Source of the DNA: Clostridium sp. CAG:302
GTDB lineage: Bacteria; Bacillota_I; Bacilli_A; RF39; UBA660
Assembly: GCA_000431795.1 (NCBI GenBank)
Contig: FR887372.1
Location: forward strand, 3,087-67,086
Direction: 5' to 3'
Length of the DNA stretch: 64,000 nucleotides
Positions within the stretch are counted from its first letter, which is position 1, and each line of letters starts with the position of its first letter. Below the pieces are notes generated by a model that was given only the letters and a program-made list of their open reading frames with translations, did no database searches and had not been told where the DNA came from. This document shows, piece after piece, positions 1 through 64,000 of the stretch. Both the position numbers and the translations under genes were made by a program.

Positions 1-1175
1 CCTACTACAGTGGCAGATGCATACTTTTCAAGTAAGTTAAGACTTCTTTCCATAGCCATATATGTTCTCTTTGGATCTAGGCCTTTTTCAAATCTATTTG
101 AAGCCTCGCTTCTTAATACTTTCTTACTTGTCTTTCTAATTAATACTGGATCAAAGATAGCACTTTCAATAACGATATTTTTAGTATCATTTTCTACTTC
201 AGTAGATAGTCCTCCCATAATACCAGCTAGACCAATAGCCCCAGTATTATTATATATTACTATATCTGAATTAGATAGAGTTCTCTTTTGATTATCTAAA
301 GTAGTTAATTCTTCATTATCATTAGCCATTCTTACTCCAAGTGTGCTTCCTAATCTATCAGCGTCATAGTAGTGAAGTGGCTGACCAGTTTCTAACATTA
401 CATAATTAGAAATATCTACAACATTATTAATAGGTCTAATACCTGAGGCTATTAGTCTATTCTTAATAAAAGTAGGACTTTCTTTTATCGTAACATTTAC
501 TACTTTTCTAGCAAGGAACAACGGACATGCTTCAGTATTTACTTTTAATTCCAATTCATCTTTTATATTTCCAATGCCTTCTTTATGTGATAAATCTATA
601 TCATTTACTTTTTCATCATAGATTGCTCCAAGTTCATAAGCCATACCTAGTATACTAAGTAGGTCTCCCCTATTTGAAGTTAATTCAAAATCTATTACTT
701 CGTCATCTAATTCTAAATATTTGATAGGATCTTCACCTACTGGGGCATCTTTTGGTAATTCATGAATACCATTTATATCTTCTTCTTTTAGGAATTTATG
801 ATCTAAACCTAGTTCAGCAATAGAACATAACATACCATTTGATTCTACCCCTCTTATAACACCTTTTTTTATAGTACCACCAGGAAGTTCTGCTCCAGGT
901 AAGGCTACTATTACTTTTAATCCTTTTCTTACATTAGGAGCACCACATACTATTTGAAGTACTTCTGTGCCGACATTTACCTTACATACATGTAAATGAT
1001 CTGAATCAGGATGCATATCACACTCTAATACTTCACCAATTACTAAATTAGAGGCATTTATTAATTTACCAGCACTATCGTATTCGTTGCCGACACCAGT
1101 CATTTTTTCTGCTACTGTATTAATATCATCATTTATATCAATATAATCGCTTACAAATTTTCTTGATAGCTTCAT
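1..1175 (-). CDS. pheT: Phenylalanine--tRNA ligase beta subunit, N-terminal part (continues beyond window start)
   Basis: Reverse-strand translation from the ATG at 1175 reads MKLSRKFVSDYIDI...GEVLECDMHPDSDHLHVCKV...; this is the typical PheT N-terminal tRNA-binding and B3/4 region. The start overlaps the pheS stop (TAATG). Confidence 0.85.
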   Translation of the reverse strand, partial: MKLSRKFVSDYIDINDDINTVAEKMTGVGNEYDSAGKLINASNLVIGEVLECDMHPDSDHLHVCKVNVGTEVLQIVCGAPNVRKGLKVIVALPGAELPGGTIKKGVIRGVESNGMLCSIAELGLDHKFLKEEDINGIHELPKDAPVGEDPIKYLELDDEVIDFELTSNRGDLLSILGMAYELGAIYDEKVNDIDLSHKEGIGNIKDELELKVNTEACPLFLARKVVNVTIKESPTFIKNRLIASGIRPINNVVDISNYVMLETGQPLHYYDADRLGSTLGVRMANDNEELTTLDNQKRTLSNSDIVIYNNTGAIGLAGIMGGLSTEVENDTKNIVIESAIFDPVLIRKTSKKVLRSEASNRFEKGLDPKRTYMAMERSLNLLEKYASATVV

Positions 1176-2209
1176 TACTCCTCATCCTTTCTATCAAATT
1201 GTCTTAACATTCTAACATCATTAGTATATAAATATCTAATATCTGGAATGTTATATTTAAACATTGCTAATCTATCTAATCCTGTACCAAAAGCAAAACC
1301 AGTATATACTTCTGGATCGTAGCCGCCCATTCTAAGTACATTAGGATGAACCATGCCTGCTCCTAGTACTTCTATCCAGCCAGTATTTTTACATAGTGCA
1401 CAGCCTTTACCACCACATTTAAAACAAGATAAATCTACTTCAACACTAGGCTCAGTAAATGGAAAATAACTAGGTCTAAATCTAACTTTAGTATTATCTC
1501 CAAGAATTCTTTTAGCAAATATTTCTAGCGTACCTTTAAGGTCTGCTAACGAGATATCCTTATCAATAACCAATCCTTCTACTTGACCAAATTGATGTGA
1601 ATGAGTAGCATCATCATCTCTTCGATATACTTTACCAGGACATATTATTCTAATAGGGCCTTTATCTTCATTTTCTTCCATAGTATGTGCCTGTGCGCAA
1701 GATGTTTGCGTACGAAGTAAATACTCAGTATCAATATAAAAGGTATCTTGAGCATCTCTTGCAGGATGACCATCAGGTACATTAAGTCTCTTAAAACAAT
1801 ATTCATCAGTTTCTACTTCATTACCCGGTACTACATCATATCCCATACTAACAAATATATCTTCTACTTCTTCAATTATTCTATTAAATGGATGTAAACT
1901 ACCAGTAATTATTTCTTCACTAGGAAGTGTAATATCAATAGCTTCTTTCTCTAACTTTCTATTAACTTCTTCAGTCTCTATTCTAGTTTTAACTTCTTCA
2001 AATAAATTATTAAAGTATGTTCTTATTTCATTAACCATAATACCATACTCTTTCTTTTCTTCATTAGGTATTTCTCTTATTTTACTTTGAAGTAGTGTAA
2101 TTACTCCTTCTTTACCTAAATACTTACTTTTGATATCGTTTAGTTCATTTTGTTTAGTAATATGTTCTAAATCAGTATCAATACTCTTCTTTATTTCTTC
2201 TATATTCAT
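1175..2209 (-). CDS. pheS: Phenylalanine--tRNA ligase alpha subunit
   Basis: The 352-aa ORF carries class II aaRS motifs (FRPSYFPFTEPS, GAGMVHPNVL). A strong RBS (AAGGAGG) 7 nt upstream of the internal ATG at 2209 (MNIEEIKK) marks the likely true start. The upstream MKMLKEDI extension is readthrough of a duplicated segment. Confidence 0.9.
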   Translation of the reverse strand: MNIEEIKKSIDTDLEHITKQNELNDIKSKYLGKEGVITLLQSKIREIPNEEKKEYGIMVNEIRTYFNNLFEEVKTRIETEEVNRKLEKEAIDITLPSEEIITGSLHPFNRIIEEVEDIFVSMGYDVVPGNEVETDEYCFKRLNVPDGHPARDAQDTFYIDTEYLLRTQTSCAQAHTMEENEDKGPIRIICPGKVYRRDDDATHSHQFGQVEGLVIDKDISLADLKGTLEIFAKRILGDNTKVRFRPSYFPFTEPSVEVDLSCFKCGGKGCALCKNTGWIEVLGAGMVHPNVLRMGGYDPEVYTGFAFGTGLDRLAMFKYNIPDIRYLYTNDVRMLRQFDRKDEE

Positions 2210-2219
2210 AATATCCTCC

Positions 2220-2256
2220 TTAAGCATTTTCATATAATGCTATTATTTCTTTCTTA
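2220..2256. repeat. 37-bp direct repeat, copy A (identical to 3450-3486)
   Basis: ttaagcattttcatataatgctattatttctttctta occurs identically at 2220-2256 and 3450-3486, flanking the yhcG-like segment. Confidence 0.9.
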
Positions 2257-2430
2257 CTTAGATTTTTATCAAGAGATATCTACAAACTCACAATGAATAT
2301 TAAAACTAAAGTATAATATATGTAGTTATAGAAATAAACTCATTTTTTAAGTTACTACATTTCAATAAAATTAATGTTCATTTTCTAGACAGAATATCAG
2401 TGGCTTATAATAATCCATCCAATAATACCA

Positions 2431-3436
2431 TTAATGATTATCCAAATTAATATGCATATTTAAATCTTCTTCTGTAGGTAATTTATCAAGAATATTTTTG
2501 GGAATTATGTTTTTAACTTTAAAAGAAGACACACCGATTGGTACATTTGTAGATTTTAAAGACCAATCAACTGATAATCTATCTTTATCTTTACAAAGTA
2601 ATAATCCTATTGTTGGATTATCGTTTTTCGTTCTCAAAGTTTCATCAATAGCGGTTACATAAAAACCAAGTTGCCCAGTATATTCAGGTTTAAACTTATT
2701 TACCTTGAGTTCTACAACAATATAACATCTTAACTCCAAATGATAGAACAATAAATCTATATAATAATCATTTCCATCAACAGATATTTTATATTGATTT
2801 CCAACAAAACTGAAGCCTTTTCCTAATTCTAGTAATACATCCCTTATCTTATCTAGTAAAGCTTCTTCCAATTCCTTTTCTTTGTAATTTTGATGTAATG
2901 TTATAAAGTCAAATATATATGGATCTTTAAAAGTATTATTTACTAAGTCACTATCATTTGGTGGTAATAATGCACTAAAATTATTATTAGTACCTCCTAT
3001 TCTTTTATGAAAATGGCTTTCAATTTGAATAGAAAGTACACTACGACTCCAACCATTTTTGATAGTATTTTCAGCATATATTTTCCTCAAACTTTTATCT
3101 TTGATTTTTTCAATTAAAAGTATATTGTGCCCCCCAAGGCAATTTGGCAACAAGTTGTTGCCAACTCTCATCATCCTTGTATTCTTCATAAAACAATCGC
3201 ATCGCTCTAATATTTCTTTCCGAAAATCCCTTCATTGAAGGAAAAGTTAATTTAAGTTCAGTAGAAACCTGCTTAGTAAAATTATTCCCATAAACTTTAT
3301 TTTCTGATACGATTTTTCCCAACCTGAAATATAGTTTAATTAAATTACTATTAACTTCCTGTATTGTTTTTATTTGAGTACTTATAATTTCTTTCTTCAT
3401 ATTAGCAATAATCATTTTAAAATCTTTTTCTATCAT
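2431..3436 (-). pseudogene. yhcG: YhcG/DUF1016 PDDEXK-family nuclease-like gene, frameshifted at a G6 homopolymer
   Basis: Two overlapping ORFs, 3110-3463 (N-terminal YhcG_N-like, ...QQLVAKLPWG) and 2431-3189 (C-terminal DUF1016, KDPYIFDFI...IDLLFYH...VVELK...PEYTGQLGFYV), lie in different frames. Removing one G from the GGGGGG tract (top-strand cccccc at 3131-3136) restores a continuous ...AKLPWGHNILLIEK... protein. The RBS GAGGGGG precedes the ATG at 3436. Confidence 0.7.
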
Positions 3437-3449
3437 AACATCCCCCTCA

Positions 3450-3486
3450 TTAAGCATTTTCATATAATGCTATTATTTCTTTCTTA
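3450..3486. repeat. 37-bp direct repeat, copy B
   Basis: Identical to 2220-2256. It encodes the C-terminus (KKEIIALYENA*) of the 95-aa ORF and the ATGAAAATG start context. Confidence 0.9.
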
Positions 3487-3737
3487 TTTAAATTCTTTTC
3501 TAAAGACTTAATATCTTTTATAAATTCATCATGATCTTTAGTTATATCTTCAGTCTTAGTTAATATTACTTTTTCTATATCTGATACTCCATATCTAATT
3601 AAATATAGACAATTTAAATTAACATTTCTAGAGTTATTTACAAGTAATTCTAATAAGTAATTATTTTTACTATTAATTAACTTTTCATAACTAGCATAAG
3701 ATATAAACTTAAATAAATAGTTTAGTTTATCTTCCAA
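3450..3737 (-). CDS. Hypothetical 95-aa protein, first ORF after the T-box leader (TTG start)
   Basis: ORF with RBS GGAAGG 7 nt before a TTG start. It sits immediately downstream of the T-box terminator. No recognisable domain. Confidence 0.4.
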   Translation of the reverse strand: MEDKLNYLFKFISYASYEKLINSKNNYLLELLVNNSRNVNLNCLYLIRYGVSDIEKVILTKTEDITKDHDEFIKDIKSLEKNLNKKEIIALYENA

Positions 3738-3759
3738 TTTAATACCTTCCTTCTAAAAA

Positions 3760-3962
3760 AGAAAAAAGATGATACCATAAAAGGACGAATTAATATCCGC
3801 GGTACCACCTTTCTTTATAACATAAGTTATACTCTTAAATCTTTAACCTGATTAACGGTATAAAACTAAAGGGTGAATTCATACTAAATAATTAACTCTT
3901 CTTTCACCCTCTAAGAGCTCGCTAATAATTATTTTTATAGTATTACTACTTCCTCATCACTG
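3760..3962 (-). promoter_or_regulatory. T-box riboswitch leader (presumed Phe-responsive) with terminator
   Basis: Minus strand contains GAAAGGUGGUACCGCGG (top 3796-3812), matching the conserved T-box sequence AGGGUGGNACCGCG. Upstream is a Stem-I-like AGAGGGUGAA...UUCACCCU helix. Downstream is a hairpin plus UCUUUUUUCUUUUUU run. It lies upstream of the operon ending in pheS-pheT. Confidence 0.7.
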
Positions 3963-3967
3963 TCTTA

Positions 3968-4510
3968 TTATATAGTCATTAAATCTTTTTCTTTCTCTTT
4001 TAATTTTTCATCTACAATTTTATTATATTCATTAATTAAATCTTGTACTCTTTCATTACCTCTTTTTTCTTCATCCTCAGGTAATTCTAAGTTTTCTAAT
4101 GCTTTATTAGCATCTTGTCTAATATTTCTAAGAGCTATTTTTGCTTCTTCACCTAACCCTTTAACTTGTTTTACTAATTCTTTTCTTCTATCTTCAGTAA
4201 GTGGTGGTATTACTATAAATACTACTTCTCCATTGTTATTAGGAGTTACTCCTAAATTAGCTTCAAAGATAGCCTTTTCTATTGCTCCAAGACATGATCT
4301 ATCAAATGGTTTAATAGATAATTGCCTAGCCTCAGGTATAGATATATTTGCTAAACTTTTAAGTGGTGTTGGTACTCCATAATATTCTACCATAATACCA
4401 TCTAACATATTAGGATTAGCTCTACCTGCTCTAACATTAGTAAACTTGTTTTCTAAAGATTCAATTGTTAACATCATCTTTTCTTCTGTACTATTTAATA
4501 TTTCTTCCAT
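3968..4510 (-). CDS. frr: Ribosome recycling factor
   Basis: The 180-aa product carries the typical RRF sequence (MLDGIMVEYYGVPTPL...IPPLTEDRRKELVK). Confidence 0.9.
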   Translation of the reverse strand: MEEILNSTEEKMMLTIESLENKFTNVRAGRANPNMLDGIMVEYYGVPTPLKSLANISIPEARQLSIKPFDRSCLGAIEKAIFEANLGVTPNNNGEVVFIVIPPLTEDRRKELVKQVKGLGEEAKIALRNIRQDANKALENLELPEDEEKRGNERVQDLINEYNKIVDEKLKEKEKDLMTI

Positions 4511-4700
4511 ATAATCTCCTTTTTTACATTAAATAATATAACATACTTTTATAATTTATACAATATTTTTTATTATTTTTATATTCTTTTTATTTAGTTC
4601 AAGCCTTACTATGTAAGTCTTTCACTATTATATTAAGCCTAATCTTTAGTCTTAATATAATATATCTACATATCTATTATATATAAGCCATATCTATATA

Positions 4701-4731
4701 GCAAAAAGAAAGATATTAGTTATATCTTTCT
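4701..4731 (-). terminator. Rho-independent terminator downstream of mscL (part of repeat family 2)
   Basis: Minus strand shows AGAAAGATAT-loop-ATATCTTTCT (10-bp stem) followed by UUUUUGC. Confidence 0.6.
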
Positions 4732-4771
4732 TCCAATATATTTTACAATAGATATTTACAAAATAAACTTT

Positions 4772-4830
4772 CACAATAGAGACCTTAGGCTCTATTGTGC
4801 CTCTTAAGACTTATCTTAAGACTTAAGAGG
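4772..4830. repeat. Double-hairpin palindromic repeat element, copy 1 of 5
   Basis: cacaatagag-accttagg-ctctattgtg followed by cctcttaag-N13-cttaagagg. The same architecture occurs at 27050-27102, 56891-56942, 59776-59829 and 61977-62030. Confidence 0.8.
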
Positions 4831-4841
4831 ATATATAATAA

Positions 4842-5246
4842 TTATTTATTCTTTTTATTATTTTTCTTTAATTCATTAAGTATTTCTTCAAGTAATATTT
4901 CTTCATTGCTCTTCTTAGGTTCTTCTTTCTTCTCTTCTACTTCTTTCTTTTTCTTTAATGAAGTTAATTTATTAATAAATTTAACTATTAAGAATATACA
5001 GAATGCTATAATAAAGAAATTAATTACATTATTAATAAATGAACCATATTTAATTTGTGTACCAGGTATTACTAAATTACTAAAATCAATTTTACCAATT
5101 ATTAACCCAATAGTAGGAGTAATAACATCATTAACTAGTGAATTAACAATATTAGTAAATGCAGATCCAATTACTACACCTACTGCTAAATCAATAACAT
5201 TACCTCTTTCTATAAATGTCTTAAACTCTTTAAAAAACTTCTTCAT
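4842..5246 (-). CDS. mscL: Large-conductance mechanosensitive channel
   Basis: The 134-aa product matches the MscL consensus ([23 protein letters not shown]...[18 protein letters not shown]) with a charged C-terminal tail. Confidence 0.85.
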
Positions 5247-5271
5247 ATACTTTTCTCCCTTATTATATGTA

Positions 5272-5871
5272 TTAATCTACACAATACAAATTAATTTTAG
5301 GATTATTATTTATAATATTATTAAAACTAGTTCTCTTCTTATTCTTATATTCTGCTCTAAAGTAAGTGTTATCTTTTGTTATATATGTTTTAACTATATA
5401 ATCATTACCATCTTTATCTATAGAAACACTACCAACATAATCACTATTATTATCTAATTTATAAAGATTATAACAAGTATATTGTTTTTTATTTTCCTCT
5501 TCATACATTACTATAGCCTTATTATTAATTTCATCAGAATATTTAGCTATTTCTGAATTAACAACATTATTTAATGTAATAGCTAATATAATACCTACAA
5601 TAATAAAAATCACCACTGAAACTATAGTACCTATTAAGGCATATTTGCCACATTTCTTAGCCCTATTAGGAGTACTCTTTTTCATACTTAAATATAGTAT
5701 TAAACCTACTAATGGGTATAAAAAAGATAAAATATTTAAAATAACTAATGGTTTATCTTCTACTTTATTATTAGTACCATTATTTACCATAACCCCACAT
5801 TTCAAACATACATCATCATTATCATTTAACTTATTACCACAATTTGAACAATACATATTTCTTACCTCCAA
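5272..5871 (-). CDS. Zinc-ribbon domain membrane protein (hypothetical)
   Basis: N-terminal CxxC...CxxC motif ([10 protein letters not shown]...CLKCG), then a transmembrane segment and an extracellular domain. The start is likely the internal Met at about 5856. Confidence 0.5.
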
Positions 5872-5918
5872 GATAATTATATAACACTTTTAAATAAAAG
5901 TAAATTAATTTAGTTAAA

Positions 5919-5945
5919 TTAGCAATCTCTATTGACAATTGCTAA
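5919..5945 (+). promoter_or_regulatory. CIRCE-like inverted repeat (candidate HrcA operator) overlapping the clpB -35
   Basis: TTAGCAATC-N9-AATTGCTAA, compared with the CIRCE consensus TTAGCACTC-N9-GAGTGCTAA. The outer TTAGCA/TGCTAA hexamers and the 9-nt spacer are conserved. Confidence 0.5.
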
Positions 5946-5960
5946 TTATTGAGGTATAAT
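5932..5960 (+). promoter_or_regulatory. Sigma-A type promoter for clpB
   Basis: TTGACA (5932-5937), a 17-bp spacer, then TATAAT (5955-5960). The RBS AAAGGAAAG follows. Confidence 0.7.
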
Positions 5961-5991
5961 ACATGTCGTAATAGAAAGGAAAGTGATATAT

Positions 5992-8103
5992 ATGAATATG
6001 AATAATCCTTATGAAGAAAATTTACAAAAGCCCTTAGAAAAATATGGTAGAGATATTACTAAGGCCGCTAAAGATGGTAAAATTGATCCAGTTATTGGTC
6101 GTGATGAAGAAATAAGAAGTATTACTAGAATACTTTCTCGTAAAACTAAAAATAACCCTGTATTAATTGGTGAACCTGGTGTTGGTAAAACCGCCATTGT
6201 AGAAGGTTTGGCACAAAGAATAATTAAAGGCGATGTTCCTAATAATCTAAAAGATAAGACTATTTGGGAGCTAGATATGGGTGCCCTAGTTGCAGGTGCT
6301 AAATACCGTGGTGAATTTGAAGAAAGACTAAAAGCCGTACTAAAAGAGGTAAAAGATTCTGAAGGTAACATTATTATGTTTATTGATGAAATACATATGA
6401 TTGTAGGTGCTGGTGCTCTTGAAGGCGCTATGGATGCTGGTAATATGTTAAAACCTATGCTAGCTCGTGGTGAAGTACATTGTATTGGTGCTACTACCTT
6501 AAATGAATATCGTAAATATATTGAAAAAGATGCTGCACTAGAAAGAAGATTTCAAAAAGTATTAGTAAAAGAGCCTACTGTTCTAGATACTATTACTATT
6601 CTTCGTGGCCTAAAGTCTAAATTTGAAGTATTCCATGGTGTAACAATTAAAGATAAAGCTTTAATCGCTGCTGCTACCCTATCTGATAGATACATTACTG
6701 ATAGATTCTTACCAGATAAAGCTATTGATTTAGTTGATGAGGCTGCCGCTACTATAAAGGTACAAATGGAATCAGTTCCTACTGCTCTAGATAATCTAGA
6801 AAGAAATATTATGAGACTTGAAATAGAAAAAGAAGCCCTAAAGAAAGAGAAAGATAATATTTCTAAAAATAGAATTACCGAGATAGACAAAGAACTAGAT
6901 AATCTTAAATTAAAAGAAAAAGATCTAAAGACCAAATGGGAAGAAGAAAAGACTGTTAATACTAAGATTAGTAAAAAGAAAGAAGAAATAGATCGTGCTA
7001 ACTTTGAATTAGAGACTGCTGAAAATAACTATGATTTAGAAAGCGCCGCTAGACTAAGACATGGTACTATACCTAAACTAGAAAAAGAACTAGCCTCCCT
7101 TGAAGAGATTAATAAATCAGAAATATTATCAGATACAGTTGATGAAGAAAGCATCGCCGCCATTATATCTAAATGGACTAATATACCAGTATCTAAATTA
7201 GCTGAAGGAGATAAAGAAAAGTTACTACATCTTGAAGACAAAATGAAAGAAAGAGTTAAAGGCCAAGATAATGCTATTCACTTAGTAACTGAAGCCATTA
7301 TTCGTTCAAGAGCGGGTATTAAAGATCCAAATAGACCAATTGGTTCATTTATCTTCTTAGGACCTACTGGTGTTGGTAAAACTGAAGTAGCAAGAACTCT
7401 AGCCTATGAACTATTTGACGATGAAAGACATATGATAAGAATAGATATGTCTGAGTATATGGAAAGTCATTCAGTAGCTAGATTAATTGGTGCCCCTCCA
7501 GGATATGTAGGATATGACGAAGGTGGACAACTTACCGAAGCTGTAAGAAGAAATCCCTACTCTATTGTCTTATTTGATGAAATAGAAAAAGCTCATCACG
7601 ATGTCTTTAATGTACTACTACAAATACTAGATGATGGTAGAATAACCGATGGTCAAGGTAGAACTGTAGATTTTAAGAATACTATCATAATAATGACATC
7701 TAATCTAGGTAGTGAATATATCTTAGATAATAAAGATAATGCTAATGAACTTGTAATGCAAGAATTAAGAAGTACTTTTAAACCTGAGTTCATTAATAGA
7801 ATAGATGAAATAATAATCTTTAATTCTTTAACTAAAGATGTTGTTTATGATATTCTAAATAAAATTATCAAAGATATTGAATATAGATTAAGAGATAAAA
7901 ACATTAAAATAAATGTTACAGATAAAGCCAAAGAGTTTATTGTAAATGCCTCATATGATGAAAAATATGGTGCTAGACCTATAAAGAGATATGTTCAAAG
8001 AAATGTAGAAACTCTAATCGCAGAGGCTATCATTAATGATAAAATATCTTTTGGTAGTACCATTACTATCGATGTAGATAGTGATAAATTAATATTAAAA
8101 TAA
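5992..8103 (+). CDS. clpB: Chaperone ClpB lacking the N-terminal domain
   Basis: Two AAA+ modules ([15 protein letters not shown] and [15 protein letters not shown]) separated by a long coiled-coil M-domain. The N-domain is absent. The track start at 5983 is GTG; the ATG at 5992 has better RBS spacing. Confidence 0.85.
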
Positions 8104-8127
8104 GAGCAATCTGCTCTTATTTTTTTA
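8103..8127. terminator. Bidirectional rho-independent terminator
   Basis: AGAGCAatcTGCTCT hairpin followed by TATTTTTTTAA. It lies between convergent clpB and 8125-8457. Confidence 0.7.
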
Positions 8128-8457
8128 ATTATTTAAATCATTAAACTCGGTATTTAATGTATTATATTTTTCAGTAATCTTATTAGATGGAGCCTTTTCT
8201 AGTTCATACCAGCCTTTTCTAAAGGCTAGTTCAAACACTTCTCTCTGAAGGCTTTTAATTACATTAAACATTTCTTCATACTTAGCAAATAAATTTTCAT
8301 TAGAGGCTTCAGTTAAAGATATAGCATAATTTTTCTCCATATCCTTAAGTAGTGATAAAGTCATATTTAAATAATCTTTATCATTTAATACCATACCTTT
8401 AGGTACTTCAGTTTTAGGATTTGTTATTTTATTATTCATAAGTACCTCCAAGTACAT
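8125..8457 (-). CDS. Coat F domain-like protein (hypothetical)
   Basis: The 110-aa product resembles the CotF/ferritin-like coat F domain pattern (LNDKDYLNMTLSLLKDMEKNYAISLTEASN...GWY). Confidence 0.4.
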   Translation of the reverse strand: MYLEVLMNNKITNPKTEVPKGMVLNDKDYLNMTLSLLKDMEKNYAISLTEASNENLFAKYEEMFNVIKSLQREVFELAFRKGWYELEKAPSNKITEKYNTLNTEFNDLNN

Positions 8458-8650
8458 TTAAGATGTTAGTCATATTATTATATAATACTTCACTAACTCT
8501 ACTTATCATAGTTTTAACTTCATTATCTGATATATTTTCTAATGTATTATATAGTTCTTTATAACCAGTATAATTCCAATTAAACATATCAGATAAGTAA
8601 TCCAAATCTTTACCTGAAATAATATTAGGTACTACATTATAATTTTGCAT
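8432..8650 (-). CDS. Hypothetical small protein (72 aa), co-oriented partner of the coat F-like gene
   Basis: ORF overlaps the downstream gene by 26 nt. No identifiable domain. Confidence 0.35.
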   Translation of the reverse strand: MQNYNVVPNIISGKDLDYLSDMFNWNYTGYKELYNTLENISDNEVKTMISRVSEVLYNNMTNILNVLGGTYE

Positions 8651-8778
8651 ATTTATCTCCTTTCATAATTATTATGATTAAAAAGAAAATATTTTAAACT
8701 AAAATTGTAAAACAATTGTCAACAAATATTGACTTTATATTTAAATTAATATATATTTATTCTAGGAGGTAAATAAAA

Positions 8779-9588
8779 ATGGGAAAGGAAAATAATAATC
8801 GTTTTTATGAAGATTTTGACAGAGTAAATAGAGAATTAAATCAAATTACTAATGGACCTAAAAAAGAACAAAAGGCAATAGATCCTAAAAGAAAAATATT
8901 TGATGGTGAACATGACCCAGATCCATCTGATGTTTTTGACAAGTGGGAAAGAGAAAAAAAACTCAATTCTGTAGTAGCTAGTTATCCAACTTCAGAAAGT
9001 AATGTTGAATTTTTAAAAGCAAAAAGAGAAATACTAAAAAAGGAGCAAGAAAAAGCTAAACAAAAAAAGAAAAAAGCATTTAAAAGAACTATCGCTGGTG
9101 TTTTAACTGCTGCTACTTTATATGCTGGAGTTAAAATTGGTCAAAAGATGGAAGATAATTCCAAAATTAATAAAGCAACACAAACACTCGTTGATTTGAG
9201 TGAAGATACTTTAACTGAATATGGCTTAGGAACTAAAGAAAATGGTAAGTTTGAAATAGGAAATAACTCTGTATCTGATTATAGTGTATTAGATGCCAAT
9301 ACACCAATGGAAGTATATATTTATAAATTAGCTATTAATGATAATGAAGAATTTAATAAATTTATTCGTAGTGTATCTTATAGTGATGGTGTATACTGTT
9401 ATGAAAGTTATGAGCAGTTTTTAAGAATTAATGGCTATTATGATCAGACAAGTAATAAAATAAGTGATGAAGTTTTTAGTAATATAATGCGTGGAACACT
9501 TTTAACTGCTTATGAAAATAGTACTTTAAGTTCTTATGAAAACGAATATTATACTACTAACTTAGATAGTGAACCTAAAACTAGATAA
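8779..9588 (+). CDS. Hypothetical membrane-anchored protein
   Basis: The 269-aa ORF has a good RBS (AGGAGG), a charged N-terminus, one transmembrane segment (IAGVLTAATLYAGVKIG) and a C-terminal domain of unknown function. Confidence 0.5.
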   Translation: MGKENNNRFYEDFDRVNRELNQITNGPKKEQKAIDPKRKIFDGEHDPDPSDVFDKWEREKKLNSVVASYPTSESNVEFLKAKREILKKEQEKAKQKKKKAFKRTIAGVLTAATLYAGVKIGQKMEDNSKINKATQTLVDLSEDTLTEYGLGTKENGKFEIGNNSVSDYSVLDANTPMEVYIYKLAINDNEEFNKFIRSVSYSDGVYCYESYEQFLRINGYYDQTSNKISDEVFSNIMRGTLLTAYENSTLSSYENEYYTTNLDSEPKTR

Positions 9589-9618
9589 AAGAAAATAGAT
9601 AAGAAATAAAAATCTTAT

Positions 9619-10293
9619 CTATTTTCTTTTTATTCTAATACCATATATAGAATTTCCTCTATAATTACCATCAGTATCAAAATCATTATTATCTTTATAA
9701 GTAAATACACTAAGTATAAAGTTTTCTACTTTTTCTATACCATCTACTGCATATATTTTAATTGAAGTAATCTTAGTATTATCATCCATTTTTTCTAAAT
9801 GACTATAAAATGCACCATCAGCCTGATTAACATCATCATATAAATAAACATAAAAATAATCACTAAATTTATATTCATCTGGTTCTAAAAAGTTGCCATT
9901 ATAATTAGTACCATCTTTCAATATAAATTTAATATTAAAACCAATTTTGTAATCATTAATATTTTCATACATATTATAATACTTATACCAAGTATCTTTA
10001 AATCTATTACCATCAATAACATTATCATCAGTAAAAAACACTTCAAATGATCCAATATCTTTTCCACTAGTAAAATTTGTATAATAAGTATCCACTAGTT
10101 TGTTTTTATTATGATAATTACTATCATCTGCAAGAAATAAACCTACTTTTATAGGATTATTATCCTCATATTCCTCTTTTACTTCTTCTTTAACATCATT
10201 AACTATATTATCTTTAATAGGTTCTACTTGTTTATCATAATTACAACCACATAAAAATAATATTCCAAATAGTATTATTAATAATTTTTTCAT
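9619..10293 (-). CDS. Hypothetical lipoprotein
   Basis: Signal peptide with lipobox (ILFLCGC) followed by a Y/D/N-rich 200-aa domain. Confidence 0.5.
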   Translation of the reverse strand: MKKLLIILFGILFLCGCNYDKQVEPIKDNIVNDVKEEVKEEYEDNNPIKVGLFLADDSNYHNKNKLVDTYYTNFTSGKDIGSFEVFFTDDNVIDGNRFKDTWYKYYNMYENINDYKIGFNIKFILKDGTNYNGNFLEPDEYKFSDYFYVYLYDDVNQADGAFYSHLEKMDDNTKITSIKIYAVDGIEKVENFILSVFTYKDNNDFDTDGNYRGNSIYGIRIKRK

Positions 10294-10559
10294 ATATAGA
10301 CTCCTTTTCTTTTTCTTCTAAATTCTTTATAAACTATAAATACTCCCATAAATAAAAATGGTATTGAAAATAATTTAAAAATAAATTTCTCAAAAACTGA
10401 TTAATTATAAAGGTAAGAAATATTGCACTATTACTTTGGCTAATAAATCACTAGTCATAATCAAAGCATAGCTTAAGATAGAAATGACTAATAAAAGTAC
10501 AATCATCTGAATTATGTTTTTTATAATATTTTTATTTTTCATAAAATCATTATAATAAA

Positions 10560-10633
10560 TGGTGCCAAATGTAAGAATCGAACTTACCTCTAGGCATTAC
10601 GAGGGCCTTGTTCTACCACTAAACTAATTTGGC
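10560..10633 (-). tRNA. tRNA-Thr (anticodon CGU)
   Basis: The reverse complement folds as a cloverleaf: acceptor GCCAAAU/AUUUGGC, D-arm GUUUAGUGGUAGAAC, anticodon arm AGGCC-CUCGUAA-UGCCU (U33, anticodon CGU, A37), T-arm GUAAG-UUCGAUU-CUUAC, then an encoded ACCA. Confidence 0.75.
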
Positions 10634-10683
10634 AATACTTTCTATATAATTATAACATAAGTTATATTATATAGAAATAATTT

Positions 10684-13600
10684 TTATATTTTTTCTAAAG
10701 TATTATTAGTAACTGAATATAGATATATATTTGTAGGTTTATTAAATCTATTCTCTATATAGTCTTTATAACCATTTAATTGTTTTAAATAAGCTTCATC
10801 ACTAATATTCTTTAATTTATAATCAATTATTTTAATATTATCTTTATATACTAACATTAAGTCTATAATACCATGATAAGTAGTATTATCTTCTTCATAT
10901 ATAAATTCATATTCTTTATATATATCTGTATTGTCTATATTAACTTTATCTAAGAAATTAGTTATTATCTCTCTATTCTTACCAGTTAAATTACTAGTAT
11001 TATGAAAGTCTGTTAATTCAAATAACTCATGGACTTTCTTACCATAATCAAGTCTATCCTGTTCTTCTTTTGAAGTAATATGAATATTCTTCTTAGAAAA
11101 AGATTTTTCTTCTTCTTTTTGAATATCTATATTAATATCTTGAACGTCTAGTTTATCCTCTACTCTACCTAGTAATTTATTATAATTATCATTCTTAACT
11201 AAGTTATAATTCTTAGATAAATCAATACTATTAATATCAATATTTTTATAATAACTCTTAGTAATAGATTCTAACGAATACATAATACTAGCAAAACTAT
11301 TATATTTTGATCTAATACTATCATCAATAATATCACTAATATACTCTGCTTCTTCTTTAGTATTCTCTGGTAATATAAATATCATTTTTTCTTTAGCTCT
11401 TGTTAGTGCAACATAGAAGAGTCTTATTCGTTCACTAATATTTTCTAATACATAGTTTCTATAACTTAAATTATGATAAATAGTATTATATAAGAATTTA
11501 TCTTTATAAGGAATAATAATACCATACTTATCGTCATAACTAAATTTACTTATAGCTTCCCTAATATTAAATTTACTATATAATCCCCCGTAGTAGCAGA
11601 CATTAAACTCTAGTCCTTTTGAAGCATGAATAGTCATAATTTTTACTGTATTATTACTACTTTCAGTAACATTATATTCTATCTTCATACCACTTTCTAT
11701 AATGTCCTCTAAATATTCACTATATTTATATATATCATAATCTAAATTAGTTAGATTACTAGTAATTTCTTTTAATTTATCTATTCTAATAATATTTGAA
11801 GAATAATCTCCAAGTAAAAATAATTTATTATAAAAATCATATTTATCAATAATTATATCAATTATTTCATCTAAACTAATTGTATCAAGATCCTTAGTAA
11901 TACCATAACTAATCTTATAAATATCGCTATCTTTAAAATTATTATTTAGAAAATAATCAAATATTATATTATCATCTAAATTAAAGAGAAAACTTCTAGC
12001 TATTGATATAAATAATTTTTTAAATTCATTATCTATAACATTATCTTTAATCTTTATAATAAAACCAATTATATTCTTTATTATAGTAATTACTTCACCA
12101 TCAGTTAGATTAACTGATTTCACAATACTCGTAGGAATATCATTATATTCTAAAATCTTTTTATATAGTTCAAATGACTTACTACTATCAAGTAAGATAG
12201 CAAAATCACTATATTTAGCCTTTCTAATACCTTTAGTATCTTTACCAAAGATTGGATAACCATTAATAATTTTATTTTTAATATCACTAGCTATTATAAA
12301 AGCTTCTACTTCGTCTTTTTTAAATATTGTATCATTAAGATAACTATATACTTCAAAGTTATTATTTACCCCGTTGTCACCATCACCTTGATACATAGGA
12401 TTACCATATACCATTCTATGACTTACTTTATATGAAGCTCCTCCAATAGTATCATCCATTATTCTATCAAACATTAAATTAATATTATTAATAACTTCTT
12501 CTCTACTTCTAAAGTTTTTATTTAGATCTATCTTAATACCATTAATATTCTTACTATATGAATCATATTTATTTTTAAATATATATGGATTAGCATTTCT
12601 AAATCTATATATAGATTGTTTAATATCTCCAACCATATAGACATTATTATTAGATATATATGCAATAAATTCTTCTTGAACATCATTAGTATCTTGATAT
12701 TCATCAATCATTATTTCATTTAAATTATTCTTAATTTCTTCTCTTATCTCAGTATTATTTTTTACAAGTTCTATTGCATAAGAAGATATATCACCATATT
12801 CAAAGTAATTATATTTACTTTTATATTCTGATACTCTTTTATCTAATTCTTTTATTATCGTTATTATTTCTTCTACATAATCTTTAGTCTTTAATATACC
12901 ACTCTTTATACTATCATAATTATCATATATAACTAATTTTTTTATTTCTTTAATAGTATTAGATATTTTATCTTTATATTCTTTAGTGGTATCTGATACT
13001 CCCTTAGCTATAGGAAGTTTAACTTCTAAATTAAGTTTAATATCATCGTAATCACCTGAAGATAACAAAGGACTAAGTACCTTATATATCTTATCAAAAT
13101 AATCACTATCATCTATATATTCTAAATAATCTCTAATATTATTAATTAAATTTAATATTACTTTGGTATAATTATCTATATCTTTATCAATATTTTCTTC
13201 ATTATATTTAATGCTTATATAACTATCTAAATATTCTCTCTTATTAGTCTTTAAATCTAATTTATTATTAATATTTAAAATAAAACTAAATATTTCTTTA
13301 TCATCTTTTAAAGCATATTCTTTAATTAGATTTAAAAACTTAGAGTCTTCACTAGTATATAACTCTTCAAAAATATCTTTAAGCATTTTCTCTTTATATA
13401 ACCCTATTACTGAAGCATCTATAATATTAATATCTTTAGATAGATTTAAATAGTAGTGGTATTTTTTAACTAGTGATAAAGCATAGGCATCAAATGTTGT
13501 TATATCAGCAGTATCTAGTTTAGATAGTTCTTTAGTAAAACCATTTTCTTTTAATTTTTCTCCTATTCTCTCACGCATCTCTTTAGCGGCCATTTTAGTA

Positions 13601-13764
13601 AATGTTAAAATAAGTAAATTATCTACTGAAATTCCTTTTTTTACTTTTTCTAATACTCTTTCAGTTAGAACAGCAGTTTTACCAGAACCAGCACCCGCAG
13701 ATACGATAATATTAGTGCCTTCTTTATATATAGCTTCTTTTTGTTCATCTGTCCATTTTGGCAT
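10684..13764 (-). CDS. addA: ATP-dependent helicase/nuclease subunit A (AddA/RexA)
   Basis: The 1026-aa product has a UvrD-like Walker A (AGAGSGKTAVLTERV), helicase motifs and a C-terminal RecB-type nuclease (GIIDLMLVYKD...IDYK). Confidence 0.85.
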   Translation of the reverse strand: MPKWTDEQKEAIYKEGTNIIVSAGAGSGKTAVLTERVLEKVKKGISVDNLLILTFTKMAAKEMRERIGEKLKENGFTKELSKLDTADITTFDAYALSLVKKYHYYLNLSKDINIIDASVIGLYKEKMLKDIFEELYTSEDSKFLNLIKEYALKDDKEIFSFILNINNKLDLKTNKREYLDSYISIKYNEENIDKDIDNYTKVILNLINNIRDYLEYIDDSDYFDKIYKVLSPLLSSGDYDDIKLNLEVKLPIAKGVSDTTKEYKDKISNTIKEIKKLVIYDNYDSIKSGILKTKDYVEEIITIIKELDKRVSEYKSKYNYFEYGDISSYAIELVKNNTEIREEIKNNLNEIMIDEYQDTNDVQEEFIAYISNNNVYMVGDIKQSIYRFRNANPYIFKNKYDSYSKNINGIKIDLNKNFRSREEVINNINLMFDRIMDDTIGGASYKVSHRMVYGNPMYQGDGDNGVNNNFEVYSYLNDTIFKKDEVEAFIIASDIKNKIINGYPIFGKDTKGIRKAKYSDFAILLDSSKSFELYKKILEYNDIPTSIVKSVNLTDGEVITIIKNIIGFIIKIKDNVIDNEFKKLFISIARSFLFNLDDNIIFDYFLNNNFKDSDIYKISYGITKDLDTISLDEIIDIIIDKYDFYNKLFLLGDYSSNIIRIDKLKEITSNLTNLDYDIYKYSEYLEDIIESGMKIEYNVTESSNNTVKIMTIHASKGLEFNVCYYGGLYSKFNIREAISKFSYDDKYGIIIPYKDKFLYNTIYHNLSYRNYVLENISERIRLFYVALTRAKEKMIFILPENTKEEAEYISDIIDDSIRSKYNSFASIMYSLESITKSYYKNIDINSIDLSKNYNLVKNDNYNKLLGRVEDKLDVQDINIDIQKEEEKSFSKKNIHITSKEEQDRLDYGKKVHELFELTDFHNTSNLTGKNREIITNFLDKVNIDNTDIYKEYEFIYEEDNTTYHGIIDLMLVYKDNIKIIDYKLKNISDEAYLKQLNGYKDYIENRFNKPTNIYLYSVTNNTLEKI

Positions 13765-14053
13765 AATTTAAACCTCTTATTTTCTTTTTATTACTGATAA
13801 TCATACTATTATAACCAAGAATAGTATCTATACATTTATACTTAGAAATATAAATGATAAGTTTTTCTAATTGATTACCAGTAAAGTTACAAAATAATAT
13901 CTTATCACTATTAAAATTATTATCTTTAAAGTAATCATATAAGTTATACATATTACCTATTTCTTCAGTATAAATAGTATTTTCTCCCATAAAAATCATT
14001 TGAATTTTTTCATTTGTCTTATCTTGATTATTATCAAAAATATAAGTATTCAT
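13745..14053 (-). CDS. Hypothetical protein (102 aa) between addB and addA
   Basis: ORF translationally coupled to addA (overlap). No recognisable domain. Confidence 0.4.
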   Translation of the reverse strand: MNTYIFDNNQDKTNEKIQMIFMGENTIYTEEIGNMYNLYDYFKDNNFNSDKILFCNFTGNQLEKLIIYISKYKCIDTILGYNSMIISNKKKIRGLNYAKMDR

Positions 14054-14062
14054 AAAACCCTC

Positions 14063-14779
14063 CTACCTTGTTTTTACTTTCTTAGTAAAATAATTATAAG
14101 TATCATTAGTTATAGTACCTTCTATATCTAAAATGCTTTGCTTACTTCTCATTAATTTATTAAATTCTTTCTTACTTAGTGTTTCTATTAGATATCTTAT
14201 CATTAGATAAGACCAGTCATAACCATTATATTTTTTAGTTTTAGTATCTACAAATTCACCATAACTAGCGCCGTGTTTATGTAGATAAGATATCTTTGGT
14301 ATTTCTTTATTTTCACCAGAAATTTTATTTTCAATGAACTCTTTTAATCTATCATTATCAAGAAGAGTATTCTTTTCTCCTGATAGAAGACTAGCTAGTC
14401 CTTCATCAAACCATACTATTCTATTATTAATGCCTTCTTCTTGAATGTAGTTTCTATAAATTACATGGGTAAGTTCATGAAGTATACAAGTAAATAGTTT
14501 ATATTTATCTATTTTATTTAAATCAGCATATACTTTAACATTTTCATATCCGAAACAACCGGCAATCCCATTTGGAGGATATGGCGCTTTAAATAATCTT
14601 TGATACTCTGCAGCATTATCATATAAGTATATTTTTAATTTATTAATGTGCTCTAATTCAAAAAACTTACAGACTTCTATAATACCTTTATCTAAATAAA
14701 CAGATAATTCTGGCATTATTTTATCAAAATAGCTTGAAGCATATACCTGATACAACTCTTTATTTGCGGCTAATTCCAT
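14063..14779 (-). CDS. Gluzincin-like zinc metallopeptidase-like protein (HEXXH...WFDEGLA)
   Basis: The 238-aa product carries HELTH followed about 20 residues later by WFDEGLAS, resembling the M1/gluzincin HEXXH-X18-E signature. Confidence 0.45.
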   Translation of the reverse strand: MELAANKELYQVYASSYFDKIMPELSVYLDKGIIEVCKFFELEHINKLKIYLYDNAAEYQRLFKAPYPPNGIAGCFGYENVKVYADLNKIDKYKLFTCILHELTHVIYRNYIQEEGINNRIVWFDEGLASLLSGEKNTLLDNDRLKEFIENKISGENKEIPKISYLHKHGASYGEFVDTKTKKYNGYDWSYLMIRYLIETLSKKEFNKLMRSKQSILDIEGTITNDTYNYFTKKVKTR

Positions 14780-15113
14780 GATCCTTCACCTTTATTAGAG
14801 TACTCTCATCTACATATAAAGTACCATCAGTATCTGAAATATTTCCTTTTAAGAAATATTTTTTTACTTTCCTATCAAGTTCTTCATCTTCTATACCATC
14901 TAAAAGATTATAAAACCACATAACATAATTTTTCATATTTTCATAACCATTATCTTTATCTCCTGGATAAAAATATTCATTATTTTCATCATCATATTGC
15001 ACTAGAGCATTTTCTTTATAAATAGTATCTTTACCATTTAAATGTCTTTCCATTATCGTACAGTAATATCTAGGCATATATAGAACAGGTTTAGTCCCCA
15101 TTATCTTCACCAT
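14760..15113 (-). CDS. Hypothetical protein (117 aa)
   Basis: ORF overlaps both the addB stop and the downstream gene start. Confidence 0.4.
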   Translation of the reverse strand: MVKIMGTKPVLYMPRYYCTIMERHLNGKDTIYKENALVQYDDENNEYFYPGDKDNGYENMKNYVMWFYNLLDGIEDEELDRKVKKYFLKGNISDTDGTLYVDESTLIKVKDHGISRK

Positions 15114-17373
15114 CCTTATTAATATATACTTTATCTTTTTCTCTTAAGTAGCAGATATCTCTATATTCACAGAAGCTACAGCTTACATTCTCTCCATTTA
15201 TTACCTTAGGATTAATTTCAAAGTCAGCCTCTAATATATTATCTATTGCTTTATCAATTAACTTATCTGTATTACTTAGCATATCATTTATTTCTTCTTC
15301 AGAGAGTACTTTACTATAAGAACTAAATCCCTTACTCGTAGTCTTCATACCCTTAATTAACTTAGAATCATTATAAGTAGTATCAAACTTAGATAATATA
15401 TTTTCTTCATCTATAGAGTAGCCTTCGAGTCTTAAATTATTTTCTCTTGCAGAATCATAGTCTTTACTATTATCTAAAGTAGTATTAAATAGTTTCTGAA
15501 GATAAAAGCCTACTACTTTAACATTTTTAAGTTCCATCTTACTAGATAAATATAAATATATTGGTAGTTGTAATCCGAGTCCATATTCCATATTTTTAAG
15601 ATTAATATTAGTACTTCCTGTTTTATAATCAATAACTACAAGATATGTAATATCATCTTCTTCTTTATATAGTACTTTATCTATCTTACCCATAAAAGTA
15701 ACTTTAATATTTCTATCTTTATTTACATAGACTTCTTTTTCTTTCATATTCTTATCAAAAGTACTATAAGTATATTGTTTTCTTATGGTAGTTATAATAA
15801 ACTCTAATTCTTCTTTAATATTAGTAAGAAAGAATAATTCTCTTTTACTAAATTCTCTCTCGTTACTTATATATTCATCAAAGACATTACTAAAATTAAA
15901 ATCTATATCGTCCATATGTAATAATACGTAGTGGCAGACATTACCTATTAATATAGCAAAGTCATCTTTAATAATATTTATCTTTAATATATTATTTAAA
16001 TAATACTTAAACTTACATTTATAATAATTATCTAATGCTGTATAAGAAAGTAATAGTTTATTATTTAAATATTTATATAATTTATCTTTATCTACACTAT
16101 GATATTTATTATCATACTGCATATATGGTATATCATAATTAGAGGATAATAAATCTATATCTTTATCTTTTATATTATATTTAACTAAATTATCTAACTT
16201 CATAGCCAAAAAGATTTTATTCATCATATTTGAATTAGTATATTTAGTTTTATAATTATCTATAATATTTATATCATTAATTAGATCACATCTAGTATAA
16301 TTACCACTATTATCAAATAGTTTATAACTAATAGTAAGATTCTTTATATTATTAATCTTCTTTATTATTTCAATCTTTTTATTTATATTTAATTCTATAC
16401 TAGTATCATATCCTAATATAACTTTTTCTTTATCATTAAAATATTCATTATCTTTATATAATACAATATTTTCTTTATTATATCCTAAATAAAATACATA
16501 GTCATCATCATCAAAATAATCATTAATACTAACTATTTTAATACCAGTATTATCTTCATTTAGATAAGTATTTTTTAAGTCATTAACAATTAATTCTTTT
16601 ACTTCTTCTTTATTATCAATAAAACTATATTTATTAATTACTTTAACTATCTTTTCTTTAATACTAGTATCATTAATACTATCTATTTCTTCATTAATAT
16701 TATTTAAATTATTTAATATATTTTTTACTTCTTTGATAGAATATATACTTCTATTTTTTACTGATATTGGTATATTATATATTTTAAATAATCTATATAT
16801 AGGTTCTTTATATTCATTAGATATTATTAGTTTTATCTTACTTATATTAATATTCTTACTAATTAGATTACATATATTATCTATAACAAATAAGACTTCA
16901 TCATCTATATAATTAAATTCATATATGTCTTTTATAGCATAATCTTTATATTCATAATCTATTACTTTATAGTTATAATTATCTAAAATACTTTTATAAT
17001 ATTTATTAATATAATCATAACCATATATATATATTTCTTTATCTTTAACATATTCTTTAAATAAATTATCATATATAAGTAAATTATTATTATCTAAATA
17101 TTCCTTTATTTCTTTTAATTTAACCATCTTATTATTAGTTAATTTATTACTTATATAATTTAAATTATCTAAATATACTAAAGATGTACTATAGTTATAA
17201 TTATATTTTTTCATTAAATTATATATTGTTTTTTCATCATAATCAAATGTTACTCTTTTAATAAAAGTATCTATACTCATAAACTTGATATTATAGTTAT
17301 AATATTTTATTCTGGATAATTCTATTATTTTATTTTTTATATTATTTGGTACTAATACTATATATTCTTTCAT
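15091..17373 (-). CDS. addB: ATP-dependent helicase/nuclease subunit B (AddB/RexB), compact form
   Basis: The 760-aa product has a C-terminal RecB-family nuclease with Fe-S cysteines (CHYVL...; ...NVSCSFCEYRDICY). No N-terminal Walker A. It lies upstream of addA. Confidence 0.75.
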   Translation of the reverse strand: MKEYIVLVPNNIKNKIIELSRIKYYNYNIKFMSIDTFIKRVTFDYDEKTIYNLMKKYNYNYSTSLVYLDNLNYISNKLTNNKMVKLKEIKEYLDNNNLLIYDNLFKEYVKDKEIYIYGYDYINKYYKSILDNYNYKVIDYEYKDYAIKDIYEFNYIDDEVLFVIDNICNLISKNINISKIKLIISNEYKEPIYRLFKIYNIPISVKNRSIYSIKEVKNILNNLNNINEEIDSINDTSIKEKIVKVINKYSFIDNKEEVKELIVNDLKNTYLNEDNTGIKIVSINDYFDDDDYVFYLGYNKENIVLYKDNEYFNDKEKVILGYDTSIELNINKKIEIIKKINNIKNLTISYKLFDNSGNYTRCDLINDINIIDNYKTKYTNSNMMNKIFLAMKLDNLVKYNIKDKDIDLLSSNYDIPYMQYDNKYHSVDKDKLYKYLNNKLLLSYTALDNYYKCKFKYYLNNILKINIIKDDFAILIGNVCHYVLLHMDDIDFNFSNVFDEYISNEREFSKRELFFLTNIKEELEFIITTIRKQYTYSTFDKNMKEKEVYVNKDRNIKVTFMGKIDKVLYKEEDDITYLVVIDYKTGSTNINLKNMEYGLGLQLPIYLYLSSKMELKNVKVVGFYLQKLFNTTLDNSKDYDSARENNLRLEGYSIDEENILSKFDTTYNDSKLIKGMKTTSKGFSSYSKVLSEEEINDMLSNTDKLIDKAIDNILEADFEINPKVINGENVSCSFCEYRDICYLREKDKVYINKDGEDNGD

Positions 17374-17447
17374 TATACCACCTAGATATATTATTGCATA
17401 AAACTAATAAAAAGTAAACCCTACCCTAGTTATTTTATTATGTTCAC

Positions 17448-17535
17448 TATAAGCCTTACTTTGTAAGTCTTATTAGTGTTATTTTGAGCCTTAAGTCTCA
17501 AAATAATATATCTACATATCTATTATATATAAGCA
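17448..17535. repeat. Intergenic palindromic repeat, family 2 (copy B)
   Basis: aagccttactttgtaagtct...gagccttaagtctc...aatatatctacatatctattatatataagc. It shares modules with 4596-4735 and 19420-19490, and in inverted orientation with 41640-41700. Confidence 0.7.
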
Positions 17536-17673
17536 TAATTTATATATTTAAATTCTTTTTAATTAGTAGTTTATTGTAAATATAATAAAAAGCGGATAGC
17601 CACTATGGAGACATACAATGTCTTACCATCTTACAGCATATCCGCTTTCTGTAGATAATATATTACAATCCAA

Positions 17674-18366
17674 TTATTCTTCAAGTGATAGTATTTGATT
17701 AATATTACTATATGTCATAGTAACTAATACTTTGTTAATAGAAGAGTCATCTATTTTAAATAGTTCTGTATAATCTATAGTAATAGTTTTAGTATCTTCA
17801 TTTATTTCTATTGTAATATAATTATCAGAAGTATTGTTAAGTACTAAAGTAGATAATTTTACTTTATATATATTTTCTTCTTTGATAGAGTTTTCTATTA
17901 ATTCTTTGATAAAATTAATATTCATAAATTTATAGTTTATATAAGGATATACTTCTTCACTCGTGGATAATATATAATTACCTTTATTATCTAGTGAATA
18001 ATATTTATTATTCATAACATAATAGTATTCTTCTTTATCATCATCTTTTACTTTAATACTTTCATTTAGTCCTAGTTTTCTTCCATGGTAATTATATTTA
18101 TTATTATCTTTTTCAATATTTATATCATATTCATAGTTATCTTTTAAAGTATAAATAAAACTATTATCATTAACATTATCATTATATGGTAGTTTAGAGT
18201 TTTGATAACTAAGTACTCTAGCAAAGATAACTACTCCGACAAAGAAGATAAGATATAGACATAGTTTTATTTTTGCCCTACCTCTTTTATCTTTCCACAT
18301 TTCTTTTAATTTATCAAATTTACTAGGTTCTTTAGTTACTTCTTCTTTTTCTTTTTCTTTACTCAT
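17674..18366 (-). CDS. Hypothetical membrane protein
   Basis: The 230-aa product has a charged N-terminus, one transmembrane segment (LCLYLIFFVGVVIFARVL) and an extracytoplasmic domain. Confidence 0.5.
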   Translation of the reverse strand: MSKEKEKEEVTKEPSKFDKLKEMWKDKRGRAKIKLCLYLIFFVGVVIFARVLSYQNSKLPYNDNVNDNSFIYTLKDNYEYDINIEKDNNKYNYHGRKLGLNESIKVKDDDKEEYYYVMNNKYYSLDNKGNYILSTSEEVYPYINYKFMNINFIKELIENSIKEENIYKVKLSTLVLNNTSDNYITIEINEDTKTITIDYTELFKIDDSSINKVLVTMTYSNINQILSLEE

Positions 18367-19303
18367 TAAATATACCTCCGATAAAATTTTCTTTCTTTAT
18401 ACCATTGATAAAGTCTTTTACATCACATCTATTCTTTCCTTCTAATTTGATATTTTTTAGTATTATATCATAATCTTTAGTACTAACTGTTATTCCATTT
18501 TTATTTATATCAGTAATAGTACCAGGTTTTTCTTTAGATATATTATTTGTTTTTTCTGATAAATATATTTTCATTCTCTTATTATTTAACATAGCATAAG
18601 CACCAGGTATACTAGATAATCCTCTTATTTTATTATGAACATTACTTACACTATCATTAAAATTAATTAGTTCTTCTTCTTTAGTAATATTTAGTCCATA
18701 AGTTACTTCTTCTTCATTTTGTTTTATTCTATTATTAGTACCATTTAGTATACTAGGTAGTGTATCAATTAGTAAGTCTCTACCTAATATAGATAATTTA
18801 TAATATAAATTATCTAATATCATGTTATCATCTATATTTATACTTCTTTGACTTATTATATCACCGCTATCCATCTTCTTATCCATATACATAATAGTTA
18901 CTCCTGCTTCTTTATCACCATTAATTATAGCATGATGGATAGGAGCACCTCCTCTTAACTTAGGAAGTAGAGAGCCATGAACATTAATACAGCCATACTT
19001 AGGATAGTCTAGTATTTCACTTGGTATTATTTGTCCATAGGCGGCTGTTATAATAATATCTGGTTTCTTATCTAATATATATTGATATTCTTCTCTTATC
19101 TTGATAGGCTGATATACTTCAATATTATTCTTAATACCAATCTCTTTACAAGGAGAATATATTATATTACCTTTTCTATCTTTTTCTTTATCTGGCTGTG
19201 ATACAACCATTATTACATTATATTTATTTATTAATTCTTCTAATATTGGCACTGCAAAAGAAGGAGTACCCATAAATATCATCTTTATATCTTTATTTAT
19301 CAA
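18359..19303 (-). CDS. fmt: Methionyl-tRNA formyltransferase
   Basis: MIFMGTPSFAVPILEEL...VVSQPDK...HGSLLPKLRGGAPI; the 314-aa length is typical for Fmt. Confidence 0.85.
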   Translation of the reverse strand: MINKDIKMIFMGTPSFAVPILEELINKYNVIMVVSQPDKEKDRKGNIIYSPCKEIGIKNNIEVYQPIKIREEYQYILDKKPDIIITAAYGQIIPSEILDYPKYGCINVHGSLLPKLRGGAPIHHAIINGDKEAGVTIMYMDKKMDSGDIISQRSINIDDNMILDNLYYKLSILGRDLLIDTLPSILNGTNNRIKQNEEEVTYGLNITKEEELINFNDSVSNVHNKIRGLSSIPGAYAMLNNKRMKIYLSEKTNNISKEKPGTITDINKNGITVSTKDYDIILKNIKLEGKNRCDVKDFINGIKKENFIGGIFNE

Positions 19304-19419
19304 TTTAAATCACCAATTTAATTATATAGTATTTTATACTATTTTTCAACTATTTTATGCACTTTAATCCTAAGGTATTAAAGTGTTATTATTAGCCTAT
19401 AGTCTAATAATAATGTGTC

Positions 19420-19490
19420 AGTAACATCTATTATATATAAGCCGTAACTATATATTAAAAGAAAGATATTAGTTATACCTTTCTAATTAT
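19420..19490. repeat. Family-2 repeat copy C including a terminator-like hairpin
   Basis: atctattatatataagcc...aaagaaagatattagttatacctttct; the hairpin AGAAAGGUAU/AUAUCUUUCU is followed by a U-rich tract on the minus strand, at the 3' end of the tmk-like gene. Confidence 0.6.
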
Positions 19491-20161
19491 TTCTTTATTT
19501 TCTTTTTAACTAAATTATATACATCATTATGTATATCTTCAATACTACGCATATTAGTACCATCAGTACATTCAATAAAATCCCAATTATATTTTTTAGC
19601 TATATATATTGAAGTATCAGATACTTTTTTCATAAATTCTAAATCTCTTTCATGAATATCATTCTTTATTCCATCATTATCTTTTCTTTTATCTTTTAGA
19701 TTTCGTGTTATTTCAAATGGTGCATGAAGGAAGATTACCAAATCAGGTTCAGGTATACCAAGTTTATGATATTCATAATCATAAACATAGTCTATAAATG
19801 CTTCTCTTTCTTTAACATCATTAATAACTGATGATTGATATATTAATGATGAAGTAGTATATCTATCTAATACTATTAGTTTCCCTTTATCATATTCACT
19901 TTTTAAACCCGTAACCCAAGTAATAGCTCTATCTTGAGCATATAGACTATTTACAAAGTAAGGTGATAATTCTGAATGATTACCAAAATTACCTTTAAGA
20001 TATTCTTCAACCGGTCTACCTTGATATGTTCCATAACTAGGAAAGTGATGTGAAGTAATATCATACTCTTTTTCATTAATTAATCTATCTATAAGTAGTT
20101 TATATTGAGTACTTTTTCCTACCCCGTCACAAGAGCCTTCAATTACTATTAATTTACCCAT
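19487..20161 (-). CDS. Thymidylate (dNMP) kinase family protein
   Basis: P-loop IEGSCDGVGKST and LDRYTTSSLIYQS (the DRY..S..YQ motif of TMK-type kinases). The 224-aa length is consistent with that family. Confidence 0.6.
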   Translation of the reverse strand: MGKLIVIEGSCDGVGKSTQYKLLIDRLINEKEYDITSHHFPSYGTYQGRPVEEYLKGNFGNHSELSPYFVNSLYAQDRAITWVTGLKSEYDKGKLIVLDRYTTSSLIYQSSVINDVKEREAFIDYVYDYEYHKLGIPEPDLVIFLHAPFEITRNLKDKRKDNDGIKNDIHERDLEFMKKVSDTSIYIAKKYNWDFIECTDGTNMRSIEDIHNDVYNLVKKKIKK

Positions 20162-20661
20162 TATTTCATCCTCTTTCTTACATAAATATTTCTTTCATAA
20201 GGAATATTTTCATCCATATAATCTGCAATCTTAATACTATCCCACTGTCTAAAGTCGACATAAGGAAAATAAGCATCAGCGATAAATTCTTTGTATAATT
20301 CTGTTAAATACATAACATCTACATAAGGTAGAAACTCTTTATATACTTTTGCTCCTCCAACAACCATAAAGTCATCAGAACTATTTTCTATCATTCTTAA
20401 TAAATTTTCTATATTATTATAACAAATAACATCAGCATATCTATCTATATCTTTACTACTTAGTACTATTGGGTTTCTTCCTTTAAGAGCATTTACTGGC
20501 ATACTTTCAAAAGTGTTCCTACCCATAATAATATTTTTACCCATAGTCATTTTTTTGTAAAAAGTTAAATCTTCAGGTATGTGCCATAATAATCTATTAT
20601 CAAGTCCTAATTCATTATTATAACCAACTGCGGCAATTAAAGCTAAATTCTTCATATTCAT
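20161..20661 (-). CDS. folA: Dihydrofolate reductase
   Basis: The 166-aa product reads LIAAVGYNNELGLDNRLLWHIPEDLTFYKKMTMGKNIIMGRNTFESMP, matching the DHFR consensus. Confidence 0.85.
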   Translation of the reverse strand: MNMKNLALIAAVGYNNELGLDNRLLWHIPEDLTFYKKMTMGKNIIMGRNTFESMPVNALKGRNPIVLSSKDIDRYADVICYNNIENLLRMIENSSDDFMVVGGAKVYKEFLPYVDVMYLTELYKEFIADAYFPYVDFRQWDSIKIADYMDENIPYERNIYVRKRMK

Positions 20662-20667
20662 TCCCCC

Positions 20668-21831
20668 TTATTGTGCTATAGGCATTGGTATCTTACCCAT
20701 ATGCTTATATTTTACTAGTTTAACATCACTTAATTCTTTTGAATTATCAAAATCAAAGAAATCAGTAACTTCTTTATTAAGAATAAGTTCTGGAGTACTA
20801 GGATCTAATAACATATCAATTATTTTATTATCAGAATCTAATATTTGATATTCTTTGCTTTTTTTATCTAAGTTCTTCATTTGAAGTAAATTACCTCTTT
20901 CTTCACATAGTAATTCTAACTCACTCTTATCTTTTAAATATTCATAAGTTTCTGCTCTTCTAAGTTGTTCTTTTATACCATCTAACTGATTTACATAAAT
21001 ATGTGGTTCATTGATAGAATAAGATACAAAACCTGGTTCTAAATCTGTTACTTGTGCAATCATTTTTAACAATGTAGCATATTGTGTTACATTAAATGGA
21101 AGTCCTAATGGTACATCACAGCTTCTTTGATGTACTTCTAAGTTTAATGTATCTTTATATATATTCCATTCAGTACTCCAAACACAAGATGGAAGAACTG
21201 CTGTTCTTAAGAACTCATTTTGCCATAAGCTAAAGACTTTTCTTCTAGCAGTAGGACAATTCTTAATAGAGTTAATTAAAGATCTTGCCATATCATATCT
21301 TTTAGTAATATAACCATAAGCAGTACCTATAGTACCAGCATATCCTTTGCCATACCATTTAGCAGCTTTAATATTTTTACCAGGTATTCTACTTTTTGCA
21401 GTCATTAGTTTACCTTCGTCATTATATTTAGGCTCAAAAGAAGTATATTCACCAAACGGATCGCTAAGTGGTACACTAAGTGGGTCCATAACAATTACTT
21501 CCTTATCAGGATTATAATCTTTTGTATTTGGTTCATATATTCTATATATACCATCATCGTCTACTATCCATTCATCCCATATTTTAACATTTCTCTCATG
21601 TAACCATTCCACATCATTAGAACTTGCTTGCCATATCCATAACATTTCTAATATAGCATTTTTATAAAATGTTTGCTTAGTAGATAAAATAGGATATTCA
21701 TCTCTTAAATCAAACTTAAAGTAATGTTCTGGTAATTTAACAGTATTAATACCAGTTCTATTTTCTACTTCTTCCCCTTCTTTTAATATCCTCTTTAATA
21801 ATTTAATATATTCTTCATCAAAATAAGTCAT
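20668..21831 (-). CDS. thyA: Thymidylate synthase (ThyA family), divergent with large insertions
   Basis: Conserved TS blocks are present (NRTGINT, EMLWIWQ..NVKIWDEW, QRSCDVPLGLPFNVTQYATLL, PHIYVNQ, C-terminal KIPMPIAQ). An insertion of about 70 aa follows IWDEW, and one of about 85 aa lies near the C-terminus. The active-site region reads LPSCVWSTEW instead of LPPCH..FQFYV. Confidence 0.75.
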   Translation of the reverse strand: MTYFDEEYIKLLKRILKEGEEVENRTGINTVKLPEHYFKFDLRDEYPILSTKQTFYKNAILEMLWIWQASSNDVEWLHERNVKIWDEWIVDDDGIYRIYEPNTKDYNPDKEVIVMDPLSVPLSDPFGEYTSFEPKYNDEGKLMTAKSRIPGKNIKAAKWYGKGYAGTIGTAYGYITKRYDMARSLINSIKNCPTARRKVFSLWQNEFLRTAVLPSCVWSTEWNIYKDTLNLEVHQRSCDVPLGLPFNVTQYATLLKMIAQVTDLEPGFVSYSINEPHIYVNQLDGIKEQLRRAETYEYLKDKSELELLCEERGNLLQMKNLDKKSKEYQILDSDNKIIDMLLDPSTPELILNKEVTDFFDFDNSKELSDVKLVKYKHMGKIPMPIAQ

Positions 21832-21928
21832 AGTATTTTTACCTCCTGATTATCGCTAAATTAATAATATCATACTATAACTAATAAATCAATATTGTTT
21901 ACTTTTTGTTTACAATGTATTACATAGA

Positions 21929-21955
21929 AAAAACAGACTAAATTAGCCTGTTTAT
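21929..21955. repeat. 27-bp direct repeat / terminator hairpin, copy 1 (flanks the TA module)
   Basis: aaaaacagactaaattagcctgtttat is identical at 22648-22674. It forms a hairpin AACAGaCUAA/UUAGcCUGUU followed by U-rich sequence. Confidence 0.8.
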
Positions 21956-21967
21956 CATATATAATTC

Positions 21968-22258
21968 TTAAAATACTTCACTATGACTTCCAATATTTAC
22001 TAATAAGAGAATTAATTCGTTTTCGTTGTACTTGTATATTAGTAACCAATCAGGATCAATGTGGCACTCAAAGCAATCAATATAGTATTTATCATTAACA
22101 AGTTTATGATTTTTAAATTTTCGCTCCAATTTTTCCATATTTGCTAACTTGTCAACAATATCTAATAATTTATTAATATCTTTTCCTTGCTTTAATGATT
22201 TTTTTAATCCTTTTTTAAATTGGTTAGAATACTGAACATCATATTTATAGTTATTCAT
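21968..22258 (-). CDS. yafQ: Type II toxin, YafQ/RelE family mRNA interferase
   Basis: The 96-aa product carries ...CHIDPDWLLIYKY...NIGSHSEVF, matching E. coli YafQ motifs (HVEPDWILIYK...RTGTHAALF). Confidence 0.8.
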   Translation of the reverse strand: MNNYKYDVQYSNQFKKGLKKSLKQGKDINKLLDIVDKLANMEKLERKFKNHKLVNDKYYIDCFECHIDPDWLLIYKYNENELILLLVNIGSHSEVF

Positions 22259-22541
22259 TATCTGATAGTAATGCTTTCTTTAAATCTTCTCTATTAGTAT
22301 AACGCGGATAATCATTTGGACGTGATATCATTTCTTTTACTTCTTGAACTGCTTTTAACATTTCTTCATTCGGTTTATTGTTTACGATTTCAAATGGTAT
22401 GCCATCTCTTTTTATTACCTGTTTTAAAAATATGTTAATTGCAGTACTCATACTTAAGCCTAGGTTATTTAAAATATCTGTGGCTTGTTTTTTGGTATCA
22501 CTATCAACTTGAATATTTATAGCACTGGTTAAATTTGCCAT
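22251..22541 (-). CDS. dinJ: Type II antitoxin, DinJ/RelB family
   Basis: MANLTSAINIQVDSDTKKQATDILNNLGLSMSTAINIFLKQVIKRDGIPFEI reads as a RelB/DinJ ribbon-helix-helix. It overlaps the toxin start. The RBS GGGAGA precedes the ATG at 22541. Confidence 0.75.
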   Translation of the reverse strand: MANLTSAINIQVDSDTKKQATDILNNLGLSMSTAINIFLKQVIKRDGIPFEIVNNKPNEEMLKAVQEVKEMISRPNDYPRYTNREDLKKALLSDNE

Positions 22542-22647
22542 AGTATCATCTCCCAATATTAATTTTAGCACAATAAGTAGTAAAAGTCAATATACTTACT
22601 ACAATATTACTACATATATTGTATGTGCAAAGTGAATTTTTATACAC

Positions 22648-22674
22648 AAAAACAGACTAAATTAGCCTGTTTAT
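22648..22674. repeat. 27-bp direct repeat / terminator hairpin, copy 2
   Basis: Identical to 21929-21955. It sits at the 3' end of glmS. Confidence 0.8.
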
Positions 22675-24441
22675 TTATTCTACCGTTACAGATTTAGCAA
22701 GGTTTCTAGGTTTATCGATATCACAACCTTTTAATTTAGCTATATTATAAGCAAGTAATTGCATAGGTATTATTGCCATTAATGGATTTAAAACCTCATT
22801 ATAATCATCTAATAATATTTTATACTTAGAAAAATCATCATCTTTAATATTGGTAATAGTTACAATATTTGCTCCACGAGACTCTACTTCTTTTAGATTG
22901 CTAATAGTTTTTTCACTAATTTCTTTATCAGTAACTACTGCGATTACACCAAAGTCTTTATCTATCAAAGATATACTACCATGTTTTAATTCTCCTGCTT
23001 GAAAGGCTTCACTATGTATATAAGATATTTCTTTTAGTTTAAGACTACCTTCCATAGCCAAGTAATAATCTACTAATCTACCTAAATAGAAGATATTCGT
23101 TTTATTAACCATTATTTTAGATATTTCTTCATAATTATATTCATTAATATATTTAGTAAATATATTAGGAAGTAGTTTTAAACTATTAATAGTTTCTTCT
23201 TCAATACTACTACCTTTAATAGCTAAAAATAATAGTACTAATACTTGGGCTAGATATGCTTTAGTGGTAGCTACTGCTACTTCAATACCAGCCTCAGTAT
23301 ATATAACATATTTAGCTTCCCTTGCTATTGAAGATTCATGTCTATTTACTATAGCTAAAGTATCAATATTATTCTCTTTAGCTAATTTTAATGATGCTAA
23401 TGTATCAGCAGTCTCACCTGACTGTGATATAAGTATAACTAAAGTATCTTTATCAAAGAAATTAGTTTGATATCTATATTCTGATGCAAAGTATACATTA
23501 ACTCTAATATTAGCAAATTTTTCAATATAATATTTACCAAGTTGTCCTGCAAAAGAAGCACTACCACAAGCAACAATATCAATATTTTTATATTTCTTTA
23601 TATCAAAGATATCTTTTACTTTGTTATTTTCAGTATATAAATTAAGTAATTTCTTTACAAGTTCTGGTTCTTCATTAATTTCTTTTAACATAAAATGATC
23701 ATAGCCATTCTTACTAATAGTTTCCTTTTCTAAAGGAAATTCTTTTACTGTCTTTTGTATTTCTTTCCCTGCTCTATTATAATACTTAACGTTATCTTTA
23801 GTTAAATATACTACGTCGTAATTATCAAGTACTACATATTTATTAGTTATATGCACAATAGCGGGTATATCACTAGCAAGAACATTTTCATTCTCTCCAA
23901 TGCCTACGATTAAAGGACTATCTTTTCTAATACCAAAGATAATATCTTTATAATCATCATTTATAATATTAAAAGCATAACTACCTTTAAGAATATGAGT
24001 AATTTTATTTAATACTTTAATCATATCTTTCTCTTTATTATAGACATCATCTATAACAGCAGCAGCTACTTCAGTATCAGTACCAGACTTAAATACATAT
24101 CCTTTCTTTGTTAGTTCTTTTTTCAACTCATCATAATTTTCAATAATTCCATTATGTACTAATGTTATTTTACCCTGTCTATGAGGATGAGCATTTATAT
24201 CATTAGCCTCTCCATGAGTAGCCCATCTAGTATGAGATATACCAATATTAGTATCCTCATCATAATTTATATTTTCTTCAAGATTCTTAATAGGGCCTTC
24301 CTTTTTAATTATCTTGATTTCATCATCTTTTATATAAGCAATACCTGCCGAATCATAACCTCTATATTCTAAAGATTTTAAACCTGTAAGTATTTTATTT
24401 AACGCTTTTTTATTTCCTGCATAACCTACGATGCCACACAT
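22675..24441 (-). CDS. glmS: Glutamine--fructose-6-phosphate aminotransferase
   Basis: The 588-aa product starts MCGIVGY and has two SIS domains. Confidence 0.9.
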   Translation of the reverse strand: MCGIVGYAGNKKALNKILTGLKSLEYRGYDSAGIAYIKDDEIKIIKKEGPIKNLEENINYDEDTNIGISHTRWATHGEANDINAHPHRQGKITLVHNGIIENYDELKKELTKKGYVFKSGTDTEVAAAVIDDVYNKEKDMIKVLNKITHILKGSYAFNIINDDYKDIIFGIRKDSPLIVGIGENENVLASDIPAIVHITNKYVVLDNYDVVYLTKDNVKYYNRAGKEIQKTVKEFPLEKETISKNGYDHFMLKEINEEPELVKKLLNLYTENNKVKDIFDIKKYKNIDIVACGSASFAGQLGKYYIEKFANIRVNVYFASEYRYQTNFFDKDTLVILISQSGETADTLASLKLAKENNIDTLAIVNRHESSIAREAKYVIYTEAGIEVAVATTKAYLAQVLVLLFLAIKGSSIEEETINSLKLLPNIFTKYINEYNYEEISKIMVNKTNIFYLGRLVDYYLAMEGSLKLKEISYIHSEAFQAGELKHGSISLIDKDFGVIAVVTDKEISEKTISNLKEVESRGANIVTITNIKDDDFSKYKILLDDYNEVLNPLMAIIPMQLLAYNIAKLKGCDIDKPRNLAKSVTVE

Positions 24442-24464
24442 AATTTTTAACCTCCTCTTATATA

Positions 24465-24600
24465 TGATTATTATCTTGTTACAATTTTGATTTTGTTTTT
24501 TTATAATAATCTAATGAGCATATACACCCAATGTAGTATCCGCCGAAAACTCGATAACTACATACCTCGTTAACTATTTCTAGTCTGGCGCTAATTTATA
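24465..24600 (-). ncRNA. glmS ribozyme (GlcN6P-responsive self-cleaving leader)
   Basis: Minus strand reads AGCGCCAGACUAGAAAUAGUUAACGAGGUAUGUAGUUAUCGAGUUUUCGGCGGAUACUACAUUGGG, matching the glmS ribozyme core (AGCGCCAGAACU...GACGAGGAUGG.GGUUAUCGAAUUUUCGGCGGAUGCC). It is followed by RBS AAGAGGAGG and the glmS ATG. Confidence 0.85.
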
Positions 24601-24691
24601 TTTTCTTCTCCCTTCTATAATATAAACTTTATTACATTATATCAGAATATTAAAAACGTGTAAACATCTGTAGTTACAATTAACTATTGGT

Positions 24692-25354
24692 TTACACATT
24701 TCTATCCTCAAAAAAGTGTAGTAAATTGGGATGTTTAACTAATTTTTTAGTAACATGACTAGGTAAATTATCTACATCAGGATTAAATAAATCCATCATT
24801 TTACCGATACTATTGGGAATATATTTAGTTATTAAAATGTTATATAAAGCATTCCTATATGCTCCTTTAAAACATCTACATAGTTCTTCTTTATTTAATT
24901 CTATTAATTTATTTCTACTAAGGGTAGACTTTTTATAATTATCAAAATCAATTACCTTAATACCATTCTTACCAAATATTATATTACTAAAGTTCATATC
25001 ACCAATTAATATACTATTTTCTGATAATATTATAACATCTCTATATATCTTTATAAAACTATCTATAATATAGTATGTATCTATATTTAGAATATCTTCG
25101 ATAAATGGTTCATAATACTCCATAGTATAACTAGTTATTTGACCTCTTATAGTATTAAATACATAATCATATAATTTAACTAAAGACTCTAAATCTAAAC
25201 TCTTAATAGTATTAAATACCCATTCATCTATAACATGATCTTTAATAGTGGTCATAGTATATTCTTCATATACTTTTTGACATATTTTGTTATCAATATT
25301 TTTTACACTAGCGTGTGTACCCCACATTATACTCTCATCATATAAATTTTTCAT
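24692..25354 (-). CDS. Kinase-like protein (APH/CotS-type fold, atypical motifs)
   Basis: IGDMNFSNIIFGKNGIKVIDFDNY resembles the HGDxxxxN...IDF catalytic/Mg-binding loop of the aminoglycoside-phosphotransferase/CotS spore-kinase family. Confidence 0.4.
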   Translation of the reverse strand: MKNLYDESIMWGTHASVKNIDNKICQKVYEEYTMTTIKDHVIDEWVFNTIKSLDLESLVKLYDYVFNTIRGQITSYTMEYYEPFIEDILNIDTYYIIDSFIKIYRDVIILSENSILIGDMNFSNIIFGKNGIKVIDFDNYKKSTLSRNKLIELNKEELCRCFKGAYRNALYNILITKYIPNSIGKMMDLFNPDVDNLPSHVTKKLVKHPNLLHFFEDRNV

Positions 25355-26147
25355 AAGTCTGCTCCTTATTTTTAATTAAATAATATTCTTCTTTATTTAA
25401 AGGTAGCCCTTTTATTAATCTTTCCTCTAGTGAAAGACTTCTCTTTGTTTTCATTAATATTTTATTAGTATTATTTCTAGTAATAGGAATACCACTATAT
25501 GATATCTTACCTCCAGTAATAGTTAAAAGTTCCAATAAAGGACAACTATTCTTTGAATAATATTCTTTTATTAATCTATTATATTTGCTATTAAAAACAT
25601 TTATAATATATCTAGTAGTAATCTCAGACATATCTAAGAATGTTCTTATTTTATTACAACTAATTATATTAGCCTCTCTTTCTATAGAAAATAAATCATG
25701 ATGTTTTTTATATACACTAGGATATACTTCTATCGCAATATTATTGATCTCAATTAGTTTTCTTTCAAAACTATCTTGAGGTAAAGTATTAGCCTTTTTA
25801 TTTTGAATAACATGTTCTATCTCGTGAAAGATAACTTCTAATACACTTAAACATATAAATAAGTATTTATCAAAATAATCAGAACTAGTATCATATATTC
25901 TTTTATGTATTTTATAGATATCAGAATAATCTTTAATCATTTTGTTTATATTAAACTTTAATATTCTGCTTTCATAAAAGTAAGAGGCTAAGGCTATATT
26001 TTGATAATTATAATCTATATCTTTTACATACTCTATTAGCTTTTCTTCTTTAATTATTATACTTATAATACTATCTATAAAATTATCATCAGGTACTTTT
26101 TTATTAATGGTATAAGTATAGATAATATTCAATAGTTCTTCATACAT
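25338..26147 (-). CDS. HExxH-motif protein, paralog 1 (putative metallopeptidase-like)
   Basis: The 269-aa product has a conserved N-terminus (ELLNIIYTY) and FHEIEHVIQ. It is a paralog of 26163-26960. Confidence 0.45.
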   Translation of the reverse strand: MYEELLNIIYTYTINKKVPDDNFIDSIISIIIKEEKLIEYVKDIDYNYQNIALASYFYESRILKFNINKMIKDYSDIYKIHKRIYDTSSDYFDKYLFICLSVLEVIFHEIEHVIQNKKANTLPQDSFERKLIEINNIAIEVYPSVYKKHHDLFSIEREANIISCNKIRTFLDMSEITTRYIINVFNSKYNRLIKEYYSKNSCPLLELLTITGGKISYSGIPITRNNTNKILMKTKRSLSLEERLIKGLPLNKEEYYLIKNKEQTYEKFI

Positions 26148-26162
26148 AATACTACTCCTATA

Positions 26163-26960
26163 TCATTTACTATTTATTTTAGTTAATTCTTTTTTAGTAA
26201 TAGGTAAACCAAATAATATTCTATTATCAAGAGAAACTTCATTCTTAACCCTTCTTAATAATTTTTTACTATTTTCTTTATTAATTAAAATATCTTCATA
26301 ATATAGATGAATTCCAGAAATATTAATATATTCAAGTAATGGTATATTTTTATGTATATAATAATTGGTAATAAACCAATTATATTCTTTAACAAAAACT
26401 TCATTTATAAATAAAGAAAAAGCACCATCTATTTTTAATATTTCTATTAGTTTACTAGTACTATTTATAATAGCCATTCTTTCCGTAGGAAATAAGTCAT
26501 GCTCTTTTCTATAAAAATCAGGATTAATAGATATTATATCAAGACTATTTTGAATTAAACTTTTTTCAAAAGTATTTCCATTAGTAGTTTCTAATGTCTT
26601 TATTTGTTTTGCATGTTCTAATTCGTGTAATATAGTTAAAATAAACATTAAAGATAAACAAATATATTCTTCTAAATCACTTATATTTATTATTGGTTCA
26701 TAAGAATTTTTATAAAAATTAAAACTTTTTTTAGCATATTCGAGTATATTAGCAACATTAAATCTTAGTGTTTTAGAGGTAAACCCATATGCAGCATTAT
26801 AATCATAATTATAATCTATTTCCTTAATATATTCTCTTAAATTATCTTTATTAATAGCTATATCTAAAACATCCTCTAGAAAATGTTTATCTGGTTCTTT
26901 ATAATTAAAAACATAAGTATAGATAATATTTAATAATTCTGTATACATAACATCCTCCAA
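26163..26960 (-). CDS. HExxH-motif protein, paralog 2
   Basis: The 265-aa product shares TELLNIIYTYVFN and LHELEHAKQ. It is a tandem paralog of the previous gene. Confidence 0.45.
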   Translation of the reverse strand: MEDVMYTELLNIIYTYVFNYKEPDKHFLEDVLDIAINKDNLREYIKEIDYNYDYNAAYGFTSKTLRFNVANILEYAKKSFNFYKNSYEPIINISDLEEYICLSLMFILTILHELEHAKQIKTLETTNGNTFEKSLIQNSLDIISINPDFYRKEHDLFPTERMAIINSTSKLIEILKIDGAFSLFINEVFVKEYNWFITNYYIHKNIPLLEYINISGIHLYYEDILINKENSKKLLRRVKNEVSLDNRILFGLPITKKELTKINSK

Positions 26961-27049
26961 GTATCTAATATACTATCATAAAAGTTCTAAATAGTAAAGA
27001 AAAAACACCTATATAAATGTTAGTTTTTTTATTAATTATATATAATTAT

Positions 27050-27102
27050 CATAACATAGACCCTAGGCTATGTTATGCCTCTTAAGACCTTGGCTTAAGA
27101 GG
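27050..27102. repeat. Double-hairpin repeat element, copy 2 (downstream of rplQ)
   Basis: cataacatag-accctagg-ctatgttatg followed by cctcttaag-accttgg-cttaagagg. Confidence 0.8.
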
Positions 27103-27145
27103 AAAGAAAAAGAGATACCTAAATTAATAGATATCTCTTTATATA

Positions 27146-27487
27146 TTAAACTAGTTCTAAAATAACTTCTAGAGCAGAGTCTCCTTTTCTTTCAGTCATC
27201 TTAATAATTCTAGTATAACCACCATTTCTATCTTTATATTTAACTGCTAAATCATTAAATACTTTATCAACGGCTTTCTTATCATTATGTAAAAATGCAA
27301 GGGCAAGTCTTCTTGATACTAAAGTACCTTTTTTACCATAAGTTACCATTTTATCAAAACTCTTTCTAACTTCTTTAGCTCTAGTTTCAGTAGTAACTAT
27401 TCTTTCATTTTCAATTAGTTGTTTAGTTAAAGTAGCTAACATACTTCTTCTATGTTTATTATCTCTACCTAATTTTCTATATGCCAT
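27146..27487 (-). CDS. rplQ: 50S ribosomal protein L17
   Basis: The 113-aa product begins [21 protein letters not shown]... Confidence 0.9.
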
Positions 27488-27501
27488 AATTACCTCCTCT
27501 A

Positions 27502-28464
27502 TTAATTTTCATCTTTAAATGTAAGACCCATGTCTTTAACTTTATCCATTACTTCTTTTAATGACTTCTTACCAAGATTTCTAATCTTCATCATTTCATT
27601 TTCAGTCTTATCAACTAAATCTTTTAAAGTAAGAATATTAGCTCTCTTTAAGCAATTATATGCTCTTACAGAGAAATCTAAATCATCAATAGAAGTCTCT
27701 AATATCTTAACAGCAGGGTCTTCACTCTTAGATATCATAAGTCCTGTTTCATCTGCAATTGAGTTAAGTTCAGTTAATACTTCAAAATGCTCAATTAAGA
27801 TTCTAGCAGCTAGTGCTAAAGCCTCTTCTGGAGTAATTGAACCATTAGTCCAAACTTCAAGAATTAATTTATCATAATTATTATTTTGACCTACTCTAGC
27901 ATTTTCTACTTCATAGTTAATTCTTTCAATAGGAGAATATAAACTATCAATAGCAATTGCTCCTACTTTAGTCTTATTATTTTGAGCAAGTATCTTCTTA
28001 TTATCTTCTGCTACTATATATCCTCTTCCTGATCCAATAGTCATTTCCATATTTAATTTTCCACCTTCAACAAGTGTAGCAATTACATGGTCAGGATTTA
28101 ATATCTCTATATCAGCATCAGCTTCGATATCACCAGCAGTAACTACTCCTGGAGTATCTTTTTTAAGTCTTAATATTTTATCATCATCTTTAGAATGATT
28201 TTTAAGTACAATTCCCTTTAAATTTAATACGATAGCAGTAACATCTTCGATAACTCCATCAATCTTTTGAAATTCATGAGCTACTCCATCTATTTTAACT
28301 GAAGTTATAGCATCACCAGGAAGTGATGATAACATAACTCTTCTAAGTGCATTACCTAAAGTTGTTCCAAATCCTCTTTCTAGTGGTTCAAGTTCAAATT
28401 TACCATAGAAAGAATCCTTTACATATTCTTTTACCTTATAATCTGGTTTTTCAAATTTTAACAT
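27502..28464 (-). CDS. rpoA: DNA-directed RNA polymerase subunit alpha
   Basis: The 320-aa product shows the typical RpoA N-terminal domain and alpha-CTD. Confidence 0.9.
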
Positions 28465-28485
28465 TAGACACGCTTCCTTTCTTTA

Positions 28486-28872
28486 TTATCCACGTCTTCT
28501 TTTTGGTGGACGACAACCATTATGTGGAATTGGTGTTACATCAGTTATTGATTCTATTTCTAATCCAGCAGTTTGTAATGATCTAATTGCAGCTTCTCTT
28601 CCAGAGCCTAAGCCTTTTACTTCTACTTTTACTTTCTTCATACCTGCAGCTACTGCATCTCTTCCAGCAGCTTCAGCAGACATACCAGCAGCAAATGGAG
28701 TAGATTTCTTACTACCTTTTACTCCTTGTTTTCCAGAAGAAGCCCAGCTTACAACATTTCCTTCTAAGTCAGTAATAGTTACGATTGTGTTGTTGAATGT
28801 TGAATGAATATGAGCTATACCAGCAGGAATATTCTTTTTAGTTTTTCTTTTTCTTGAATTATATTTTCCCAT
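28486..28872 (-). CDS. rpsK: 30S ribosomal protein S11
   Basis: The product contains ...[18 protein letters not shown]... Confidence 0.9.
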
Positions 28873-28885
28873 ATTTTCCTCCTAA

Positions 28886-29251
28886 TTATTTTTTCTTATT
28901 AGCAACAACTTTTCCTTTACCCTTACGAGTTCTAGCATTTCTACTAGTTCTTTGTCCTCTTACTGGTAAATTCTTTTTATGTCTTGTACCTTGATAAGAA
29001 TTAATTTCCATCTTAGTTTTAATATTTAAGTTAATTTCTCTTCTTAAATCGCCTTCAGTTAAGTATTTATCTACTTCTTTTCTAATTCTAGAAAGTTCAT
29101 CATCAGTTAAATCCTTAGCTTTTTTATTTAAGTCAACTTTAGCATCATTAAGAATTGTTTTAGATAATTGTCTTCCAATACCATAAATGTATGTAAGAGA
29201 TATCTCAATTCTTTTGTCGTTAGGTATATCTACACCTTTAATTCTTGCCAT
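28886..29251 (-). CDS. rpsM: 30S ribosomal protein S13
   Basis: The product begins [26 protein letters not shown]... Confidence 0.9.
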
Positions 29252-29269
29252 ATTATTATTTCCTCCCTA

Positions 29270-29383
29270 TTAACCTTGTTTTTGTTTGTGTTTTGGATTT
29301 TCACAAATAACCATTACTTTACCTTTTCTTTTAATAATTTTACATTTGTCGCATATTTTCTTTACGGATGCTCTTACTTTCAT
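29270..29383 (-). CDS. rpmJ: 50S ribosomal protein L36
   Basis: Unlisted small ORF; the reverse complement encodes [37 protein letters not shown] (37 aa). Confidence 0.8.
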
Positions 29384-29395
29384 TATTCATCCCTC

Positions 29396-29623
29396 CTATT
29401 TCTTATTATATACAATACGCCCTTGTGTTAGATCGTATGGTGACATAGCTAAAACCACAGTATCACCTGGTAAGATACGTATGTTGTTCATGCGCATTTT
29501 ACCAGAAACATGGGCAACTACTATGTGGCCTCCATCAAGTTCAACTTTGAATTTTCCCTGTGGTAAATTATCAAGTACTTTTCCTTCTACTTCGATTAAC
29601 TCTTCTCTACTCACATTTATCAT
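29396..29623 (-). CDS. infA: Translation initiation factor IF-1
   Basis: ...[45 protein letters not shown]... Confidence 0.85.
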
Positions 29624-30365
29624 CTCCTGTTAGTATTTCATAACCATCGTCAGTAACAATAATTGTATGTTCAAAATGAGCTGATGGTTTATTATCACCT
29701 GTAACTATTGTCCAATCATCATCAAGTAAATATATTTTAGCAGTACCTAAATTAAGCATAGGTTCTACGGCAATAGTCATTCCTTTTTTTAAAATTATTC
29801 CAGTACCCGCTTCTCCATAGTTAGGTACTTCTGGATCCTCATGCAAATGTGATCCAATACCATGACCTACTAGTTCTTTAACAACTCCTAGTTTATGTTT
29901 TTTAGCATATTCTTCAATAGCATTAGATACATCTCCAAGATGAATTCCATCTTTTACTTTACTTAATCCTTCATATAAAGCCTTCTCAGTATGAGTAAGT
30001 AAATATTCTTTCTCTTTTGATACAGTTCCTACTCTATAACTCCAAGCAGAATCACCATGATATCCTTTGTAGCAGGCACATATATCTAAAGTTACAATAT
30101 CACCATTCTTAAGCTTTCTTTTCCCCGGTATACCATGTACTACTTCTTCATTAACTGAAATACATATACTCGCAGGATAACCTTCATATCCTAAACATGA
30201 TGGAGTAGCATCTCTACTTATAATATAGTCATGAGCTAGTTTATCTAACTCACCAGTAGTAATACCAGGTTTAATATAAGGTTTTAAATACTGATGAGTA
30301 TCATAAACTATTCTTCCTGCCACTCTCATTAAGGATAATTCATAATCACTTTTAATAGTTATCAT
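29607..30365 (-). CDS. map: Methionine aminopeptidase type I
   Basis: The 252-aa product carries MetAP metal-binding motifs ([16 protein letters not shown]). Confidence 0.9.
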
Positions 30366-31015
30366 TTAATTACCTTCTCTACTTCTTCAAAAACTTCATC
30401 TGAATTTTTATCAGTAACATTAATTTTAACTAAATTATTCTTCTTCTCATAATAGTCCACTAGAGGGAAAGTTTCATTCATATAAGTATTAAATCTATTT
30501 ATGAATGTCTCCTCATTATCATCACTTCTAGATTTCAAAGGACTACCACAGCTATCACATATTCCTTCTTTGACAGGAGATAATTCCTTATTTAGTAAGT
30601 TATAAGATAAACCACACTTAGAACATACCAATCTAGATAATGCTCTTTGCATAGCAACATCTTTATCAATATCTAAAAGTATTACCTTTCCTAAATCAAA
30701 ATCTAATTCTTCAAGTAACTTGTCATAGACAATTGCTTGATTAACGTTTCTAGGATAACCATCTAAGATATAGCCTTTTTTACAATCTTTACTTGATAAT
30801 CTCTTTTTTAATAATTTAGTTATCACTTCATCTGAAACAAATTCTCCTCTAGCCATAGCATCTTTTATTTCAAGACCAAGCTTAGTTGAATTCTTTATTT
30901 CATCTCTTAAAAGATCGCCAGTTGATATATGAGGAATATTATATTTGTCACAGATTCTTGCAGATACTGTTCCTTTACCCGCAGCTGGTGGGGCAATAAA
31001 TATAATATTCTTCAT
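30362..31015 (-). CDS. adk: Adenylate kinase
   Basis: GAPPAAGKGT P-loop, plus a CxxC...CxxC zinc lid. Confidence 0.9.
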   Translation of the reverse strand: MKNIIFIAPPAAGKGTVSARICDKYNIPHISTGDLLRDEIKNSTKLGLEIKDAMARGEFVSDEVITKLLKKRLSSKDCKKGYILDGYPRNVNQAIVYDKLLEELDFDLGKVILLDIDKDVAMQRALSRLVCSKCGLSYNLLNKELSPVKEGICDSCGSPLKSRSDDNEETFINRFNTYMNETFPLVDYYEKKNNLVKINVTDKNSDEVFEEVEKVIK

Positions 31016-32277
31016 TATCTAGCTCCTTTATAATTTCTATTAATTAAACTACTTTCTAATTGTTTACAAGTCTCAATAGCAACTCCTACAACGATAAGTA
31101 CTCCAGTACCACCAATACTAACTGATGCTGGAAGTCCAGTAGATATAAAACTACTGAATACAATTGGAAGCCCTGCTATTGCAGCAATAAATGATGAACC
31201 TAAGAAAGTAATTCTATAAAGTATTTTCTTAATATACTTCTCAGTTTCTACTCCAGGTCTAATACCAGGAATATATCCACCACTCTTATTTAAGTTCTTA
31301 GCAAGTTCTTTTGGATTAATTTGCATATTAGTATAGAAATAACCAAATACAAATATTAATATTATATAAAGTACAAATCCTGTTGGAGTAGTATAATTTA
31401 TATAATTAGTTACAAACTTAGTAAATCCAGAATCATTACCTAAGATACCACCAATAAATGTAGGTATTGATAATATTACTGATGCAAAGATTACAGGCAT
31501 TACACCAGCAGAATTTAATTTAAATGGAATATAGCTTTGCTTTTGACCATAAGCAGAAGTTGTTCTATTAGAATATTGTATTGGTATTCTTCTTTCCGAA
31601 GATTCCTCAAATATAACTCCTACTACTATTAATAGATATACAAGCACAAATATTATAAATCCTACTATTCCCATAGCTAATGAGCCAGTATGATTTAATA
31701 TTAATGTCTTAAATGTATCAATAAACATCTTTGGTACTGTAGATATAATACCAGCCATAATAATTAATGATATACCATTACCCATACCTTTTTGAGTTAT
31801 TTGATCACCAAGCCATAATAGGAATGCTGTACCACCAGTTAGTATTAAGGCTATCTTTAAGTATTCTACTGTACCAGCACCTTTTACAAAGGTAAATGCC
31901 ATAGCAAATCCTTGTAAAAAGGCAAGTACGATACCAATATATCTATTAATTTGATTTATCTTTTGTCTTCCTTGTTCTCCACTATCTTTAAGTTCAGTGA
32001 AGTAAGGAATAATATCCATTTGTAATATTCCAGTAATGATACTAGCGGAAATATAAGGCATAACACCTAGAGCAAATATTGAAAAGTTCTTAAGTGCTCC
32101 TCCACCAATAGCATTAATTAATTCCCATAATCCTAAATTAGATATTGCACCTTCTGTACCTGGAACAGGGATTGTTGTTCCAACAGCGAATATTAGTAGT
32201 CCAAATAAGGTAAAACCAATTCTTTTCCTAATATCTTTATTTTTAGGACTAAAGATTAATTTTAGATTCTTAAACAT
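31015..32277 (-). CDS. secY: Preprotein translocase subunit SecY
   Basis: The 420-aa multi-pass membrane protein shows SecY conservation. Confidence 0.9.
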   Translation of the reverse strand: MFKNLKLIFSPKNKDIRKRIGFTLFGLLIFAVGTTIPVPGTEGAISNLGLWELINAIGGGALKNFSIFALGVMPYISASIITGILQMDIIPYFTELKDSGEQGRQKINQINRYIGIVLAFLQGFAMAFTFVKGAGTVEYLKIALILTGGTAFLLWLGDQITQKGMGNGISLIIMAGIISTVPKMFIDTFKTLILNHTGSLAMGIVGFIIFVLVYLLIVVGVIFEESSERRIPIQYSNRTTSAYGQKQSYIPFKLNSAGVMPVIFASVILSIPTFIGGILGNDSGFTKFVTNYINYTTPTGFVLYIILIFVFGYFYTNMQINPKELAKNLNKSGGYIPGIRPGVETEKYIKKILYRITFLGSSFIAAIAGLPIVFSSFISTGLPASVSIGGTGVLIVVGVAIETCKQLESSLINRNYKGAR

Positions 32278-32721
32278 CTAAATCACCTCAGTTTTTCCAC
32301 CAATATTTTCTATCTTCTCTTTAGCAGTCTTAGAGAAATTATTTGCTTTAACAGTTAATTTCTTAGTTAAATCACCATTTCCTAAAACTTTAACACCATC
32401 TAATTCTTTCTTTATTAATCCTACTTCTTTAAGTAAAGCAAGATCTACTACTGTACCATCTTCAAATCTATTTAAATCTGATACATTTACAGTACTATAT
32501 ACTGTTCTAAACTCATAATTGTTGAATCCTCTTTTTGATAATCTTCTGAATAATGGTAATTGTCCACCTTCAAATCCAGGTCTTACTCCACCGCCACTTC
32601 TAGCGTTTTGTCCTTTTTCACCTTTACCTGAAGTTTTACCAGTACCAGAACCAGGTCCATGACCAATTCTTTTTCTAGCTTTAGTAGAACCTTCTACTGC
32701 TTTTAATTCATGTAATTTCAT
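32278..32721 (-). CDS. rplO: 50S ribosomal protein L15
   Basis: The product begins [32 protein letters not shown]... Confidence 0.9.
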
Positions 32722-33326
32722 TATCTTATTTCCTCCACATTCTTATCTCTTAAGTAAGCAACGTGAGCAAGAGATTTTTGTCCTTTTAAAGCATTTAGAG
32801 TAGCTCTAGCAGCATTAATCTTAGTACTAGACCCTTGACTCTTAGATAATACATCTTTAACACCAGCAAGTTCAAGTACATCTCTAACTGGTCCACCAGC
32901 CTTAACTCCAGTACCTTCTTTAGCAGGTTTAAGCATTACCTTACATGCTCCTTCTTTTACTATAATATCATGAGATATAGTTCTATTATCAACAAGGTCA
33001 ACTTTAATTAAATTCTTACTAGCAGCCTGTGTAGCTTTCTTAACCGCATCTGGCATTTCATGAGCTTTACCAGTACCAAGGCCTACTAGTCCTTTTCTAT
33101 TTCCTACTACTACAGTAGCAGCAAATCTAAACTGTCTACCACCTTTAACAACTTTAGTTACTCTTCTTATTTCAATAACCTTATCCTCTAAGTCAGATTT
33201 AGGTTTAGAAGGTCTATTATTGTTTCTAGGTCTTTTCTTATCAAACTTACGAGTTTTATTTACTTCAGTTTTACTTACTTCTTTTTTATTTTCAGTAACT
33301 TCAGTCTTTTTATTTTCTTCGTTCAT
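32721..33326 (-). CDS. rpsE: 30S ribosomal protein S5 (with a K/E-rich N-terminal extension)
   Basis: The 201-aa product has an S5 core ([26 protein letters not shown]). It is directly adjacent to rplO with no rpmD between them. Confidence 0.9.
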
Positions 33327-33346
33327 TTACTATTCCTCCTAATGAT

Positions 33347-33709
33347 CTAGAATTCTAAGCCATTTTCACGTGCAGCTTCTGCTAAAGCTTGAACACGTCC
33401 ATGATAAAGATATCCTCCTCTATCAAATACAACGGCATTTATTTTTGCTTTCTTAGCTCTTTTTGCAACTTCAGCTCCAATTACTTTAGCAGCTTCTATG
33501 TTACCACCATTTTTAAGATTTAATTCTTTTTCTAATGATGATGCACTAACTAAAGTAACACCCTTAACATCGTCAATGATTTGAGCTTCAATATTTGCAT
33601 TAGATCTGAACACACAAAGTCTAGGTCTTTCACTAGTACCAGATAAATTTTCTCTGATTCTTGTGTGTCTAACTTTTCTCATTTCATTTCTTGAAACTTT
33701 CTTAATCAT
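33347..33709 (-). CDS. rplR: 50S ribosomal protein L18
   Basis: The 120-aa product shows L18 conservation. Confidence 0.9.
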
Positions 33710-33730
33710 ACTTAAGTCTCCTCCTATTTA

Positions 33731-34270
33731 TTATTTAGAAGCTTTCTTTCCTTCTTTACGACGAATTTGTTCACCTTTGTATTTAATACCTTTACCTTTA
33801 TATGGTTCTGGGCTTCTTACTTTTCTTATATTAGCGGCAAATTCACCAATTTTTACCTTATCGATTCCTGATATTTCGATTTCAGTATTACTTATTTGAG
33901 TTACAGATAAACCATTAGGTACTTCCATAACTACTGGATGAGAATATCCTGCTGATATAGTAAGCTTATTGCCGCTAGCATTAAACTTATAACCAACACC
34001 AACTATTTCTAATCCTTTCTTATAACCAGTACTAACACCATCAATCATATTTTTAATGTTAGCATTAGTAGTACCATGCATAGCATGAGTAAATTTATCA
34101 TCTTTAAGTGGTTCAACTACTACAGTATTATCAACTACTTTAACACTAATGTTCTTTACTAGATCTAAAGTAAGTTCTCCTTTAGGTCCTTTAACAGTAA
34201 CAACATTATTTTCTACATTAACATTAACATTTTCAGGTATAGATAAAACTCTTTTACCAATACGGCTCAT
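33731..34270 (-). CDS. rplF: 50S ribosomal protein L6
   Basis: The product begins MSRIGKRVLSIPENV... Confidence 0.9.
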   Translation of the reverse strand: MSRIGKRVLSIPENVNVNVENNVVTVKGPKGELTLDLVKNISVKVVDNTVVVEPLKDDKFTHAMHGTTNANIKNMIDGVSTGYKKGLEIVGVGYKFNASGNKLTISAGYSHPVVMEVPNGLSVTQISNTEIEISGIDKVKIGEFAANIRKVRSPEPYKGKGIKYKGEQIRRKEGKKASK

Positions 34271-34279
34271 TATCTCACC

Positions 34280-34669
34280 TTACCATACATAAGCTATTAC
34301 TTCTCCACCTAAAGAATTCTTTCTAGCTTCTTTATCAGTCATAATTCCTTTAGATGTAGAGATAATTGCTATACCAAGACCATTAAGTACAGTAGGAAGC
34401 TCATCAGCACCAGCATATACTCTTAGACCTGGTTTAGAAATTCTCTTAAGTCCAGTAATAACTCTTTCTTTATTTTTATATTTTAATGTTAATGTTATCA
34501 TTTTATTAGCAGTTTCGCCTTCAATTTTATAATCCTCTATAAATCCTTCATTCTTTAGAATTTTAGCAATTTCTTCTTTCATATTAGATGCTGGGATTTC
34601 ACAAGAGGCACTTCTATTTTGATTAGCATTACGTATTCTTGTAAGCATATCTGCGATTGGATCTGTCAT
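34280..34669 (-). CDS. rpsH: 30S ribosomal protein S8
   Basis: The product begins [17 protein letters not shown]... Confidence 0.9.
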
Positions 34670-34700
34670 TATTAATCCCTCCTTCTTTTAATTTTTGGGT

Positions 34701-34886
34701 TTACCAACTTGATTTCTTTACACCAGGTATTTGACCTTTGTAAGCAAGTTCTCTAAAACAAATACGGCAAATTCCATATTTCTTAAGAACTGCATGAGGT
34801 CTTCCACAAATTTTACATCTAGTGTATTTTCTAACCTTAAATTTAGGTTCTCTTTCTGATTTAACAATCATTGATTTTCTTGCCAT
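34701..34886 (-). CDS. rpsN: 30S ribosomal protein S14, zinc-binding type Z
   Basis: [61 protein letters not shown] (61 aa). The track ORF adds an upstream in-frame extension. Confidence 0.9.
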
Positions 34887-34902
34887 CTTAGTCTCCTCTT
34901 CT

Positions 34903-35442
34903 TTATTTCCTAAAAGGAACTCCAAGTTCTTTTAATAAATCAAATGCTTCTTCATTAGTTTTAGCAGTAGTAACTAATACTACATCCATACCTCTAACTT
35001 TTTCTACTTCATCAAAATTAATTTCAGGGAAGATAATTTGTTCTTTAATACCGATTGTATAATTTCCTCTTCCATCAAAACTTTTTGGAGAAAGTCCTCT
35101 AAAATCTCTAACTCTAGGTAAAGAGATAGATATTAACTTATCTAAGAAAGTATACATCTTTTCTCCTCTTAGAGTAACTTTACAACCAATTTTATGTCCT
35201 TCTCTTACTTTGAATGAAGCTATTGACTTTTTAGCGGTAGTTTCTACAGCTTTAAGTCCTGTAATTTTTTCTAATTCATTTACAGCATTTTCTAGATTTT
35301 TTGAATTAACAGTAGCATCTCCTACTCCCATATTAACAACTATCTTTTCTAGTTTAGGAACTAACATAGGTGTAGAATAATTATACTTTTCTGTTAAACT
35401 TGGAACAACTTCTTTAATATATTTTTCTCTTAGGCGGTTCAT
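34903..35442 (-). CDS. rplE: 50S ribosomal protein L5
   Basis: [22 protein letters not shown]...; the start is set at the conserved MNRL. Confidence 0.9.
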
Positions 35443-35501
35443 TCTAGCTCGCCCTCCTTCCAAATCTCTAAATTATATTAGGATGTTCACTCCTATAATA
35501 A

Positions 35502-35807
35502 TTAATCTATTTTTTCATTAGACTTTTTAGATATTCTAATCTTCTTGCCTTTACTATCTTTGTCTATTTTTACCTTAGTAGGTTTCTTTGTCTTAGGATC
35601 TACTAACATTACATTAGATACATGGATAGGTGCTTCAGTTTCAATTATTTCACCATTACCATTATTATTTTTAGGTTTTAAGTGTTTCTTAACAATATTA
35701 ACACCTTCTACTATAACTCTAGAATCTAATATCTTAGTAATTTTTCCTTCCTTACCTTTATTTGAACCAGAAACTACTACTACTTTATCACCAGTTTTTA
35801 GTTTCAT
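35502..35807 (-). CDS. rplX: 50S ribosomal protein L24
   Basis: The product begins MKLKTGDKVVVVSGSNKGKEGKI... Confidence 0.9.
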   Translation of the reverse strand: MKLKTGDKVVVVSGSNKGKEGKITKILDSRVIVEGVNIVKKHLKPKNNNGNGEIIETEAPIHVSNVMLVDPKTKKPTKVKIDKDSKGKKIRISKKSNEKID

Positions 35808-35826
35808 ATTATATCCTCCTTACATC

Positions 35827-36195
35827 CTATAACACATCTTTAGCTAAACTTACAATCTTAGTAAATTCTTTATCTCTAAGTTCACGTGCTACTGGACCTA
35901 AAATACGTGTACCTACTGGACTCTTATCATCTTTAATAATAACACATGCGTTATCATCAAATCTAATATAACTTCCGTCGTCTCTTCTAACTCCTCTTTT
36001 AGTTCTTACTATAACGGCTTTTACTACTTTACCTGCTTTTATAGTACCATTAGGAGTAGCTTTCTTAACTGTACATACAACTATATCTCCAATATTACCT
36101 GTTTTTACTTTACTTCCACCTAGAACTCTGATTACTAATACTTCACGAGCTCCACAGTTATCCGCTACTTTTAAGCGGGTTTCTTGTTGTACCAT
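35827..36195 (-). CDS. rplN: 50S ribosomal protein L14
   Basis: The product begins [19 protein letters not shown]... Confidence 0.9.
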
Positions 36196-36223
36196 ATTAT
36201 TTCCTCCTTCCGAGCTAAAGAGC

Positions 36224-36478
36224 TTATAGAATAACAGCTTTCTCTATTACTTCTACTAGTTCATATCTCTTTGTTTTAGATAATGGTCTAGTTTGGGCTA
36301 AGCGAACTTTATCTCCAACATGTGCCATATTATTTTCATCGTGAGCAGCATATTTCTTTGAATATTTAACTCTTTTTCCATATAATGGATGTTTCTTGTA
36401 AGTTTCAACTTTAACTGTAATAGTCTTATCAGCTTTATCTGAAACAACTACACCGATTAATTCTTTTCTTTCTTTCAT
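36224..36478 (-). CDS. rpsQ: 30S ribosomal protein S17
   Basis: The 84-aa product shows S17 conservation. Confidence 0.9.
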
Positions 36479-36492
36479 AACTTACACCTCAC

Positions 36493-36684
36493 TTACCCTT
36501 CTCTTCTCTCATTAAGAATAGTATTTATTCTTGCTACTTCTTTTCTTAATTCATGTATTCTAGAAGGTTTTTCTAGCATACCAGTAGCCTTTTGCATTCT
36601 TAAATTGAAAAGTTCTTCTTTACATTCTGCGATTTTTTTATTTAAATCTTCTGTGGTTAATTTTCTAAGTTCATTAGTTTTCAT
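36493..36684 (-). CDS. rpmC: 50S ribosomal protein L29
   Basis: The 63-aa product shows L29 conservation. Confidence 0.9.
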
Positions 36685-37105
36685 TTATTTCACCACTTTC
36701 TTCTTTCTTTACAAACTTACATTTGATAGGTAACTTATGTGAAGCAAGTCTTAATGCTTCTCTAGCAGTAGCTTCATCTACGCCATCTATTTCAAACATA
36801 ATTTTACCTTCTTTAACAACTGCAACCCATACTTCTGGATTACCTTTACCTTTACCTTGTCTAGTTTCTAGAGGTTTCTTAGTAAGTGATAAGTTAGGGA
36901 ATATATTAATCCAAACTTTACCACCTCTCTTCATATATCTAGTCATAGCTATTCTGGCTGCTTCGATTTGATTAGCTGTAATCCAAGCTCCTTCTTTTGC
37001 CATTAAACCATAACTTCCAAAATGAAGTTCAGTATTACCTTTACTCTTTCCTTCATAAGGTAAACGGAAAGTTTTTCTATGTTTAGTTCTTTTTGGCATC
37101 AACAT
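36674..37105 (-). CDS. rplP: 50S ribosomal protein L16
   Basis: The product begins [11 protein letters not shown]... Confidence 0.9.
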
Positions 37106-37745
37106 GAGAATTACCTCCCTTATCTAGTATTTCACCTTTATAGATCCATACTTTTACACCTATTTTTCCATAAGTAGTATCTGCTTCACTAGTAGCATAG
37201 TCAATATCAGCTCTTATTGTATGTAGAGGAATAGTTCCTTCAGAATATCCTTCACCACGAGCAATATCAGCTCCTCCTAGTCTTCCTGATACTAATGTTT
37301 TAATTCCTTTTGCTCCAGCTTTCATAGTGTTTCTAATAGCTTTCTTTTGAGCTACTCTAAATGAAACACGGTTTTCAATATTATGAGCAATTGTATCTGC
37401 AACTATTTGTGCAACCATATCTGGGTTCTTTATTTCAACAACAGATATTTGAATGTCTTCTTTAACTAGTTTTGAAACTTCTTTCTTTACCTTTTCAATT
37501 TCAGTACCACTTTGACCAATTATTAATCCAGGTTTAGCAGCATAGATAAAGACTTCATTTCTCTTAGGATTTCTTTCAATAACAATTTTAGAAATACCAG
37601 CATTCTTAAATTTCTTATTTAAATATTTACGAATTTTATAATCGTTTGATAAATATTTAGAAAAGTCTTTTTCAGCATACCATTTTGATTCCCAATCTTT
37701 ATTGATACCAATTCTAAGTCCTGTTGGACTGACTTTTTGTCCCAT
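37083..37745 (-). CDS. rpsC: 30S ribosomal protein S3
   Basis: The 220-aa product has a KH domain. Confidence 0.9.
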
Positions 37746-37762
37746 TAAACGCTCCTCCTCAC

Positions 37763-38104
37763 TTATTTCTCAGCCACTATTATAGTAATGTGACTTGTCT
37801 TATGATCGTTTCTTCCTGTACGACCTCTTGAATCAAATTTAATTCTTTTAATTACTAATGCTTCGTCAACGAAACATGTCTTAACATAAAGATTTTCTTC
37901 CTTCATGCCAAAGTTATTAACAGCATTTGCTGTAGCACTTTCTAATACTTTAGAAATAACTCTAGATGCTCTTTGAGGTTGGTTAGCAAGAATAGCTCTT
38001 GCTTCTTCAACACTCTTACCTCTTATTAAATCAATAATAAGTCTAGTCTTTCTAGGAGATATTCTAACTGTTTTTGCTACTGCTTTAGCTTCAGTTCTTT
38101 CCAT
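37763..38104 (-). CDS. rplV: 50S ribosomal protein L22
   Basis: The 113-aa product shows L22 conservation. Confidence 0.9.
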
Positions 38105-38124
38105 TTTTGTCCTCCTTTAGAAAA

Positions 38125-38391
38125 TTATTTCTTATCTGATCCGTGTCCACCAAATTTTCTTGTTAGAGAAAATTCACCTAATTTGTGTCCAACCATATCT
38201 TCTGTAACATAAACTGGAATAAATTCTTTTCCATTATGTACTGCAAAAGTATGACCAATAAATTCAGGATAGATTGTTGAACGACGAGACCAAGTTTTAA
38301 TAACTTCCTTCTTACCAGATTCGTTTAATGTTCTTACTCTTTTTAATAATCTTTCAAAGACATAAGGTCCTTTTTTAATACTTCTAGCCAT
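38125..38391 (-). CDS. rpsS: 30S ribosomal protein S19
   Basis: The product begins [11 protein letters not shown]... Confidence 0.9.
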
Positions 38392-38407
38392 TTAAATCTT
38401 CCTTTCT

Positions 38408-39238
38408 TTATTTCTTACGTCTAGACACGATATACTTATCTGACGCTTTCTTATTCTTTCTAGTCTTATATCCTAGAGCTGGTTTACCCCAAGGAGTCAT
38501 TGGTCCTGATCTACCGATTGGAGCTCTACCTTCACCACCACCATGTGGGTGATCATTAGGGTTCATAACAGAACCACGTACTGTAGGTCTGAATCCTTTA
38601 TGTCTAGTTCTTCCTGCTTTACCAATCTTAACTAGAGAGTAGTCTTCATTTCCTACTACACCGATAGTAGCTCTACAAGTACCTAAAATCTTTCTTGTTT
38701 CACCACTACTTAATCTTATTAATACATATTTATCTTCTCTACCAAGTATTTGAGCACTTGCTCCGGCACTTCTTGCTAAAGCTGCACCCTTACCAGGTTT
38801 TAATTCAATATTATGAATAACAGTACCTACTGGAATATTCATTATAGGAAGTGCATTTCCTACTTTAATATCAACATTTTCGCCAGATTCTACTACTGTA
38901 CCTACTGTTAATCCTTTAGGAGCTATAATATAAGCTTTTTCACCATCTTTATAAGTGATTAATGCTATATTAGCACTTCTATTTGGATCATATTCAATAG
39001 CAGATACAAGAGCTGTTACTCCATCTTTTCTTCTCTTAAAGTCGATTAATCTGTATTTTCTTTTTACTCCGCCACCTCTGTGTCTAACAGTAATTTTACC
39101 TTGATTATTTCTACCATTAGTCTTTTTCTTAGTAACTGTTAAACTTTTTTCAGGAGTAGTCTTAGTAATTTCTTCACTAGTTAGTACAGATCTTTGTCTT
39201 GTACCAGCAGTCATTGGTTTATAAACTCTTATTGCCAT
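38408..39238 (-). CDS. rplB: 50S ribosomal protein L2
   Basis: The 276-aa product shows L2 conservation. Confidence 0.9.
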
Positions 39239-39253
39239 TATATTTCCTCCTTA

Positions 39254-39532
39254 CTAGTCGAAACTAATAGTATCGCCTTTCTTTAAAGTTACAACGGCTT
39301 TTTTATATTTACTAGTCATACCAGTATATTTACCAACTCTCTTCTTTTTAGGATGAGAATTTGTAATATTTACAGCCATTACTTTAACATTAAATTTCTT
39401 TTCAATAGCTTGTTTTATTTCTGTTTTATTAGCAGTATTAGCTACTTTGAAAGCATATTTGCCTTCAGCTTCCATTCCTGCTGATTTTTCAGTAATAATT
39501 GGTGCTAAGATTATATCTAAATAACTATTCAT
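39254..39532 (-). CDS. rplW: 50S ribosomal protein L23
   Basis: The 92-aa product shows L23 conservation. Confidence 0.9.
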   Translation of the reverse strand: MNSYLDIILAPIITEKSAGMEAEGKYAFKVANTANKTEIKQAIEKKFNVKVMAVNITNSHPKKKRVGKYTGMTSKYKKAVVTLKKGDTISFD

Positions 39533-40161
39533 TATTTAAGCACCTCCTCTAAAGCAGTTAATGCTTCTTCTTCAATAAGTAAGTTATCAGATGATACTAA
39601 ATCATAAGTATTAACTTCATTAGGCATTACTACCTTAACATTAGCTAAGTTTCTAGCGGCTAAACATACATTGTCAGTAAGTTCTTTAACACATACTAGA
39701 ACTTTATGATTAGTTAATCCTAAAACTTCTAATAAATTAGTCATTTCTTTAGTTTTATTAGTATCGAACTTAATAGCATCTACTACTACTAATTCTTTAT
39801 CTAATACTTTGTAAGATAATGCACTCTTAAGTGCTAATCTCTTTTCTTTCTTATTCATTTTCTTTGAATAATCTCTTGGTACTGGTCCAAATGCTATACC
39901 ACCATGACGGTATTGAGTAGCTCTGATACTACCTTGTCTCGCATTACCAGTTCCTTTTTGTCTGTATGGCTTTCTTCCACCACCAGATACTTCTGCTCTT
40001 GTCTTAACACTAGCAGTTCCTTGTCTTGCTCCTGCCATTGCAGCTACTATTGCATCTTTAACAACTGCATCGTTAGGTTCAATGTTAAATATGTTATCTT
40101 CTAATTTTATATCCTTTACCTTTTCGCCTTTTAGACTTAAAACATCTATTTTCTTAGACAT
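39532..40161 (-). CDS. rplD: 50S ribosomal protein L4
   Basis: MSKKIDVLSLKGEKV...NIFNIEPND; the RBS AAGGAGG precedes the ATG at 40161. Confidence 0.9.
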   Translation of the reverse strand: MSKKIDVLSLKGEKVKDIKLEDNIFNIEPNDAVVKDAIVAAMAGARQGTASVKTRAEVSGGGRKPYRQKGTGNARQGSIRATQYRHGGIAFGPVPRDYSKKMNKKEKRLALKSALSYKVLDKELVVVDAIKFDTNKTKEMTNLLEVLGLTNHKVLVCVKELTDNVCLAARNLANVKVVMPNEVNTYDLVSSDNLLIEEEALTALEEVLK

Positions 40162-40213
40162 AATTTCCTCCTTTATCATCACAAACAACTTTTTAATATT
40201 TTTATAGTACTAA

Positions 40214-40984
40214 CTATTCAGTAGTTTCTTGTGATTCTTCTATGTTAGCTTCTTCAGCAGCTAATTCTTCGTTAATAGTTTCCATAGTTTCTTCAACTAC
40301 TTCTTCAGAAGTCTTACCTTCTTCATAAACGATTAATTCTACTGGTTCATTTACTTTATCACCAGTCTTAACTGAAGTTCTAACAAGTACTAAAGAGTTT
40401 TTAGGTCCAGGAACGCTTCCCTTAATTAAGATAACATTATTTTCTAGGTCAACACTAATAACTTCAAGATTTTGAATAGTTACTTGTTCATGACCCATAT
40501 GTCCAGGTAATTTCTTTCCTGGTAAAACTCTCATAGGTAATAGTGTACCCATTGATCCTACTCCTCTATGGTATTGAGATCCATGAGTCATAGGTCCTCT
40601 ACTTTGATTGTGTCTTTTAATAACACCTTGAAAACCTTTACCTTTAGAAGTGCCGGTAACATCTACCATTTCTCCTGCAGCAAAAGTATCAGCCTTAAGA
40701 ACATCTCCTAAAGCATACTCACTAACACTTGCACCTCTAATTTCCTTCAAGAAGCGCTTAGGGGTAGTATTAGCTTTTTTTAGATGACCTGTTTCTGGTT
40801 TATTGCTTCTAGAAGCTTTCTTCTCTACTGTAGCAAGTTGTATAGCATCATATCCATCAGATTCTTTAGTCTTAATCTGAGATACAACATTGTCTTCAAC
40901 TTCAATAACAGTTACAGGAATAAGTTTTCCATCAGCAGTAAATACTTCAGTCATCCCTTTTTTTCTTCCTAAGATTCCTTTCAT
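40214..40984 (-). CDS. rplC: 50S ribosomal protein L3 (with acidic C-terminal extension)
   Basis: The 256-aa product has an L3 core plus an [30 protein letters not shown] tail. Confidence 0.9.
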
Positions 40985-40998
40985 TTTTTCCTCCTATA

Positions 40999-41307
40999 TT
41001 ATTTTTTAATTTGTATATCAACACCACTAGGTAAATCTAAATGAGCAAGTGCTTCAATAGTTTCTTTACTTGGGTTATTGATGTCGATTAGTCTCTTGTG
41101 AGTTCTCTTTTCAAATTGCTCTCTTGAATCCTTGTACTTATGTACCGCTCTTAAAATTGTTATTTTTTCAATTTCAGTTGGTAATGGTACAGGACCAGAT
41201 ACCTCACCACCAGTTCTCTTAACTGTAGCTACTATTTTAGCAGCTGCATTATCAAGAACTCTATGGTCGTAAGATTTTAATTTGATTCTCACTACTTCTT
41301 TTGCCAT
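40999..41307 (-). CDS. rpsJ: 30S ribosomal protein S10
   Basis: [19 protein letters not shown]...; the start is set at the conserved MAK. Confidence 0.9.
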
Positions 41308-41469
41308 AGTTGTCCTCCCTTCGTCTATATCTTGTATAGGCATAGCTCCGAACGAATTACCTGATATACCTTTATTTTATTTGACAACTTAACCTGGTGT
41401 ATCAGCAACTTCGCACATCTAAGCCAGTCACACTTCTACAATTATACCCTATTATTTTATTAAAATCAA
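41308..41469 (-). promoter_or_regulatory. S10 operon promoter and about 125-nt structured leader
   Basis: Minus strand shows TTGATT (41469-41464), a 17-nt spacer, then TATAAT (41446-41441). A GC-containing leader follows (GUGUGACUGGCUUAGAUGUGCGAAGUUGCUGAUACACCAGG...) before the rpsJ RBS GGGAGGACAAC. Confidence 0.55.
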
Positions 41470-41639
41470 GTAAAAAAAGAACATTTTTTTAACTTTTTTG
41501 ACATTTCACTTTACATTTTAACTAAATAAACATTTTTTAACCATAAAATAGACAAAATATTCCTATTTTATAAGGACTAAATATATACTTCTCTCTTATA
41601 TATAATAGATACAAAGTATTTACTTTTAGACTACTCTAG

Positions 41640-41700
41640 GCTAAAAGTAACACTAATAAAACTTGCGTAGTAAGGCTTATTAGTGCATAGAAAAAAAGAT
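41640..41700. repeat. Family-2 repeat module, inverted copy (D)
   Basis: The reverse complement reads cactaataagccttactacgcaagttttattagtgttacttttagcctagagtagtcta, homologous to the copy B core at 17450-17500. Confidence 0.6.
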
Positions 41701-41722
41701 AAGCAATATCATTATCACTTAT

Positions 41723-42892
41723 CTAATCACTATATTTACTATCAATACCAAAGTATTCCTCAAGAGATAACCAGTTACCATTATTATATAAGGTTTTAGC
41801 TAGTTCTTTACCAACATATCTAATATGCCATGGTTCATAAGTATATCCTGTAATACTATCTTTACCTTCAGGATATCTAATAATAAAACCATACTTCCAG
41901 CAGTTATCCTTAAGCCAGTTACTCTCATTAGTACCCGCAAAAGATATATTCACCGTATTCAAATCAATAGTAAGACCAGTCTGATGATCTGAGTAACCTG
42001 CTCTTGAAGAATAAGTATCTGCTTTCTCCTTACCATCCATTCTAACATAATTATCATATATATATTTTTGATCACTATAAGATCTATATCCAGAAGAAGC
42101 ATATATATTAAGACCAAGTACTGAACTATCACTCTTAAGTTCATTAAAAGCATCTCTTACATAATCTACTACTCTAATATAACCATTTATCGTAACTAAA
42201 TTATTAGGAACAAAGTTACTAGGTAAAGAATAAGACTTATTAGCAATAATAACATCATCTATATAAGTAATACCATAATAATTCTTTATCGTATTACCAT
42301 TCTTAGTCTTGCTAATCTTAACATTACTATTTTCCTTTACAACAAGTTTAAACTCCTTACTTGAAGTATTCCCACTAGAATCAGAGGCTGTACATTTAAG
42401 ATTATAAGTACCAGTCTTCTCACTATCATACTCTCCCTCTATTTTAGGAGTAATCTCTTCCATACTATTATCGCTTACTGTAACATTCTCTAGAAAGTTA
42501 GGTACCTTCTCATAAGCTAGCATTTCATAATCTTTTACCCCTTCAATAACTGGAGCCTTAGTATCCTCTACTACCAAAGTAATATTCTTCTTCTCATTAT
42601 CATACATAAAACTACCGTAATAAATACCTGGTTTATATATCTTATTATCATCACTTTCAATACCAGTCCATTCTATTTCTATATCAGAATCAGTGTTCTT
42701 ATATAAATAATCATTAACTACTGGTAATGTACTACCAACTTCAATAGTTATCTTATCTTTATATTTAAATATATCTTTAACATTCTTCTTACTTGTAAAT
42801 AAGAAAATACTAACTCCTATTACAATAAGTAATAATATACTACCAATTATAATAAATAATTTCTTTTTATTTATTTTCTTCCTCTTTGACAT
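41723..42892 (-). CDS. Peptidase M15B (VanY/LdcB-like) D-Ala-D-Ala / LD-carboxypeptidase with N-terminal transmembrane segment and Ig-like domains
   Basis: The C-terminal SGYRSYSDQ...YSDHQTGLTIDL motif is typical of VanY-family zinc carboxypeptidases. Confidence 0.7.
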   Translation of the reverse strand: MSKRKKINKKKLFIIIGSILLLIVIGVSIFLFTSKKNVKDIFKYKDKITIEVGSTLPVVNDYLYKNTDSDIEIEWTGIESDDNKIYKPGIYYGSFMYDNEKKNITLVVEDTKAPVIEGVKDYEMLAYEKVPNFLENVTVSDNSMEEITPKIEGEYDSEKTGTYNLKCTASDSSGNTSSKEFKLVVKENSNVKISKTKNGNTIKNYYGITYIDDVIIANKSYSLPSNFVPNNLVTINGYIRVVDYVRDAFNELKSDSSVLGLNIYASSGYRSYSDQKYIYDNYVRMDGKEKADTYSSRAGYSDHQTGLTIDLNTVNISFAGTNESNWLKDNCWKYGFIIRYPEGKDSITGYTYEPWHIRYVGKELAKTLYNNGNWLSLEEYFGIDSKYSD

Positions 42893-43481
42893 ATTTTCTC
42901 CTTAGTTTCTTATAACAGGGCCTACATACTGAATCATATTCAGCATCAATACCATCTATAGATACTTGTTCTCCAGTAAATACTGGTACTAATTCATTAT
43001 TAATTCTATTCATTCTCAAATTATATGTAGCTTTACTACCACACTTACATACTGCTTTTAATTCTTCAAAAACATCTGCGACTTCAAATAATCTCTTACT
43101 ACCAGGAAACATATAGGAAAAAGCATCCGCTCTTAGTCCATAACATAATACTGGTATATCATAATTATCTACAACATCAGTAAGTTCATCAACTTGTTTA
43201 GGTGTTAAAAACTGAGCTTCATCAACAATTATACAGTCTAAATTATGATTAATTATATGATAACCTATTAAATTATATACATTAACATCAGCCCCTACTA
43301 CATAGTCAGTATCAAGTTCAGCTCCTGATCTACTTTGAATCTTACTGCCAGCCTTTGTATCATCTCCTGGTTTCATAATAAGTACGTTTAAATCTTTCTC
43401 TTTATAATTATAATAAGTTTTAATAATATCCGTTGTCTTACCACACTTCATTGCTCCAAATTTAAAATATAACTTTGCCAT
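42867..43481 (-). CDS. tdk: Thymidine kinase
   Basis: MAKLYFKFGAMKCGKTTDIIK...IIVDEAQFLTPKQV...CKCGSKATYNLR...VCRPCY, matching Tdk throughout. Confidence 0.85.
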   Translation of the reverse strand: MAKLYFKFGAMKCGKTTDIIKTYYNYKEKDLNVLIMKPGDDTKAGSKIQSRSGAELDTDYVVGADVNVYNLIGYHIINHNLDCIIVDEAQFLTPKQVDELTDVVDNYDIPVLCYGLRADAFSYMFPGSKRLFEVADVFEELKAVCKCGSKATYNLRMNRINNELVPVFTGEQVSIDGIDAEYDSVCRPCYKKLRRKYVKEEENK

Positions 43482-43493
43482 AATAATTACTCC

Positions 43494-44378
43494 TTATCTT
43501 TTAGCTCTTGGATGAGCCATTTCATATACTTTTCTTATTTGTTCATTAGTAACATGAGTATATATACTCGTCGTATTAAGTGATTCATGTCCTAATAATT
43601 CTTTAACAGTCATTAAGTCAGATCCATCCTCTAACATATCAGTAGCAAAAGTATGTCTAAAAGTATGTGGACTTATCTTAATATCTAGTCCAGCCTTAGT
43701 AACTAACTTATTAATAATATTTCTAATATATCGTTCAGATAATTTATTACCATCTTTATTAAGAATTAAATAGCCACTACTAAGTTTATTAAATTCATGA
43801 TAACCATCATTTAAATATATCTCTATAGCTTTCTTAGTATGATTATTAAATATAACCATTCTCTCTTTACTACCTTTACCAAGTACTTTAATAGTTCTCT
43901 CATTAATATCAATATCAGATATTTTAATATTAACTAGTTCACTAACTCTAATACCAGTAGCATATAATAGTTCTATAATAACACTATTTCTCTGATTAAT
44001 TGGAGTATCATACTTACATACTTCAAATATTTTATTAGCTTCTTCATCCTTTAAAAACTTAGGTAAATACTCATCTTTCTTAGGATTATTAATTCTATTA
44101 AAATAATTATCTTTAACCATATCTTCTCTTACTAAGTAATTATATAACCCTCTTATACTACTTAACTTTCTAGATATAGAGTTTTTACTAATATTAAGTG
44201 AATATAAGTATTTCATATATTCTTTAACAGTATCATAATCTATATCTAAAATATTAATAAAACTATTACCTAAAAATTCATTATATAAAGTTAAATCATC
44301 ATAATAAGATTCTATTGTCTTATCACTATATTTCTTTACTACTTTTAAATATTCTAAGTATTTATTAATATACTTCAT
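43494..44378 (-). CDS. Tyrosine recombinase XerC/XerD family
   Basis: The 294-aa product has a C-terminal RHTFATDMLEDGSDLMTVKELLGHESLNTTSIYTHV (R..H..Y catalytic signature). Confidence 0.8.
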   Translation of the reverse strand: MKYINKYLEYLKVVKKYSDKTIESYYDDLTLYNEFLGNSFINILDIDYDTVKEYMKYLYSLNISKNSISRKLSSIRGLYNYLVREDMVKDNYFNRINNPKKDEYLPKFLKDEEANKIFEVCKYDTPINQRNSVIIELLYATGIRVSELVNIKISDIDINERTIKVLGKGSKERMVIFNNHTKKAIEIYLNDGYHEFNKLSSGYLILNKDGNKLSERYIRNIINKLVTKAGLDIKISPHTFRHTFATDMLEDGSDLMTVKELLGHESLNTTSIYTHVTNEQIRKVYEMAHPRAKR

Positions 44379-44495
44379 ATATACTTTCTACCTCTTAATA
44401 ATTATAGCATTTTCTTTATATATAAGTAAACTACTTTTACATAAAATTGACATATTTATTGTTACAGTTCGTACTAACGTTACTCACTGCTATAG

Positions 44496-44560
44496 AAAGC
44501 CTTATAGTCTTTCTATAGAAAATTAGAGCCTTCTTAAAGAAGTCTCTAATTTTAGTATAT
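44496..44560. repeat. Tandem long palindromes between efp and xerC
   Basis: ctatagaaag-ccttatagtc-ctttctatag (10-bp arms), then aaaattagagccttcttaaagaagtctctaatttt (near-perfect 35-bp palindrome with the agcctt...aagtct core of family 2). Confidence 0.7.
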
Positions 44561-44750
44561 TTTTTTAGTTTTAATATAAAGAAAATCACCTAACTTAAAG
44601 CATTAAGTTTAGGTGACACCAAATTAATATGGCAACACCCAACAGACGATTATTGAATGTTTCCTTTTTTATTTTATGCAAGTTTCCTTGCTTACATACT
44701 AATATTTATACCTTTTGTCAAACTATTAAAATAGATAAAAAGAAAAGTAT

Positions 44751-45308
44751 CTATTTTCTAGATACATATTTGCCATCTTTAGTAGATACAATTATTTCTT
44801 CTCCCTCTTCAATAAATAGAGGTACTTTAACAAGCATACCAGTTTCTACTATTGCATCTTTAGTAGCATTAGTAGCAGTATTACCTTTAATTGCAGGTTC
44901 AGTCTTAGTAATCTTATAATCTATCTTTTCAGGTAAATCTATTCCAAGCATTTCTCCTTCAAAAAAGATAATAATAACTTCTAAACCTTCTTTTAAATAC
45001 TTAACTTCATTTTCAATTTGCTTTTTATTTAATTCCACTTGCTCATAAGTTTCCATATTCATAAATGAATAAGTATCCCCATCAGAGTATAAAAATTGCA
45101 TTTTTTGTTTTTCAACATGAGCAGTAGGTACTTTAATACCAGCATTAAATGTATATTCAGCAATCGATCCAGTTCTTAAATTTTTAAGCTTAGCCTTTAC
45201 AATAGCAGCTCCTTTACCAGGTTTAACATGATTAAACTCAAGTACCATATATAAATTACCATCATAGTTTATTGTTTGGCCTGACTTAAAATCATTAACA
45301 TTTATCAT
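44751..45308 (-). CDS. efp: Elongation factor P
   Basis: The 185-aa product reads MINVNDFKSGQTINYDGNLYMVLEFNHVKPGKGAAIVKAKLKNLRTG. Confidence 0.9.
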   Translation of the reverse strand: MINVNDFKSGQTINYDGNLYMVLEFNHVKPGKGAAIVKAKLKNLRTGSIAEYTFNAGIKVPTAHVEKQKMQFLYSDGDTYSFMNMETYEQVELNKKQIENEVKYLKEGLEVIIIFFEGEMLGIDLPEKIDYKITKTEPAIKGNTATNATKDAIVETGMLVKVPLFIEEGEEIIVSTKDGKYVSRK

Positions 45309-45319
45309 TTACAATCCTC

Positions 45320-45490
45320 CTACTTCTTAGTTTCTTTGTGCTTAGTTGTCTTACGACAGAACTTACAATATTTATTTAATTCTAATTTCTCTGGAGTGTT
45401 TTTTTTATTTTTTTCTTCAGTATAATTAATATTTTTACATTCTTCACACATTAAAGAAACTAGTACTCTATTTTCGTTTTTCTTAGCCAT
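45320..45490 (-). CDS. rpmG: 50S ribosomal protein L33
   Basis: [56 protein letters not shown]; it has the zinc-ribbon cysteines. Confidence 0.85.
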
Positions 45491-45537
45491 AATAACTCCT
45501 CCTCCTAAAACATCCACTTAATTATATCATACTTTTA

Positions 45538-46278
45538 TTAATTTATACAACTATTTTTTATTTTTTCTTTCTTTTTTATGTCTTTTTCTAATTCACCATT
45601 TAAATAATTAATAGCCATAATTTCTTCAATTCTATCTAATATATCATAGGATGTAGTCTTATATTTTACTGCTAATGCATTAACAAACTTCATATATTCT
45701 ATATATTCATCGTTTTCATGTTTTAATGCTTCTCTTAATATTTCATTTCTAGGTAATAATATTGCTCTATTTAAATAATCCATTTCTGTTTTACCAAAAT
45801 TATATTTTTTAACTTCTTTTAATATTTCATTTTTTGATAAACCACTAATACTTAACTTTTCTACTAATAGTTCAATTTCAATATATTTAAATATATTATT
45901 TCCATCAAAGCAATCAAATTCTTCATCTAATTTCTTAATATTGTATATTTCAGTACTATATATCCCAATAGATTCAGCATTCATAAGTTTAATATCATTC
46001 ATTCTTTTAATAATACAATCTACTGGAACACTATATTTAATACTTAAGTCTCTATAAACATCAATATCCCCAATAAACTTATTTTCTTTATATTCTTCTA
46101 TATCTTCTTTAGGTAAGAAATAAGCTTCAATTAAATATAATATATCGTGTTTATTAGTAAAATTATTCATAAAATAAGAAAGTATTTCATTATCAGTTAT
46201 ATTATCTGGATAATTATCCTTAAGCCAGTCTTCTAAATATATATGTCTTTCTACTAAATCTTGTTTATTTTTCTTCAT
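45538..46278 (-). CDS. Hypothetical protein (246 aa)
   Basis: ORF with no recognisable motif. Confidence 0.4.
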   Translation of the reverse strand: MKKNKQDLVERHIYLEDWLKDNYPDNITDNEILSYFMNNFTNKHDILYLIEAYFLPKEDIEEYKENKFIGDIDVYRDLSIKYSVPVDCIIKRMNDIKLMNAESIGIYSTEIYNIKKLDEEFDCFDGNNIFKYIEIELLVEKLSISGLSKNEILKEVKKYNFGKTEMDYLNRAILLPRNEILREALKHENDEYIEYMKFVNALAVKYKTTSYDILDRIEEIMAINYLNGELEKDIKKKEKIKNSCIN

Positions 46279-46340
46279 AATGACCTCCCTAATAAATGTA
46301 TTTATATTATAAGTATAATATCCATATTTGTAAATACCTG

Positions 46341-48524
46341 CTAACTATTTAATTCAAAATATTTATTTACTATATTTGCGGATATTCTCTTAGTAACTAG
46401 TGACTGAGGATTATCAGGTAAACTAATATCTGGAGATACCACTACTACACTCATTTTCGGATTATCGCTTGGAGAATATCCCACAAAAGAAGTAGTAATA
46501 GTCTCAGTATCCACTTTACCATCATTATCGGTATCAATAAAACTCTCACTAGTACCAGTCTTACCAGAAGAATTAGTATAATATCCCATATAACCATAAC
46601 CAAGTCCACTAGTAACAACAGCATTAAATCCTTCTCTTACTCTATCAATATATTTCTTATCTACTGATAAAGTCCCTTGAATAGTAGTATTACCCTTATA
46701 GACAAGAGAACCAAACTTATCACCATTATCACTTGGAGTATATACTTCTTTTAATAAATAAGGTTTTAATCTATTACCACCATTAGCTATTGTATTAATA
46801 TATTGTGATAACTGAATAGGTGTATAAGTATCATATTGTCCTATAGCAAAGTCAAGTAAATGTCCAGGTAATTTACTAGTACCCATATATCCAAGACTTT
46901 CTACTGGAAGATCAATACCCGTTTTACGTCCAAGTCCAAACTCCGCATACATATTACGGTACTTCTTAAAAGCATCAGGATTTAAAGAAAGTCCCTTATT
47001 ATATTCATAAGTACCTCCTCCAACATTAATAGCAATCTTATACTGATAAACATTCGAAGAATATTGAAGAGCATAAATATCATTAATATTACCCATTGTT
47101 CTCCATGAACACTTTTCAGGAGTATCTTTAATCTTAATACATTCATCATTAATAACAGTACCAATATCAATAGCTCCATATTTATAACCTACCATCATTG
47201 AAGCTCCTTTTACTACTGATCCCGGAGTAACAGGAAGAGTCACAATACCAGGAGTATAATCAACAACATACTTCTCGCCATTATCATTAGTAAGTACTTG
47301 TTTACCACTCATAGCTAGTATCTCTCCAGTATTAGGATCTGATATCACTACAAAAGATCTATTATAATAGTTAGTACCAGTTTCACCTTTAGCATTATAT
47401 ACCTCATTAGCTAGCATCTCTTCTAAATACTTCTGAAGATTAATATCAATAGTAAGTACAATATCATTACCTCTCTTACCCTCACTAACAAGTTCATAAC
47501 TATTATCAGATAAAAGTCTATAAGTAGCTTTAGTTCCCTTTAAATAATCTTCATACTGATATTCCAAGTAAGAAATACCAACTCTATCATCTAAAGAATA
47601 GCCTTTCTTTAAATAAGTTTTAGCAAGTTCTTCAGGAATACCCTGACTATTCGAAGATACACTACCTAAAATAGTCTTAAAAGTATTATCATACAAATAC
47701 ACTCTTTCCCAATCTAACTTAGTATTAAAACCATTTAAATTGTCAATATTCTCACTAATATAAGCATATTCTTCTTCAGTAACATCTTTATTCTTAATTA
47801 CCTTCTCAGCATAAGAATATCCCTTATTCATAAGATAATAAATATAAGCTGCTTTCTTATCCCTTTCGTCATATTCACTTATCTCATCATCAATTCTCTC
47901 ATATATTAACTTAAGAATATCCTTATCAGTAAGTTTTCTCTTACTATATAAATCCCATTCCTTATCAGTAATTTTCTTTCTACATTCTTCATAATGTCCT
48001 TTATAATAAAAATCTTTTAATTTAGTATCATTAATGCCACTATAATCAATAGAAATATTATCTCCTATAGTATAAGCAAGTTCTATCTCTTCTTTAGCCT
48101 TAACCCCACTCTTCTTCTTATAATATATCGTTTTAACAGCTTCATTATCTACAAGTAGATTATAATTTCTATCATATATTCTACCCCTAGGACTACTAGT
48201 ACTTTCTATTTTCTTTTCCGTAGAATAAGAAAGTTTCTCCGTATATTCATCGTTTTTAAGTATCTGAAGATAAAATACTCTACTAATTATTATTAGAAAT
48301 AATACACATATAACACCAATAATAATATTAAATCTCTTTTCCATTATCTCAAATAACTTTTTATCATTAGTTTTCTTCTTCTTATTAATAGGTCTACTAC
48401 TTTTTTTAACTTCAAACATATTCTTTTTCTTTTTATTATTAATTTTTCTCTTAATATCAAAGTTAATCTTTCTCATATAGCACCTTCCAGTATTTATTAT
48501 ATCATAAAAATTATAATTATACAT
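46341..48524 (-). CDS. Penicillin-binding protein 2 (class B transpeptidase); start uncertain
   Basis: Transmembrane anchor, dimerisation domain and transpeptidase motifs (SVVK, SSN-type, KTGT). Several in-frame candidate starts lie within the first 50 codons. Confidence 0.8.
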   Translation of the reverse strand: MYNYNFYDIINTGRCYMRKINFDIKRKINNKKKKNMFEVKKSSRPINKKKKTNDKKLFEIMEKRFNIIIGVICVLFLIIISRVFYLQILKNDEYTEKLSYSTEKKIESTSSPRGRIYDRNYNLLVDNEAVKTIYYKKKSGVKAKEEIELAYTIGDNISIDYSGINDTKLKDFYYKGHYEECRKKITDKEWDLYSKRKLTDKDILKLIYERIDDEISEYDERDKKAAYIYYLMNKGYSYAEKVIKNKDVTEEEYAYISENIDNLNGFNTKLDWERVYLYDNTFKTILGSVSSNSQGIPEELAKTYLKKGYSLDDRVGISYLEYQYEDYLKGTKATYRLLSDNSYELVSEGKRGNDIVLTIDINLQKYLEEMLANEVYNAKGETGTNYYNRSFVVISDPNTGEILAMSGKQVLTNDNGEKYVVDYTPGIVTLPVTPGSVVKGASMMVGYKYGAIDIGTVINDECIKIKDTPEKCSWRTMGNINDIYALQYSSNVYQYKIAINVGGGTYEYNKGLSLNPDAFKKYRNMYAEFGLGRKTGIDLPVESLGYMGTSKLPGHLLDFAIGQYDTYTPIQLSQYINTIANGGNRLKPYLLKEVYTPSDNGDKFGSLVYKGNTTIQGTLSVDKKYIDRVREGFNAVVTSGLGYGYMGYYTNSSGKTGTSESFIDTDNDGKVDTETITTSFVGYSPSDNPKMSVVVVSPDISLPDNPQSLVTKRISANIVNKYFELNS

Positions 48525-48546
48525 ATAGTTAATTAGGTGAAAAGCA

Positions 48547-48828
48547 ATGAATATTTATTTAATCAGTGAATATGTAAACAGAATGCAAAAACAAGATGTA
48601 AATAACTTTGCCCTAAAGCAAGGTATAACACTAGATAATGAAGAACTAGATATTATCTATAATTATATTAAAAATAATTATAAAACCCTTATTTATGGTA
48701 ATCCCAAAGTAATACTCGAAGAAATAAAGTACCAAGTAAAACCCCTTACTTATAACAAAATAGAAAATCTATATATGCAGTTCAAAGACAAAATAGATAA
48801 CTTTACTAAAAATATAAAAGGCTATTAA
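48547..48828 (+). CDS. Hypothetical small protein (93 aa), only plus-strand gene in this region
   Basis: ORF lies between convergent neighbours. No motif identified. Confidence 0.4.
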   Translation: MNIYLISEYVNRMQKQDVNNFALKQGITLDNEELDIIYNYIKNNYKTLIYGNPKVILEEIKYQVKPLTYNKIENLYMQFKDKIDNFTKNIKGY

Positions 48829-48841
48829 AGCCTTTTATATT

Positions 48842-49735
48842 TTAACTTCTTATTTTATTAATTAGATTACCATCAAACTCTTTATTCCTAATCATTTCTA
48901 TCTCATACTTATATGGTGGATATACTTTATCTTTACTATTATCATCTTTAGTTACATAAGGAGTTTCTAATATTCTAGGTATCCCCTCTAATCTCTCATT
49001 ATAAATAATATTAATTAAATTATCAAAACCAATAGTACCAAAACCAATATTCTCATGTCTATCTTTATGACTAGCCATAACATTCTTACTATCATTAACA
49101 TGGATGCAGCCTATTTTATTAATACCAATAATATTATCAAATAAATCAAGAATGCTATCAAAGTCACTCATATCATAACCAGCATCATTTAAATGACAAG
49201 TATCTAAGCATACTCCTATTTTATCTTGATATTTAACTCTATCTATAATAGCTTTTAATTCTTCAAAAGACTTACCAACTTCATTACCTTTACCCGCCAT
49301 TGTTTCAAGTAAAATAGTAACATCATAATCATTATCAAGAATTAAATTTAATCCATCACTAATATTAATAATAGCTTCTTCTCTAGAACAATTAACCGCC
49401 GAACCAGGATGTAAAACCATTTTCTTAATACCAAGTTCCGCACATCTTTCTACTTCTCCCTTTAAGAAAGATACTGAAAAATCAAAATTATCTATATTAG
49501 CCAAATTAACTATATATGGAGCATGTACTACAACATTATTTATATCTATATCATTATTTTTCATCATATCATAAGCTTCACTAGTAAGTTCTTTTTTTAT
49601 TGCACCACGATTAGTATTCTGCGGAGCCCCAGTATAAAACATAAAAGTATTCTCTCCATAACTAATAGCCTCTTTAACACTACCAAGTAACTGACTATCA
49701 TTCTTATAAGAAACATGACTACCTATAATAAGTTC
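48842..49735 (-). CDS. nfo: Endonuclease IV
   Basis: MELIIGSHVSY...; AP-endonuclease family 2 motifs (HAPYIVNLAN, LETMAGKGNE, HLNDA). Confidence 0.85.
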   Translation of the reverse strand, partial: ELIIGSHVSYKNDSQLLGSVKEAISYGENTFMFYTGAPQNTNRGAIKKELTSEAYDMMKNNDIDINNVVVHAPYIVNLANIDNFDFSVSFLKGEVERCAELGIKKMVLHPGSAVNCSREEAIINISDGLNLILDNDYDVTILLETMAGKGNEVGKSFEELKAIIDRVKYQDKIGVCLDTCHLNDAGYDMSDFDSILDLFDNIIGINKIGCIHVNDSKNVMASHKDRHENIGFGTIGFDNLINIIYNERLEGIPRILETPYVTKDDNSKDKVYPPYKYEIEMIRNKEFDGNLINKIRS

Positions 49736-49807
49736 CATATCTATCACTTCCTCTACCTAATTATACTATATTTTATCAAAAATAAAAAGAGGATTATCCC
49801 TCTTTAA

Positions 49808-50251
49808 TTAACATCCTGAACCAGTAGCTGTATTTTTAGTAGTGTCGCTAGCGTTATAAAATTGGCTACCATCAGCAGCAGTAAGTGTTACGCAAATCTT
49901 AGAACCATTAACCTTTACAGTACCACTTAGTCCTGTTGGATTAGTAATACCTGCAGCTTTTAATACAGCAGCATCTAAATTCTTTGCAGTAGTAGTTAAT
50001 CCACCTTCACCAACAAATGTAGTATATTCATCAGCAGGTCCACCAGCTACTCCAGCACCCAATGTAGCAAGTTCATATTGTTTAGTAAACCATTCAGTAA
50101 CTGTACCCGCAGCATTATTTAATTGACTAGTTTTAGCACTATTCATTGAACTAATAACTGATGGTATAGTAACTACGATAATAATAGCAAGTACTACGAT
50201 AACTGCTAATAACTCTATTAAAGTAAATCCTTTCCTATTTAATTTTTTCAT
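49808..50251 (-). CDS. Type IV pilin / pseudopilin (prepilin N-terminal methylation domain)
   Basis: MKKLNRKGFTLIELLAVIVVLAII: a class III signal peptide with the G/FTLIE cleavage motif. There is a C-terminal Cys pair. Confidence 0.7.
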   Translation of the reverse strand: MKKLNRKGFTLIELLAVIVVLAIIIVVTIPSVISSMNSAKTSQLNNAAGTVTEWFTKQYELATLGAGVAGGPADEYTTFVGEGGLTTTAKNLDAAVLKAAGITNPTGLSGTVKVNGSKICVTLTAADGSQFYNASDTTKNTATGSGC

Positions 50252-50308
50252 TATAAATCATTCTCCCTTCATCTATCTTACAAAATAATCTTATCACAAA
50301 ATAAAATC

Positions 50309-51037
50309 TTAGTCAATTATTTTAAGATAAATATTTACATATTTATCACTATACTTTTTGCTTTTCAATAATTCTAAATTATTATATTTATCTTTTAATT
50401 TATCAAAACTATACTCTAATAATAAGATTCCATTATCTAAAAGTAAATCATACTTAGTAACTAGTTCTATTACTTCTTCCATTACTTCCATTTTATAAGG
50501 AGCATCTACTAGTACAATATTAAACTTAATATTATTATTTTTAAAATATAATAAACTATCTCTATAATCTTTACTAACTATAATACTCTTACTATTAATA
50601 CCAAGATTATTAATATTCTTATTTAAATATCTCAATATATCTTTATTATTATCTACAAAATAACATCTACTAGCACCCATAGATAAAGCTTCTATACCAA
50701 GACTACCAGTACCACAAAATAAATCTAATATGATAGAATCATCAATATAATTTTGAATACTAGTAAACATAGATTCCTTTACTCTATTCATCGTGGGTCT
50801 AGTACCTATTATATTATAAGCCAAATAATTCTTTTCCTTATATTCAGAATATTTATATATTTTTTCTTTTAAAGATATTTTTTCATAATCATCTTTACTA
50901 GTATTATATTTATTAATTAATTCTAATAATTCACTATTATTTATAACTATTTCTTTATAATAATCTAATTTTCTAATTAAATTGCTATTTTCAAAAGAAT
51001 CTATTAACTTCTTTGTTTTATCTATAATATTATTCAT
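50309..51037 (-). CDS. rsmD: YlbF-like::RsmD fusion ORF (duplicate copy 1; 16S rRNA m2G966 methyltransferase domain)
   Basis: N-terminus MNNIIDKTKKLIDSFENS... is a paralog of 52321-52617. The C-terminus (LDLFCGTGSLGIEALSMGA...VLVDAPY) is about 95% identical to 51767-52333. A deletion of about 90 nt relative to copy 2 fuses the frames. Confidence 0.6.
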   Translation of the reverse strand: MNNIIDKTKKLIDSFENSNLIRKLDYYKEIVINNSELLELINKYNTSKDDYEKISLKEKIYKYSEYKEKNYLAYNIIGTRPTMNRVKESMFTSIQNYIDDSIILDLFCGTGSLGIEALSMGASRCYFVDNNKDILRYLNKNINNLGINSKSIIVSKDYRDSLLYFKNNNIKFNIVLVDAPYKMEVMEEVIELVTKYDLLLDNGILLLEYSFDKLKDKYNNLELLKSKKYSDKYVNIYLKIID

Positions 51038-51250
51038 TATCTATATTTAAAATCCTTTTCAAGTTCTCTTTTTATATCTCTTTCTTTAATAAATTCTTTT
51101 TTATCATAATTCTTTTTACCTTTACATACTCCTATTTCTACTTTACATCTTCCTTTTACAAAATAGAATCTAAGTGATATTAGTGTATATCCTTCTATTT
51201 CTAATTTGTTTTTTAGTTTTAATATTTCTTTTTTATGAAGTAAATATATT
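51038..51250 (-). pseudogene. Truncated smpB 3' fragment (duplicate remnant)
   Basis: The reverse complement encodes ...EFIKERDIKRELEKDFKY, matching the C-terminus of smpB at 52617-53054. Nucleotide similarity to 52618-52830 ends near 51250. Confidence 0.65.
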
Positions 51251-51305
51251 TTATCATTTTGATGTTAGAACAGATATCATTTAGACAAAGTTTTTTACAC
51301 TCTCC

Positions 51306-51336
51306 TCTATTTAAAAAAATGAACTATTTTTTAGTT
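51306..51336. terminator. Bidirectional terminator hairpin
   Basis: AAATGAACTA-ttttt-TAGTTCATTT, flanked by A-run and T-run. Confidence 0.6.
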
Positions 51337-51339
51337 CAT

Positions 51340-51684
51340 TTATCTTTTCATTGGTTTTGATTCTTCTACATTTATATTTGATTGTATTTCAAATGATTGT
51401 ATTAAAGCATTAAAATATTGTTCTTTAGAATAACCTTTCGGACATTCGACTTTGCCTGATATGATATCTTCATAAATTTTTCTTTTAAATTTTTCTTTTT
51501 CTTCAGGGATACTCATGTATTGCATTTTCATTTTATATAATTCTTCTAATCTAATTAATATTTTTTCTTCTTCGGAATTTAGCTCTTTATAAGATGGGAT
51601 ATCTTTTGTAATCATTGGAATAACTTGATCAAAAGGATTTTTTTCTAATTTTTTTTGTACTTCATCATATGATTTTTTATTCAT
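51340..51684 (-). CDS. Hypothetical protein (114 aa) located between the duplicated segments
   Basis: ORF with no recognisable motif. Confidence 0.45.
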   Translation of the reverse strand: MNKKSYDEVQKKLEKNPFDQVIPMITKDIPSYKELNSEEEKILIRLEELYKMKMQYMSIPEEKEKFKRKIYEDIISGKVECPKGYSKEQYFNALIQSFEIQSNINVEESKPMKR

Positions 51685-51766
51685 ATTTTCCCTCCTTTAT
51701 TGAATTATACTATATTTTTATTAATTTGACAATTACTATAACTATTCAAAAGTTGCACTTGACTTT

Positions 51767-52333
51767 TTAATTAATAATTATTTTAAGATAAATATTTACA
51801 TATTTATCACCATACTTTTTACTTTTAATTAATTCTAAATTATTATATTTATCTTTTAACTTATCAAAACTATACTCTAATAATAAAATTCCTTTATCTA
51901 AAAGTAAATCATACTTAGTAACTAGTTCTATTACTTCTTCCATTACTTCCATTTTATAAGGAGCATCTACTAGTACAATATTAAACTTAATATTATTATT
52001 TTTAAAATATAATAAACTATCTCTATAATCTTTACTAATTATCGTACTCTTACTATTAATATCAAGATTATTAATATTCTTATTTAAATATCTTAATATA
52101 TCTTTATTATTATCTACAAAATAACATCTACTGGCACCCATAGATAAAGCTTCTATACCAAGACTACCAGTACCACAAAATAAATCTAATATGATAGAAT
52201 CATCAATATAATTTTGAATACTAGCAAACATAGATTCCTTTACTCTACTCATCGTAGGCCTAGTAGTTTCTACATTATATCCAAGCAATTCTCTTCCTTT
52301 TAAATAACCACTTATTACTCTCATATATGACAA
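51767..52333 (-). CDS. rsmD: 16S rRNA (guanine966-N2)-methyltransferase RsmD
   Basis: MRVISGYLKGREL...TRPTMSRVKESMF...LDLFCGTGSLGIEA...VLVDAPY. Confidence 0.85.
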   Translation of the reverse strand: MSYMRVISGYLKGRELLGYNVETTRPTMSRVKESMFASIQNYIDDSIILDLFCGTGSLGIEALSMGASRCYFVDNNKDILRYLNKNINNLDINSKSTIISKDYRDSLLYFKNNNIKFNIVLVDAPYKMEVMEEVIELVTKYDLLLDKGILLLEYSFDKLKDKYNNLELIKSKKYGDKYVNIYLKIIIN

Positions 52334-52617
52334 CCTCTTACATTTGTATATTCTTTAAATCTTTTATTAATACCCATAATATAATAAAATAGTTCATTAT
52401 AATACTTCATATATTCTCTATATTCATCATATTTATATATCTTTTCTTTTAAAGATAACTTCTCATAATTATCAGTACTATTATTATATCTTTTTATTAA
52501 ATCTAATAATTCTTTATTACCAATAACTATTCTTTTATAATAATCTAATTTACTAATTAATTCACTACTCTCAAAAGAATCTATTAACTTCTTAGTTTTA
52601 TCTATAACATTATCCAT
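52321..52617 (-). CDS. YlbF/YmcA-family (DUF964)-like small protein
   Basis: The 98-aa product (IDKTKKLIDSFESSELISKLDYYKRIV...) lies next to rsmD, as B. subtilis ylbF lies near ylbH(rsmD). Confidence 0.5.
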   Translation of the reverse strand: MDNVIDKTKKLIDSFESSELISKLDYYKRIVIGNKELLDLIKRYNNSTDNYEKLSLKEKIYKYDEYREYMKYYNELFYYIMGINKRFKEYTNVRGCHI

Positions 52618-53054
52618 TATCTATATTTAAAGTCCTTTTCTAATTCTCTTTGAATATCTCTTTCTTTAATAGATTCTTTTTTATCATAATTCTTTTTACC
52701 CTTACATACTCCTATTTCTACCTTACATCTACCTTTTACAAAGTAAAATCTAAGAGGTATTAAAGTATAACCCTCTATTTCTAGTTTATTTTTTAACTTT
52801 AATATTTCTCTTTTATGAAGTAATAACTTTCTAGTTCTATCTTCTTCATGATTAAATCTATTACCTTCTTCATAAATAGAAATATGTGTATTAAGTAAAT
52901 ATATTTCATCATTTCTAATAATAGCATAACTATCTTTAATATTAACCTTACCTTGTCTTACAGACTTAATCTCAGTACCAGTAAGTACTATACCCGCTTC
53001 ATAAGTATCCTCAATTACATAGTCATATCTTGCTTTTCTATTTAATATCTCCAT
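52617..53054 (-). CDS. smpB: SsrA-binding protein
   Basis: The 145-aa product reads NRKARYDYVIEDTYEAGIVLTGTEIKS... Confidence 0.9.
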   Translation of the reverse strand: MEILNRKARYDYVIEDTYEAGIVLTGTEIKSVRQGKVNIKDSYAIIRNDEIYLLNTHISIYEEGNRFNHEEDRTRKLLLHKREILKLKNKLEIEGYTLIPLRFYFVKGRCKVEIGVCKGKKNYDKKESIKERDIQRELEKDFKYR

Positions 53055-53130
53055 ATATATTCCTCATTTCATATAAATTATATAATGAAATAATAAAATA
53101 GTCAAATTAAAGAAAAAAGATAACATTACA

Positions 53131-54120
53131 TTATCTTCTTAATACCAATTTACTAATATCTTCTGAAGTATCAATCAAATCATCAATACTTATATCAATA
53201 CTTCTAAGTAGTTCAAATCCATCTGCTTTAGAATAATTATTCTTTAGTATCTCTATAATACTATTTAAATCTTTATCACGATATTTAATATATATAGTAG
53301 CAGCTATTAGCTGACCGTATAATGCCTCTATCATATTAATATGATGTTCTTTATAATTATATCCTTTTCTTATAGTTCTATTTATACTATTAATACAAGC
53401 AGTATTAAATATCCTAATCATTTCTATATAACTATATTCATTACCATATTTAGATAAATAATAATCTAAAAATATTATTTCATATAAAGAAGCTATTGCT
53501 TCATTTAAGATATAATCTCTACTAGTATATATATTACTTTGCATAAAAGTAGAAGCATGACCATACTCATGAACTGTACTAGCTATATTAAAAGCATTTA
53601 ATCTTTTATAATACTCAATATTAATATAATATTTTTTTAATGATTCTAAATAATATATATTAGCGTTAGAAAAAGGAAAACTTTTTCTAATAGTCAGATT
53701 ATTTTCTTCTATATCTTTATTAAATAATTCTAAATCACTAGAAAAATTTTCTTTAAAGAAAGTTCTTAACATACTCACATACTCTTCATAACTATATATA
53801 TCATTTGGAACTCTACTTGTATCTAAAGGATAATACTTATTTATTTCTTCCCATAAGTTAAAACATATTTTTCTAGTCAAATTATCTAGTTCTAAATATC
53901 TTTTTTTTCTTGCTGATTCTCTTTTTCTTGTGTAAATACTATAATTACTTGGTTTATAACTAAATAATTTACTACCTTTAACTAATTTTGGTTCAATATT
54001 ATAAATAAATAGCATCTGACTATATATATTTATCTTTTTTTCTTCACTAGAACTATTTAAATATAAATCTAATAGTGTATTATAATCTCTTAAGACATTA
54101 TCTATATTATATGTATTCAT
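53131..54120 (-). CDS. Putative zinc metallopeptidase (HEXXH: HEYGH)
   Basis: The 329-aa product carries IASTVHEYGHAS and downstream acidic residues. The family is not assignable by eye. Confidence 0.45.
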   Translation of the reverse strand: MNTYNIDNVLRDYNTLLDLYLNSSSEEKKINIYSQMLFIYNIEPKLVKGSKLFSYKPSNYSIYTRKRESARKKRYLELDNLTRKICFNLWEEINKYYPLDTSRVPNDIYSYEEYVSMLRTFFKENFSSDLELFNKDIEENNLTIRKSFPFSNANIYYLESLKKYYINIEYYKRLNAFNIASTVHEYGHASTFMQSNIYTSRDYILNEAIASLYEIIFLDYYLSKYGNEYSYIEMIRIFNTACINSINRTIRKGYNYKEHHINMIEALYGQLIAATIYIKYRDKDLNSIIEILKNNYSKADGFELLRSIDISIDDLIDTSEDISKLVLRR

Positions 54121-54177
54121 TCTTTTCCCTCTGGTTATATATTATATATAATAATTAAATATTTGTCAAAGTTATAA

Positions 54178-56787
54178 TTATACTCCAAAATCTCCTCGTA
54201 ATTTTTTAGATATATATTTTCTAAGAAAATCAAATGGTATTATACTTAATGATAGTATAAGTATAAATATTAATTCTTTTATATATAAAGGTTTAGTTTG
54301 AAATAAAGTTATACCTGAATAAATAATAATTATTTGAACTATAATAATAAATATTATGATAAGTATAAATACTTTATTTTCTTTTAGATGAGCCAGTATA
54401 TTTAATCTATGTGTTCTAGCATTAAAAGAATTAAATACCGCAATAAAGATAAATAAAGAAAAGAATGCAGTCATCAGATGATCACTATATACTATATATT
54501 TTATAAATGGTAATTTTAAGAATAGTAATGATATTATTAAAGTATACATTGAAGTAGCAATAATTTCATTAAACATATATTTATTAATTATATTTTCTTC
54601 TTTCTTTTTAGGAGGTTCTTTCATATATTCTATTCTAGGTACTTCATAAGAAAAGGCAAGACCAGCAAGTGTATCCATAACCATATTTATCCATAACATC
54701 TGAAGTACAGTAATAGGACTTGGTACCCCAATAAATGGTCCAATTAAAGCTAGCATAATAGCGCTTATATTAACAGTTAACTGAAATATAATAAACTTTC
54801 TAATATTCTTAAATGTTGTTCTTCCGTATAATATAGCCCTAGATATTGATAGTATGTTATCATCTATTATTACAATATCAGAAGCTTCTTTTGATACTTC
54901 AGTACCGCTACCCATAGCAAATGATACATCAGCCTTTTTTAAGGCTATAGAATCATTTACCCCATCACCAGTCATACCTGTAACTAAGCCTAATTCTTTA
55001 GATAACATAACTAGTCTTTTTTTATCTTCGGGCAATGCTCTTGATACTACTTTAAGATTTGGTATTATTTTTTTTAGTTCATTATCTGATAACTTTTCTA
55101 AATCACTTGAAGATAACACTATATCATTATTACTAGTTATTATACCAATCTCTTTAGCAATAGAAGTAGCGGTTTCTTTAGAGTCCCCAGTTACCATAAC
55201 GATATTTATACCAGCACTCTTTATCAAAGACACACCATCCTTAGCTTCGGCTCTTATATCATCCTTTAAAAATATTACTCCAAGTAAAATATTTCTTCTA
55301 ATACTATCAGTAGGATATATGCTTTGTGATATTGCTAGTGCAATAGCTCTTAGCCCACTATCAGCTTTACTATTTACATAATTAAGTATCTTATCTTTAT
55401 CAAGAGTTCTTCTTTTGCCATCCTTATCAATATAATGAGTACTATTTTTTATTACTATATCTGGTGCTCCCTTAATTAATTTAATTTTCTCATTATTTTT
55501 CTCTATAATAGTAACAGCAAACTTATTCTTACTATTAAATAATATTCTATCTTTTATTAACACACTATTATCTTTTTTTCTTTGAACAAATGATAATAAT
55601 GCTTTATCAGTTAGATTACCTCCAACTACTTTACCTGATGATTCTTCAAGTTCACTCTCGTTATTATATAATAAACTATCTGATATCAATGTTTTAAGTT
55701 TATCTGGAGTATAATACAAATCATTGTATTCATTTAAGTTACCATCTATAATACTAGATACTTCCATCTTACCCTTAGTTAGAGTACCAGTCTTATCAGT
55801 AAATAGTATGTTCAAAGACCCAGCAGTCTCTATACCAACCATCTTTCTAACAAGGACATTATCTTTAAGCATTTTCTTTGAGTTAGTAGATAATACTAAA
55901 GTAATCATCATTGGTAATCCTTCAGGAACAGACATTACAAGAACAGAAACTGCTAGTGTAAGTGCTTCAAGAATTAAAGAGAAGAATTTATTTAAAGTTA
56001 TAGTCTCTCTTATAATAGTTAAGTTAAAATTATTTATAATAAATATCTTAGAAAATAAATATGCTACCGCTATTAAAATAGCCGCTATATAACCTATTCT
56101 ACTTATTACTTTAGCCAAATTAGTAAGTCTTAATTTTAATGGAGAAGCATCCTCTTCTTCAGTAAGTACTTTAGCCATCTTACCATACAAAGTATCCATC
56201 CCTATTTTAGTAACAAGTATCAAAGCTTCTCCATCATAAATAGTAGTACCTCTATATACTCTATTTTTTTCAGTAGCTAAGTTTATATTATCTATATACT
56301 CTTTATATACTTCCTTTGTTTCTCCATTAAGAGATGATTCATCTACTGATAACTTTCCTTTTATTAATATACCGTCTGCCGGAACTTTATTACCAGGAGC
56401 TAATATAAGTATGTCATTCTTTACTATTTCATCAATAGTTATTTCTTTAGTTTTACCATCTCTTTTTACTAAAACATTTATTCTAGAGGACTCTTCTTGC
56501 ATTCTTTGAAAGGCTTTATTAGAACCATATTCACTAATTGCCGATATCAATGAAGCCACTAGTACTGCTAAAACTATTCCCATTGTTTCAAAATAATCAA
56601 AATCTCTAAATAAAAATATTGTCTTTATAGCTAACGCAATAAGAAGTATTTTTATGATAGGATCTCCTAAAGTTTCTATAAATAAATTAAAAAAAGTATT
56701 TTTATTCTTTTCATTTATACTATTACTACCATATCTTTTTCTTGATTCTTTTACTTCATCATCTTTAAGTCCATTAGTATTATACAT
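54178..56787 (-). CDS. P-type Ca2+-transporting ATPase (P2 type)
   Basis: The 869-aa product has CTDKTGTLT (phosphorylation site), TGDSKETA, GDGVNDSIALKKADVSFAMG and 10 transmembrane helices. Confidence 0.85.
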   Translation of the reverse strand: MYNTNGLKDDEVKESRKRYGSNSINEKNKNTFFNLFIETLGDPIIKILLIALAIKTIFLFRDFDYFETMGIVLAVLVASLISAISEYGSNKAFQRMQEESSRINVLVKRDGKTKEITIDEIVKNDILILAPGNKVPADGILIKGKLSVDESSLNGETKEVYKEYIDNINLATEKNRVYRGTTIYDGEALILVTKIGMDTLYGKMAKVLTEEEDASPLKLRLTNLAKVISRIGYIAAILIAVAYLFSKIFIINNFNLTIIRETITLNKFFSLILEALTLAVSVLVMSVPEGLPMMITLVLSTNSKKMLKDNVLVRKMVGIETAGSLNILFTDKTGTLTKGKMEVSSIIDGNLNEYNDLYYTPDKLKTLISDSLLYNNESELEESSGKVVGGNLTDKALLSFVQRKKDNSVLIKDRILFNSKNKFAVTIIEKNNEKIKLIKGAPDIVIKNSTHYIDKDGKRRTLDKDKILNYVNSKADSGLRAIALAISQSIYPTDSIRRNILLGVIFLKDDIRAEAKDGVSLIKSAGINIVMVTGDSKETATSIAKEIGIITSNNDIVLSSSDLEKLSDNELKKIIPNLKVVSRALPEDKKRLVMLSKELGLVTGMTGDGVNDSIALKKADVSFAMGSGTEVSKEASDIVIIDDNILSISRAILYGRTTFKNIRKFIIFQLTVNISAIMLALIGPFIGVPSPITVLQMLWINMVMDTLAGLAFSYEVPRIEYMKEPPKKKEENIINKYMFNEIIATSMYTLIISLLFLKLPFIKYIVYSDHLMTAFFSLFIFIAVFNSFNARTHRLNILAHLKENKVFILIIIFIIIVQIIIIYSGITLFQTKPLYIKELIFILILSLSIIPFDFLRKYISKKLRGDFGV

Positions 56788-56890
56788 AGTTCCTCCTTAC
56801 TAAATAATACTAACTAGTAATAACCTATAGAAGATGTTTTCATAGACAAAAAAAGACTTTAATTTTTTATATTCTATAATATAAATGTTT

Positions 56891-56942
56891 AACAATGAAG
56901 ACCTTAGGATTCATTGTTCCTCTTAAGACTACAAACTTAAGA
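56891..56942. repeat. Double-hairpin repeat element, copy 3
   Basis: aacaatgaa-gaccttagg-attcattgtt followed by cctcttaag-actacaaa-cttaagag. Confidence 0.8.
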
Positions 56943-56993
56943 GATAAAAAAAGATAACCAATTATTATAAATATTTATAATAGTTATCCATTT

Positions 56994-57833
56994 TTATTTA
57001 CTTTTTTCATAGTCTTCAAGAAAACTTCTATATATTCCATCTTTTTTAGTGCCAAGTATACAATTTAAATTAACGTTATTCATACTGGTAAATATATTAC
57101 GATCAATACTAGGATTTATTTTCTTTAATTCTTTTATTAACTCTTTAATTTCTTTTCTCTTACTCACACTATTACTATTATTATTTAAAGTAACGCTCTC
57201 AGTAAATCTACAAGCACAATTTATAAAGGTTAATTTGTTATAATTTTTCCAAGAAATTATTGAATCTTCCTCTACTAAATATAATGGTCTTATTAATTCC
57301 AAGCCTTCAAAATTATCACTATGTAATTTAGGCATCATTGTCTTTACCTCTGAGCCATAAAACATTGATAATAATGTTGTTTCTATTACATCATTAAAAT
57401 GATGTCCTAAAGCTATTTTGTTACATCCTAGTTCTTTTGCCTTATTATATAAATATCCTCTTCTCATTTTAGCACACATATAACATGGACTATCAAAACT
57501 TATTTTATCTACAACTTCAAAAATATCACTTTTAAATACTTTTATTGGAATATTTAATACTTTAGCATTCTCTAAGATATTATTACTATGCTTTTCATTG
57601 TACCCTGGATTCATTACAACATATTCAGCAGTAAATGGTACTTTACCATGCCTTTCTAGTTCTTGGATACATTTAGCCAGTAAAAAAGAATCCTTTCCTC
57701 CTGATATGCATACCATAACCTTATCATTCTCTTTAATAAGTTCATAGTCTTTAATTGCTTTGATAAACTTACTCCATATTTCTTTGCGATATTTCTTTAT
57801 TATACTTCTTTCTATTTCTTTATATCTTTCCAT
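56994..57833 (-). CDS. ttcA: tRNA 2-thiocytidine(32) synthetase TtcA
   Basis: PP-loop CISGGKDS, plus CxxC motifs (CYMCAKMRRG, CACRF). Confidence 0.8.
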   Translation of the reverse strand: MERYKEIERSIIKKYRKEIWSKFIKAIKDYELIKENDKVMVCISGGKDSFLLAKCIQELERHGKVPFTAEYVVMNPGYNEKHSNNILENAKVLNIPIKVFKSDIFEVVDKISFDSPCYMCAKMRRGYLYNKAKELGCNKIALGHHFNDVIETTLLSMFYGSEVKTMMPKLHSDNFEGLELIRPLYLVEEDSIISWKNYNKLTFINCACRFTESVTLNNNSNSVSKRKEIKELIKELKKINPSIDRNIFTSMNNVNLNCILGTKKDGIYRSFLEDYEKSK

Positions 57834-57894
57834 CTTTATACTCCCTCAAAAACAAACTACATTAATTATATCATATTTTTTTATATAATAAATA

Positions 57895-58533
57895 CTAATT
57901 ATAATTAAAAGCAGTATATACTGCTTTGGGTTTTATTATTCCTTTTATAAAATCTTTATTTCTAGCTAATATCTCTCTAATTTCTCTATACCATTGACCA
58001 TAATAATATCTTAAATCAGCCTCTACTCCATAAGACTCTAAATCTAAATTATCAGATAAAAATAATGCTCTATATAAATGATATCTTTGTGATACTATAA
58101 CTACCTTATTAGATTTATATACATTTTTTACTCTATATATGCTATCATAAGTAGATATACCATAATTATCAGTAATAATATCTTCTTCAGGAATACCATG
58201 TTCTAGCAAATAATTCTTCATAACAGTAACTTCATCATAGTCATCATTCATATGATCACCCGTTATAAGTATTTTGTTAGATATATCATTATTATATAAT
58301 GATATTCCAGTCTTAAGTCTATCCTCAAGCATAGGGCTAGGTTTGCCTCTTCGAATACCCGCCCCTAGAACAACTATATAATCAATATCAGTAAGTAATT
58401 CGCTATTACCACTTACAATCCTATTTTTAGTAGATAATATAACATAAAAATTAATTATTACTGGTACTAATATAATTACTATTAAAACTATTAATATATA
58501 TTTAAATATCTTCTTCATCTTAACACCTAACAT
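57895..58533 (-). CDS. sanA: SanA/YdcF (DUF218) family membrane protein
   Basis: N-terminal transmembrane segment; IVVLGAGIRRGKPSPMLEDRL...ILITGD. Confidence 0.7.
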   Translation of the reverse strand: MLGVKMKKIFKYILIVLIVIILVPVIINFYVILSTKNRIVSGNSELLTDIDYIVVLGAGIRRGKPSPMLEDRLKTGISLYNNDISNKILITGDHMNDDYDEVTVMKNYLLEHGIPEEDIITDNYGISTYDSIYRVKNVYKSNKVVIVSQRYHLYRALFLSDNLDLESYGVEADLRYYYGQWYREIREILARNKDFIKGIIKPKAVYTAFNYN

Positions 58534-58600
58534 AATTTTACCATATTATCATAATATTTAAAATATAAAATAGTGATAAATTTAATTATCACCATTCCAA

Positions 58601-59122
58601 TTATAATTCTATTACTCTTACATCTTCTTTATATTTTTTAATTGAAGTAACTATTTTATTCTTATATTGAATAGGAAACATAAGTTTCATTTTAGAAGTA
58701 TTAAAATTTATATTTATAGAATATTTTCCTATTATTATACTTGATATTTGATCCATTTCCAATTCTATTTTACATTTATTAAATTCATCAGTAATAGTGT
58801 TTTCATTTATAATTAATGTACCACCAACATTACCATCTTTAAAGACTTTATAATTCTTTATAAATAAGATCATATAAGATAAATAAGATACTAAAAAGTA
58901 TATTGATATATATTTTAAAATATTAGTAAAAATAGTAGGTTCTATTCTGTCAACTACAAAAATATAAAATGCAAATACAAATATATATAATATACATTTA
59001 AATATTTGATTAACTATAATTATATTACCAGCCTTTTCTATCTTCTTAAGTCTTTGGCTTATTACAGTTAATTCATTATAATATTTAAATGTTTCCCTTG
59101 ATGCTTCATATTTTATTTTCAT
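58601..59122 (-). CDS. Hypothetical membrane protein (two transmembrane segments plus C-terminal PH-like/YcxB-like domain)
   Basis: The 173-aa product has no clear motif. Confidence 0.4.
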   Translation of the reverse strand: MKIKYEASRETFKYYNELTVISQRLKKIEKAGNIIIVNQIFKCILYIFVFAFYIFVVDRIEPTIFTNILKYISIYFLVSYLSYMILFIKNYKVFKDGNVGGTLIINENTITDEFNKCKIELEMDQISSIIIGKYSININFNTSKMKLMFPIQYKNKIVTSIKKYKEDVRVIEL

Positions 59123-59239
59123 TATTATCTCCCCCTTTCATTAAATTAATGATACATCAAATTATATTTAATATGGTCGCCAGTGCAACGACAAATCATA
59201 TATATTATATTATTTTTTATTGATAGAGTTATAGTTATT

Positions 59240-59743
59240 TTACTTATCTTTTCTTTTTATTCCTTTTAATAGAGTTCCAGTAATACCATTTTCTATAACA
59301 CCTTTTACTGTACCTCTAGTATCAAATCCAAGTACATCATCTACTTTATCAAAAGCATTTTTAACCTTTTTTACGCCACGATCAGACATAGTTGTACCTG
59401 TTACAGCATCAGTAACTTTAGTAACAAATTTTACTGCTTCAATAGCATTATCAAACTTAATAGTAAAGTTATTTTTAATAGTTTGTATGTATACTTCACT
59501 ATTCTTTTGATGAACTTGTACCTTATTATTATATAACTTAATATCACTAATATTTACTATATTAATTACTTTTTTATTTTCTTCTTTCTTTAAAAGACTT
59601 ACTTTTTTAATTTCTACCTTTTCAATTATTATCTTTTTTGAAGTAAGTGTTAATAATAATTTATCTTCTACATCATTATAATATACTTCTGTAGTTAATA
59701 ATATTACTTCATCTTCCGCTAGTTCATAATTTTCCATATTCAT
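59240..59743 (-). CDS. Hypothetical protein, possible bacterial PH-like domain
   Basis: The 167-aa product starts MNMENYELAEDEVILLTTEVYY... Its promoter/RBS/first 5 codons are duplicated upstream of the ATPase gene. Confidence 0.45.
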   Translation of the reverse strand: MNMENYELAEDEVILLTTEVYYNDVEDKLLLTLTSKKIIIEKVEIKKVSLLKKEENKKVINIVNISDIKLYNNKVQVHQKNSEVYIQTIKNNFTIKFDNAIEAVKFVTKVTDAVTGTTMSDRGVKKVKNAFDKVDDVLGFDTRGTVKGVIENGITGTLLKGIKRKDK

Positions 59744-59847
59744 TCCTCCACATATATTATATCACATAAATACTTCATAACATAGACCTTAGGCTATGTT
59801 ATGCCTCTTAAGACTACAGGCTTAAGAGGACATATACAAAAAGCAAT
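59733..59847. repeat. About 115-bp direct repeat, left copy (contains double-hairpin element copy 4, an extended -10 promoter and RBS/ATG)
   Basis: About 93% identical to 61933-62049. Confidence 0.85.
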
Positions 59848-59868
59848 AAATTTATAAAATATTATCAC

Positions 59869-60822
59869 CTAAAATTTATTCTTAAAATCATTCATAAATT
59901 TCTTATATTTATTAAATTCATTATCCTTATTATTTATTTGAAGAACATATAATATTTTTCCATATAGTATATTTATATATTTTTCTTTTTCTATATCTAT
60001 ATTTCTTTTCTTTAAGTGAGATTCCAAACCAAATTTTCTTATATAATATATTTCCTGTCTTATTTCTTTACGATATTTTGCACTAACCTGTACTTTTTCA
60101 TTAACTACTATTCCAGTTACATTTTGATTAGATGATTTATGTATTATATGTATTTTTTTATTATTTAATTCTAATCCTAACTTATATAACATTTTTCTTA
60201 CTTTAACTATAACTTCTCTTGGATTAAATTCTCCTGAAAATGTCATATCATCTGAATATCTTGTATACGATATATTATTTTCTTCACACCATAACCCTAA
60301 TACTTCATCAAACTCTTTCATTACTAAATTTGAAATATATGCAGATGTAGGAGCACCTTGCATTAGATAATCATCATAAGTACATAAATAAGTTAATATC
60401 ATCCCTACTGATTTAGGAAAATATTCTATTGAAAAACAAGAATTGTATACATCTATAAAAGATATATTTTCAAAAAAATCTTTAATATCTAATTTTAAAA
60501 TTAATTCTTTATTTAAATGTGGAATAGCATTATCTTTCAAATTAATACCCTTATGGTATGCTTTTGCATATTTAGATATTGCTTTATTATCAAGAATTTT
60601 TACTAATATTTGCCTTTGAATATGCTTTAAAAGTGAATTTGGTTCATATATCGTTCTATATTTCCCATTTTTCTTTTTTATTTTATATATTTTATAATTG
60701 TTTTCTATATTATTACTAATAGAATAAATGGTATTCAAATATTTCTTTTTATCTTTACAATTAAACAATTTGAGAGATAGTAAAAATTCATTACATTCTT
60801 CTTTACCTATGTATTTCCACAT
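59869..60822 (-). CDS. Retron-type reverse transcriptase
   Basis: RT motifs 1-7: KKKNGKYRTIYEPNSLLKHIQ, LDIKDFFENI, LMQGAPTSAYISNLVM, YTRYSDDMTFSG (cf. Ec86 YTRYADDLTLS), and the retron-specific NQNVTGIVVN (VTG motif). Likely start MWKYIGKEE, with RBS GGGAGG 8 nt upstream. The 5' 69 nt of the track ORF belong to the upstream ncRNA region. Confidence 0.85.
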   Translation of the reverse strand: MWKYIGKEECNEFLLSLKLFNCKDKKKYLNTIYSISNNIENNYKIYKIKKKNGKYRTIYEPNSLLKHIQRQILVKILDNKAISKYAKAYHKGINLKDNAIPHLNKELILKLDIKDFFENISFIDVYNSCFSIEYFPKSVGMILTYLCTYDDYLMQGAPTSAYISNLVMKEFDEVLGLWCEENNISYTRYSDDMTFSGEFNPREVIVKVRKMLYKLGLELNNKKIHIIHKSSNQNVTGIVVNEKVQVSAKYRKEIRQEIYYIRKFGLESHLKKRNIDIEKEKYINILYGKILYVLQINNKDNEFNKYKKFMNDFKNKF

Positions 60823-61012
60823 CTTTACTACCTCCCAACTATTGCAGTGCTCATGATATTGTAATATGGAGATGAACTCAAAGCGTAGCATAGCGAAGCG
60901 ACTACATGAAATGTAGGTAAGTTCATTGAAGTATTACTATTAAATCATCTTAAATAAATTAGTCCCTTAACGACTCGTTAAAGTAGGAAATAATTCCAAT
61001 CACCACTGCCGA
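60823..61012 (-). ncRNA. Candidate retron msr-msd non-coding RNA
   Basis: A locally GC-enriched, highly structured 190 nt sits between an extended -10 promoter and the RT RBS. a1/a2 inverted repeats are GGCAGUGGUGAU (61011-60999) and AUCAUGAGCACUGC (60857-60844). msr-like hairpins are GGAAuuauUUCC and UUAACGaguCGUUAA. A long msd-like stem AUGAACU...AGUUCAU encloses CUACAUuucAUGUAG. Confidence 0.65.
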
Positions 61013-61016
61013 GAAT

Positions 61017-61027
61017 ATTATATCACA
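61017..61027 (-). promoter_or_regulatory. Extended -10 promoter (TGTGATATAAT) for msr-msd/RT
   Basis: Minus-strand TGtGATATAAT lies immediately after the ATPase stop codon. Confidence 0.55.
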
Positions 61028-61033
61028 ATAATT

Positions 61034-61900
61034 TTATTTTTTATCAAATTCTTCTTCATATTGTTTAAAAAAATTATAGTATACTAATACATTAGATAGT
61101 TCTGTCCATTTTTTTGTTACAACAGGTGTATCATCTAAATCATAAATCTTAGCGTCCATTAGTTTTAATAAAAATGGTGAATGTGTTGATATTATAAATT
61201 GACAATTATAAAATCTAGTAGAGTCTTCAATAAACCTTTTTAACTTCAATTGATTTTCCGCAGATAAACTATTTTCTGGTTCATCTAATATATAAATACT
61301 ATCTTCTTTTATCTCTCTTTCCCAAAACATAAGTGCAGATTCACCATTTGACCATTCAATTATATTATTATTACCTAATCTTTCTCTAACAAATTTAGAC
61401 ATTGATTTTCTTTTACTATCATAACTCATTTTTAATTCATCATAATTATCAAAAGAGTTACCATTATTATTAAATTTATAATCTAAATATTCTTTACTTA
61501 ATCTTTCCTTTTGTCTATTAACATTTGCATTAATAGAACGAACATCTATTAAATAATCAAAAACATCATCACTTGTAATTAATTTTATTTCCATTGGTTG
61601 TTCAAAAGACATTTCATAATCACAATGTTCAACATATAAATCAAAATATGAACCTTTATCTATTGGCGACTTCCTTGATGCATTTAATTTTTGTGAAATC
61701 ATATTTATAAGAGTTGTTTTACCAGAACCATTACCACCATAAAATATTGTTATTTTATCAAAATTTATCTCTTTAAATGATTTCGATGAAAATAAATGAA
61801 GTGGATAATTATTATTAAATATGTTTCTTCTCTCTTCATTAAATTCAATATTATGTTCTTGGATTTCATCTAATAATGTAAATTTTTTTAAATAAACCAT
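61034..61900 (-). CDS. ABC/OLD-like AAA ATPase (Walker A GGNGSGKTT, Walker B ILDEPE, H-loop STHSP); candidate retron effector/accessory protein
   Basis: The 288-aa product has the complete minimal ABC-type ATPase motif set. It sits immediately upstream of the msr-msd promoter, with its own TGGTATAAT promoter and RBS AGGAGGTG. Confidence 0.7.
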   Translation of the reverse strand: MVYLKKFTLLDEIQEHNIEFNEERRNIFNNNYPLHLFSSKSFKEINFDKITIFYGGNGSGKTTLINMISQKLNASRKSPIDKGSYFDLYVEHCDYEMSFEQPMEIKLITSDDVFDYLIDVRSINANVNRQKERLSKEYLDYKFNNNGNSFDNYDELKMSYDSKRKSMSKFVRERLGNNNIIEWSNGESALMFWEREIKEDSIYILDEPENSLSAENQLKLKRFIEDSTRFYNCQFIISTHSPFLLKLMDAKIYDLDDTPVVTKKWTELSNVLVYYNFFKQYEEEFDKK

Positions 61901-61932
61901 TTTTCACACCTCCTGATAAATTAAATTTATTC

Positions 61933-62049
61933 TCCATATTCATTTCCTGCACATATATTATACCACATAAATACTTCATAACATAGACCTTAGGCTATGG
62001 TATGCCTCTTAAAACTACAGGCTTAAGAGGATATATACAAAAAGCGATA
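61933..62049. repeat. About 115-bp direct repeat, right copy (contains double-hairpin element copy 5 at 61977-62030)
   Basis: It pairs with 59733-59847. It retains a vestigial MNMEN start codon context, now out of frame with the ATPase gene. Confidence 0.85.
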
Positions 62050-62177
62050 GGACTCTCGACCTATCTACATATAGCATTAATATTATGTATCTTTAAATTT
62101 AAATAATTAATTTTAATAACATTTAAAGTTTGAAAATAAAACTTGACAATTTTGTTACCTAAATGTTACCTAAAAAA

Positions 62178-62708
62178 TTATCTAGTATGTCGTCTTAAAG
62201 TTTCATCACTAGTTATTAATTCTGAAATTGAATTTCTCTGTAATTCTCGTAATTTAGAATAACTCTCTAAAAATTGTTTTTGATCTATTTTTCCTGTATT
62301 TAAAGCATGTAATAAATCTTGATACTTTATTTCCATTAATTCATATAATTTTTTTAACTTTTCTAAATACAAATTATCAATATGTTTTTCAAATTCAGTT
62401 CTAATTGCTTCTCCTTCAAATAAATCAGCTATCATTTCAATAGCAATATCACGTGAAATAATATTAGCTCTATGTATCTTATCAATTTCTTGTATTTTTG
62501 AAAAAGTGCTTTCAGATATCATATCAAATGATTCAGGAATATCATATCTAACTCTAGAATTTACTCCCCTTTGAGCAACAACCTGTTTTACTAAATTTAA
62601 TGTTTTTTTATCATCAATTAAAATAGAATTATTTACAGCATTTATAGATAAATTATTATCAACTACGTTTATTTCCTTAAAATCTTTTTTATTATTTATA
62701 TCAGTCAT
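62178..62708 (-). CDS. Hypothetical protein (176 aa)
   Basis: ORF with no recognisable motif. Confidence 0.4.
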   Translation of the reverse strand: MTDINNKKDFKEINVVDNNLSINAVNNSILIDDKKTLNLVKQVVAQRGVNSRVRYDIPESFDMISESTFSKIQEIDKIHRANIISRDIAIEMIADLFEGEAIRTEFEKHIDNLYLEKLKKLYELMEIKYQDLLHALNTGKIDQKQFLESYSKLRELQRNSISELITSDETLRRHTR

Positions 62709-62755
62709 AAAAGTATTCCTCCTCCGTTATTTATTATAGCATATTTTCGCTTTTT

Positions 62756-63025
62756 TTAAAATAATGGAGATATAAGTTGTGAGTAAACAGTTCTTAAATC
62801 TTCTTCGGCTATTTTTAAATCTCTTAAAATAGAGTATGCAACTTCAATTTTAATATTATGAAAACAAGAATCATCAATAAGTATATTTTTTATTTTTAAT
62901 TGTTTTTTATACTCAATATCATTGCCTTTATAATAATTAATTAGTTTATTGTTTATATTTCTTAACTTATTTAGCATTATGCCTGACTCCTTCCAATATT
63001 CCTGGTACTCTATTACCATCCGCAA
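62756..63025 (-). CDS. Hypothetical protein (89 aa)
   Basis: ORF overlapping the upstream gene end. The start may be the internal Met near 62977. Confidence 0.35.
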   Translation of the reverse strand: MRMVIEYQEYWKESGIMLNKLRNINNKLINYYKGNDIEYKKQLKIKNILIDDSCFHNIKIEVAYSILRDLKIAEEDLRTVYSQLISPLF

Positions 63026-63968
63026 AATATCTAAATTCGCCTATATTAAAACTTTCTTGTAATTGTTGTAATGATATTGGAACCAATCCATTTATTCCTT
63101 CTAAAATATAATATTCATTTTCATTTGGATTATCTTTAATAGATGTCTTGTTAATTGCAAATACTATTATAGGAATTGACTTTTTTTGTTCTTCTAAAAA
63201 TCTTTTACCGATAATTGTAGCAAAGCAATTGTCCTTTAATTCTTTTTCATTAAATATATTTCCTCCTAGTAAGAAAACATCGTTTATAAATTCTAATCCC
63301 AGAAATTCAGATTGCTTTACTTTACTGAAAAATATTGCTATTTTATCTTCAATTTTTACTGGTCTTAAATTGTCCGTTATTTCTATATAATCATCAACTT
63401 CTTTTTCAAAATTATATGGCTTAATTTCTGCCCCGTTTGTTACCATTCCATAAACTTTATTTATAGTTTCTTTAAACTTCTTTTTTTCTTCTTCATCATT
63501 ATGTAAACTTTTAATCTCTTTTAATTCATAATTATGTTTTGCTAGTGATAAATCTCCTACCATAGCATTTATTGAAATACTAAAAATTTGATTATCAACA
63601 TTAACTGCAAAACCAGGATGCCATTTACCATATCTTTGCTCAAAGTATTCTCTTTCATCAACTACTTCAACAGGCGCATCTTCAAATAATTCGGTATCAT
63701 ACACATAAGAATTAATACCTATCATTGATAAAATTTTTCCATAAATTGCAACAAATTCCCAGCACACAACTGAGTTATTCGATTCATTAATATTTGCTAG
63801 ATTATCAATTTTTGTATGATTCGTACTAGACATTTCTTTTTTAGATAAAGCTCTTGTAATATATAGTAAAAATTCATCATCATAGGATAATAATTTACAT
63901 AATTTTATATAAACATATATTGCTTTTTCAAGTTGAGTTATATTCTCTGGAATACTTGAAATTATCAT
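62967..63968 (-). CDS. Hypothetical protein (333 aa)
   Basis: ORF with no recognisable motif. Another minus-strand ORF appears to start beyond the window end. Confidence 0.4.
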   Translation of the reverse strand: MIISSIPENITQLEKAIYVYIKLCKLLSYDDEFLLYITRALSKKEMSSTNHTKIDNLANINESNNSVVCWEFVAIYGKILSMIGINSYVYDTELFEDAPVEVVDEREYFEQRYGKWHPGFAVNVDNQIFSISINAMVGDLSLAKHNYELKEIKSLHNDEEEKKKFKETINKVYGMVTNGAEIKPYNFEKEVDDYIEITDNLRPVKIEDKIAIFFSKVKQSEFLGLEFINDVFLLGGNIFNEKELKDNCFATIIGKRFLEEQKKSIPIIVFAINKTSIKDNPNENEYYILEGINGLVPISLQQLQESFNIGEFRYFADGNRVPGILEGVRHNAK

Positions 63969-64000
63969 TTTTGCAAATTCGTTATTAATGCTTATCGAAT

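Follow-up and report, generated by a model that had tools for sequence, protein, structure and literature searches.

The 64,000-nt stretch of DNA analyzed here (the window) comes from an uncultured human-gut Bacilli bacterium with a GC content of 26% and carries a 1.46-kb insertion that adjoins the native smpB/ylbF-like/rsmD operon and includes a second, partial version of it. The question raised by this locus is whether this second version is a recent tandem duplicate caught in the process of diverging, as proposed in the original prediction, or a copy with a different origin. All elements of the duplicated block are on the minus strand, at about the positions originally predicted; the copies share one orientation and a head-to-tail order, with copy 1 (50315–51259) representing a repeat of copy 2 (51776–52914), and between the two copies lie an smpB 3′ remnant without a start codon and an ORF of 114 aa (ORF114).

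The native operon is still intact beside the insert, and the full-length smpB, 98-aa YlbF-like gene, and rsmD expected in copy 2 were all found. The first gene, smpB (145 aa; 52617–53054), matches Pfam SmpB over its full length (PF01668, E = 3.5e-60), shows 99–100% amino acid identity to the genes of four relatives (L011–L014), and has an upstream promoter-like site (TTGACT-17-TATAAT at 53105–53077) in our promoter scan. The second gene (98 aa; 52321–52617) overlaps the smpB stop with its start (TAATG) and the rsmD start with its stop (ATGA). Its product shows weak profile similarity to the Com_YlbF family (RicF/YlbF, RicA/YmcA, YheA; PF06133), scoring 17.6 bits (E = 0.0055), below the curated gathering cutoff of 23.9; 24 of the 25 members of its own family match PF06133 at E ≤ 0.1 (best 1.3e-5). 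The AF2 model consists of five helices (pLDDT 90), and the top nine Foldseek matches in the PDB were SP1372, RicA/RicF, YheA, and YmcA (entries 2IAZ, 6PRK, 2OEQ, 2OEE, 6PRH, and 2PIH), with TM scores of 0.5–0.73 and probabilities reaching 1.0, although no E-value was below 0.19. The 98-aa protein is thus predicted to share the helical-bundle fold of YmcA, YheA, and RicF, although it is much shorter than RicF. Cys96, near its C-terminus, is nearly invariant in the family and reminiscent of the C-terminal cysteines with which RicA and RicF ligate a cluster (PMC6751060).

The third gene, rsmD copy 2 (185 aa; ATG at 52324, stop at 51767), for which a 188-aa TTG-start version arises only because the ORF lister takes the first start, is native in its 5′ part as judged by alignment with single-copy relatives. 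It has a complete N-terminus and scores 145.6 bits against TIGR00095 (cutoff 117.5) and E = 2.4e-47 against PF03602. The ylbF-like gene and rsmD are conserved, translationally coupled neighbors across the order, which suggests a functional link; in B. subtilis, ylbF and ylbH (rsmD) are also near neighbors. Both RsmD copies in the window score above the equivalog cutoff for RsmD (YhhF/YlbH), the 16S rRNA m2G966 methyltransferase, and both keep the SAM-binding motifs DLFCGTG and VDAPY, which correspond to the DxFxGxG and DPPF-type motifs defined for this enzyme (PMC1874633) or, more broadly, to motifs of the (D/N)PP(F/Y) type (PMC1874633; PMC13232135).

The copies had been described as near-identical, which holds for the rsmD half but not for the smpB/ylbF half. 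The rsmD segments form direct repeats (downstream arm, 50315–50804; upstream arm, 51776–52265) that span 490 nt at an offset of 1461 and are 96.5% identical (dS 0.09). The ylbF/smpB 3′ segments (50834–51243 and 52414–52823), on the other hand, are 13% diverged, with 86.8% identity over 410 nt (offset 1580), followed by an extra 26-nt match (51234–51259 and 52889–52914; offset 1655). In single-copy genomes and in copy 1, rsmD ends in ...ATAATTGACTAA, as compared to ...ATTATTAATTAA in copy 2, where a novel junction (51775/51776) has changed the last codons (…KIIIN* vs. ancestral …KIID*). The 3′ end of the downstream arm is ancestral, and so is its junction to a pilin-like gene (49808–50251; N-terminal methylation motif), by which the original right flank of rsmD can be recognized. 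The junction between the copies is not a direct head-to-tail join; it holds 504 nt of unrelated, unique sequence, the ORF114 cassette (51263–51766). No inverted repeats bracket the insert, which is flanked by the 490-nt gene segment repeat instead of a target-site duplication. With regard to transposase, integrase, or recombinase genes, terminal inverted repeats, and a short target-site duplication, the insert therefore differs from autonomous mobile elements (i.e., IS, transposons, integron cassettes, and integrative elements).

An assembly artefact, through expansion of a repeat or chimeric joining of strains that occur together, is hardly conceivable as the source of this layout. In the assembly collection, 44 blocks list the exact fusion protein encoded by copy 1. 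Gene order did not differ among the 24 contigs read or the 10 loci inspected for this protein, and it was the same around fusion variants of 237 aa and of 94% identity. The predicted duplication therefore is real, as these junctions and this order recur in dozens of independent metagenome assemblies from different samples, studies, and assemblers, on long contigs of as much as 612 kb; a 13% difference over 410 nt and unique junctions are also beyond what collapse or expansion creates. Low-coverage contigs at this locus can nevertheless be demonstrably chimeric (L077, L078, L079, and L092). One of these, L079 (P0132), was considered as an unfused copy-1 precursor and as evidence for a circular or tandem 1580-nt unit and was set aside as a probable assembly chimera; it is a three-part mosaic (copy-1 type, the “G” type of L092, and copy-2 type) at 1.9x coverage. 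P0129, which combines a copy-1 N-part with a copy-2 C-part, and L077, in which ORF114 abuts high-GC SASP DNA, were also set aside as chimeric or uninformative, and so were L078 and the 3′ end of L092.

The insert is polymorphic within the species. At least nine same-species contigs (L083–L086, L093–L096, and L127), with P329, smpB, and nfo at 98.6–100% nucleotide identity, presented an empty site with the order smpB-ylbF-rsmD-pilin and without ORF114, remnant, and fusion, and most same-species contigs in the metagenome scan were without the insert. All species-representative relatives (L011–L024) are single-copy as well, so that the single-copy state sought in relatives was found in close relatives and even in strains of the same species. 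Among 19 carriers, the insert core has about 1.2% variable sites, and it is nearly invariant even across lineages with 5–7% diverged flanks; the core in the window is 99.8–100% identical to that in L076, in which the PBP gene (92.9%), smpB (95.4%), and P329 (66%) are less similar. Because the core is nearly 100% identical where the flanks differ by 5–7%, the insert probably spread recently by homologous recombination.

The origin of the copy-1 5′ half can be read from the smpB remnant (51037–51259), which runs slightly longer than predicted and comprises 75 open codons, namely the last 68 codons plus 7 more. The prediction of a dead smpB fragment was borne out, with no in-frame ATG, GTG, or TTG in the remnant; a second deletion, flanked by TTACTT microhomologies, has taken another 75 nt out of the fragment without shifting its frame. 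As compared to the intact gene, the remnant presented 17 synonymous and only 5 non-synonymous differences (dS 0.70, dN 0.031, omega 0.044), while neutral decay of a dead fragment would yield about 4.5 non-synonymous differences per synonymous one (binomial p = 2.9e-9 against neutrality). These values resemble those for smpB and its orthologue in another species, L017 (dS 0.72, omega 0.034), and the omega of 0.39 between the ylbF parts of the two copies is inside the orthologue range (0.2–0.66). By contrast, polymorphisms that arose in the remnant after insertion are 4 non-synonymous to 1 synonymous (Fisher p = 0.03 vs. the fixed differences). This pattern indicates that the smpB differences between the copies built up under purifying selection, and that the remnant, which is dead, is now evolving neutrally.

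These substitution counts bear directly on the simplest account, in which smpB 3′-ylbF-rsmD was recently duplicated in tandem in situ and the differences arose later through pseudogene decay and relaxed selection. The shared head-to-tail orientation, the 96.5% identity of the rsmD part, and the polymorphic, and therefore young, insert would all fit this account, which is nevertheless very improbable and is largely refuted by the 5:17 ratio. Its other difficulties are a dS of 0.70, equal to a between-species distance, alongside only about 1% insert variation among carriers, a junction that holds an unrelated cassette, and the finding that the copies are not each other's closest relatives; copy-2 smpB and ylbF are 96–100% identical to the genes of L011–L014, whereas copy 1 is 84–90% identical to those of all four, and only 85–89% identical to copy 2. 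The original reading of a recent duplication caught diverging hence stands for the duplication itself, which is polymorphic and single-copy in relatives, but not for divergence accumulated in place.

The interspecies-like synonymous pattern in an insert that is almost invariant among carriers points to the 5′ half of copy 1 (i.e., the smpB 3′ fragment, YlbF-like residues 1–68, and the first ~70–100 nt of the retained rsmD part) as a xenologous allele from a donor probably about as distant as another species. No native copy-1-type locus was found in searches with the fusion N-part and ORF114 and among GTDB species representatives and metagenome contigs; no database sequence had a native, single-copy smpB or ylbF of the copy-1 type, and none placed ORF114 beside an intact smpB. 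The 3′ rsmD half of copy 1, in contrast, is part of the local recombining allele pool, and the rsmD halves have been homogenized through recombination or gene conversion; rsmD 3′ haplotypes are common to both copies and to single-copy strains, and at about 50740–50780 copy 1 in the window has copy-2-type bases where seven other carriers keep foreign-type bases, which identifies a gene-conversion tract. The alpha and beta rsmD 3′ haplotypes speak neither for nor against a donor-derived copy-2 3′ end, which would fit a Campbell-type model, as both also segregate among single-copy strains of the species.

An omega far below 1 in the remnant could also result from an ancient tandem duplication in the ancestor of the species cluster, with both copies functional for a long time, repeated losses, and recent truncation of copy 1; precise loss would be easy via the direct repeats, and concerted evolution in rsmD would be accommodated. 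However, this scenario requires many independent losses (in L011–L014, L017, and at least nine same-species strains), leaves ORF114 without homologues anywhere else, and conflicts with a core that is 99.8–100% identical across 5–7% diverged flanks, which is impossible for an old neutral segment; we therefore consider it very improbable.

The locus is quite likely best explained as a strain-variable insertion that consists of an orphan ORF114 cassette and a truncated operon copy, the 5′ half of which came from a diverged relative. Diverged homologous DNA (ORF114-smpB′-ylbF′-rsmD′) would have integrated beside the resident operon instead of replacing it, with a single crossover between homologous rsmD sequences at one end and an illegitimate join in the last rsmD codons at the other; Campbell-type entry of a circularized fragment or import of one unit of a donor tandem duplication would be equivalent. 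Microhomology-type deletions may then have removed the 5′ part of smpB, 75 nt, and the 119 nt whose loss fuses ylbF′ to rsmD′, and the roughly 0.45–0.49-kb rsmD direct repeats would let homologous recombination move the insert into relatives, delete it, or bring about gene conversion. As the donor lineage was not found, we can only infer the integration route, which may have been Campbell-type integration, unequal exchange, or in-situ duplication with allelic replacement of the copy-1 5′ half.

The proposed route has parallels in homology-facilitated illegitimate recombination and Campbell-type integration during natural transformation (a concept used in PMC8116780 and PMC13344027), as one end of the insert is homologous (rsmD) and the other was joined illegitimately where rsmD ends, and as the insert carries non-homologous DNA (ORF114) and narrow mosaic donor tracts. 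It differs in that the outcome is additive (i.e., a duplication) instead of a replacement, with a mechanism deduced from sequence. With regard to natural transformation, the pilin-like gene is the only related gene seen next door to the insert. The second partial operon copy also resembles xenologous duplicates in being a diverged allele from a relative and not a local duplication; unlike these, the xenologue here is in tandem with the resident genes, has a homogenized arm, is truncated and fused, and is still polymorphic. Such duplicates are prokaryotic paralogues that arise by horizontal transfer and not by duplication within the genome, as reportedly described by Treangen & Rocha (2011, PLoS Genet).

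ORF114 (51340–51684; 114 aa) had been predicted to lie between the copies with its own terminator, and a hairpin with a U-run was identified at about 51345–51310 (−9.1 kcal/mol, z = −3.2), along with a near-consensus promoter (TTGTCA-17-TATAAT, 51732–51704) and a strong ribosome-binding site (AAAGGAGGG). ORF114 is thereby the only insert component with a predicted promoter, ribosome-binding site, and terminator. Its GC content (22.9%; GC3 13%) is host-gene-like. No homologues outside the cassette were found in 5.8e9 clustered or 1.84e9 representative proteins, and there was no match in Pfam (E ≤ 10), NCBIfam, PHROGs, PADLOC, or, by tblastn, in phages and plasmids; ORF114 is thus a true orphan.

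The single 242-aa ORF predicted in copy 1 (50309–51037) was also found, and joins YlbF-like residues 1–68 (50834–51037) to RsmD residues about 13–185. The fusing deletion (junction about 50825–50833) is real and restores the frame, but its size is 119 nt, not about 90 nt; it takes out the ylbF stop and the rsmD start (119 being 2 mod 3). Gene fusion by a deletion across the overlap of adjacent genes, here the ATGA, is nothing unusual. The fusion scores 135.9 bits against TIGR00095 (from profile position 17 of 194) and E = 1.3e-40 against PF03602 (from position 7 of 182), so that the conserved RsmD N-terminal segment (MRVISGxxKGR...) is incomplete; it differs from RsmD by the loss of about the first 12 residues (MRVISGYLKGRE) and the gain of 68 foreign N-terminal residues. 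At 20.4 bits, it is below the PF06133 cutoff. Helices 1–4 are the only part of the YlbF-like fold kept; residues 69–98, the most conserved third, are gone, including most invariant columns, the long helix 64–92, helix 5, and Cys96. The AF2 model is confident for the methyltransferase domain, with a pLDDT of 33–73 for the N-terminal part, which is weak evidence only given the shallow alignment there.

The suggestion that the fusion could create a YlbF-domain-tethered methyltransferase is therefore weak. A stronger version, in which the insert is kept for a neofunctionalized RsmD-type methyltransferase whose new N-terminal helical module provides a new partner, target, or regulation, is unlikely in our view. 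About 90 sequence variants all have an intact ORF, one of them with an in-frame 15-nt deletion, and this and a score above the equivalog cutoff are compatible with a retained function. The retained DLFCGTG and DAPY motifs, the conserved coupling of the native genes, and the persistence and spread of the insert despite unstable repeats would also speak for this reading. However, the helical module is cut in its most conserved part and modeled with low confidence, the conserved RsmD N-terminus is absent, and canonical RsmD is a minimal single-domain enzyme whose small size is thought to be needed for entry into the 30S cleft (PMC1874633). Expression also appears to be impaired; the promoter scan found no promoter-like site (≥10/12 matches) from the terminator of ORF114 to the start of the fusion, the nearest Shine-Dalgarno-like AAGGA is 15 nt from the ATG, so that no ribosome-binding site is usable, and the ORF is no longer translationally coupled, with an upstream frame that has no start codon. 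In addition, the insert is too young for an intact ORF to prove selection, and it is missing from most same-species contigs of the metagenome scan. Most likely, the fusion is an RsmD paralogue that is poorly expressed, in decay, or marginal at best.

Persistence of the insert despite deletion-prone direct repeats hints at selection for some component. The 1.46-kb unit might thus be a selected, recombination-mobilized cassette, with ORF114 and/or the fusion as a beneficial payload and the attached segment of rsmD, a conserved housekeeping gene, as a built-in homology arm, although we regard this as unlikely. If true, excision of a circle and re-integration into the rsmD of related species by a single crossover would operate with no recombinase gene and would explain both this persistence and the near-identity across diverged flanks.

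Unless ORF114 or the fusion turns out to be selected, the locus involves no new biological mechanism. As an example of genome variation driven by recombination, it is instructive but rather ordinary. Two cautions for annotation follow; the label “RsmD family methyltransferase” conceals a truncated fusion of 242 aa, and chimeras are frequent among low-coverage contigs at this locus. The locus is further a clean example from nature of how a bacterial gene copy that looks like a recent tandem duplicate in the course of diverging can in fact be xenologous and imported by recombination; synonymous vs. non-synonymous differences in the supposedly dead fragment and empty sites in the same species separate the two readings. 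It also marks the smpB-rsmD-pilin neighborhood of a prevalent lineage of uncultured human-gut Bacilli as a hot spot of recombination.

Nearly all genes of the window (GC content 26%) are located on the − strand. Those at the locus comprise, in the direction of transcription, P329, an orphan gene (54120–53131); smpB (53054–52617); a gene encoding a 98-aa YlbF-like protein (52617–52321), with a start that overlaps the smpB stop as TAATG; and the copy 2 rsmD (52324–51767; 185 aa), with a start that overlaps the YlbF-like stop as ATGA. The native smpB/ylbF-like/rsmD operon is followed by a unique segment of 504 nt bearing ORF114 (51684–51340), an smpB 3′ fragment (51259–51037), a 242-aa ORF (51037–50309), and a pilin-like gene with an N-terminal methylation motif (50251–49808); nfo comes next. 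Across the window (1–64000), the + strand contains 16.8% C vs. 9.5% G and 40% T vs. 33% A, and the − strand encodes ~55 of the 64 long ORFs, among them a ribosomal-protein cluster at ~27–39 kb, consistent with a single replichore and a strong gene-strand bias. A glmS ribozyme (24457–24603), a T-box leader (3778–3969), and a tRNA-Thr(CGT) gene (10560–10633), all on the − strand, are ordinary Firmicute features.

The feature is real and its anatomy was confirmed. Local alignment recovered the predicted duplication of about 1 kb covering ylbF-like, rsmD, and the 3′ part of smpB as two ungapped blocks, one with 96.5% identity (50315–50804 vs. 51776–52265) and one with 86.8% identity (50834–51243 vs. 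52414–52823); the copies are thus near-identical, as proposed, in the rsmD half but not in the ylbF/smpB half. Between the two blocks, copy 1 presents a net deletion of 119 nt, rather than the ~90 nt originally proposed, which takes out the last 30 YlbF-like codons and approximately the first 12 rsmD codons; because 119 is 2 mod 3, the YlbF-like and rsmD frames are fused into the 242-aa ORF, as predicted, with the peptide …KYSEYKEKNYLAYNIIG… spanning the junction. The smpB remnant consists of 75 open codons and carries an internal in-frame deletion of 75 nt flanked by TTACTT repeats; no in-frame ATG, GTG, or TTG start is present in it, in agreement with its designation as a pseudogene fragment.

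The exact 242-aa fusion protein, to which one public source gives the name “Clostridium sp. CAG:302”, appears in 44 blocks of the assembly collection, and gene order was identical in all 10 displayed loci, which represent contigs of 70–209 kb from several studies and assemblers. Carrier samples include ERZ28624841/SAMEA2042407 and ERZ19289399. Fusion variants at 93–99% identity show an unchanged architecture. An assembly artefact, under which only one copy would exist, was ruled out by the recurrence of one gene order across contigs from several studies and assemblers. In a sublineage (L072–L075), the RsmD part of the fusion has lost 15 nt in frame (window equivalent ~50590–50610), resulting in a 237-aa variant (P0090) found on at least 24 contigs of up to 612 kb. 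Four low-coverage (1.7–2.2×) metagenome contigs (L077, L078, L079, and L092) switch, within or beside ORF114 and the repeats, among copy 1, copy 2, a third lineage, or unrelated high-GC DNA; the short “variant” proteins P0129, P0132, and P0124 come from such contigs and are unreliable.

All species-representative relatives (L011–L024), in which a check for a single copy had been proposed, are single-copy, with P329-like, smpB, ylbF-like, rsmD, pilin, and nfo genes in that order, and ORF114 is absent from this locus in each. The empty site was also found in same-species metagenome contigs (L083–L086, L093–L096, and L127), whose P329, smpB, and nfo are 98.6–100% identical to the window at the nucleotide level; other metagenome contigs (L081, L082, and L089) present the filled site. 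The occurrence of both states within the species indicates that the insertion is a within-species presence/absence polymorphism.

Divergence between the copies, estimated by the Nei–Gojobori method, differs by segment, with dS = 0.70, dN = 0.031, and ω = 0.044 for the smpB 3′ part, dS = 0.37, dN = 0.144, and ω = 0.39 for the ylbF part, and dS = 0.09 and ω = 0.27 for the rsmD part. The smpB part presents 17 synonymous and five non-synonymous differences, as compared to ~4.5 non-synonymous changes per synonymous change expected for in-place decay of a dead fragment (p = 2.9e-9 for the synonymous excess); these remnant-vs-smpB values match those between native smpB and its orthologue in another species, L017 (dS = 0.72, ω = 0.034). 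The copy 2 smpB and ylbF segments are 96–100% identical to relatives L011–L014, and those of copy 1 are 84–90% identical to all of these. Among 19 carriers the insert is almost invariant (core, ~1.2% variable sites), and the five polymorphisms in the remnant (4 non-synonymous:1 synonymous) follow the neutral expectation, a ratio distinct from that of the fixed differences (Fisher p = 0.03). Synonymous-rich divergence, a near-invariant insert, and neutral remnant polymorphism together indicate that the 5′ half of copy 1 functioned as an smpB-ylbF-rsmD allele in a diverged lineage until shortly before becoming the insert. The proposal of a recent in situ duplicate caught diverging was not upheld, as the smpB-part differences are mostly synonymous and the insert carries a xenologous copy of part of the operon.

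In all single-copy genomes, the pilin gene comes after an rsmD ending in ...ATAATTGACTAA (KIID*), and the same holds for copy 1; the copy 2 rsmD ends in ...ATTATTAATTAA (KIIIN*) and leads into the ORF114 cassette. Copy 1 thus retains the ancestral right junction, and the novel one is located at the last codons of copy 2. Bases specific to copy 1 end ~70–100 nt into the retained part of rsmD; further downstream, the alleles of both copies and of single-copy genomes draw on a common mosaic haplotype pool. At 50740–50780, copy 1 of the window and its closest relatives carries copy-2-type bases and seven other carriers have the foreign type, a pattern that marks a gene-conversion tract.

The insert most likely originated by integration from a relative. 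A piece of this relative's chromosome (ORF114 cassette, smpB′, ylbF′, and rsmD′) would have integrated beside the resident operon, with crossing-over between homologous rsmD sequences accounting for one end and illegitimate joining at the 3′ end of rsmD for the other; a Campbell-type event with a circularised fragment would be equivalent, as would acquisition of a single unit of a tandem duplication that had arisen in the donor. The redundant copy would later have lost the smpB 5′ part, the 75 nt, and, in the deletion creating the fusion, the 119 nt. This route is a model, since no donor was found in searches with the fusion N-terminal part and the ORF114 protein, among species-representative relatives, or among metagenome contigs.

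One carrier, L076, comes from a lineage clearly diverged from the window, with different upstream genes and lower identity in PBP (92.9%), smpB (95.4%), and P329 (66%); in its native block it closely matches L011, a single-copy species representative. The ORF114 cassette, the remnant, and the fusion N-terminal part of L076 are nevertheless 99.8–100% identical to those of the window, indicating recent movement of the insert between lineages by homologous recombination. Recombination between the 490-nt rsmD repeats can also lead to loss of the insert.

The flanking genes are variable as well. P329 (329 aa), for which Pfam, NCBIfam, PHROGs, and PADLOC gave no family match, is hypervariable, with 98–100% amino acid identity within the species and 46–73% in relatives with 99–100% identical SmpB; PGA_cap-type genes take its place in L076 and L092. 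The pilin-like gene (L072, 6772–7772; L095, 4406–5090) ranges from 99% down to ~56–70% amino acid identity among same-species strains, some of which have two pilin genes. Such variability in both genes identifies this region as a hot spot of recombination or diversification. The rsmD 5′ part of contig L098 (126–674) is only 78.7% identical to that of the window, and its flanks are those of the same species (nucleotide identity of 98.9% for pilin and 98.2% for nfo); here a diverged rsmD allele seems to have been imported independently.

Judged from sequence signals, ORF114 is the only insert component predicted to have a full set of expression signals, including a promoter (TTGTCA-17-TATAAT), a ribosome-binding site (AAAGGAGGG), and the terminator already proposed, consisting of a hairpin and a U-run (−9.1 kcal/mol, z = −3.2). 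The gene is a true orphan; its GC and GC3 match host genes, pointing to a similar AT-rich organism as its source. Across 19 carriers, it presents two synonymous changes, one non-synonymous change, and one stop change, too few to judge selection; the stop change (TAA to CAA; L006, 5354–5707; window 51342) lengthens the product to 117 aa.

The native operon is intact, and the copy 2 RsmD scores 145.6 bits against an equivalog cutoff of 117.5. The 98-aa protein, which matches the YlbF family profile weakly, is a small member of, or a neighbour to, the YlbF/YmcA/YheA fold; its confident structure model has five helices, and this family accounts for all of its best nine PDB fold matches. Conservation peaks at residues 66–96, which cover helix 5 and Cys96, a nearly invariant residue; in Ric proteins, complex formation and Fe-S ligation depend on Cys-bearing C-terminal tails (PMC6751060). 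The fusion retains only residues 1–68 of this protein and lacks the conserved RsmD N-terminus; the small size of RsmD is thought necessary for entry into the 30S cleft (PMC1874633), and RsmD loss in B. subtilis gives no obvious phenotype (PMC13232135). The fusion is located downstream of the ORF114 terminator, and a scan of the interval up to its start found no promoter-like site (≥10/12 matches). A Shine–Dalgarno-like AAGGA lies 15 nt from its ATG; the corresponding start in the native operon is coupled to smpB termination (TAATG), a coupling that is dead at the fusion. The AF2 model is confident in the methyltransferase domain only. Given the truncated YlbF-like part, the missing RsmD N-terminus, the poor expression signals, and the partly confident model, we considered the fusion a paralogue that is either decaying or marginal; its intact motifs and an ORF that stays intact in ~90 variants leave a small chance of a selected function.

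The feature is thus a young, polymorphic, recombination-borne insertion that carries a xenologous copy of part of the operon. The processes involved, namely xenologous paralogy, additive recombination, gene conversion, and deletion-mediated fusion, are already known, and this locus represents a new example of them.

Follow-up and report, generated by a model that had tools for sequence, protein, structure and literature searches.

Repeats flanking a predicted retron as probable boundary modules of stacked islands at an RNA-gene attachment site beside recG

The repeats that bracket a predicted retron in the window (the whole 64,000-nucleotide stretch of DNA analysed here) are probably, at a likelihood we put near 55%, boundary modules of decayed islands that lie in tandem at an attachment site in an RNA gene, lack an integrase, and include the retron in their cargo. 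An island array at such a site belongs to an already known kind of system. Read this way, an apparent footprint of retron mobility becomes a mapped, testable integration hotspot. Its attachment site, the tail of a conserved putative sRNA beside recG, and a recombinase family of related species were identified, and its allelic states were catalogued as empty, fic plus retron, full stack, restriction-modification cargo, and other cargo. The retron here would travel as island cargo, and its flanking repeats provide no evidence for self-mobile retrons.

The segment between the repeats carries three retron parts and a discrete left breakpoint:
59869..60822, minus strand: retron reverse transcriptase (RT), 317 aa; PADLOC RT_Ec107-like, E=1.3e-130; Pfam RVT_1
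60826..61012, minus strand: presumed retron ncRNA (msr-msd); a1/a2 pairing GCAGUG...CACUGC, TGTGATATAAT box just upstream
61034..61900, minus strand: ABC-type ATPase, 288 aa, retron accessory gene; AAA_15/AAA_21, weak PtuA/AriA-like matches
61913..61916, minus strand: TCAG, left breakpoint of the retron segment, from comparison with locus L060

This cassette is a predicted retron, as it combines an RT of a retron clade, an adjacent ncRNA with a1/a2 pairing, and an accessory gene in conserved synteny. The RT is best described by the Ec107-like model, followed by III-A models; a scan of viral contigs with it returned no close relative, the sole match being 31% identical over 75 aa. The presumed ncRNA folds with a1/a2 pairing and msd-like stems in a retron-like architecture, at a folding energy that is not significant, and found no Rfam match. 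The ATPase gene has its own Shine-Dalgarno sequence (AGGAGGTG) 5 nt upstream of its ATG and adjoins an RT gene at three other loci (L085, L089, and L091). The ATPase-ncRNA-RT unit also occurs at unrelated loci in other bacteria.

The two repeats and their surroundings comprise the following features:
59240..59737, minus strand: 165-aa gene, or 167 aa if the first ATG is used; resident gene on the right flank of the hotspot
59729..59848, minus strand: repeat copy C (left copy), a 5'-truncated module by sequence comparison
59745-59749, minus strand: RBS GGAGG of copy C, with ATGs at 59743 and 59737
59756..59764, minus strand: extended -10 box TGATATAAT of copy C, read from sequence, with TATAAT at 59756-59761
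59776..59803, minus strand: hp2 of copy C (CATAACATAG-CCTAAGGT-CTATGTTATG), from the fold; terminator-like in the scan too
59804..59829, minus strand: hp1 of copy C (CCTCTTAAG...CTTAAGAGG), from fold and covariance model
61866..61943, minus strand: vestigial 25-codon ORF (MNMENKFNLSGGVKNGLFKKIYIIR, then stop), overlapping the ATPase start at 61900
61917..61937, minus strand: fic stub of 7 codons (ATGGAGAATAAATTTAATTTA), identical to the full fic start downstream of copy A
61917..62069, minus strand: repeat copy B, full extent; part common to copy C, 61929-62049
61957-61962, minus strand: TATAAT of copy B (in TGGTATAAT)
61977-62004 and 62005-62030, minus strand: hp2 and hp1 of copy B
62046..62065, minus strand: hp0 in copy B (GATAGGTCGAGAGTCCTATC then GCTTTTTGT), terminator-like in the scan
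62178..62708, minus strand: 176-aa gene (g176), which closes the fic...g176 part of the island

The first-pass annotation had reported a pair of repeats of about 115 bp, roughly 93% identical. Alignment of 59729-59848 with 61929-62049 gave 93.4% identity over 121 nt with one 1-nt indel, and the longest ungapped portion (59743-59848 versus 61944-62049, spacing 2201) matched at 94% over 106 nt. The 400 nt upstream of the ATPase aligned locally with the 400 nt downstream of the RT at a score of 98.5, whereas shuffled controls scored 12.1 ± 1.7 with a maximum of 21.5 (z ~50). Both copies carry the double hairpin, a TGnTATAAT box, and ATGAATATGGA(A/G)AAT, as that annotation had said; its RBS holds for the left copy (GGAGGAATG), while the Shine-Dalgarno sequence of the right copy is degraded (GCAGGAAATG). 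Copy C begins within the T-run GCTTTTTGT of a terminator, without the terminator stem or att core, and continues through hp1, hp2, extended -10, RBS, and the start of the 165/167-aa gene. The left copy does start the described 167-aa frame, which public gene calls shorten to 165 aa by using the second ATG; domain and profile searches found no family match for its product. Its TGATATAAT box is the presumed promoter of the 165-aa gene and is kept in empty-site relatives. A simple sigma-70 consensus scan flagged neither the promoter of B nor that of C, so the promoter call rests on the extended -10 motif, position, and conservation; promoter-like sites in that scan were not in excess (30 versus 26.1 ± 5.4).

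The right copy proved real but longer than first described, and it is one of three rather than one of two. Every relative with the island has a third copy, A, upstream of fic; this lies just past the end of the window, which itself stops inside a 362-aa gene of the fic...g176 island. Copy B is homologous to copy A at 91-95% identity over 153-158 nt, including hp0 and the first 7 fic codons, and contains in order an att core remnant (TGtAG), hp0, hp1, hp2, TGGTATAAT, a degraded RBS, and the stub. Because this match to A runs through hp0 and into fic, the short frame that overlaps the ATPase start is a putative fic stub within a fic-upstream module and not, as had been proposed, a duplicate of the 167-aa gene start.

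Comparison with relatives, all of them metagenome assemblies in which repeats of such size can cause chimeric joins, supported the first-pass view of an insertion hotspot whose repeats are footprints of insertion or recombination. Ungapped empty sites free of Ns, in the order recG, sRNA, one module, 165-aa gene, were found in three strains of the same species (L056, L062, and L065) and in a sister species (L026). The recG genes of these three strains are 99.5-99.8% identical in nucleotide sequence, and the whole 6.4-kb fic-to-RT island is absent from them, in agreement with the claim that the retron is accessory cargo. The L056 module haplotype has private SNPs and is common to scaffold L001, which was set aside as an empty site on account of a 10-N scaffold gap. 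Other cargo occupies the same place, each time followed by a module copy, in L029/L067, L028, and L069 (restriction-modification), and in L041 and L039 of other species. A duplication lacking the cassette had been named as counting against the retron insertion, and this was partly observed: the reiterated repeat brackets RT-free cargo in L028, L029, L069, L039, and L041, which shows that the repeat belongs to the locus and not to the retron. Two further loci were left out because their assemblies may be chimeric: L059 (a PNPase-RT fusion ORF) and L082 (the gene preceded by the module of another locus).

The unit that varies between relatives is either the whole fic-to-RT island or, in L060, fic plus retron, never the 2.1-kb cassette alone that had been taken as the inserted unit. 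In L060, a fic pseudogene is joined to the retron at the TCAG breakpoint, and g292...g176 and copy B are missing; the same TCAG joins the fic stub in the window and the fic 3' end in L060. Copy B is nearest to the recG-proximal copy of L060, with 6 differences in 149 nt and a derived T in hp1 in common. The edge in identity over window-type A copies is small (6 versus 7-13 differences). Exact matches to the 176-aa and 165-aa proteins led to 20 long contigs, which are uninformative on variants because all share the full arrangement. Their island DNA is 99.9-100% identical and their flanks 98.4-99.7%, a comparison biased by the choice of loci through exact g176 or g165 protein matches.

Immediately 5' of the locus come recG and a conserved putative small-RNA gene, the latter found at this place in 16 species. 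Predicted from sequence, this gene, with an expected transcript of about 95-100 nt, has a promoter, two stems with covariation at some pairs, a C-rich tract that is unpaired and invariant, and terminators that differ between species; the tract is anti-Shine-Dalgarno-like and flags a candidate regulatory RNA. Neither the putative sRNA nor the module matched an Rfam family (the module gave only caiA, E=0.57), and no tRNA or tmRNA gene was found at the site. The 3' end of this predicted small stable RNA appears to be the target. The island-distal copies start at a common point in its tail, at CCCCCTGAAG in L029, L069, and L041, at CCCTGAAG in L028, and at TGtAG in B, their left boundaries clustering but differing (-10, -8, and -5 nt). 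A direct repeat of the target 3' end marks the distal boundary in B, L028, L029, L069, L039, L041, and L046, and hp0 of copy B repeats the terminator hairpin of the sRNA with one stem mismatch. Since copy C has neither att core nor terminator stem, the retron itself does not lie between two canonical att sites.

Related species supply the recombinase. A tyrosine integrase (PF00589) sits directly beside the sRNA in L037, L038, L046, L051, and L055 and about 3 kb downstream of it in L042; an integrase homolog also follows recG in L048. These integrases form one family of 39-78% identity across seven related species. All six that were scanned (L037, L038, L046, L051, L055, and L042) are encoded on the strand opposite to the sRNA, half of them with an arm-binding domain, and a Mob_Pre relaxase accompanies the integrase in L037 and L055. 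The L046 element spans 7.8 kb and has an exact direct repeat of 16 nt, ACCCCCTGAAGGAGCC; CCCCCTGAAG is the left edge of the direct repeat in an integrase-bearing element. Arm-like conserved sequences (TTTCAACTACC) adjoin the cores in L039, L041, and L037. Among about 60 loci of the window's species complex, no integrase of this family was found within 10 kb of the site, which makes the window array integrase-less, resembling a decayed cis-mobilizable element (CIME); the cargo of L028, L029, L041, L059, L060, L069, and L070 likewise held no integrase or transposase.

Based on these comparisons, we propose that, in the window's lineage of uncultured gut Bacilli, a family of mobilizable elements with tyrosine integrases attaches to the 3' tail (CCCCCTGAAG plus terminator hp0) of the conserved putative small-RNA gene that follows recG. 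Past that tail, the module of the window's species would run through the REP-like hp1-hp2 into the promoter, RBS, and start of whichever gene comes next. Every entering island would bring or regenerate one module, giving a tandem stack with one module between each pair. The window's stack would thus run sRNA, copy A, fic...g176, copy B, ATPase-ncRNA-RT, copy C, and 165-aa gene, with no integrase. As seen in L060, an older fic and retron island may once have lain between a full module and module C, whose 5' side is eroded. Entry of another fic-led island (fic...g176) at the sRNA site could have come next, after which the redundant resident fic would have been deleted to 7 codons, leaving B fused 17 nt upstream of the ATPase start. 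An intermediate with two full fic copies was not observed among the relatives. Deletion through microhomology, with TTAATTTAA common to the fic 3' end and the stub, was rejected, as this route does not reproduce the observed junction and would leave 20 nt. Copy B may end transcription of the upstream operon and drive that of the retron operon, and copy C may be the promoter of the 165-aa gene. All copies would be substrates for homologous recombination, able to delete or exchange cargo. The repeats here measure 120-190 nt and that of the intact L046 element 16-35 nt; for repeats this long, the elements would have had to carry the module in full, or gene conversion would have had to follow.

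Homologous recombination alone is the alternative that survives best, and we consider it possible, if rather unlikely. The 120-190 nt modules would then be nothing but portable homology through which cassettes were gained, stacked, and lost, by RecA-dependent unequal crossover or by Campbell-type integration of circularised DNA after transformation, with no site-specific recombinase ever having acted in the species. This would suit the missing integrase in the window's species and the clustered but non-identical left boundaries. It also fits mosaic copies that show crossover or gene conversion inside the module, namely the first copy of L060, where a C-type promoter is joined to fic, and B, in which A-type sites stand beside C-type ones; the L079 module could likewise be an A x C recombinant. 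However, homology leaves unexplained why distal copies in at least five independent settings of cargo, and in other species whose terminators differ, share a start at CCCCCTGAAG, the sequence that also edges the repeat of an integrase-bearing element, and it ignores the arm-like sequences beside the cores.

Insertion of the 2.1-kb ATPase-ncRNA-RT cassette into the module upstream of the 167-aa gene, with duplication of about 115 bp, is very unlikely. The high identity of B and C, their bracketing of exactly three retron parts, the discrete left breakpoint common to two contexts, and the presence of the cassette as a unit at other loci all agree with it. Yet B has 12 more fic nucleotides (codons 4-7) and a fic-type ATGGAG, unlike the 167-aa gene start, and a terminator stem absent from C; in L060, the retron and copy C occur without copy B. 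Such an insertion also requires an empty site in the order g176, one repeat, 167-aa gene, the check that had been suggested. Searches of the 93 fetched loci with junction patterns found this order in none, and the minimal order sRNA, repeat, stub, retron was equally absent (0/93).

Least credible is a retron-linked insertion at terminators that duplicates 70-120 nt of local sequence. Its support comes from L085, an unrelated locus where the cassette is conserved as a whole (82.8% nucleotide identity over 2013 nt) and a direct repeat of local sequence, 50-88 nt long, again lies on either side of the retron (score 25 versus a shuffle maximum of 18, z 9.2). The downstream repeat copy there is without part of the upstream gene's terminator hairpin, reminiscent of the stem missing from copy C. 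Herzer et al. are said to have reported in 1992 that retron Ec107 replaces a 34-bp palindrome. Against this, no flanking repeat was found at L089 and L091, which carry the same retron, and in the window's lineage the same repeats flank RT-free cargo. The L085/L091 locus is probably another island hotspot, with an upstream locus common to both and a large serine recombinase near L091. We know of no mechanism for retron insertion with a long target duplication. A transposon target-site duplication was rejected, as the repeats vary at their ends and measure 120-190 nt, the cassette ends show no reported terminal inverted repeats, and the cassette encodes only ATPase, ncRNA, and RT.

Within the module, only hp1-hp2 behaves as a REP-like element, with multiple dispersed intergenic copies and a conserved hairpin structure. 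Its covariance model gave five strong matches in the window (78-96 bits, all on the minus strand), three of them away from the hotspot:
4765..4836, minus strand: dispersed hp1-hp2 copy with compensatory changes in the hp2 stem
27043..27108, minus strand: dispersed hp1-hp2 copy just after a terminator
56884..56950, minus strand: dispersed hp1-hp2 copy between TilS-like and P-type ATPase genes, its place stable in relatives
Further copies occupy conserved places in relatives.

Under the island-boundary reading, the locus offers a route to study gain and loss of defence systems in an abundant, uncultured human-gut lineage. A bolder proposal, which we judge unlikely, is that the ~190-nt module is a self-contained landing pad and expression adaptor for integrase-less defence cassettes (retron, Fic, and restriction-modification), driven in trans by sRNA-specific tyrosine integrases. 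If true, it would be an integron-like platform in which cassettes are stacked, swapped, and immediately expressed behind a conserved sRNA in reduced-genome gut Bacilli.

Several known systems resemble parts of this arrangement. Like REP/BIME elements, hp1-hp2 is a short, lineage-restricted intergenic double palindrome whose several dispersed copies point the same way as the genes and closely follow terminators, with compensatory hp2 stem changes; its copy number in this comparison covers 64 kb only. The RT resembles the Retron-Eco5 (Ec107)/type III-A clade in its best and next-best models. The Ec107 branch is described as having no specifically associated protein (Mestre et al. 2020, PMC7736814), unlike the present cassette, in which a 288-aa ABC ATPase precedes ncRNA and RT. 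As in integron arrays, cassettes with defence cargo are stacked beside a fixed site and separated by hairpin-forming repeats. An integron cassette array was nevertheless rejected: the module consists of three separate hairpins and a promoter in place of an attC-type single imperfect hairpin with R/L boxes, its boundaries are not uniform (copy C and L029 copy 3), integron cassettes are mostly promoterless, and no IntI is present (no intI-like gene within ±10 kb on the 20 contigs).

The closest parallels are tandem islands at a single target gene. In Dehalococcoides, multiple tandem islands lie downstream of the single-copy small RNA gene ssrA, the target being tmRNA, with a serine recombinase and a 20-bp repeat (PMC3146451). 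There as here, each island ends with a direct repeat of the RNA gene 3' end, some islands are without integration genes, and intact members keep the integrase module beside attL on the reverse strand; here the RNA has no Rfam match, the integrase is a tyrosine recombinase, and the repeat modules are longer and composite. In the Streptococcus ICESt1/CIME family, integrative mobilizable elements and decayed CIMEs accrete in tandem at a target gene 3' end (PMC5704250). Unlike that family, the 120-190 nt repeats extend beyond a short att core to a promoter, RBS, and start codons, the copy nearest the resident gene is eroded, and the window array is integrase-less at the site. Like it, the islands lie head to tail at one attachment site, each bounded by a repeat of the target 3' end, most without integration genes and with defence genes among their cargo, and close relatives have empty sites and alternative cargo.

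Every gene in the retron part of the window lies on the minus strand. In order of transcription, the features are:

62708-62178, minus, 176-aa gene (g176), followed by the right repeat (copy B)
61900-61034, minus, ABC ATPase
between ATPase and reverse transcriptase (RT), minus, non-coding stretch of about 200 nt
60822-59869, minus, RT, followed by the left repeat (copy C)
59743/59737-59240, minus, 165/167-aa gene

Copies B and C aligned over 106 nt at 94% identity without gaps, and over 121 nt at 93.4% with one indel allowed (59729-59848 versus 61929-62049). The alignment score was 98.5, compared with 12.1 ± 1.7 for shuffles. Both copies carry a double hairpin (hp1 and hp2), a TGnTATAAT box and ATGAATATGGA(A/G)AAT, and the short frame of B is a 25-codon ORF overlapping the ATPase start. 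The first-pass annotation was therefore right about the paired repeats of about 93% identity around the retron, their common elements and the vestigial frame in the right copy. The repeat is genuine and informative, and it belongs to a hotspot for island integration.

Contigs encoding an identical 176-aa or 165-aa protein include 20 long ones that reach past the window, all with one gene order: recG, an intergenic region, a third repeat (copy A), fic, four more genes and the 176-aa gene. A and B are homologous over 153-158 nt at 91-95% identity. Upstream, the match is bounded by a terminator hairpin, hp0 (62065-62046), and downstream by ATGGAGAATAAATTTAATTTA, the first seven fic codons, which in B are fused 17 nt upstream of the ATPase start. 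A match spanning hp0 and these codons shows that B is a fic-upstream module with fic reduced to a stub, rather than a duplicate of the 167-aa gene start as had been proposed. C shares just the inner part of the module, beginning in the T-run after hp0 without the hairpin stem, and is not a canonical attachment-site copy.

Allelic states of the locus were collected in two scans, one with RecG against one genome per species and one of metagenomes with the 165-aa protein as query; every comparison sequence was a metagenome assembly. Loci fetched from relatives (L-numbers) showed four states:

(i) empty site: recG, intergenic region, one module, 165-aa gene (L056, L062, L065, L026)
(ii) full stack as in the window (L006-L025, L057, L058, L068, L080)
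(iii) fic+retron: recG, module, fic pseudogene, 20 nt, retron, copy C, 165-aa gene (L060)
(iv) other cargo: a 9-kb set encoding a different Fic together with a glycosyltransferase, a radical-SAM protein and NUDIX (L029/L067); two small genes (L028); methylases and an HNH endonuclease (L069)

Empty-site contigs contain no Ns; L056, L062 and L065 are from the same species (recG 99.5-99.8% nt identity) and L026 is from a sister species. The L056 module haplotype, common to scaffold L001, carries private SNPs. The L060 retron starts at the TCAG breakpoint also used in the window, and this locus lacks both copy B and the g292...g176 genes of the fic-led island. Each state (iv) cargo is followed by a further module copy. 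In L041, from a species with only 74% RecG identity, two repeats of about 280 nt enclose an 8.7-kb island that carries fic along with a zeta toxin and a HinP1I-type restriction system; the second repeat includes a decayed fic. These states at one site uphold the proposal of an insertion hotspot at the repeat. The further claim, that insertion of a 2.1-kb retron left the repeats behind, did not hold: the empty site that it predicted (176-aa gene, single repeat, 167-aa gene) was found in 0 of 93 loci, a third copy exists, and B is a fic-upstream module.

Several species carry Fic-domain genes of different kinds at the locus or close to it. The first gene past the small RNA described below encodes a Fic protein in L039 (12400-13404), L041 (8151-8843), L029 (7797-8705) and L006 (6572-7246), and in L026 a Fic gene (12119-13174) comes right after the 165-aa gene. 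The 173-aa gene (window 58601-59122) has two alleles about 7.5% apart (nt) in one species, and L026 has a Fic_N gene in its place; therefore, variability extends to the right flank of the hotspot as well. In L070 (9767-10360), L071 (3664-4104) and L072, the 165-aa gene up to about residue 47 is swapped for unrelated upstream sequence, which points to a second recurrent breakpoint inside this gene. In L059 (6857-8038), one ORF consists of the N-terminal two thirds of PNPase joined to the final 80 RT residues, with copy C after it; this reflects either a chimeric assembly or a rearrangement.

The intergenic region directly 3' of recG contains a predicted small-RNA gene, conserved down to 53% RecG identity (L006:6373-6472, just past the right end of the window; also in L026-L055, and inverted in L036). 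Its predicted promoter is TTGTAA, 17 nt, TATGAT. The RNA has two hairpins with covariation at some pairs, an invariant unpaired C-rich tract, AUAACCAAAACCCCCUGAAG, resembling an anti-Shine-Dalgarno sequence, and a species-specific terminator. It matched no Rfam family, tRNA or tmRNA, and is possibly a new RNA gene serving as island target. Tyrosine integrase genes adjoin it on the opposite strand in five loci, and in L042 a related integrase is encoded about 3 kb downstream:

L037:12240-13391, minus, adjoining integrase
L038:11393-12505, minus, adjoining integrase
L046:5455-6615, minus, adjoining integrase
L051:12231-13346, minus, adjoining integrase
L055:12258-13406, minus, adjoining integrase
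L042:15132-16241, minus, downstream integrase

These integrases form one family (39-78% identity), and L048 has a homolog after recG. A Mob_Pre relaxase is found beside the integrase in L037 and L055. The element in L046 spans 7.8 kb, and the 16-nt sequence ACCCCCTGAAGGAGCC is repeated exactly, in direct orientation, at its two ends. Internal module copies share a start point in several genomes: CCCCCTGAAG in L029, L069 and L041 (also in the second cores of L039 and L041), CCCTGAAG in L028 and TGtAG in window copy B. Together, the adjacent integrases and the common start point to the small-RNA tail as the predicted attachment site. The reiterated modules would then be the boundaries of islands stacked at this tail. 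No integrase was seen at the recG/small-RNA site in the window's own species.

A three-step history is the likeliest account of the window. An older fic+retron island would have lain between a full module and the eroded module C, a state preserved in L060. A second fic-led island (fic...g176) would have entered at the RNA tail, and deletion of the duplicated resident fic to its seven-codon stub would have left B; the two-fic intermediate is hypothetical. B differs from the first L060 copy at 6 positions in 149 nt, with a derived hp1 base in common, and is slightly farther from window-type A (7-13 differences). Mosaic promoters in B and the L060 copy show that homologous exchange between copies also occurs. 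Across the 20 contigs, identity was 99.9-100% in the island and 98.4-99.7% in the flanks, which fits recent spread of the island, in a comparison biased by locus selection.

Within the stack, hp0 of B may serve as terminator for the upstream operon and B may supply a predicted TGGTATAAT promoter for the retron operon, whose ATPase has its own Shine-Dalgarno sequence. C may supply a predicted promoter and RBS for the 165-aa gene. A simple promoter scan of the window did not support the promoters proposed in B and C. The hp1-hp2 pair is a separate REP-like element, confined to this species complex, with five strong copies in the window, all co-oriented with genes. The dispersed copies, just after terminators, and weaker hits are:

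4765-4836, minus, dispersed hp1-hp2
27043-27108, minus, dispersed hp1-hp2
56884-56950, minus, dispersed hp1-hp2
19353-19419 and 17438-17512, plus, weaker hits

The hp1 arms are CCTCTTAAG/CTTAAGAGG, and hp2 shows compensatory stem changes around a conserved loop, GCCTAAGGTC. The window has 26% GC and carries, on its minus strand, a T-box leader (3778-3969), tRNA-Thr(CGT) (10560-10633) and a glmS ribozyme (24457-24603), consistent with a Firmicutes/Bacilli-type genome.

The ATPase-ncRNA-RT unit of the window has counterparts at unrelated loci in other bacteria; the coordinates, with those of the window first, are:

59869-61900, window, retron unit
L085:7001-9028, retron unit
L089:5001-7018, ATPase-RT pair
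L091:5001-7028, ATPase-RT pair

The L085 unit matches that of the window at 82.8% identity across 2013 nt, an alignment that begins at the ATPase start codon and extends close to the RT end. Direct repeats of local sequence, 50-88 nt long, lie on either side of it (6714-6797 and 9013-9078; z 9.2). The last RT codons extend into the downstream copy, where the terminator of the upstream gene is missing its loop and 3' arm. No flanking direct repeat was found around the units in L089 and L091, and no close relatives of the RT were found in viral contigs. In L087, a 74%-identical ATPase is paired with a DUF5680 gene without an RT.

The retron is cargo of the island. Its RT is retron-type and matches an Ec107-like model (E=1.3e-130). 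In the published classification, the Ec107 branch is described as having no associated protein (PMC7736814), whereas this RT pairs with a 288-aa AAA_15/AAA_21 ABC ATPase encoded upstream of the ncRNA. The stacking of islands at the small-RNA tail follows a pattern already described, in which elements accrete in tandem and decay until they lack an integrase (PMC5704250; PMC3146451). The genome architecture is of a known type, to which this locus adds a further case whose target may be a new RNA gene.

Follow-up and report, generated by a model that had tools for sequence, protein, structure and literature searches.

A clade 2 Ec107-like retron and a compact nuclease-less ABC-type ATPase as a possible three-part cassette in Clostridium sp. 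CAG:302

Introduction

Clade 2 Ec107-like retrons correspond to the Retron-Eco5/Ec107 branch of Mestre et al. 2020 (PMC7736814) and are named 'clade2_Ec107like' in Toro 2026 (bioRxiv 10.64898/2026.05.14.725207). Their hosts are 93% Bacillota and 91% host-associated, and no recurrent accessory modules are described for them (PMC7736814; bioRxiv 10.64898/2026.05.14.725207). They ranked second in abundance among retron groups in a large metagenome survey at species level. Other retrons encode a partner beside the reverse transcriptase (RT): type I-A retrons (Ec78/Eco7) combine the RT with a PtuA ATPase and a PtuB HNH protein, type I-B retrons (Eco8) have an OLD-family ATPase-TOPRIM protein, type III-A retrons, sister to the Ec107 branch, have PRTase-like effectors, and Ec86 (Eco1, type II-A3) is written 'Nuc_deoxy+Retron', i.e. 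with the accessory gene named first. The Ec78 retron is reported to co-opt an ATPase system that otherwise stands alone (PMC12819146). Here we analysed a retron locus and its flanks within a 64,000-nucleotide stretch of the Clostridium sp. CAG:302 genome (the window), in which an ABC-type ATPase gene directly precedes an Ec107-like retron.

Results

Layout and boundaries of the locus

The locus and its immediate surroundings comprise the following features, all on the minus strand:

61929..62069, minus strand: upstream repeat copy, a direct repeat 93–94% identical to 59729-59848
62065-62046, minus strand: terminator-like hairpin inside the upstream repeat copy
62030-62005, minus strand: hairpin 1, inside the upstream repeat copy
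62004-61977, minus strand: hairpin 2, inside the upstream repeat copy
61965-61957, minus strand: extended -10 promoter-like site TGGTATAAT in the upstream repeat copy, read directly from the sequence
61034..61900, minus strand: ABC-type ATPase, 288 aa, single domain (motifs, Pfam AAA_15/AAA_21)
61738-61712, minus strand: ATPase motif, Walker A GGNGSGKTT
61351-61337, minus strand: ATPase motif, signature-like SNGES
61288-61274, minus strand: ATPase motif, Walker B LDEPE
61186-61175, minus strand: ATPase motif, H-loop THSP
61017..61025, minus strand: retron extended -10 promoter TGATATAAT, conserved before the ncRNA at loci with and without the ATPase
60843..61010, minus strand: retron ncRNA (msr-msd), ~170 nt (covariation, single-sequence fold, covariance model)
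59869..60822, minus strand: retron RT, 317 aa, assigned to the clade 2 Ec107-like lineage (PADLOC, Pfam RVT_1, motifs)
59729..59870, minus strand: downstream repeat copy, with hairpins 59829-59804 and 59803-59776 and the promoter of a 167-aa gene

Read along the minus strand, the ATPase gene, the ncRNA and the RT gene follow one another within ~2.05 kb. All three elements that an earlier note on this DNA had reported were found, and the limits it gave (59848-61932) agree almost exactly with those of homology with cassettes of other genomes, which extends from 61915-61933 on the left to 59861-59866 on the right, where the downstream repeat copy marks the edge. The two repeat copies that bound the cassette belong to a species-specific unit of ~120–140 nt. 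The upstream copy, which also carries the opening codons of p167, is the putative source of the ATPase promoter and marks the left edge of the cassette. The ATPase had been credited with its own promoter, and the extended -10 site read upstream of it fits that claim; a promoter consensus scan did not list TGGTATAAT, and promoter-like sites were no more numerous than in shuffled sequence.

The cassette is located in a strain-variable island 3' of recG, and the number of repeat-bounded blocks between recG and the 167-aa gene differs among near-identical strains. A possible empty site (recG-repeat-p167, L146) was treated as suggestive and set aside because the arrangement is seen only where a run of Ns bridges a scaffold gap next to a repeat. 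An HD-domain gene 5' of the ATPase at the P0061 loci was likewise rejected as a third component because it is unrelated to the gene in the same position at L001 and L088. PADLOC, Pfam and NCBIfam detected no known retron effector (PRTase, NDT, HNH, TOPRIM or others) in the flanks. Carriage by a phage or prophage was rejected on searches of GenBank phages, which returned no close relative (best matches: RT 42%, ATPase 43%), and of IMG/VR, which returned a single remote match.

The RT and ncRNA of an Ec107-like retron

The sequence marks of a retron RT were all present in the 317-aa protein: region X (NAxxH) as NAIPH at aa 98–102, the YxDD catalytic motif as YSDD at aa 189–192, inside YTRYSDDMTFSG, and region Y as VTG at aa 235–237, inside NQNVTGIVVN. 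The top PADLOC match was RT_Ec107-like (E 1.7e-130, 432.9 bits over 303 aa, full length), the second-best model was RT_III-A (347.4 bits), and the best 25 of 50 matches were retron RT models without exception. Retron models scored 150–430 bits, compared to 45–54 bits for Drt2 and group II models. The earlier note had proposed such a profile search, which grouped the RT with retron models, RT_Ec107-like first, and its distinction of this protein from group II, DGR and Abi RTs was upheld, with retron profiles far above group II, DRT and Abi models. Its description of the RT as Ec86-type was correct as to the closest solved structure (Ec86 RT, E 8e-35) but not as to lineage; RT_II-A reached 221 bits vs 433 for RT_Ec107-like. 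On profile scores, the RT is assigned to the clade 2 Ec107-like lineage and not to type III-A or any other type. The start codon (MWKY, 60822) and its GGGAGG Shine-Dalgarno sequence are kept in all relatives; a 340-aa ORF opening at 60891 was discarded on account of its overlap with the msd and its lack of conservation. The RT is under purifying selection (dN/dS 0.14–0.24).

The non-coding stretch directly 5' of the RT, correctly singled out before as structured and GC-enriched, has a G+C content of 35% vs 21–23% in the RT and ATPase genes, and its structure is supported by covariation. RNAalifold applied to 61 distinct sequences from relatives predicted 33 pairs, 15 of which showed compensatory changes; 99.1% of cells in the alignment pair, a value reached by 0 of 500 shuffles and compared to 32–52% in slid controls. 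In the consensus, the msr forms two hairpins and the msd a long-range stem enclosing an inner hairpin, an architecture that the single-sequence fold reproduces. Segments a1 (61009-61004) and a2 (60849-60844) form the closing stem, in which two compensatory pair types occur, and G61003, the putative branching G, faces G60850, both being invariant or nearly so. The adjacent msr-msd, the a1/a2 inverted repeats and the two opposing Gs atop the stem expected of a retron are thus in place. A covariance model built here (R1) matched the window once (60823-61015, 206.6 bits). Among relatives that had no part in building the model, it found the ncRNA beside the RT in those searched; the remaining 60 relatives are its training sequences. 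An Rfam scan of 58000-64000 (E ≤ 10) gave chance-level matches only, with no retron or other credible family; the published Ec107_like covariance model is not among the Rfam models. The promoter TGATATAAT begins 9 nt past the ATPase stop codon. We found no terminator-like site between the ATPase and the ncRNA, and transcripts from the ATPase promoter should therefore also enter the retron. Judged from its sequence, the locus is a genuine retron of a known, usually partner-less lineage of gut bacteria.

A single-domain ATPase with no nuclease

The ATPase has the characteristics of the ABC-type superfamily, namely Walker A, a Q-loop/signature-like motif, Walker B with its catalytic Glu, an H-loop and the ABC nucleotide-binding domain fold, with a helical insertion at ~aa 110–175. 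The ATPase domain fills the 288 aa, and PADLOC and Pfam detected no nuclease or other toxic domain. The protein is smaller than PtuA/OLD-type ATPases, as the earlier note had stated, and it is also without their nuclease partner or domain. Its fold, that of a generic ABC nucleotide-binding domain, resembles the ATPases known in retrons (OLD, the Eco8 effector and PtuA). The top Foldseek matches were the OLD-like ATPase folds 6p74 and 9lpa at TM-scores of only 0.4, the PADLOC ATPase-Toprim_I-B match was weak and partial (E 1.5e-11), the NCBIfam PtuA model scored 35 bits vs a cut-off of 500, and PADLOC PtuA matches were partial. The gene is under purifying selection (dN/dS 0.05–0.10). Most members of the wider family (205 clusters at 50% identity, E ≤ 1e-30) stand alone or have unrelated genes as partners, and translational coupling links homologues to a wide variety of small partners.

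Linkage of the ATPase and the retron across genomes

Compared by species, the ATPase accompanied 7 of 64 RT relatives (~11%), and the other 57 had neither the ATPase nor any other common neighbour; ATPase-linked and RT-only RTs were interspersed in the RT tree. In at least 10 unrelated flanking contexts with no other flanking gene in common, the ATPase-ncRNA-RT unit had the same two limits, one just 5' of the ribosome-binding site for the ATPase and the other just 3' of the stop codon of the RT, and the ATPase-retron junction was homologous across all cassette loci. The earlier proposal that ATPase and retron travel together as one cassette is borne out by these shared limits. Wherever an ATPase at least 85% identical was recovered with enough downstream sequence, a retron (ncRNA or RT) followed; one such protein (P0061, 85% identical), indexed in 93 blocks, adjoined an RVT_1 gene in 6 of 6 places listed. 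ATPases at 44–79% identity stood alone or had other partners, none of them a retron. Co-conservation, suggested earlier as a check, was found within the ≥85% ATPase clade but not among RT relatives at large, 57 of 64 of which lack the ATPase. The order of the genes, once considered unusual, is not so by itself because upstream accessory genes are already known in types IX, X, XIII and 'Nuc_deoxy+Retron'.

Among 16 distinct cassettes, ATPase and RT distances were strongly correlated (Mantel r 0.94, reached in 0 of 5000 permutations), with similar synonymous divergence in both genes (0.2–1.4); such co-divergence is expected for any two genes transferred together. Three recombinants (L085, L090 and L125) had an identical ATPase followed by a retron module whose RT is 80–91% identical; the crossover lies within the msr. 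In one strain (L124), ATPase residues 13–203 were deleted and the RT was intact; besides this deletion, no ATPase remnants were found 5' of RT-only retrons. Gut metagenomes of humans and animals commonly contain the cassette.

At L002 the junction showed A-rich similarity, the complexity of which was too low for interpretation. A candidate divergent retron-linked ATPase (L107, 53% identity) was rejected as a chimera of two ATPase types at ~1x coverage, and P0129 looks like a further chimera of that kind.

Discussion

The locus shares with clade 2 Ec107-like retrons a compact RT of ~317 aa, an ncRNA directly 5' of it, its best full-length profile match, and relatives in gut Bacillota MAGs that mostly consist of RT and ncRNA alone. 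It differs in the 288-aa ABC ATPase fixed directly 5', here and in ~11% of species-level relatives, such that the lack of a recurrent accessory gene that characterises clade 2 is true of 57 of 64 relatives but not of the cassette sub-lineage. The ATPase-linked sub-lineage is probably an undescribed variant of this known lineage; the undescribed subtype suggested earlier may thus be new as far as the joined ATPase is concerned, whereas the RT and ncRNA are those of described clade 2 Ec107-like retrons. Like type I-A retrons, the locus has an ABC/SMC-like ATPase that is also found without retrons and that resembles PtuA at the level of the fold, but the RT is of another clade, the ATPase is 288 rather than ~550 aa and lies upstream (PtuA lies downstream), and there is no HNH partner, which places the locus outside this type. 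OLD-like folds were the top structural matches, as type I-B would suggest, but the ATPase has no TOPRIM domain and the locus is not of type I-B. RT_III-A was the second-best RT model (347 bits), but Pfam, PADLOC and NCBIfam detected no PRTase-like or winged-helix gene adjoining the retron. Ec86 is the nearest RT with a solved structure, but the locus has no nucleoside deoxyribosyltransferase-like effector, and the RT_II-A score was about half that of RT_Ec107-like.

We favour the reading, with a probability of roughly 0.5, that a working clade 2 Ec107-like retron and a compact ABC-type ATPase without a nuclease have here been permanently united in a three-part cassette. Functional coupling of the ATPase to the retron is plausible at even odds, and the ATPase may be the candidate missing effector. 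Slightly more tentatively, the cassette could represent a new retron type, in which a minimal ABC ATPase with no nuclease became the dedicated partner of one sub-lineage and, guarded by msDNA, delivers the response. From established retron biology, the RT would bind the msr hairpins, prime from the 2'-OH of G61003 and copy the msd stem region into multicopy ssDNA of ~80–100 nt. By analogy with type I systems (Ec78 PtuA, Eco8 OLD), the RT-msDNA complex could bind and restrain an ATPase dimer, probably via the helical insertion, and phage interference with the msDNA would then, as in type I retrons, free an ATP-driven activity that stops the growth of the infected cell. The anti-phage function of the cassette suggested in the earlier note is thus putative.

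The strongest competitor, which we consider only somewhat less probable, takes the retron as an ordinary Ec107-like 'orphan' requiring its ncRNA and RT alone, or an unlinked partner, and the ATPase as an independent accessory gene co-transferred with it because the two became adjacent when the retron landed there. This would account for the many RT relatives with no ATPase or conserved neighbour, for the lack of a recurrent accessory module in the literature on the lineage, and for a retron promoter of its own that is also found at ATPase-less loci. It is also in keeping with a large ATPase family of mostly solitary members or members with unrelated partners, with the RT retained despite the ATPase deletion in L124, and with the exchange of retron modules behind an unchanged ATPase. 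However, it does not readily explain why the pair has the same limits in at least 10 contexts that share no other flanking gene, why a retron follows at every ≥85%-clade locus with enough downstream sequence, or why the two genes, each under purifying selection, are still linked when their synonymous divergence is close to saturation.

We regard as improbable that the ATPase assists or regulates the retron instead of acting as its effector, for instance by loading, remodelling or stabilising the RT-msDNA complex or by sensing the trigger, with the growth-arresting activity encoded elsewhere in the genome. A protein with no nuclease or other toxic domain, RT-only relatives that persist without it, and homologues coupled to varied small partners, as a general-purpose motor or sensor module would be, are consistent with this role; however, neither the cassette nor its flanks offer a candidate effector, and the sequence data expected are the same as for the three-part cassette. 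We know of no retron that uses an ATPase in this way. Weak secondary matches to Drt2 and group II models might suggest that the RT belongs to a group II intron, DGR or Abi/DRT system with an upstream structure arising by chance, but the much higher scores of retron models, the NAxxH and VTG motifs, and an ncRNA with strong covariation, an a1/a2 stem and opposing Gs make this extremely unlikely; profile scores and covariation effectively refute it.

Ec107-like retrons are abundant and found mainly in host-associated Bacillota, but neither an effector nor a function is known for them. The recurring mobile cassette that we favour offers a defined system of two proteins and one RNA for testing if such retrons protect cells and by what means, and it could reveal how a nuclease-less ATPase acts downstream of msDNA. 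Should the ATPase prove a passenger, the locus would be merely another member of a known retron lineage. If it is a dedicated partner, the response would be delivered by an msDNA-guarded ATPase rather than by a nuclease, NADase or membrane protein, and the cassette would provide the first experimental handle on signalling by 'orphan' Ec107-like retrons.

Layout of the locus

All genes between 56 and 64 kb of the window lie on the minus strand, and the ATPase and reverse transcriptase (RT) ORFs are arranged there as follows.

62069–61929, minus strand: repeat element of 120–140 nt, at the 5′ edge of the region
61900–61034, minus strand: 288-aa ORF (ATPase)
61033–60823, minus strand: 211-nt gap between the ORFs
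60822–59869, minus strand: 317-aa ORF (RT)
59870–59729, minus strand: second repeat copy, 93–94% identical to the first

The G+C content was 21–23% in the two ORFs and 35% in the core of the gap between them, relative to a window mean of 26%. Called mechanically, the RT ORF begins 69 nt before the conserved start and takes in the 3′ portion of the ncRNA (60823–60891), so automated annotation may report an RT of 340 aa and obscure the msd/a2 region.

A retron reverse transcriptase

The RT matched RVT_1 (Pfam) and is a retron RT, as the earlier note had claimed from its motifs. The 25 best of 50 PADLOC matches were all retron RT models, led by RT_Ec107-like (E = 1.7e-130, 432.9 bits, profile positions 2–305 of 307) and followed by RT_III-A models (≤347 bits), then II-A, XI, XII and others. 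Among NCBIfam models, those of the retrons St85, TIR and Ec67 scored 170–211 bits, whereas Drt2 and group II RTs reached just 45–54 bits. The retron-specific NAxxH (as NAIPH), YSDD and VTG motifs were all found, and the nearest solved structure was the Ec86 RT (E = 8e-35).

Relatives were gathered by scanning one genome per species, which yielded 64 loci with RTs 45–98% identical; 61 of these were gut MAGs labelled Bacilli, Tenericutes, Mollicutes, Erysipelotrichaceae or similar, and the three most distant (45–50% identity) were Lachnospiraceae-type genomes. The Ec107 branch of clade 2 was previously described as 59 RTs, only two of which had an adjacent accessory gene (Mestre et al., PMC7736814), and a 2026 survey found 'clade2_Ec107like' to be the second most abundant retron group (n = 192), with hosts that were 93% Bacillota and 91% host-associated (bioRxiv 10.64898/2026.05.14.725207).

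A covarying msr-msd-like RNA

Every RT locus with enough upstream sequence had a common non-coding element directly before the RT, preceded within a few bases of its 5′ end by an extended −10 box of the TGnTATAAT type. In A1, our alignment of 61 distinct copies, RNAalifold predicted 33 pairs in seven helices, comprising a closing a1/a2 stem, two msr-like 5′ hairpins and an msd-like part in which a long-range stem surrounds another stem and an inner hairpin. Standard pairs occupied 99.1% of 1998 cells, compensatory double changes occurred at 15 of the 33 pairs, and broken cells were very few. On each of five measures, 0 of 500 column shuffles matched the observed values, and sliding the 3′ partners by 1–3 columns reduced pairing to 32–52% and covariation from 0.195 to 0.03–0.05. 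The window's own sequence folded with the same architecture. The structured, GC-enriched region that the earlier note saw upstream of the RT is a covarying, msr-msd-like RNA that has a promoter of its own.

Directly above the a1/a2 stem, a near-invariant G61003 stands opposite an invariant G60850; these match the 'two opposing G residues' highlighted in retron transcripts (Mestre et al., PMC7736814), and G61003 is the probable branching G. R1, a covariance model trained on A1, gave a single match in the 64-kb window (60823–61015, 206.6 bits) and detected the element beside the RT in searched relatives outside A1. It found no ncRNA next to ATPase genes without an RT, and no Rfam family matched the ncRNA. 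A weak match (41 bits, L060:5742–5957) lay upstream of the 45%-identical RT of Mediterraneibacter agrestimuris, which suggests that the architecture is shared by lineage members that are more distant and richer in G+C.

A compact ABC-type ATPase

The ATPase matched AAA_15 and AAA_21 (Pfam) and carries the full set of ABC motifs, invariant among homologues down to 41% identity. PADLOC matches to the defence ATPases mad3, PtuA, AriA, AbiLi, GajA and ATPase-Toprim_I-B were weak and mostly limited to the Walker B/H-loop end; the curated PtuA model has a cut-off of 500 bits, and the protein scored 35. In the AlphaFold model (pLDDT 78.9), the protein folds as an ABC nucleotide-binding domain into which a helical segment is inserted (residues ~110–175, part of it at low confidence). 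Foldseek ranked the OLD nuclease, EttA, GajA, the Eco8 effector, Rad50/SMC heads and PtuA highest (E = 1e-7 to 1e-4), with TM-scores of only 0.3–0.43, and no nuclease or other effector domain was found in the ATPase. The family comprises 205 clusters at 50% identity (E ≤ 1e-30), nearly all of 280–310 aa, whose named members are annotated just 'AAA family ATPase'.

Inheritance of the ATPase with the retron

Co-conservation of ATPase and RT did not hold across the lineage, as the ATPase accompanied the RT at only 7 of the 64 loci from the one-per-species scan; it did hold within the sub-lineage of ATPases at least 85% identical, where the ncRNA or RT followed every recovered copy with enough downstream sequence. 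One such protein, P0061, is indexed in 93 blocks, and an RVT_1 gene adjoins it in all six places shown. Clustering of all flanking ORFs gave no other recurrent neighbour of the RT. Nucleotide homology between the window and other cassette loci begins at 61900–61933 and ends at 59861–59894, limits that lie shortly before the ribosome-binding site of the ATPase and shortly after the stop codon of the RT, and the surrounding genes fall into at least 10 unrelated arrangements. In RT-only loci, homology begins only at the retron promoter (about 61025–61076). Protein distances of the ATPase correlated with those of the RT across 16 distinct cassettes (Mantel r = 0.94, 0 of 5000 permutations). Synonymous divergence was alike in both genes (0.2–1.4), and both were under purifying selection (dN/dS 0.05–0.10 for the ATPase, 0.14–0.24 for the RT). 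Together, these fixed limits, changing contexts, correlated distances and selection indicate that the pair has long been inherited as one unit while its surroundings changed.

ATPase-linked RTs formed at least five clusters interspersed among RT-only RTs in a neighbour-joining tree. In L090 and L125, a window-type ATPase (98–100% identical) is joined to the retron type of locus L006, with the crossover in the conserved 5′ part of the ncRNA (the msr part in L125); the two come from separate assemblies, which makes an artefact unlikely. L085 combines an ATPase identical to that of the window with a 91% identical RT. Set against window 60822–61900, the RTs of these three natural recombinants are 79–91% identical. 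In L124 (4960–5180), ATPase residues 13–203 are deleted and the ncRNA and RT (98% identical) are intact. The interspersed tree, recombinants and deletion fit either modular compatibility or the lack of functional dependence.

Two further ATPases, L107 (a whole contig at ~1x coverage; L109 type then window type, switching near LDEPENSLS) and P0129 (the reverse order, switching beside the conserved SDDVFDY motif around residue 115), are probably assembly chimeras, which would mislead co-occurrence counts.

A strain-variable island

Besides the two copies that bracket the cassette, the window holds three more of the repeat, making five copies of ~70–140 nt, each intergenic and upstream of a gene.

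56868–56975, minus strand: repeat copy
27035–27103, minus strand: repeat copy
4770–4837, minus strand: repeat copy

The repeat has an invariant hairpin, CCTCTTAAG-N-CTTAAGAGG, and a second hairpin whose loop, CCTAAGGTCT, is conserved and whose stem covaries (AACATAG/CTATGTT, AATGAA/TTCATT, ATAGAG/CTCTAT); an extended −10 box follows the hairpins in the two cassette-flanking copies. The two copies within the region scanned with Rfam gave no match, and no copy was found in loci of other species that carry the cassette. The element may be a structured RNA, a small repeat element or a site bound by a regulator. Repeat copies bound variable blocks downstream of recG, for which near-identical strains showed three arrangements.

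L081, L082, L084: recG, repeat, Fic-like gene, ..., p333-p89-p176, repeat, cassette, repeat, p167 (a 167-aa gene)
L088: recG, repeat, Fic-like gene, cassette, repeat, p167
L146: possibly recG, repeat, p167, seen only across a scaffold gap

Over the window's own genes, L081, L082 and L084 match it at 100% identity; the Fic-like gene and recG fall beyond the end of the window. These arrangements place the cassette in a strain-variable island made up of repeat-bounded blocks; it was not found on known phages. A 221-aa Fic-like gene follows recG in related loci. The ORFs of 333, 89 and 176 aa (62178–63968) upstream of the cassette form a block that is itself repeat-bounded and is missing from L088, a strain otherwise near-identical. 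They had no family match save a marginal BrxA-like one for the 89-aa ORF (E = 0.0018), and may be another accessory or defence block of the same island.

Function and novelty

We favour functional coupling of the ATPase and the retron, at a probability of about 0.5. The retron may instead be an ordinary orphan and the ATPase a neighbour transferred along with it, a reading to which we give somewhat less than even odds: there is no lineage-wide tie, and ATPases 44–79% identical occur without a retron. Against this stands the tie within the sub-lineage, where the limits stay constant in at least 10 arrangements, distances correlate and selection acts on both genes. The small remaining probability falls to the ATPase being a helper of the retron. 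Following established retron biology, the RT would bind the msr hairpins, prime at the 2′-OH of G61003 and copy the msd stem into msDNA. Under functional coupling, and on the model of Ec78 (PtuA) and Eco8 (OLD), the RT–msDNA complex would restrain the ATPase, and disturbance of the complex by a phage would end that restraint. No terminator was found between the ATPase and the ncRNA.

The proposal of an undescribed retron subtype stands in part. The RT and ncRNA belong to a lineage that has already been described, and the supposedly unusual gene order is a weak argument because upstream accessory genes are already known in types IX, X, XIII and 'Nuc_deoxy+Retron'. The locus differs from types I-A, I-B and III-A in the features that define each. 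What may be new is the stable ATPase–retron cassette, of which we found no description in the literature open to search; the clade 2 Ec107-like lineage has been described as without accessory modules (PMC7736814; bioRxiv 10.64898/2026.05.14.725207).

The ATPases without ncRNA and RT included one 79% identical (L095), others 72–74% identical (L097, L099–L102, P0099, P0115) and others 44% identical (L109–L120; Lachnospiraceae P0173, P0211). Their neighbours were 205-aa, DUF5680, 1229-aa plus 220-aa, 179-aa or 75-aa proteins, or nothing obvious.

L135, L136: ATPase and DUF5680
L134: 1229-aa, ATPase and 220-aa
L099–L102: 205-aa and ATPase
L109–L120: 179-aa and ATPase
L139–L142: 75-aa and ATPase

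The partner genes are closely spaced with, or overlap, these retron-less ATPases (44–74% identical). Overall, this suggests that the compact family is a modular ATPase that serves several two-gene systems.

What the first reader, a model, noticed from the sequence alone, without database searches (positions are those of the whole stretch)
60823..61030. Candidate msr-msd: extended -10 promoter, a1/a2 inverted repeats, msr hairpins and long msd stem
TGTGATATAAT lies directly after the ATPase stop. About 190 nt further, the RT RBS GGGAGG is found. The 5' end of the RNA (CUCGGCAGUGGUGAU) and its 3' end (AUCAUGAGCACUGC) form an a1/a2-type inverted repeat. That leaves conserved G residues just 3' of a1 as candidate branching G. 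Two short msr-type hairpins (GGAAUUAUUUCC, UUAACGAGUCGUUAA) follow. A long imperfect stem (AUGAACU ... AGUUCAU) encloses a perfect CUACAU/AUGUAG hairpin, as expected for msd. The track ORF start MLRFEFISILQYHEHCNS is an artefact of reading through this RNA.
Basis: seen in the sequence. Interest (0 to 1): 0.7.

Follow-up and report, generated by a model that had tools for sequence, protein, structure and literature searches.

The report
Ec107-type retron non-coding RNA

Summary
It is one unit: an extended -10 promoter, a structured RNA of about 166 nt (61009-60844), an RBS, and a 317-aa retron reverse transcriptase (RT).

The single-sequence fold is no better than shuffled sequence (z -0.41). 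The comparative evidence is decisive:
- More than 60 related loci from uncultured gut Bacilli keep the same RNA upstream of the RT, whatever lies further upstream.
- On an unbiased MAFFT alignment, 97.7% of cells are paired and 18 pairs carry compensatory changes. None of 500 shuffles reaches this.
- Two opposing, nearly invariant G residues close the a1/a2 stem.
- A covariance model built only from these sequences finds the experimentally validated Ec107 msr-msd in E. coli. The RT is 41% identical to RT-Ec107.

- The supported a1/a2 stem is only 6 bp (GCAGUG/CACUGC).
- The likely priming G is 61003, not the UUGG residues, which belong to hairpin 1.
- The predicted msDNA is about 103-107 nt.

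The ATPase is the only recurrent neighbour (8 of 65 loci). It is absent from most relatives, and it also occurs without the RT. Its role as an effector is open.

This is a known class; a published "Ec107_like" model exists.

The parts
61017..61025 (-). Extended -10 promoter TGaTATAAT. The predicted transcription start is at about 61010-61009.
   Evidence: Read from the sequence. It is conserved at a fixed distance from a1 in 61 distinct loci with unrelated upstream DNA: 51 have a perfect TATAAT and 55 have the TG. The start site is inferred from spacing, not mapped.
61004..61009 (-). a1 arm GCAGUG, the 5' strand of the closing stem.
   Evidence: Pairs with 60849-60844. 99.4% of cells are paired, and 4 of 6 pairs show compensatory change, for example GC to AU in 11 sequences. 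Same result on the CM alignment.
61003..61003 (-). Candidate priming (branching) G.
   Evidence: G in 63 of 64 sequences. It sits directly after a1, opposite the G at 60850. In the CM alignment it aligns with the G of AAUAGCG in Ec107. Simon 2019 places the priming G in a conserved AGC. The assignment is inferred.
60986..60997 (-). msr hairpin 1, GGAAUUAUUUCC.
   Evidence: 100% of cells paired, and all 3 scored pairs show compensatory change.
60965..60983 (-). msr hairpin 2, CUUUAACGAGUCGUUAAGG, with the conserved GAGUC loop at 60976-60972.
   Evidence: 8 bp, 100% paired. 7 of 8 pairs are compensated once the GC-rich relatives are included. The same CGAGUCG loop occurs in Ec107 and in the Mestre-400, 412, 443 and 482 ncRNAs; Mestre-430 has the variant GGAGUCC.
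60851..60957 (-). Predicted msd template, reverse transcribed into an msDNA of about 103-107 nt. The 5' boundary is uncertain within 60957-60953.
   Evidence: By analogy. In Ec107 (107 nt), Mestre-443 and Mestre-482, the template begins 19-23 nt 3' of the G of GAGUC and ends next to the opposing G (using data). The predicted DNA folds at -10.9 kcal/mol, z -2.0. Not measured.
60861..60937 (-). msd stem-loop. Outer stem GUAAUA/UAUUAC (60937-60932 with 60866-60861). Middle stem UGAAC/GUUCA (60925-60921 with 60877-60873). Apical hairpin CUACAU/AUGUAG (60916-60911 with 60907-60902).
   Evidence: 98.6-100% of cells paired in each helix. Compensatory changes are seen in 2, 3 and 1 pairs on the MAFFT alignment, and in 4, 6 and 3 pairs on the CM alignment, which merges the two extra A-U pairs into the middle helix.
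60850..60850 (-). Opposing G at the inner end of the a1/a2 stem.
   Evidence: G in 65 of 66 sequences. Mestre 2020 describes 'two opposing G residues' as a hallmark of the retron ncRNA.
60844..60849 (-). a2 arm CACUGC, the 3' strand of the closing stem.
60831..60836 (-). Ribosome-binding site GGGAGG of the RT gene.
   Evidence: Lies 8 nt before the ATG at 60822. GGAGG is nearly invariant in the alignment.
59869..60822 (-). Retron reverse transcriptase, 317 aa. Motifs: NAIPH (aa 98), QGAPTS (155), YSDD (189), VTG (235).
   Evidence: PADLOC RT_Ec107-like 1.3e-130 over the full length, and RT_III-A 1.7e-104. Pfam RVT_1. 41% identity to RT-Ec107, E 2e-85. Motifs.
59776..59803 (-). Terminator-like hairpin after the RT gene.
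   Evidence: Consensus scan: 2 sites found against 0.3 expected.
61034..61900 (-). 288-aa ABC-type ATPase with Walker A GGNGSGKT (aa 55), signature SNGE (184), Walker B IYILDE (202) and THS (239). It is a neighbour and a possible, unproven partner of the retron.
   Evidence: Pfam AAA_15 and AAA_21. Only weak generic hits to PtuA, AriA and mad3. Same gene and same junction in 7 of 64 related loci and in three further ATPase clusters. It is absent from most relatives and occurs without an RT elsewhere.

Best explanation
This is the msr-msd non-coding RNA of a retron of the Ec107 (Retron-Eco5) lineage, carried by an uncultured, AT-rich gut member of the Bacilli.

Proposed mechanism:
1. An extended -10 promoter (61025-61017) starts transcription at about 61010. 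The transcript runs through the RNA and the RT gene to the hairpin at 59803-59776.
2. The 5' part folds. A 6-bp a1/a2 stem (61009-61004 with 60849-60844) is closed by two opposing G residues. Two msr hairpins follow (60997-60986 and 60983-60965), the second with a conserved GAGUC loop. Then comes a three-tier msd stem-loop (60937-60861).
3. The RT (60822-59869) binds the msr hairpins and primes on the 2'-OH of G61003. It copies the RNA from about 60851 back to about 60955 and stops 19-23 nt after the GAGUC loop. Host RNase H removes the template. The product is a branched RNA-DNA molecule with an msDNA of about 103-107 nt.
4. As in other retrons, the RT-msDNA complex presumably acts as a sensor in phage defence.

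Shown here: conservation of the promoter, of the structure with covariation, and of the RT motifs; and homology to the Ec107 RT and ncRNA.
Inferred by homology: the priming G, the msDNA ends, and msDNA production itself.
Open: the effector. I lean towards a self-contained 'orphan' ncRNA+RT module. The upstream ATPase would then be at most a facultative partner (about 0.3).
For: Homologous loci. 64 loci carry RT relatives at 45-98% identity. All keep the same upstream RNA, although their flanks differ.

RNAalifold finds 34 pairs, 15 of them compensated.

Curated structure on the MAFFT alignment of 52 sequences:
- 97.7% of cells paired.
- 18 pairs and 86 cells changed on both sides.
- 0 of 500 shuffles reach any of these measures.
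- Slid controls give 3-6 pairs and 33-51% paired.

CM alignment of 63 distinct sequences, including RT relatives at 45-50% identity: 99.1% paired, and 27 of 35 pairs compensated.

The opposing G residues are conserved in 63/64 and 65/66 sequences.

The CM gives a single strong hit in the whole window (184 bits).

Link to Ec107. The CM contains no E. coli sequence, yet it finds the validated Ec107 msr-msd between pyrE and the RT. This is the only hit in 5.2 kb with an E-value below 1 (27.8 bits, E 4e-4). The window RT is 41% identical to RT-Ec107 and matches RT_Ec107-like at 1.3e-130. It carries NAXXH, VTG and YxDD.

Relatives with the same architecture produced sequenced RT-DNA in E. coli: Mestre-430, 443 and 482 (PMC10849725 supplement).
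Against: - No direct evidence of transcription or of msDNA from this locus or from any of its close relatives.
- The single-sequence fold is unremarkable (z -0.41), and Rfam has no matching family.
- The a1/a2 stem is only 6 bp, against 13-17 bp in Ec107, Mestre-443 and Mestre-482.
- The base after the priming G is U, not the C of the usual AGC. The window has GGU.
- One relative (L023) has A at the priming position.
- Several clade-2 retrons in the census gave little or no RT-DNA in E. coli.
- The CM alignment is fitted to the model, so its pair counts lean towards the structure.
Confidence: 0.88

Rival explanations
1. Three-part defence cassette. The upstream ABC-type ATPase is the retron's effector or partner. 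ATPase, ncRNA and RT then work together as in Retron-Eco8, where the same gene order is found and all three parts are needed.
For: - The ATPase stop lies 8 nt before the retron's extended -10 element, with no terminator between them.
- The same ATPase with the same junction occurs in 7 of 64 related genome loci (8 of 65 with the window). These fall in three separate RT subclades.
- It also occurs in three further ATPase clusters of 85% identity or more.
- The outer flanks differ: Fic, nucleotidyltransferase, HD_3, HD, DHHA1 and unknown proteins. The three parts therefore travel together.
- It is the only recurrent neighbour. Among 101 immediate neighbours of RT-only loci, no Pfam family occurs more than 4 times and no PADLOC family more than once.
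- Two RT-only loci (L002, L007) carry weak remnants of the ATPase 3' end (z about 3.8).
- Eco8 precedent: Millman 2020.
Against: - 57 of 65 loci, including sisters of ATPase-linked RTs, have ncRNA+RT without it.
- ATPase homologues of 74-83% identity occur without an RT. They sit next to DUF5680, DUF87, DUF2207_C, a 220-aa protein, or nothing.
- A relative with a 98% identical RT (L057) has a nonsense codon in the ATPase while its RT and ncRNA are intact.
- The protein is a bare 288-aa ABC ATPase with no nuclease or other effector domain.
- Its matches to PtuA, AriA and the I-B ATPase are weak and generic.
Confidence: 0.3
2. A structured 5' leader that only regulates RT expression (attenuator or RNA-stability element) and is never reverse transcribed.
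For: It lies directly upstream of the RT start codon in one transcription unit. No msDNA data exist for this lineage. The a1/a2 stem is short.
Against: The RNA is homologous, helix by helix, to the Ec107 msr-msd and to RNAs whose RT-DNA was sequenced. The opposing G residues and the GAGUC hairpin are conserved. The RT carries the retron-specific NAXXH and VTG motifs.
Confidence: 0.05
3. The region is coding: the RT starts at the ATG at 60891 (340-aa ORF), and the hairpins are incidental.
For: An uninterrupted ORF runs from 60891. Some gene callers report 340-aa products (P0001, P0003-P0005).
Against: The ATG at 60891 lies in a segment with indels of 10-21 nt that are not multiples of 3. It is absent from all but the closest relatives. 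Substitutions there follow base pairing, not codons. A conserved GGAGG precedes the ATG at 60822. The largest cluster starts at MWKYIG.
Confidence: 0.01

Closest known systems
Retron-Eco5 (Ec107) of E. coli, with the 'Ec107-like' orphan branch of RT clade 2 (Mestre et al. 2020)
   Same: - The RT is 41% identical over its full length and matches the PADLOC RT_Ec107-like profile best.
- The ncRNA has the same order of parts: a1, priming G, hairpin 1, hairpin 2 with a CGAGUCG loop, msd stem-loop, opposing G, a2. The CM cross-detects it.
- Predicted msDNA of about 103-107 nt, against 107 nt.
- No effector is conserved across the branch.
- It is inserted in ordinary chromosomal contexts, not in prophages.
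   Different: - The a1/a2 stem is 6 bp here, against 17 bp.
- The RNA is 34% G+C, against 55%.
- The base after the priming G is U (GGU here, AGU in most relatives), not AGC.
- The catalytic motif is YSDD, against YCDD.
- The host is an uncultured gut member of the Bacilli, not an enterobacterium.
- A subset carries an upstream ABC ATPase, which has not been reported for this branch.
Mestre-443 (Budvicia), Mestre-430 and Mestre-482 (Firmicutes) retrons of the experimental census (PMC10849725)
   Same: Same msr layout. Mestre-430 and 443 also share msd sequence blocks..CCAAAG.., GCACAC/GUGUGC versus CUACAC/GUGUAG, and ..CAUUUCC.. (in 430). Their RT-DNA was sequenced, which gives the boundary rule used here.
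   Different: They are GC-rich and have longer a1/a2 stems. They come from other hosts. Their native effectors were not examined here.
Retron-Eco8 (type I-B2; Millman et al. 2020)
   Same: Same gene order: ATPase, a conserved intergenic ncRNA of more than 100 nt, then RT, all on one strand.
   Different: The Eco8 effector is an OLD-type ATPase fused to a Toprim nuclease domain. The window protein is a 288-aa ABC ATPase without Toprim, and it matches the I-B ATPase profile only weakly (1.5e-11 over about 75 residues). No type I-B RT profile appears among the 25 best PADLOC matches of the RT; only the type I-C RT-Toprim profiles do.
Type III-A retrons (PRTase-like plus winged-helix effectors)
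   Same: The RT is a close relative: RT_III-A profiles reach 1.7e-104. Mestre places the Ec107 branch next to PRTase-linked RTs.
   Different: No PRTase-like or winged-helix gene lies within the cassette or among its neighbours.
Retron-Eco7 (Ec78) with Septu PtuA/PtuB (type I-A)
   Same: A retron next to an ABC/AAA_15-type ATPase. There are weak PtuA profile hits.
   Different: There is no HNH (PtuB) gene. The PtuA NCBIfam score is 35 bits against a cut-off of 500. The gene order differs (ncRNA-RT-ATPase-HNH in Ec78), and the RT belongs to another clade.

Membership tests
Retron (msr-msd ncRNA plus RT) | RT with the retron-specific region X motif NAXXH, the VTG triplet and a YxDD catalytic core | tested here: met
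   NAIPH at aa 98, VTG at 235, YSDD at 189. The motifs are defined in Mestre 2020 and Simon 2019.
Retron (msr-msd ncRNA plus RT) | Structured ncRNA next to the RT on the same strand, closed by terminal inverted repeats a1/a2 | tested here: met
   6-bp stem 61009-61004 with 60849-60844. 99.4% of cells are paired and 4 of 6 pairs are compensated. The stem is short compared with known retrons.
Retron (msr-msd ncRNA plus RT) | Conserved priming G at the inner end of a1/a2, opposite a second conserved G | tested here: met
   G61003 is conserved in 63 of 64 sequences and G60850 in 65 of 66. The chemistry (2'-5' branch) cannot be tested here.
Retron (msr-msd ncRNA plus RT) | One to three msr hairpins followed by a long msd stem-loop, supported by covariation | tested here: met
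   Two msr hairpins and a three-tier msd stem. 18 of 40 pairs are compensated on the MAFFT alignment, with 0 of 500 shuffles reaching this. 27 of 35 are compensated on the CM alignment.
Retron (msr-msd ncRNA plus RT) | Production of branched multicopy single-stranded DNA | not testable with these tools
   Inferred only, from relatives with sequenced RT-DNA.
Ec107-like retrons (RT clade 2 orphan branch) | RT groups with RT-Ec107 | tested here: met
   PADLOC RT_Ec107-like at 1.3e-130, covering profile positions 2-305 of 307, is the best of 52 hits. 41% identity to WP_000340183-type RT-Ec107.
Ec107-like retrons (RT clade 2 orphan branch) | ncRNA homologous to the Ec107 msr-msd | tested here: met
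   CM R1 contains no E. coli sequence. It hits the Ec107 msr-msd at L098 2512-2687 with 27.8 bits and E 4e-4, and all other hits in the locus are at 7 bits or below. The published Ec107_like CM was not available and is not in Rfam.
Ec107-like retrons (RT clade 2 orphan branch) | No specific associated effector gene | tested here: inconclusive
   57 of 65 loci have no recurrent neighbour. The window and 7 other loci carry the same upstream ATPase.
Type I-B retrons (Eco8-like) | Effector is an OLD-family ATPase fused to a Toprim domain, paired with a type I-B RT | tested here: not met
   The 288-aa protein has no Toprim domain, and no RT_I-B profile is among the 25 best PADLOC matches of the RT. 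Only the gene order is shared.
Type I-A retrons (Ec78 / Septu) | PtuA ATPase plus PtuB HNH nuclease | tested here: not met
   PtuA NCBIfam scores 35 bits against a cut-off of 500. No HNH gene is found among the neighbours.
Type III-A retrons | PRTase-like effector with or without a winged-helix protein | tested here: not met
   The neighbours at 62178-62708, 62756-63025, 62967-63968, 59240-59743 and 58601-59122 have no Pfam hit. The three scanned with PADLOC (62178-62708, 59240-59743, 58601-59122) have no hit there either.

The most novel reading that the evidence does not exclude
In part of this lineage, an otherwise effector-less Ec107-type retron has been coupled to a small stand-alone ABC/AAA_15-type ATPase with no nuclease domain. 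This would be a retron subtype that has not been described: the Eco8 gene order, with a clade-2 RT and a bare ATPase. In other lineages the same ATPase is followed at 2-55 nt (or overlapped) by DUF5680, DUF87, DUF2207_C or an unknown 220-aa protein. It may therefore be the constant module of a family of two-part systems, with the retron as one of several exchangeable partners.
Probability: 0.3. Interest if true: 0.55.

Novelty: new member of a known kind. Interest (0 to 1): 0.3.

Why it matters
The finding confirms a retron RNA from sequence alone and places it firmly in the Ec107 lineage. That lineage is the one classical retron group with no known effector or function.

It shows that this lineage is common in uncultured, small-genome gut Bacilli from humans, rabbits and ruminants. 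There it sits as a bare promoter-ncRNA-RT module in many different chromosomal contexts.

It gives testable coordinates for the priming G, the msDNA ends and the promoter. The very short 6-bp a1/a2 stem and the compact AT-rich scaffold of about 166 nt may interest people who engineer retrons.

The recurrent ATPase is a concrete candidate to test for the missing effector of 'orphan' retrons, but the evidence for that is mixed.

Tried and rejected
- Rfam scan of 59500-62500 at E up to 10: only a chance snoRNA match elsewhere. Rfam does not hold this retron RNA class.
- Single-sequence folding: not informative (z -0.41).
- The consensus promoter scan did not list the real promoter, because it has no -35 box. 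I judged it from conservation instead.
I did not adopt it and left it out of the model.
- A third msr hairpin in the AT-rich stretch 60964-60938: no covariation signal in an all-pairs scan.
- AlphaFold2 of the ATPase on a shallow 26-sequence alignment: pLDDT 41. The model is unusable, so I ran no fold search.
- PDB sequence search of the ATPase: only generic ABC, SMC and AriA matches, at E 9e-8 or weaker.
- Search for an empty site by comparing the flanks of an ATPase-only locus (L095) with ATPase-plus-retron loci: no shared downstream genes, so insertion versus loss could not be settled.
- Search for the conserved RNA motif in the census supplement: no near-identical tested retron, but the shared CGAGUCG hairpin turned up.
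- One script call returned nothing and was repeated.

Full report
WHAT IS IN THE SEQUENCE

The feature lies on the minus strand. A 288-aa ORF (61900-61034) ends in TAA. Eight bases later comes TGaTATAAT (61025-61017). The RNA core runs from 61009 to 60844. GGGAGG follows at 60836-60831. The ATG at 60822 opens a 317-aa ORF that ends at 59869.

Terminator-like hairpins stand before the first ORF (62065-62046) and after the second (59803-59776). The scan found 2 such sites against 0.3 expected.

There is one further outer msd stem, GUAAUA/UAUUAC.

Taken alone, the fold is unremarkable: -38.5 kcal/mol, z = -0.41, and 57 of 200 shuffles fold as well. Rfam 15 has nothing there.

THE PROTEINS

The downstream ORF is a retron reverse transcriptase (RT).
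- PADLOC RT_Ec107-like at 1.3e-130 over the whole profile, then RT_III-A at 1.7e-104.
- Pfam RVT_1.
- NCBIfam retron_St85_RT just below its cut-off.
- Motifs NAIPH, QGAPTS, YSDD and VTG.

The upstream ORF is a minimal ABC-type ATPase.
- Pfam AAA_15 and AAA_21.
- Walker A GGNGSGKT, signature SNGE, Walker B IYILDE, and THS.
- Only weak, generic similarity to PtuA, AriA, mad3 or the I-B ATPase.

None of the five other neighbouring ORFs scanned has a Pfam hit, and the three of them scanned with PADLOC have no hit there either.

COMPARATIVE EVIDENCE FOR THE RNA

A scan of one genome per species returned 64 loci with RT relatives at 45-98% identity. Almost all come from uncultured gut Bacilli, labelled 'Tenericutes' or 'Mollicutes' in the records, from humans, rabbits, mice and ruminants.

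The 200 nt upstream of the RT are conserved in all of them, although the genes further upstream and downstream differ.

An unbiased MAFFT alignment of 52 distinct sequences (A1) gives an RNAalifold consensus of 34 pairs, 15 of them with compensatory changes.

My curated structure of 40 pairs scores as follows.
- 97.7% of cells paired.
- 18 pairs and 86 cells changed on both sides.
- Covariation score 0.178 against 0.092 for shuffles, with 0 of 500 shuffles reaching any measure.
- When the 3' partners are slid by 1-3 columns, only 3-6 pairs are compensated and 33-51% of cells are paired.

Examples of compensation:
- GCAGUG/CACUGC to GCAGUA/UACUGC to GCAAUA/UAUUGC.
- UUAACGAGUCGUUAA to UUAGGGAGUCCCUAA.
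- GGAC/GUCC to GGGC/GCCC.

I built a covariance model from a trimmed alignment (R1, 168 positions, 35 pairs).
- It gives one strong hit in the whole window (60840-61009, minus strand, 184 bits).
- It finds the RNA in every locus with an RT above 60% identity.
- It finds the RNA in two Lachnospiraceae loci with RTs at 45-50% identity. There the AU pairs are replaced wholesale by GC pairs.
- On that 63-sequence alignment, 99.1% of cells pair and 27 of 35 pairs are compensated. This alignment is fitted to the model, so it counts as corroboration only.

PROMOTER AND BOUNDARIES

In 61 distinct loci, a perfect TATAAT occurs 51 times. The TG extension occurs 55 times. The hexamer ends 6-8 nt before the first base of a1 in 53.

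Sequence upstream of the TG is unrelated between loci. The conserved unit therefore begins at the extended -10 element, and the RNA probably begins with a1 itself.

LINK TO VALIDATED RETRONS

Mestre et al. 2020 place Ec107 in RT clade 2, on a branch of 59 RTs with no specific associated protein. A 2026 survey states that an 'Ec107_like' msr/msd covariance model exists and is among the most frequently detected.

The supplement of the experimental retron census lists ncRNAs and sequenced RT-DNAs. Ec107, Mestre-443, Mestre-430 and Mestre-482 share the same order of parts as the window: a1, then a G in an (A)GC context, then hairpin 1, then hairpin 2 with a CGAGUCG loop (GGAGUCC in Mestre-430), then an msd, then an opposing G and a2. 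Mestre-430 and Mestre-443 also share the ..CCAAAG.. block and an inner GCACAC/GUGUGC hairpin. Mestre-430 shares ..CAUUUCC.. as well.

I fetched an E. coli Ec107 locus. Model R1 contains no E. coli sequence. It hits exactly the msr-msd between pyrE and the RT (27.8 bits, E 4e-4), and all other hits in the locus are at 7 bits or below. It aligns a1+G, hairpin 2, the msd and G+a2 with one another. The two RTs are 41% identical (E 2e-85).

PRIMING G AND MSDNA

The G directly after a1 is conserved in 63 of 64 sequences. The G directly before a2 is conserved in 65 of 66. These are the 'two opposing G residues' of retron ncRNAs. The first aligns with the G of the AGC motif of Ec107.

In the window these are G61003 and G60850.

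In Mestre-443, Mestre-482 and Ec107 (107 nt), the reverse-transcribed segment starts next to the opposing G. It ends 19-23 nt 3' of the G of GAGUC. Applied here, the template is 60851 to 60953-60957, and the msDNA is about 103-107 nt. It has the + strand sequence of that interval. As DNA it folds at -10.9 kcal/mol (z -2.0).

These boundaries are inferences.

THE ORF EXTENSION

The 340-aa ORF that starts at 60891 is an artefact, for four reasons.
- Its ATG lies in a segment with indels of 10-21 nt.
- That ATG is present only in the window and L057.
- Substitutions there follow base pairing.
- The conserved GGAGG precedes the ATG at 60822, and the largest cluster starts at MWKYIG.

THE ATPASE

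For a functional link:
- The same ATPase with the same junction is found in 7 of 64 genome loci.
- It is also found in three further ATPase clusters of 85% identity or more.
- The outer flanks differ between these loci.
- The linked loci fall in three separate RT subclades.
- Two RT-only loci carry weak remnants of the ATPase 3' end.
- The gene order is that of the validated Retron-Eco8.
- No other neighbour recurs.

Against a functional link:
- Most relatives, including sister lineages, lack it.
- ATPase homologues of 74-83% identity have no RT. They sit next to DUF5680, DUF87, DUF2207_C, an unknown 220-aa protein, or nothing.
- L057 has a nonsense codon in the ATPase beside an intact retron.
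- The protein has no effector domain.

I put the three-part model at about 0.3.

VERDICT

The element is a new member of a known, already modelled class, so its interest is modest. The open point worth a follow-up is whether the small ATPase is a partner of these otherwise orphan retrons.

Noticed in passing
L059:1840-3987 (Faecalimonas sp. LCP19S3_D12): The retron RNA (CM hit at 1840-2011) lies about 1 kb from its RT (2986-3987). Between them, on the same strand, are a DUF3990 protein (2049-2534, Pfam 5.9e-47) and an 81-aa ORF. These may be an effector pair inside an Ec107-like retron.
   Followed up: partly
window 61034-61900 (-); L086, L092, L104, L107: The 288-aa ATPase family is widespread at 74-100% identity. 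In different lineages its downstream gene, 2-55 nt away or overlapping, differs: retron, DUF5680, DUF87, DUF2207_C or an unknown 220-aa protein. HD or HD_3 genes recur nearby. It looks like a constant module with exchangeable partners.
   Followed up: partly
L057:282-1148: In the closest relative (RT 98% identical), the ATPase carries GAA to TAA at codon 104, while the ncRNA and RT are intact.
   Followed up: yes
window 60879-60900 (-); A1 columns 173-193: The msd segment between the apical hairpin and the 3' strand of the middle stem is an indel hot spot of 10-21 nt. It contains a direct repeat of CGCUUCG / CUNCGC. It is unpaired in the consensus structure.
   Followed up: no
L023 (A1 column 50): One relative has A instead of G at the putative priming position. 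The invariant G two bases further on (window 61001) is retained.
   Followed up: no
window 61004-61009 with 60844-60849: The a1/a2 stem is only 6 bp here, and 8 bp in one subclade. It is 13-17 bp in Ec107, Mestre-443 and Mestre-482. It appears to start at the transcription start site.
   Followed up: partly
L002:2437-2685; L042, L043, L045: A small DUF1653 protein lies beside the retron in L002 and within about 1-1.5 kb in L042, L043 and L045. This is probably synteny and not a functional link.
   Followed up: no
L018:3017-3177: There is a second, weak CM hit next to a run of N, with a duplicated RT 5' end. This is most likely an assembly artefact.
   Followed up: no
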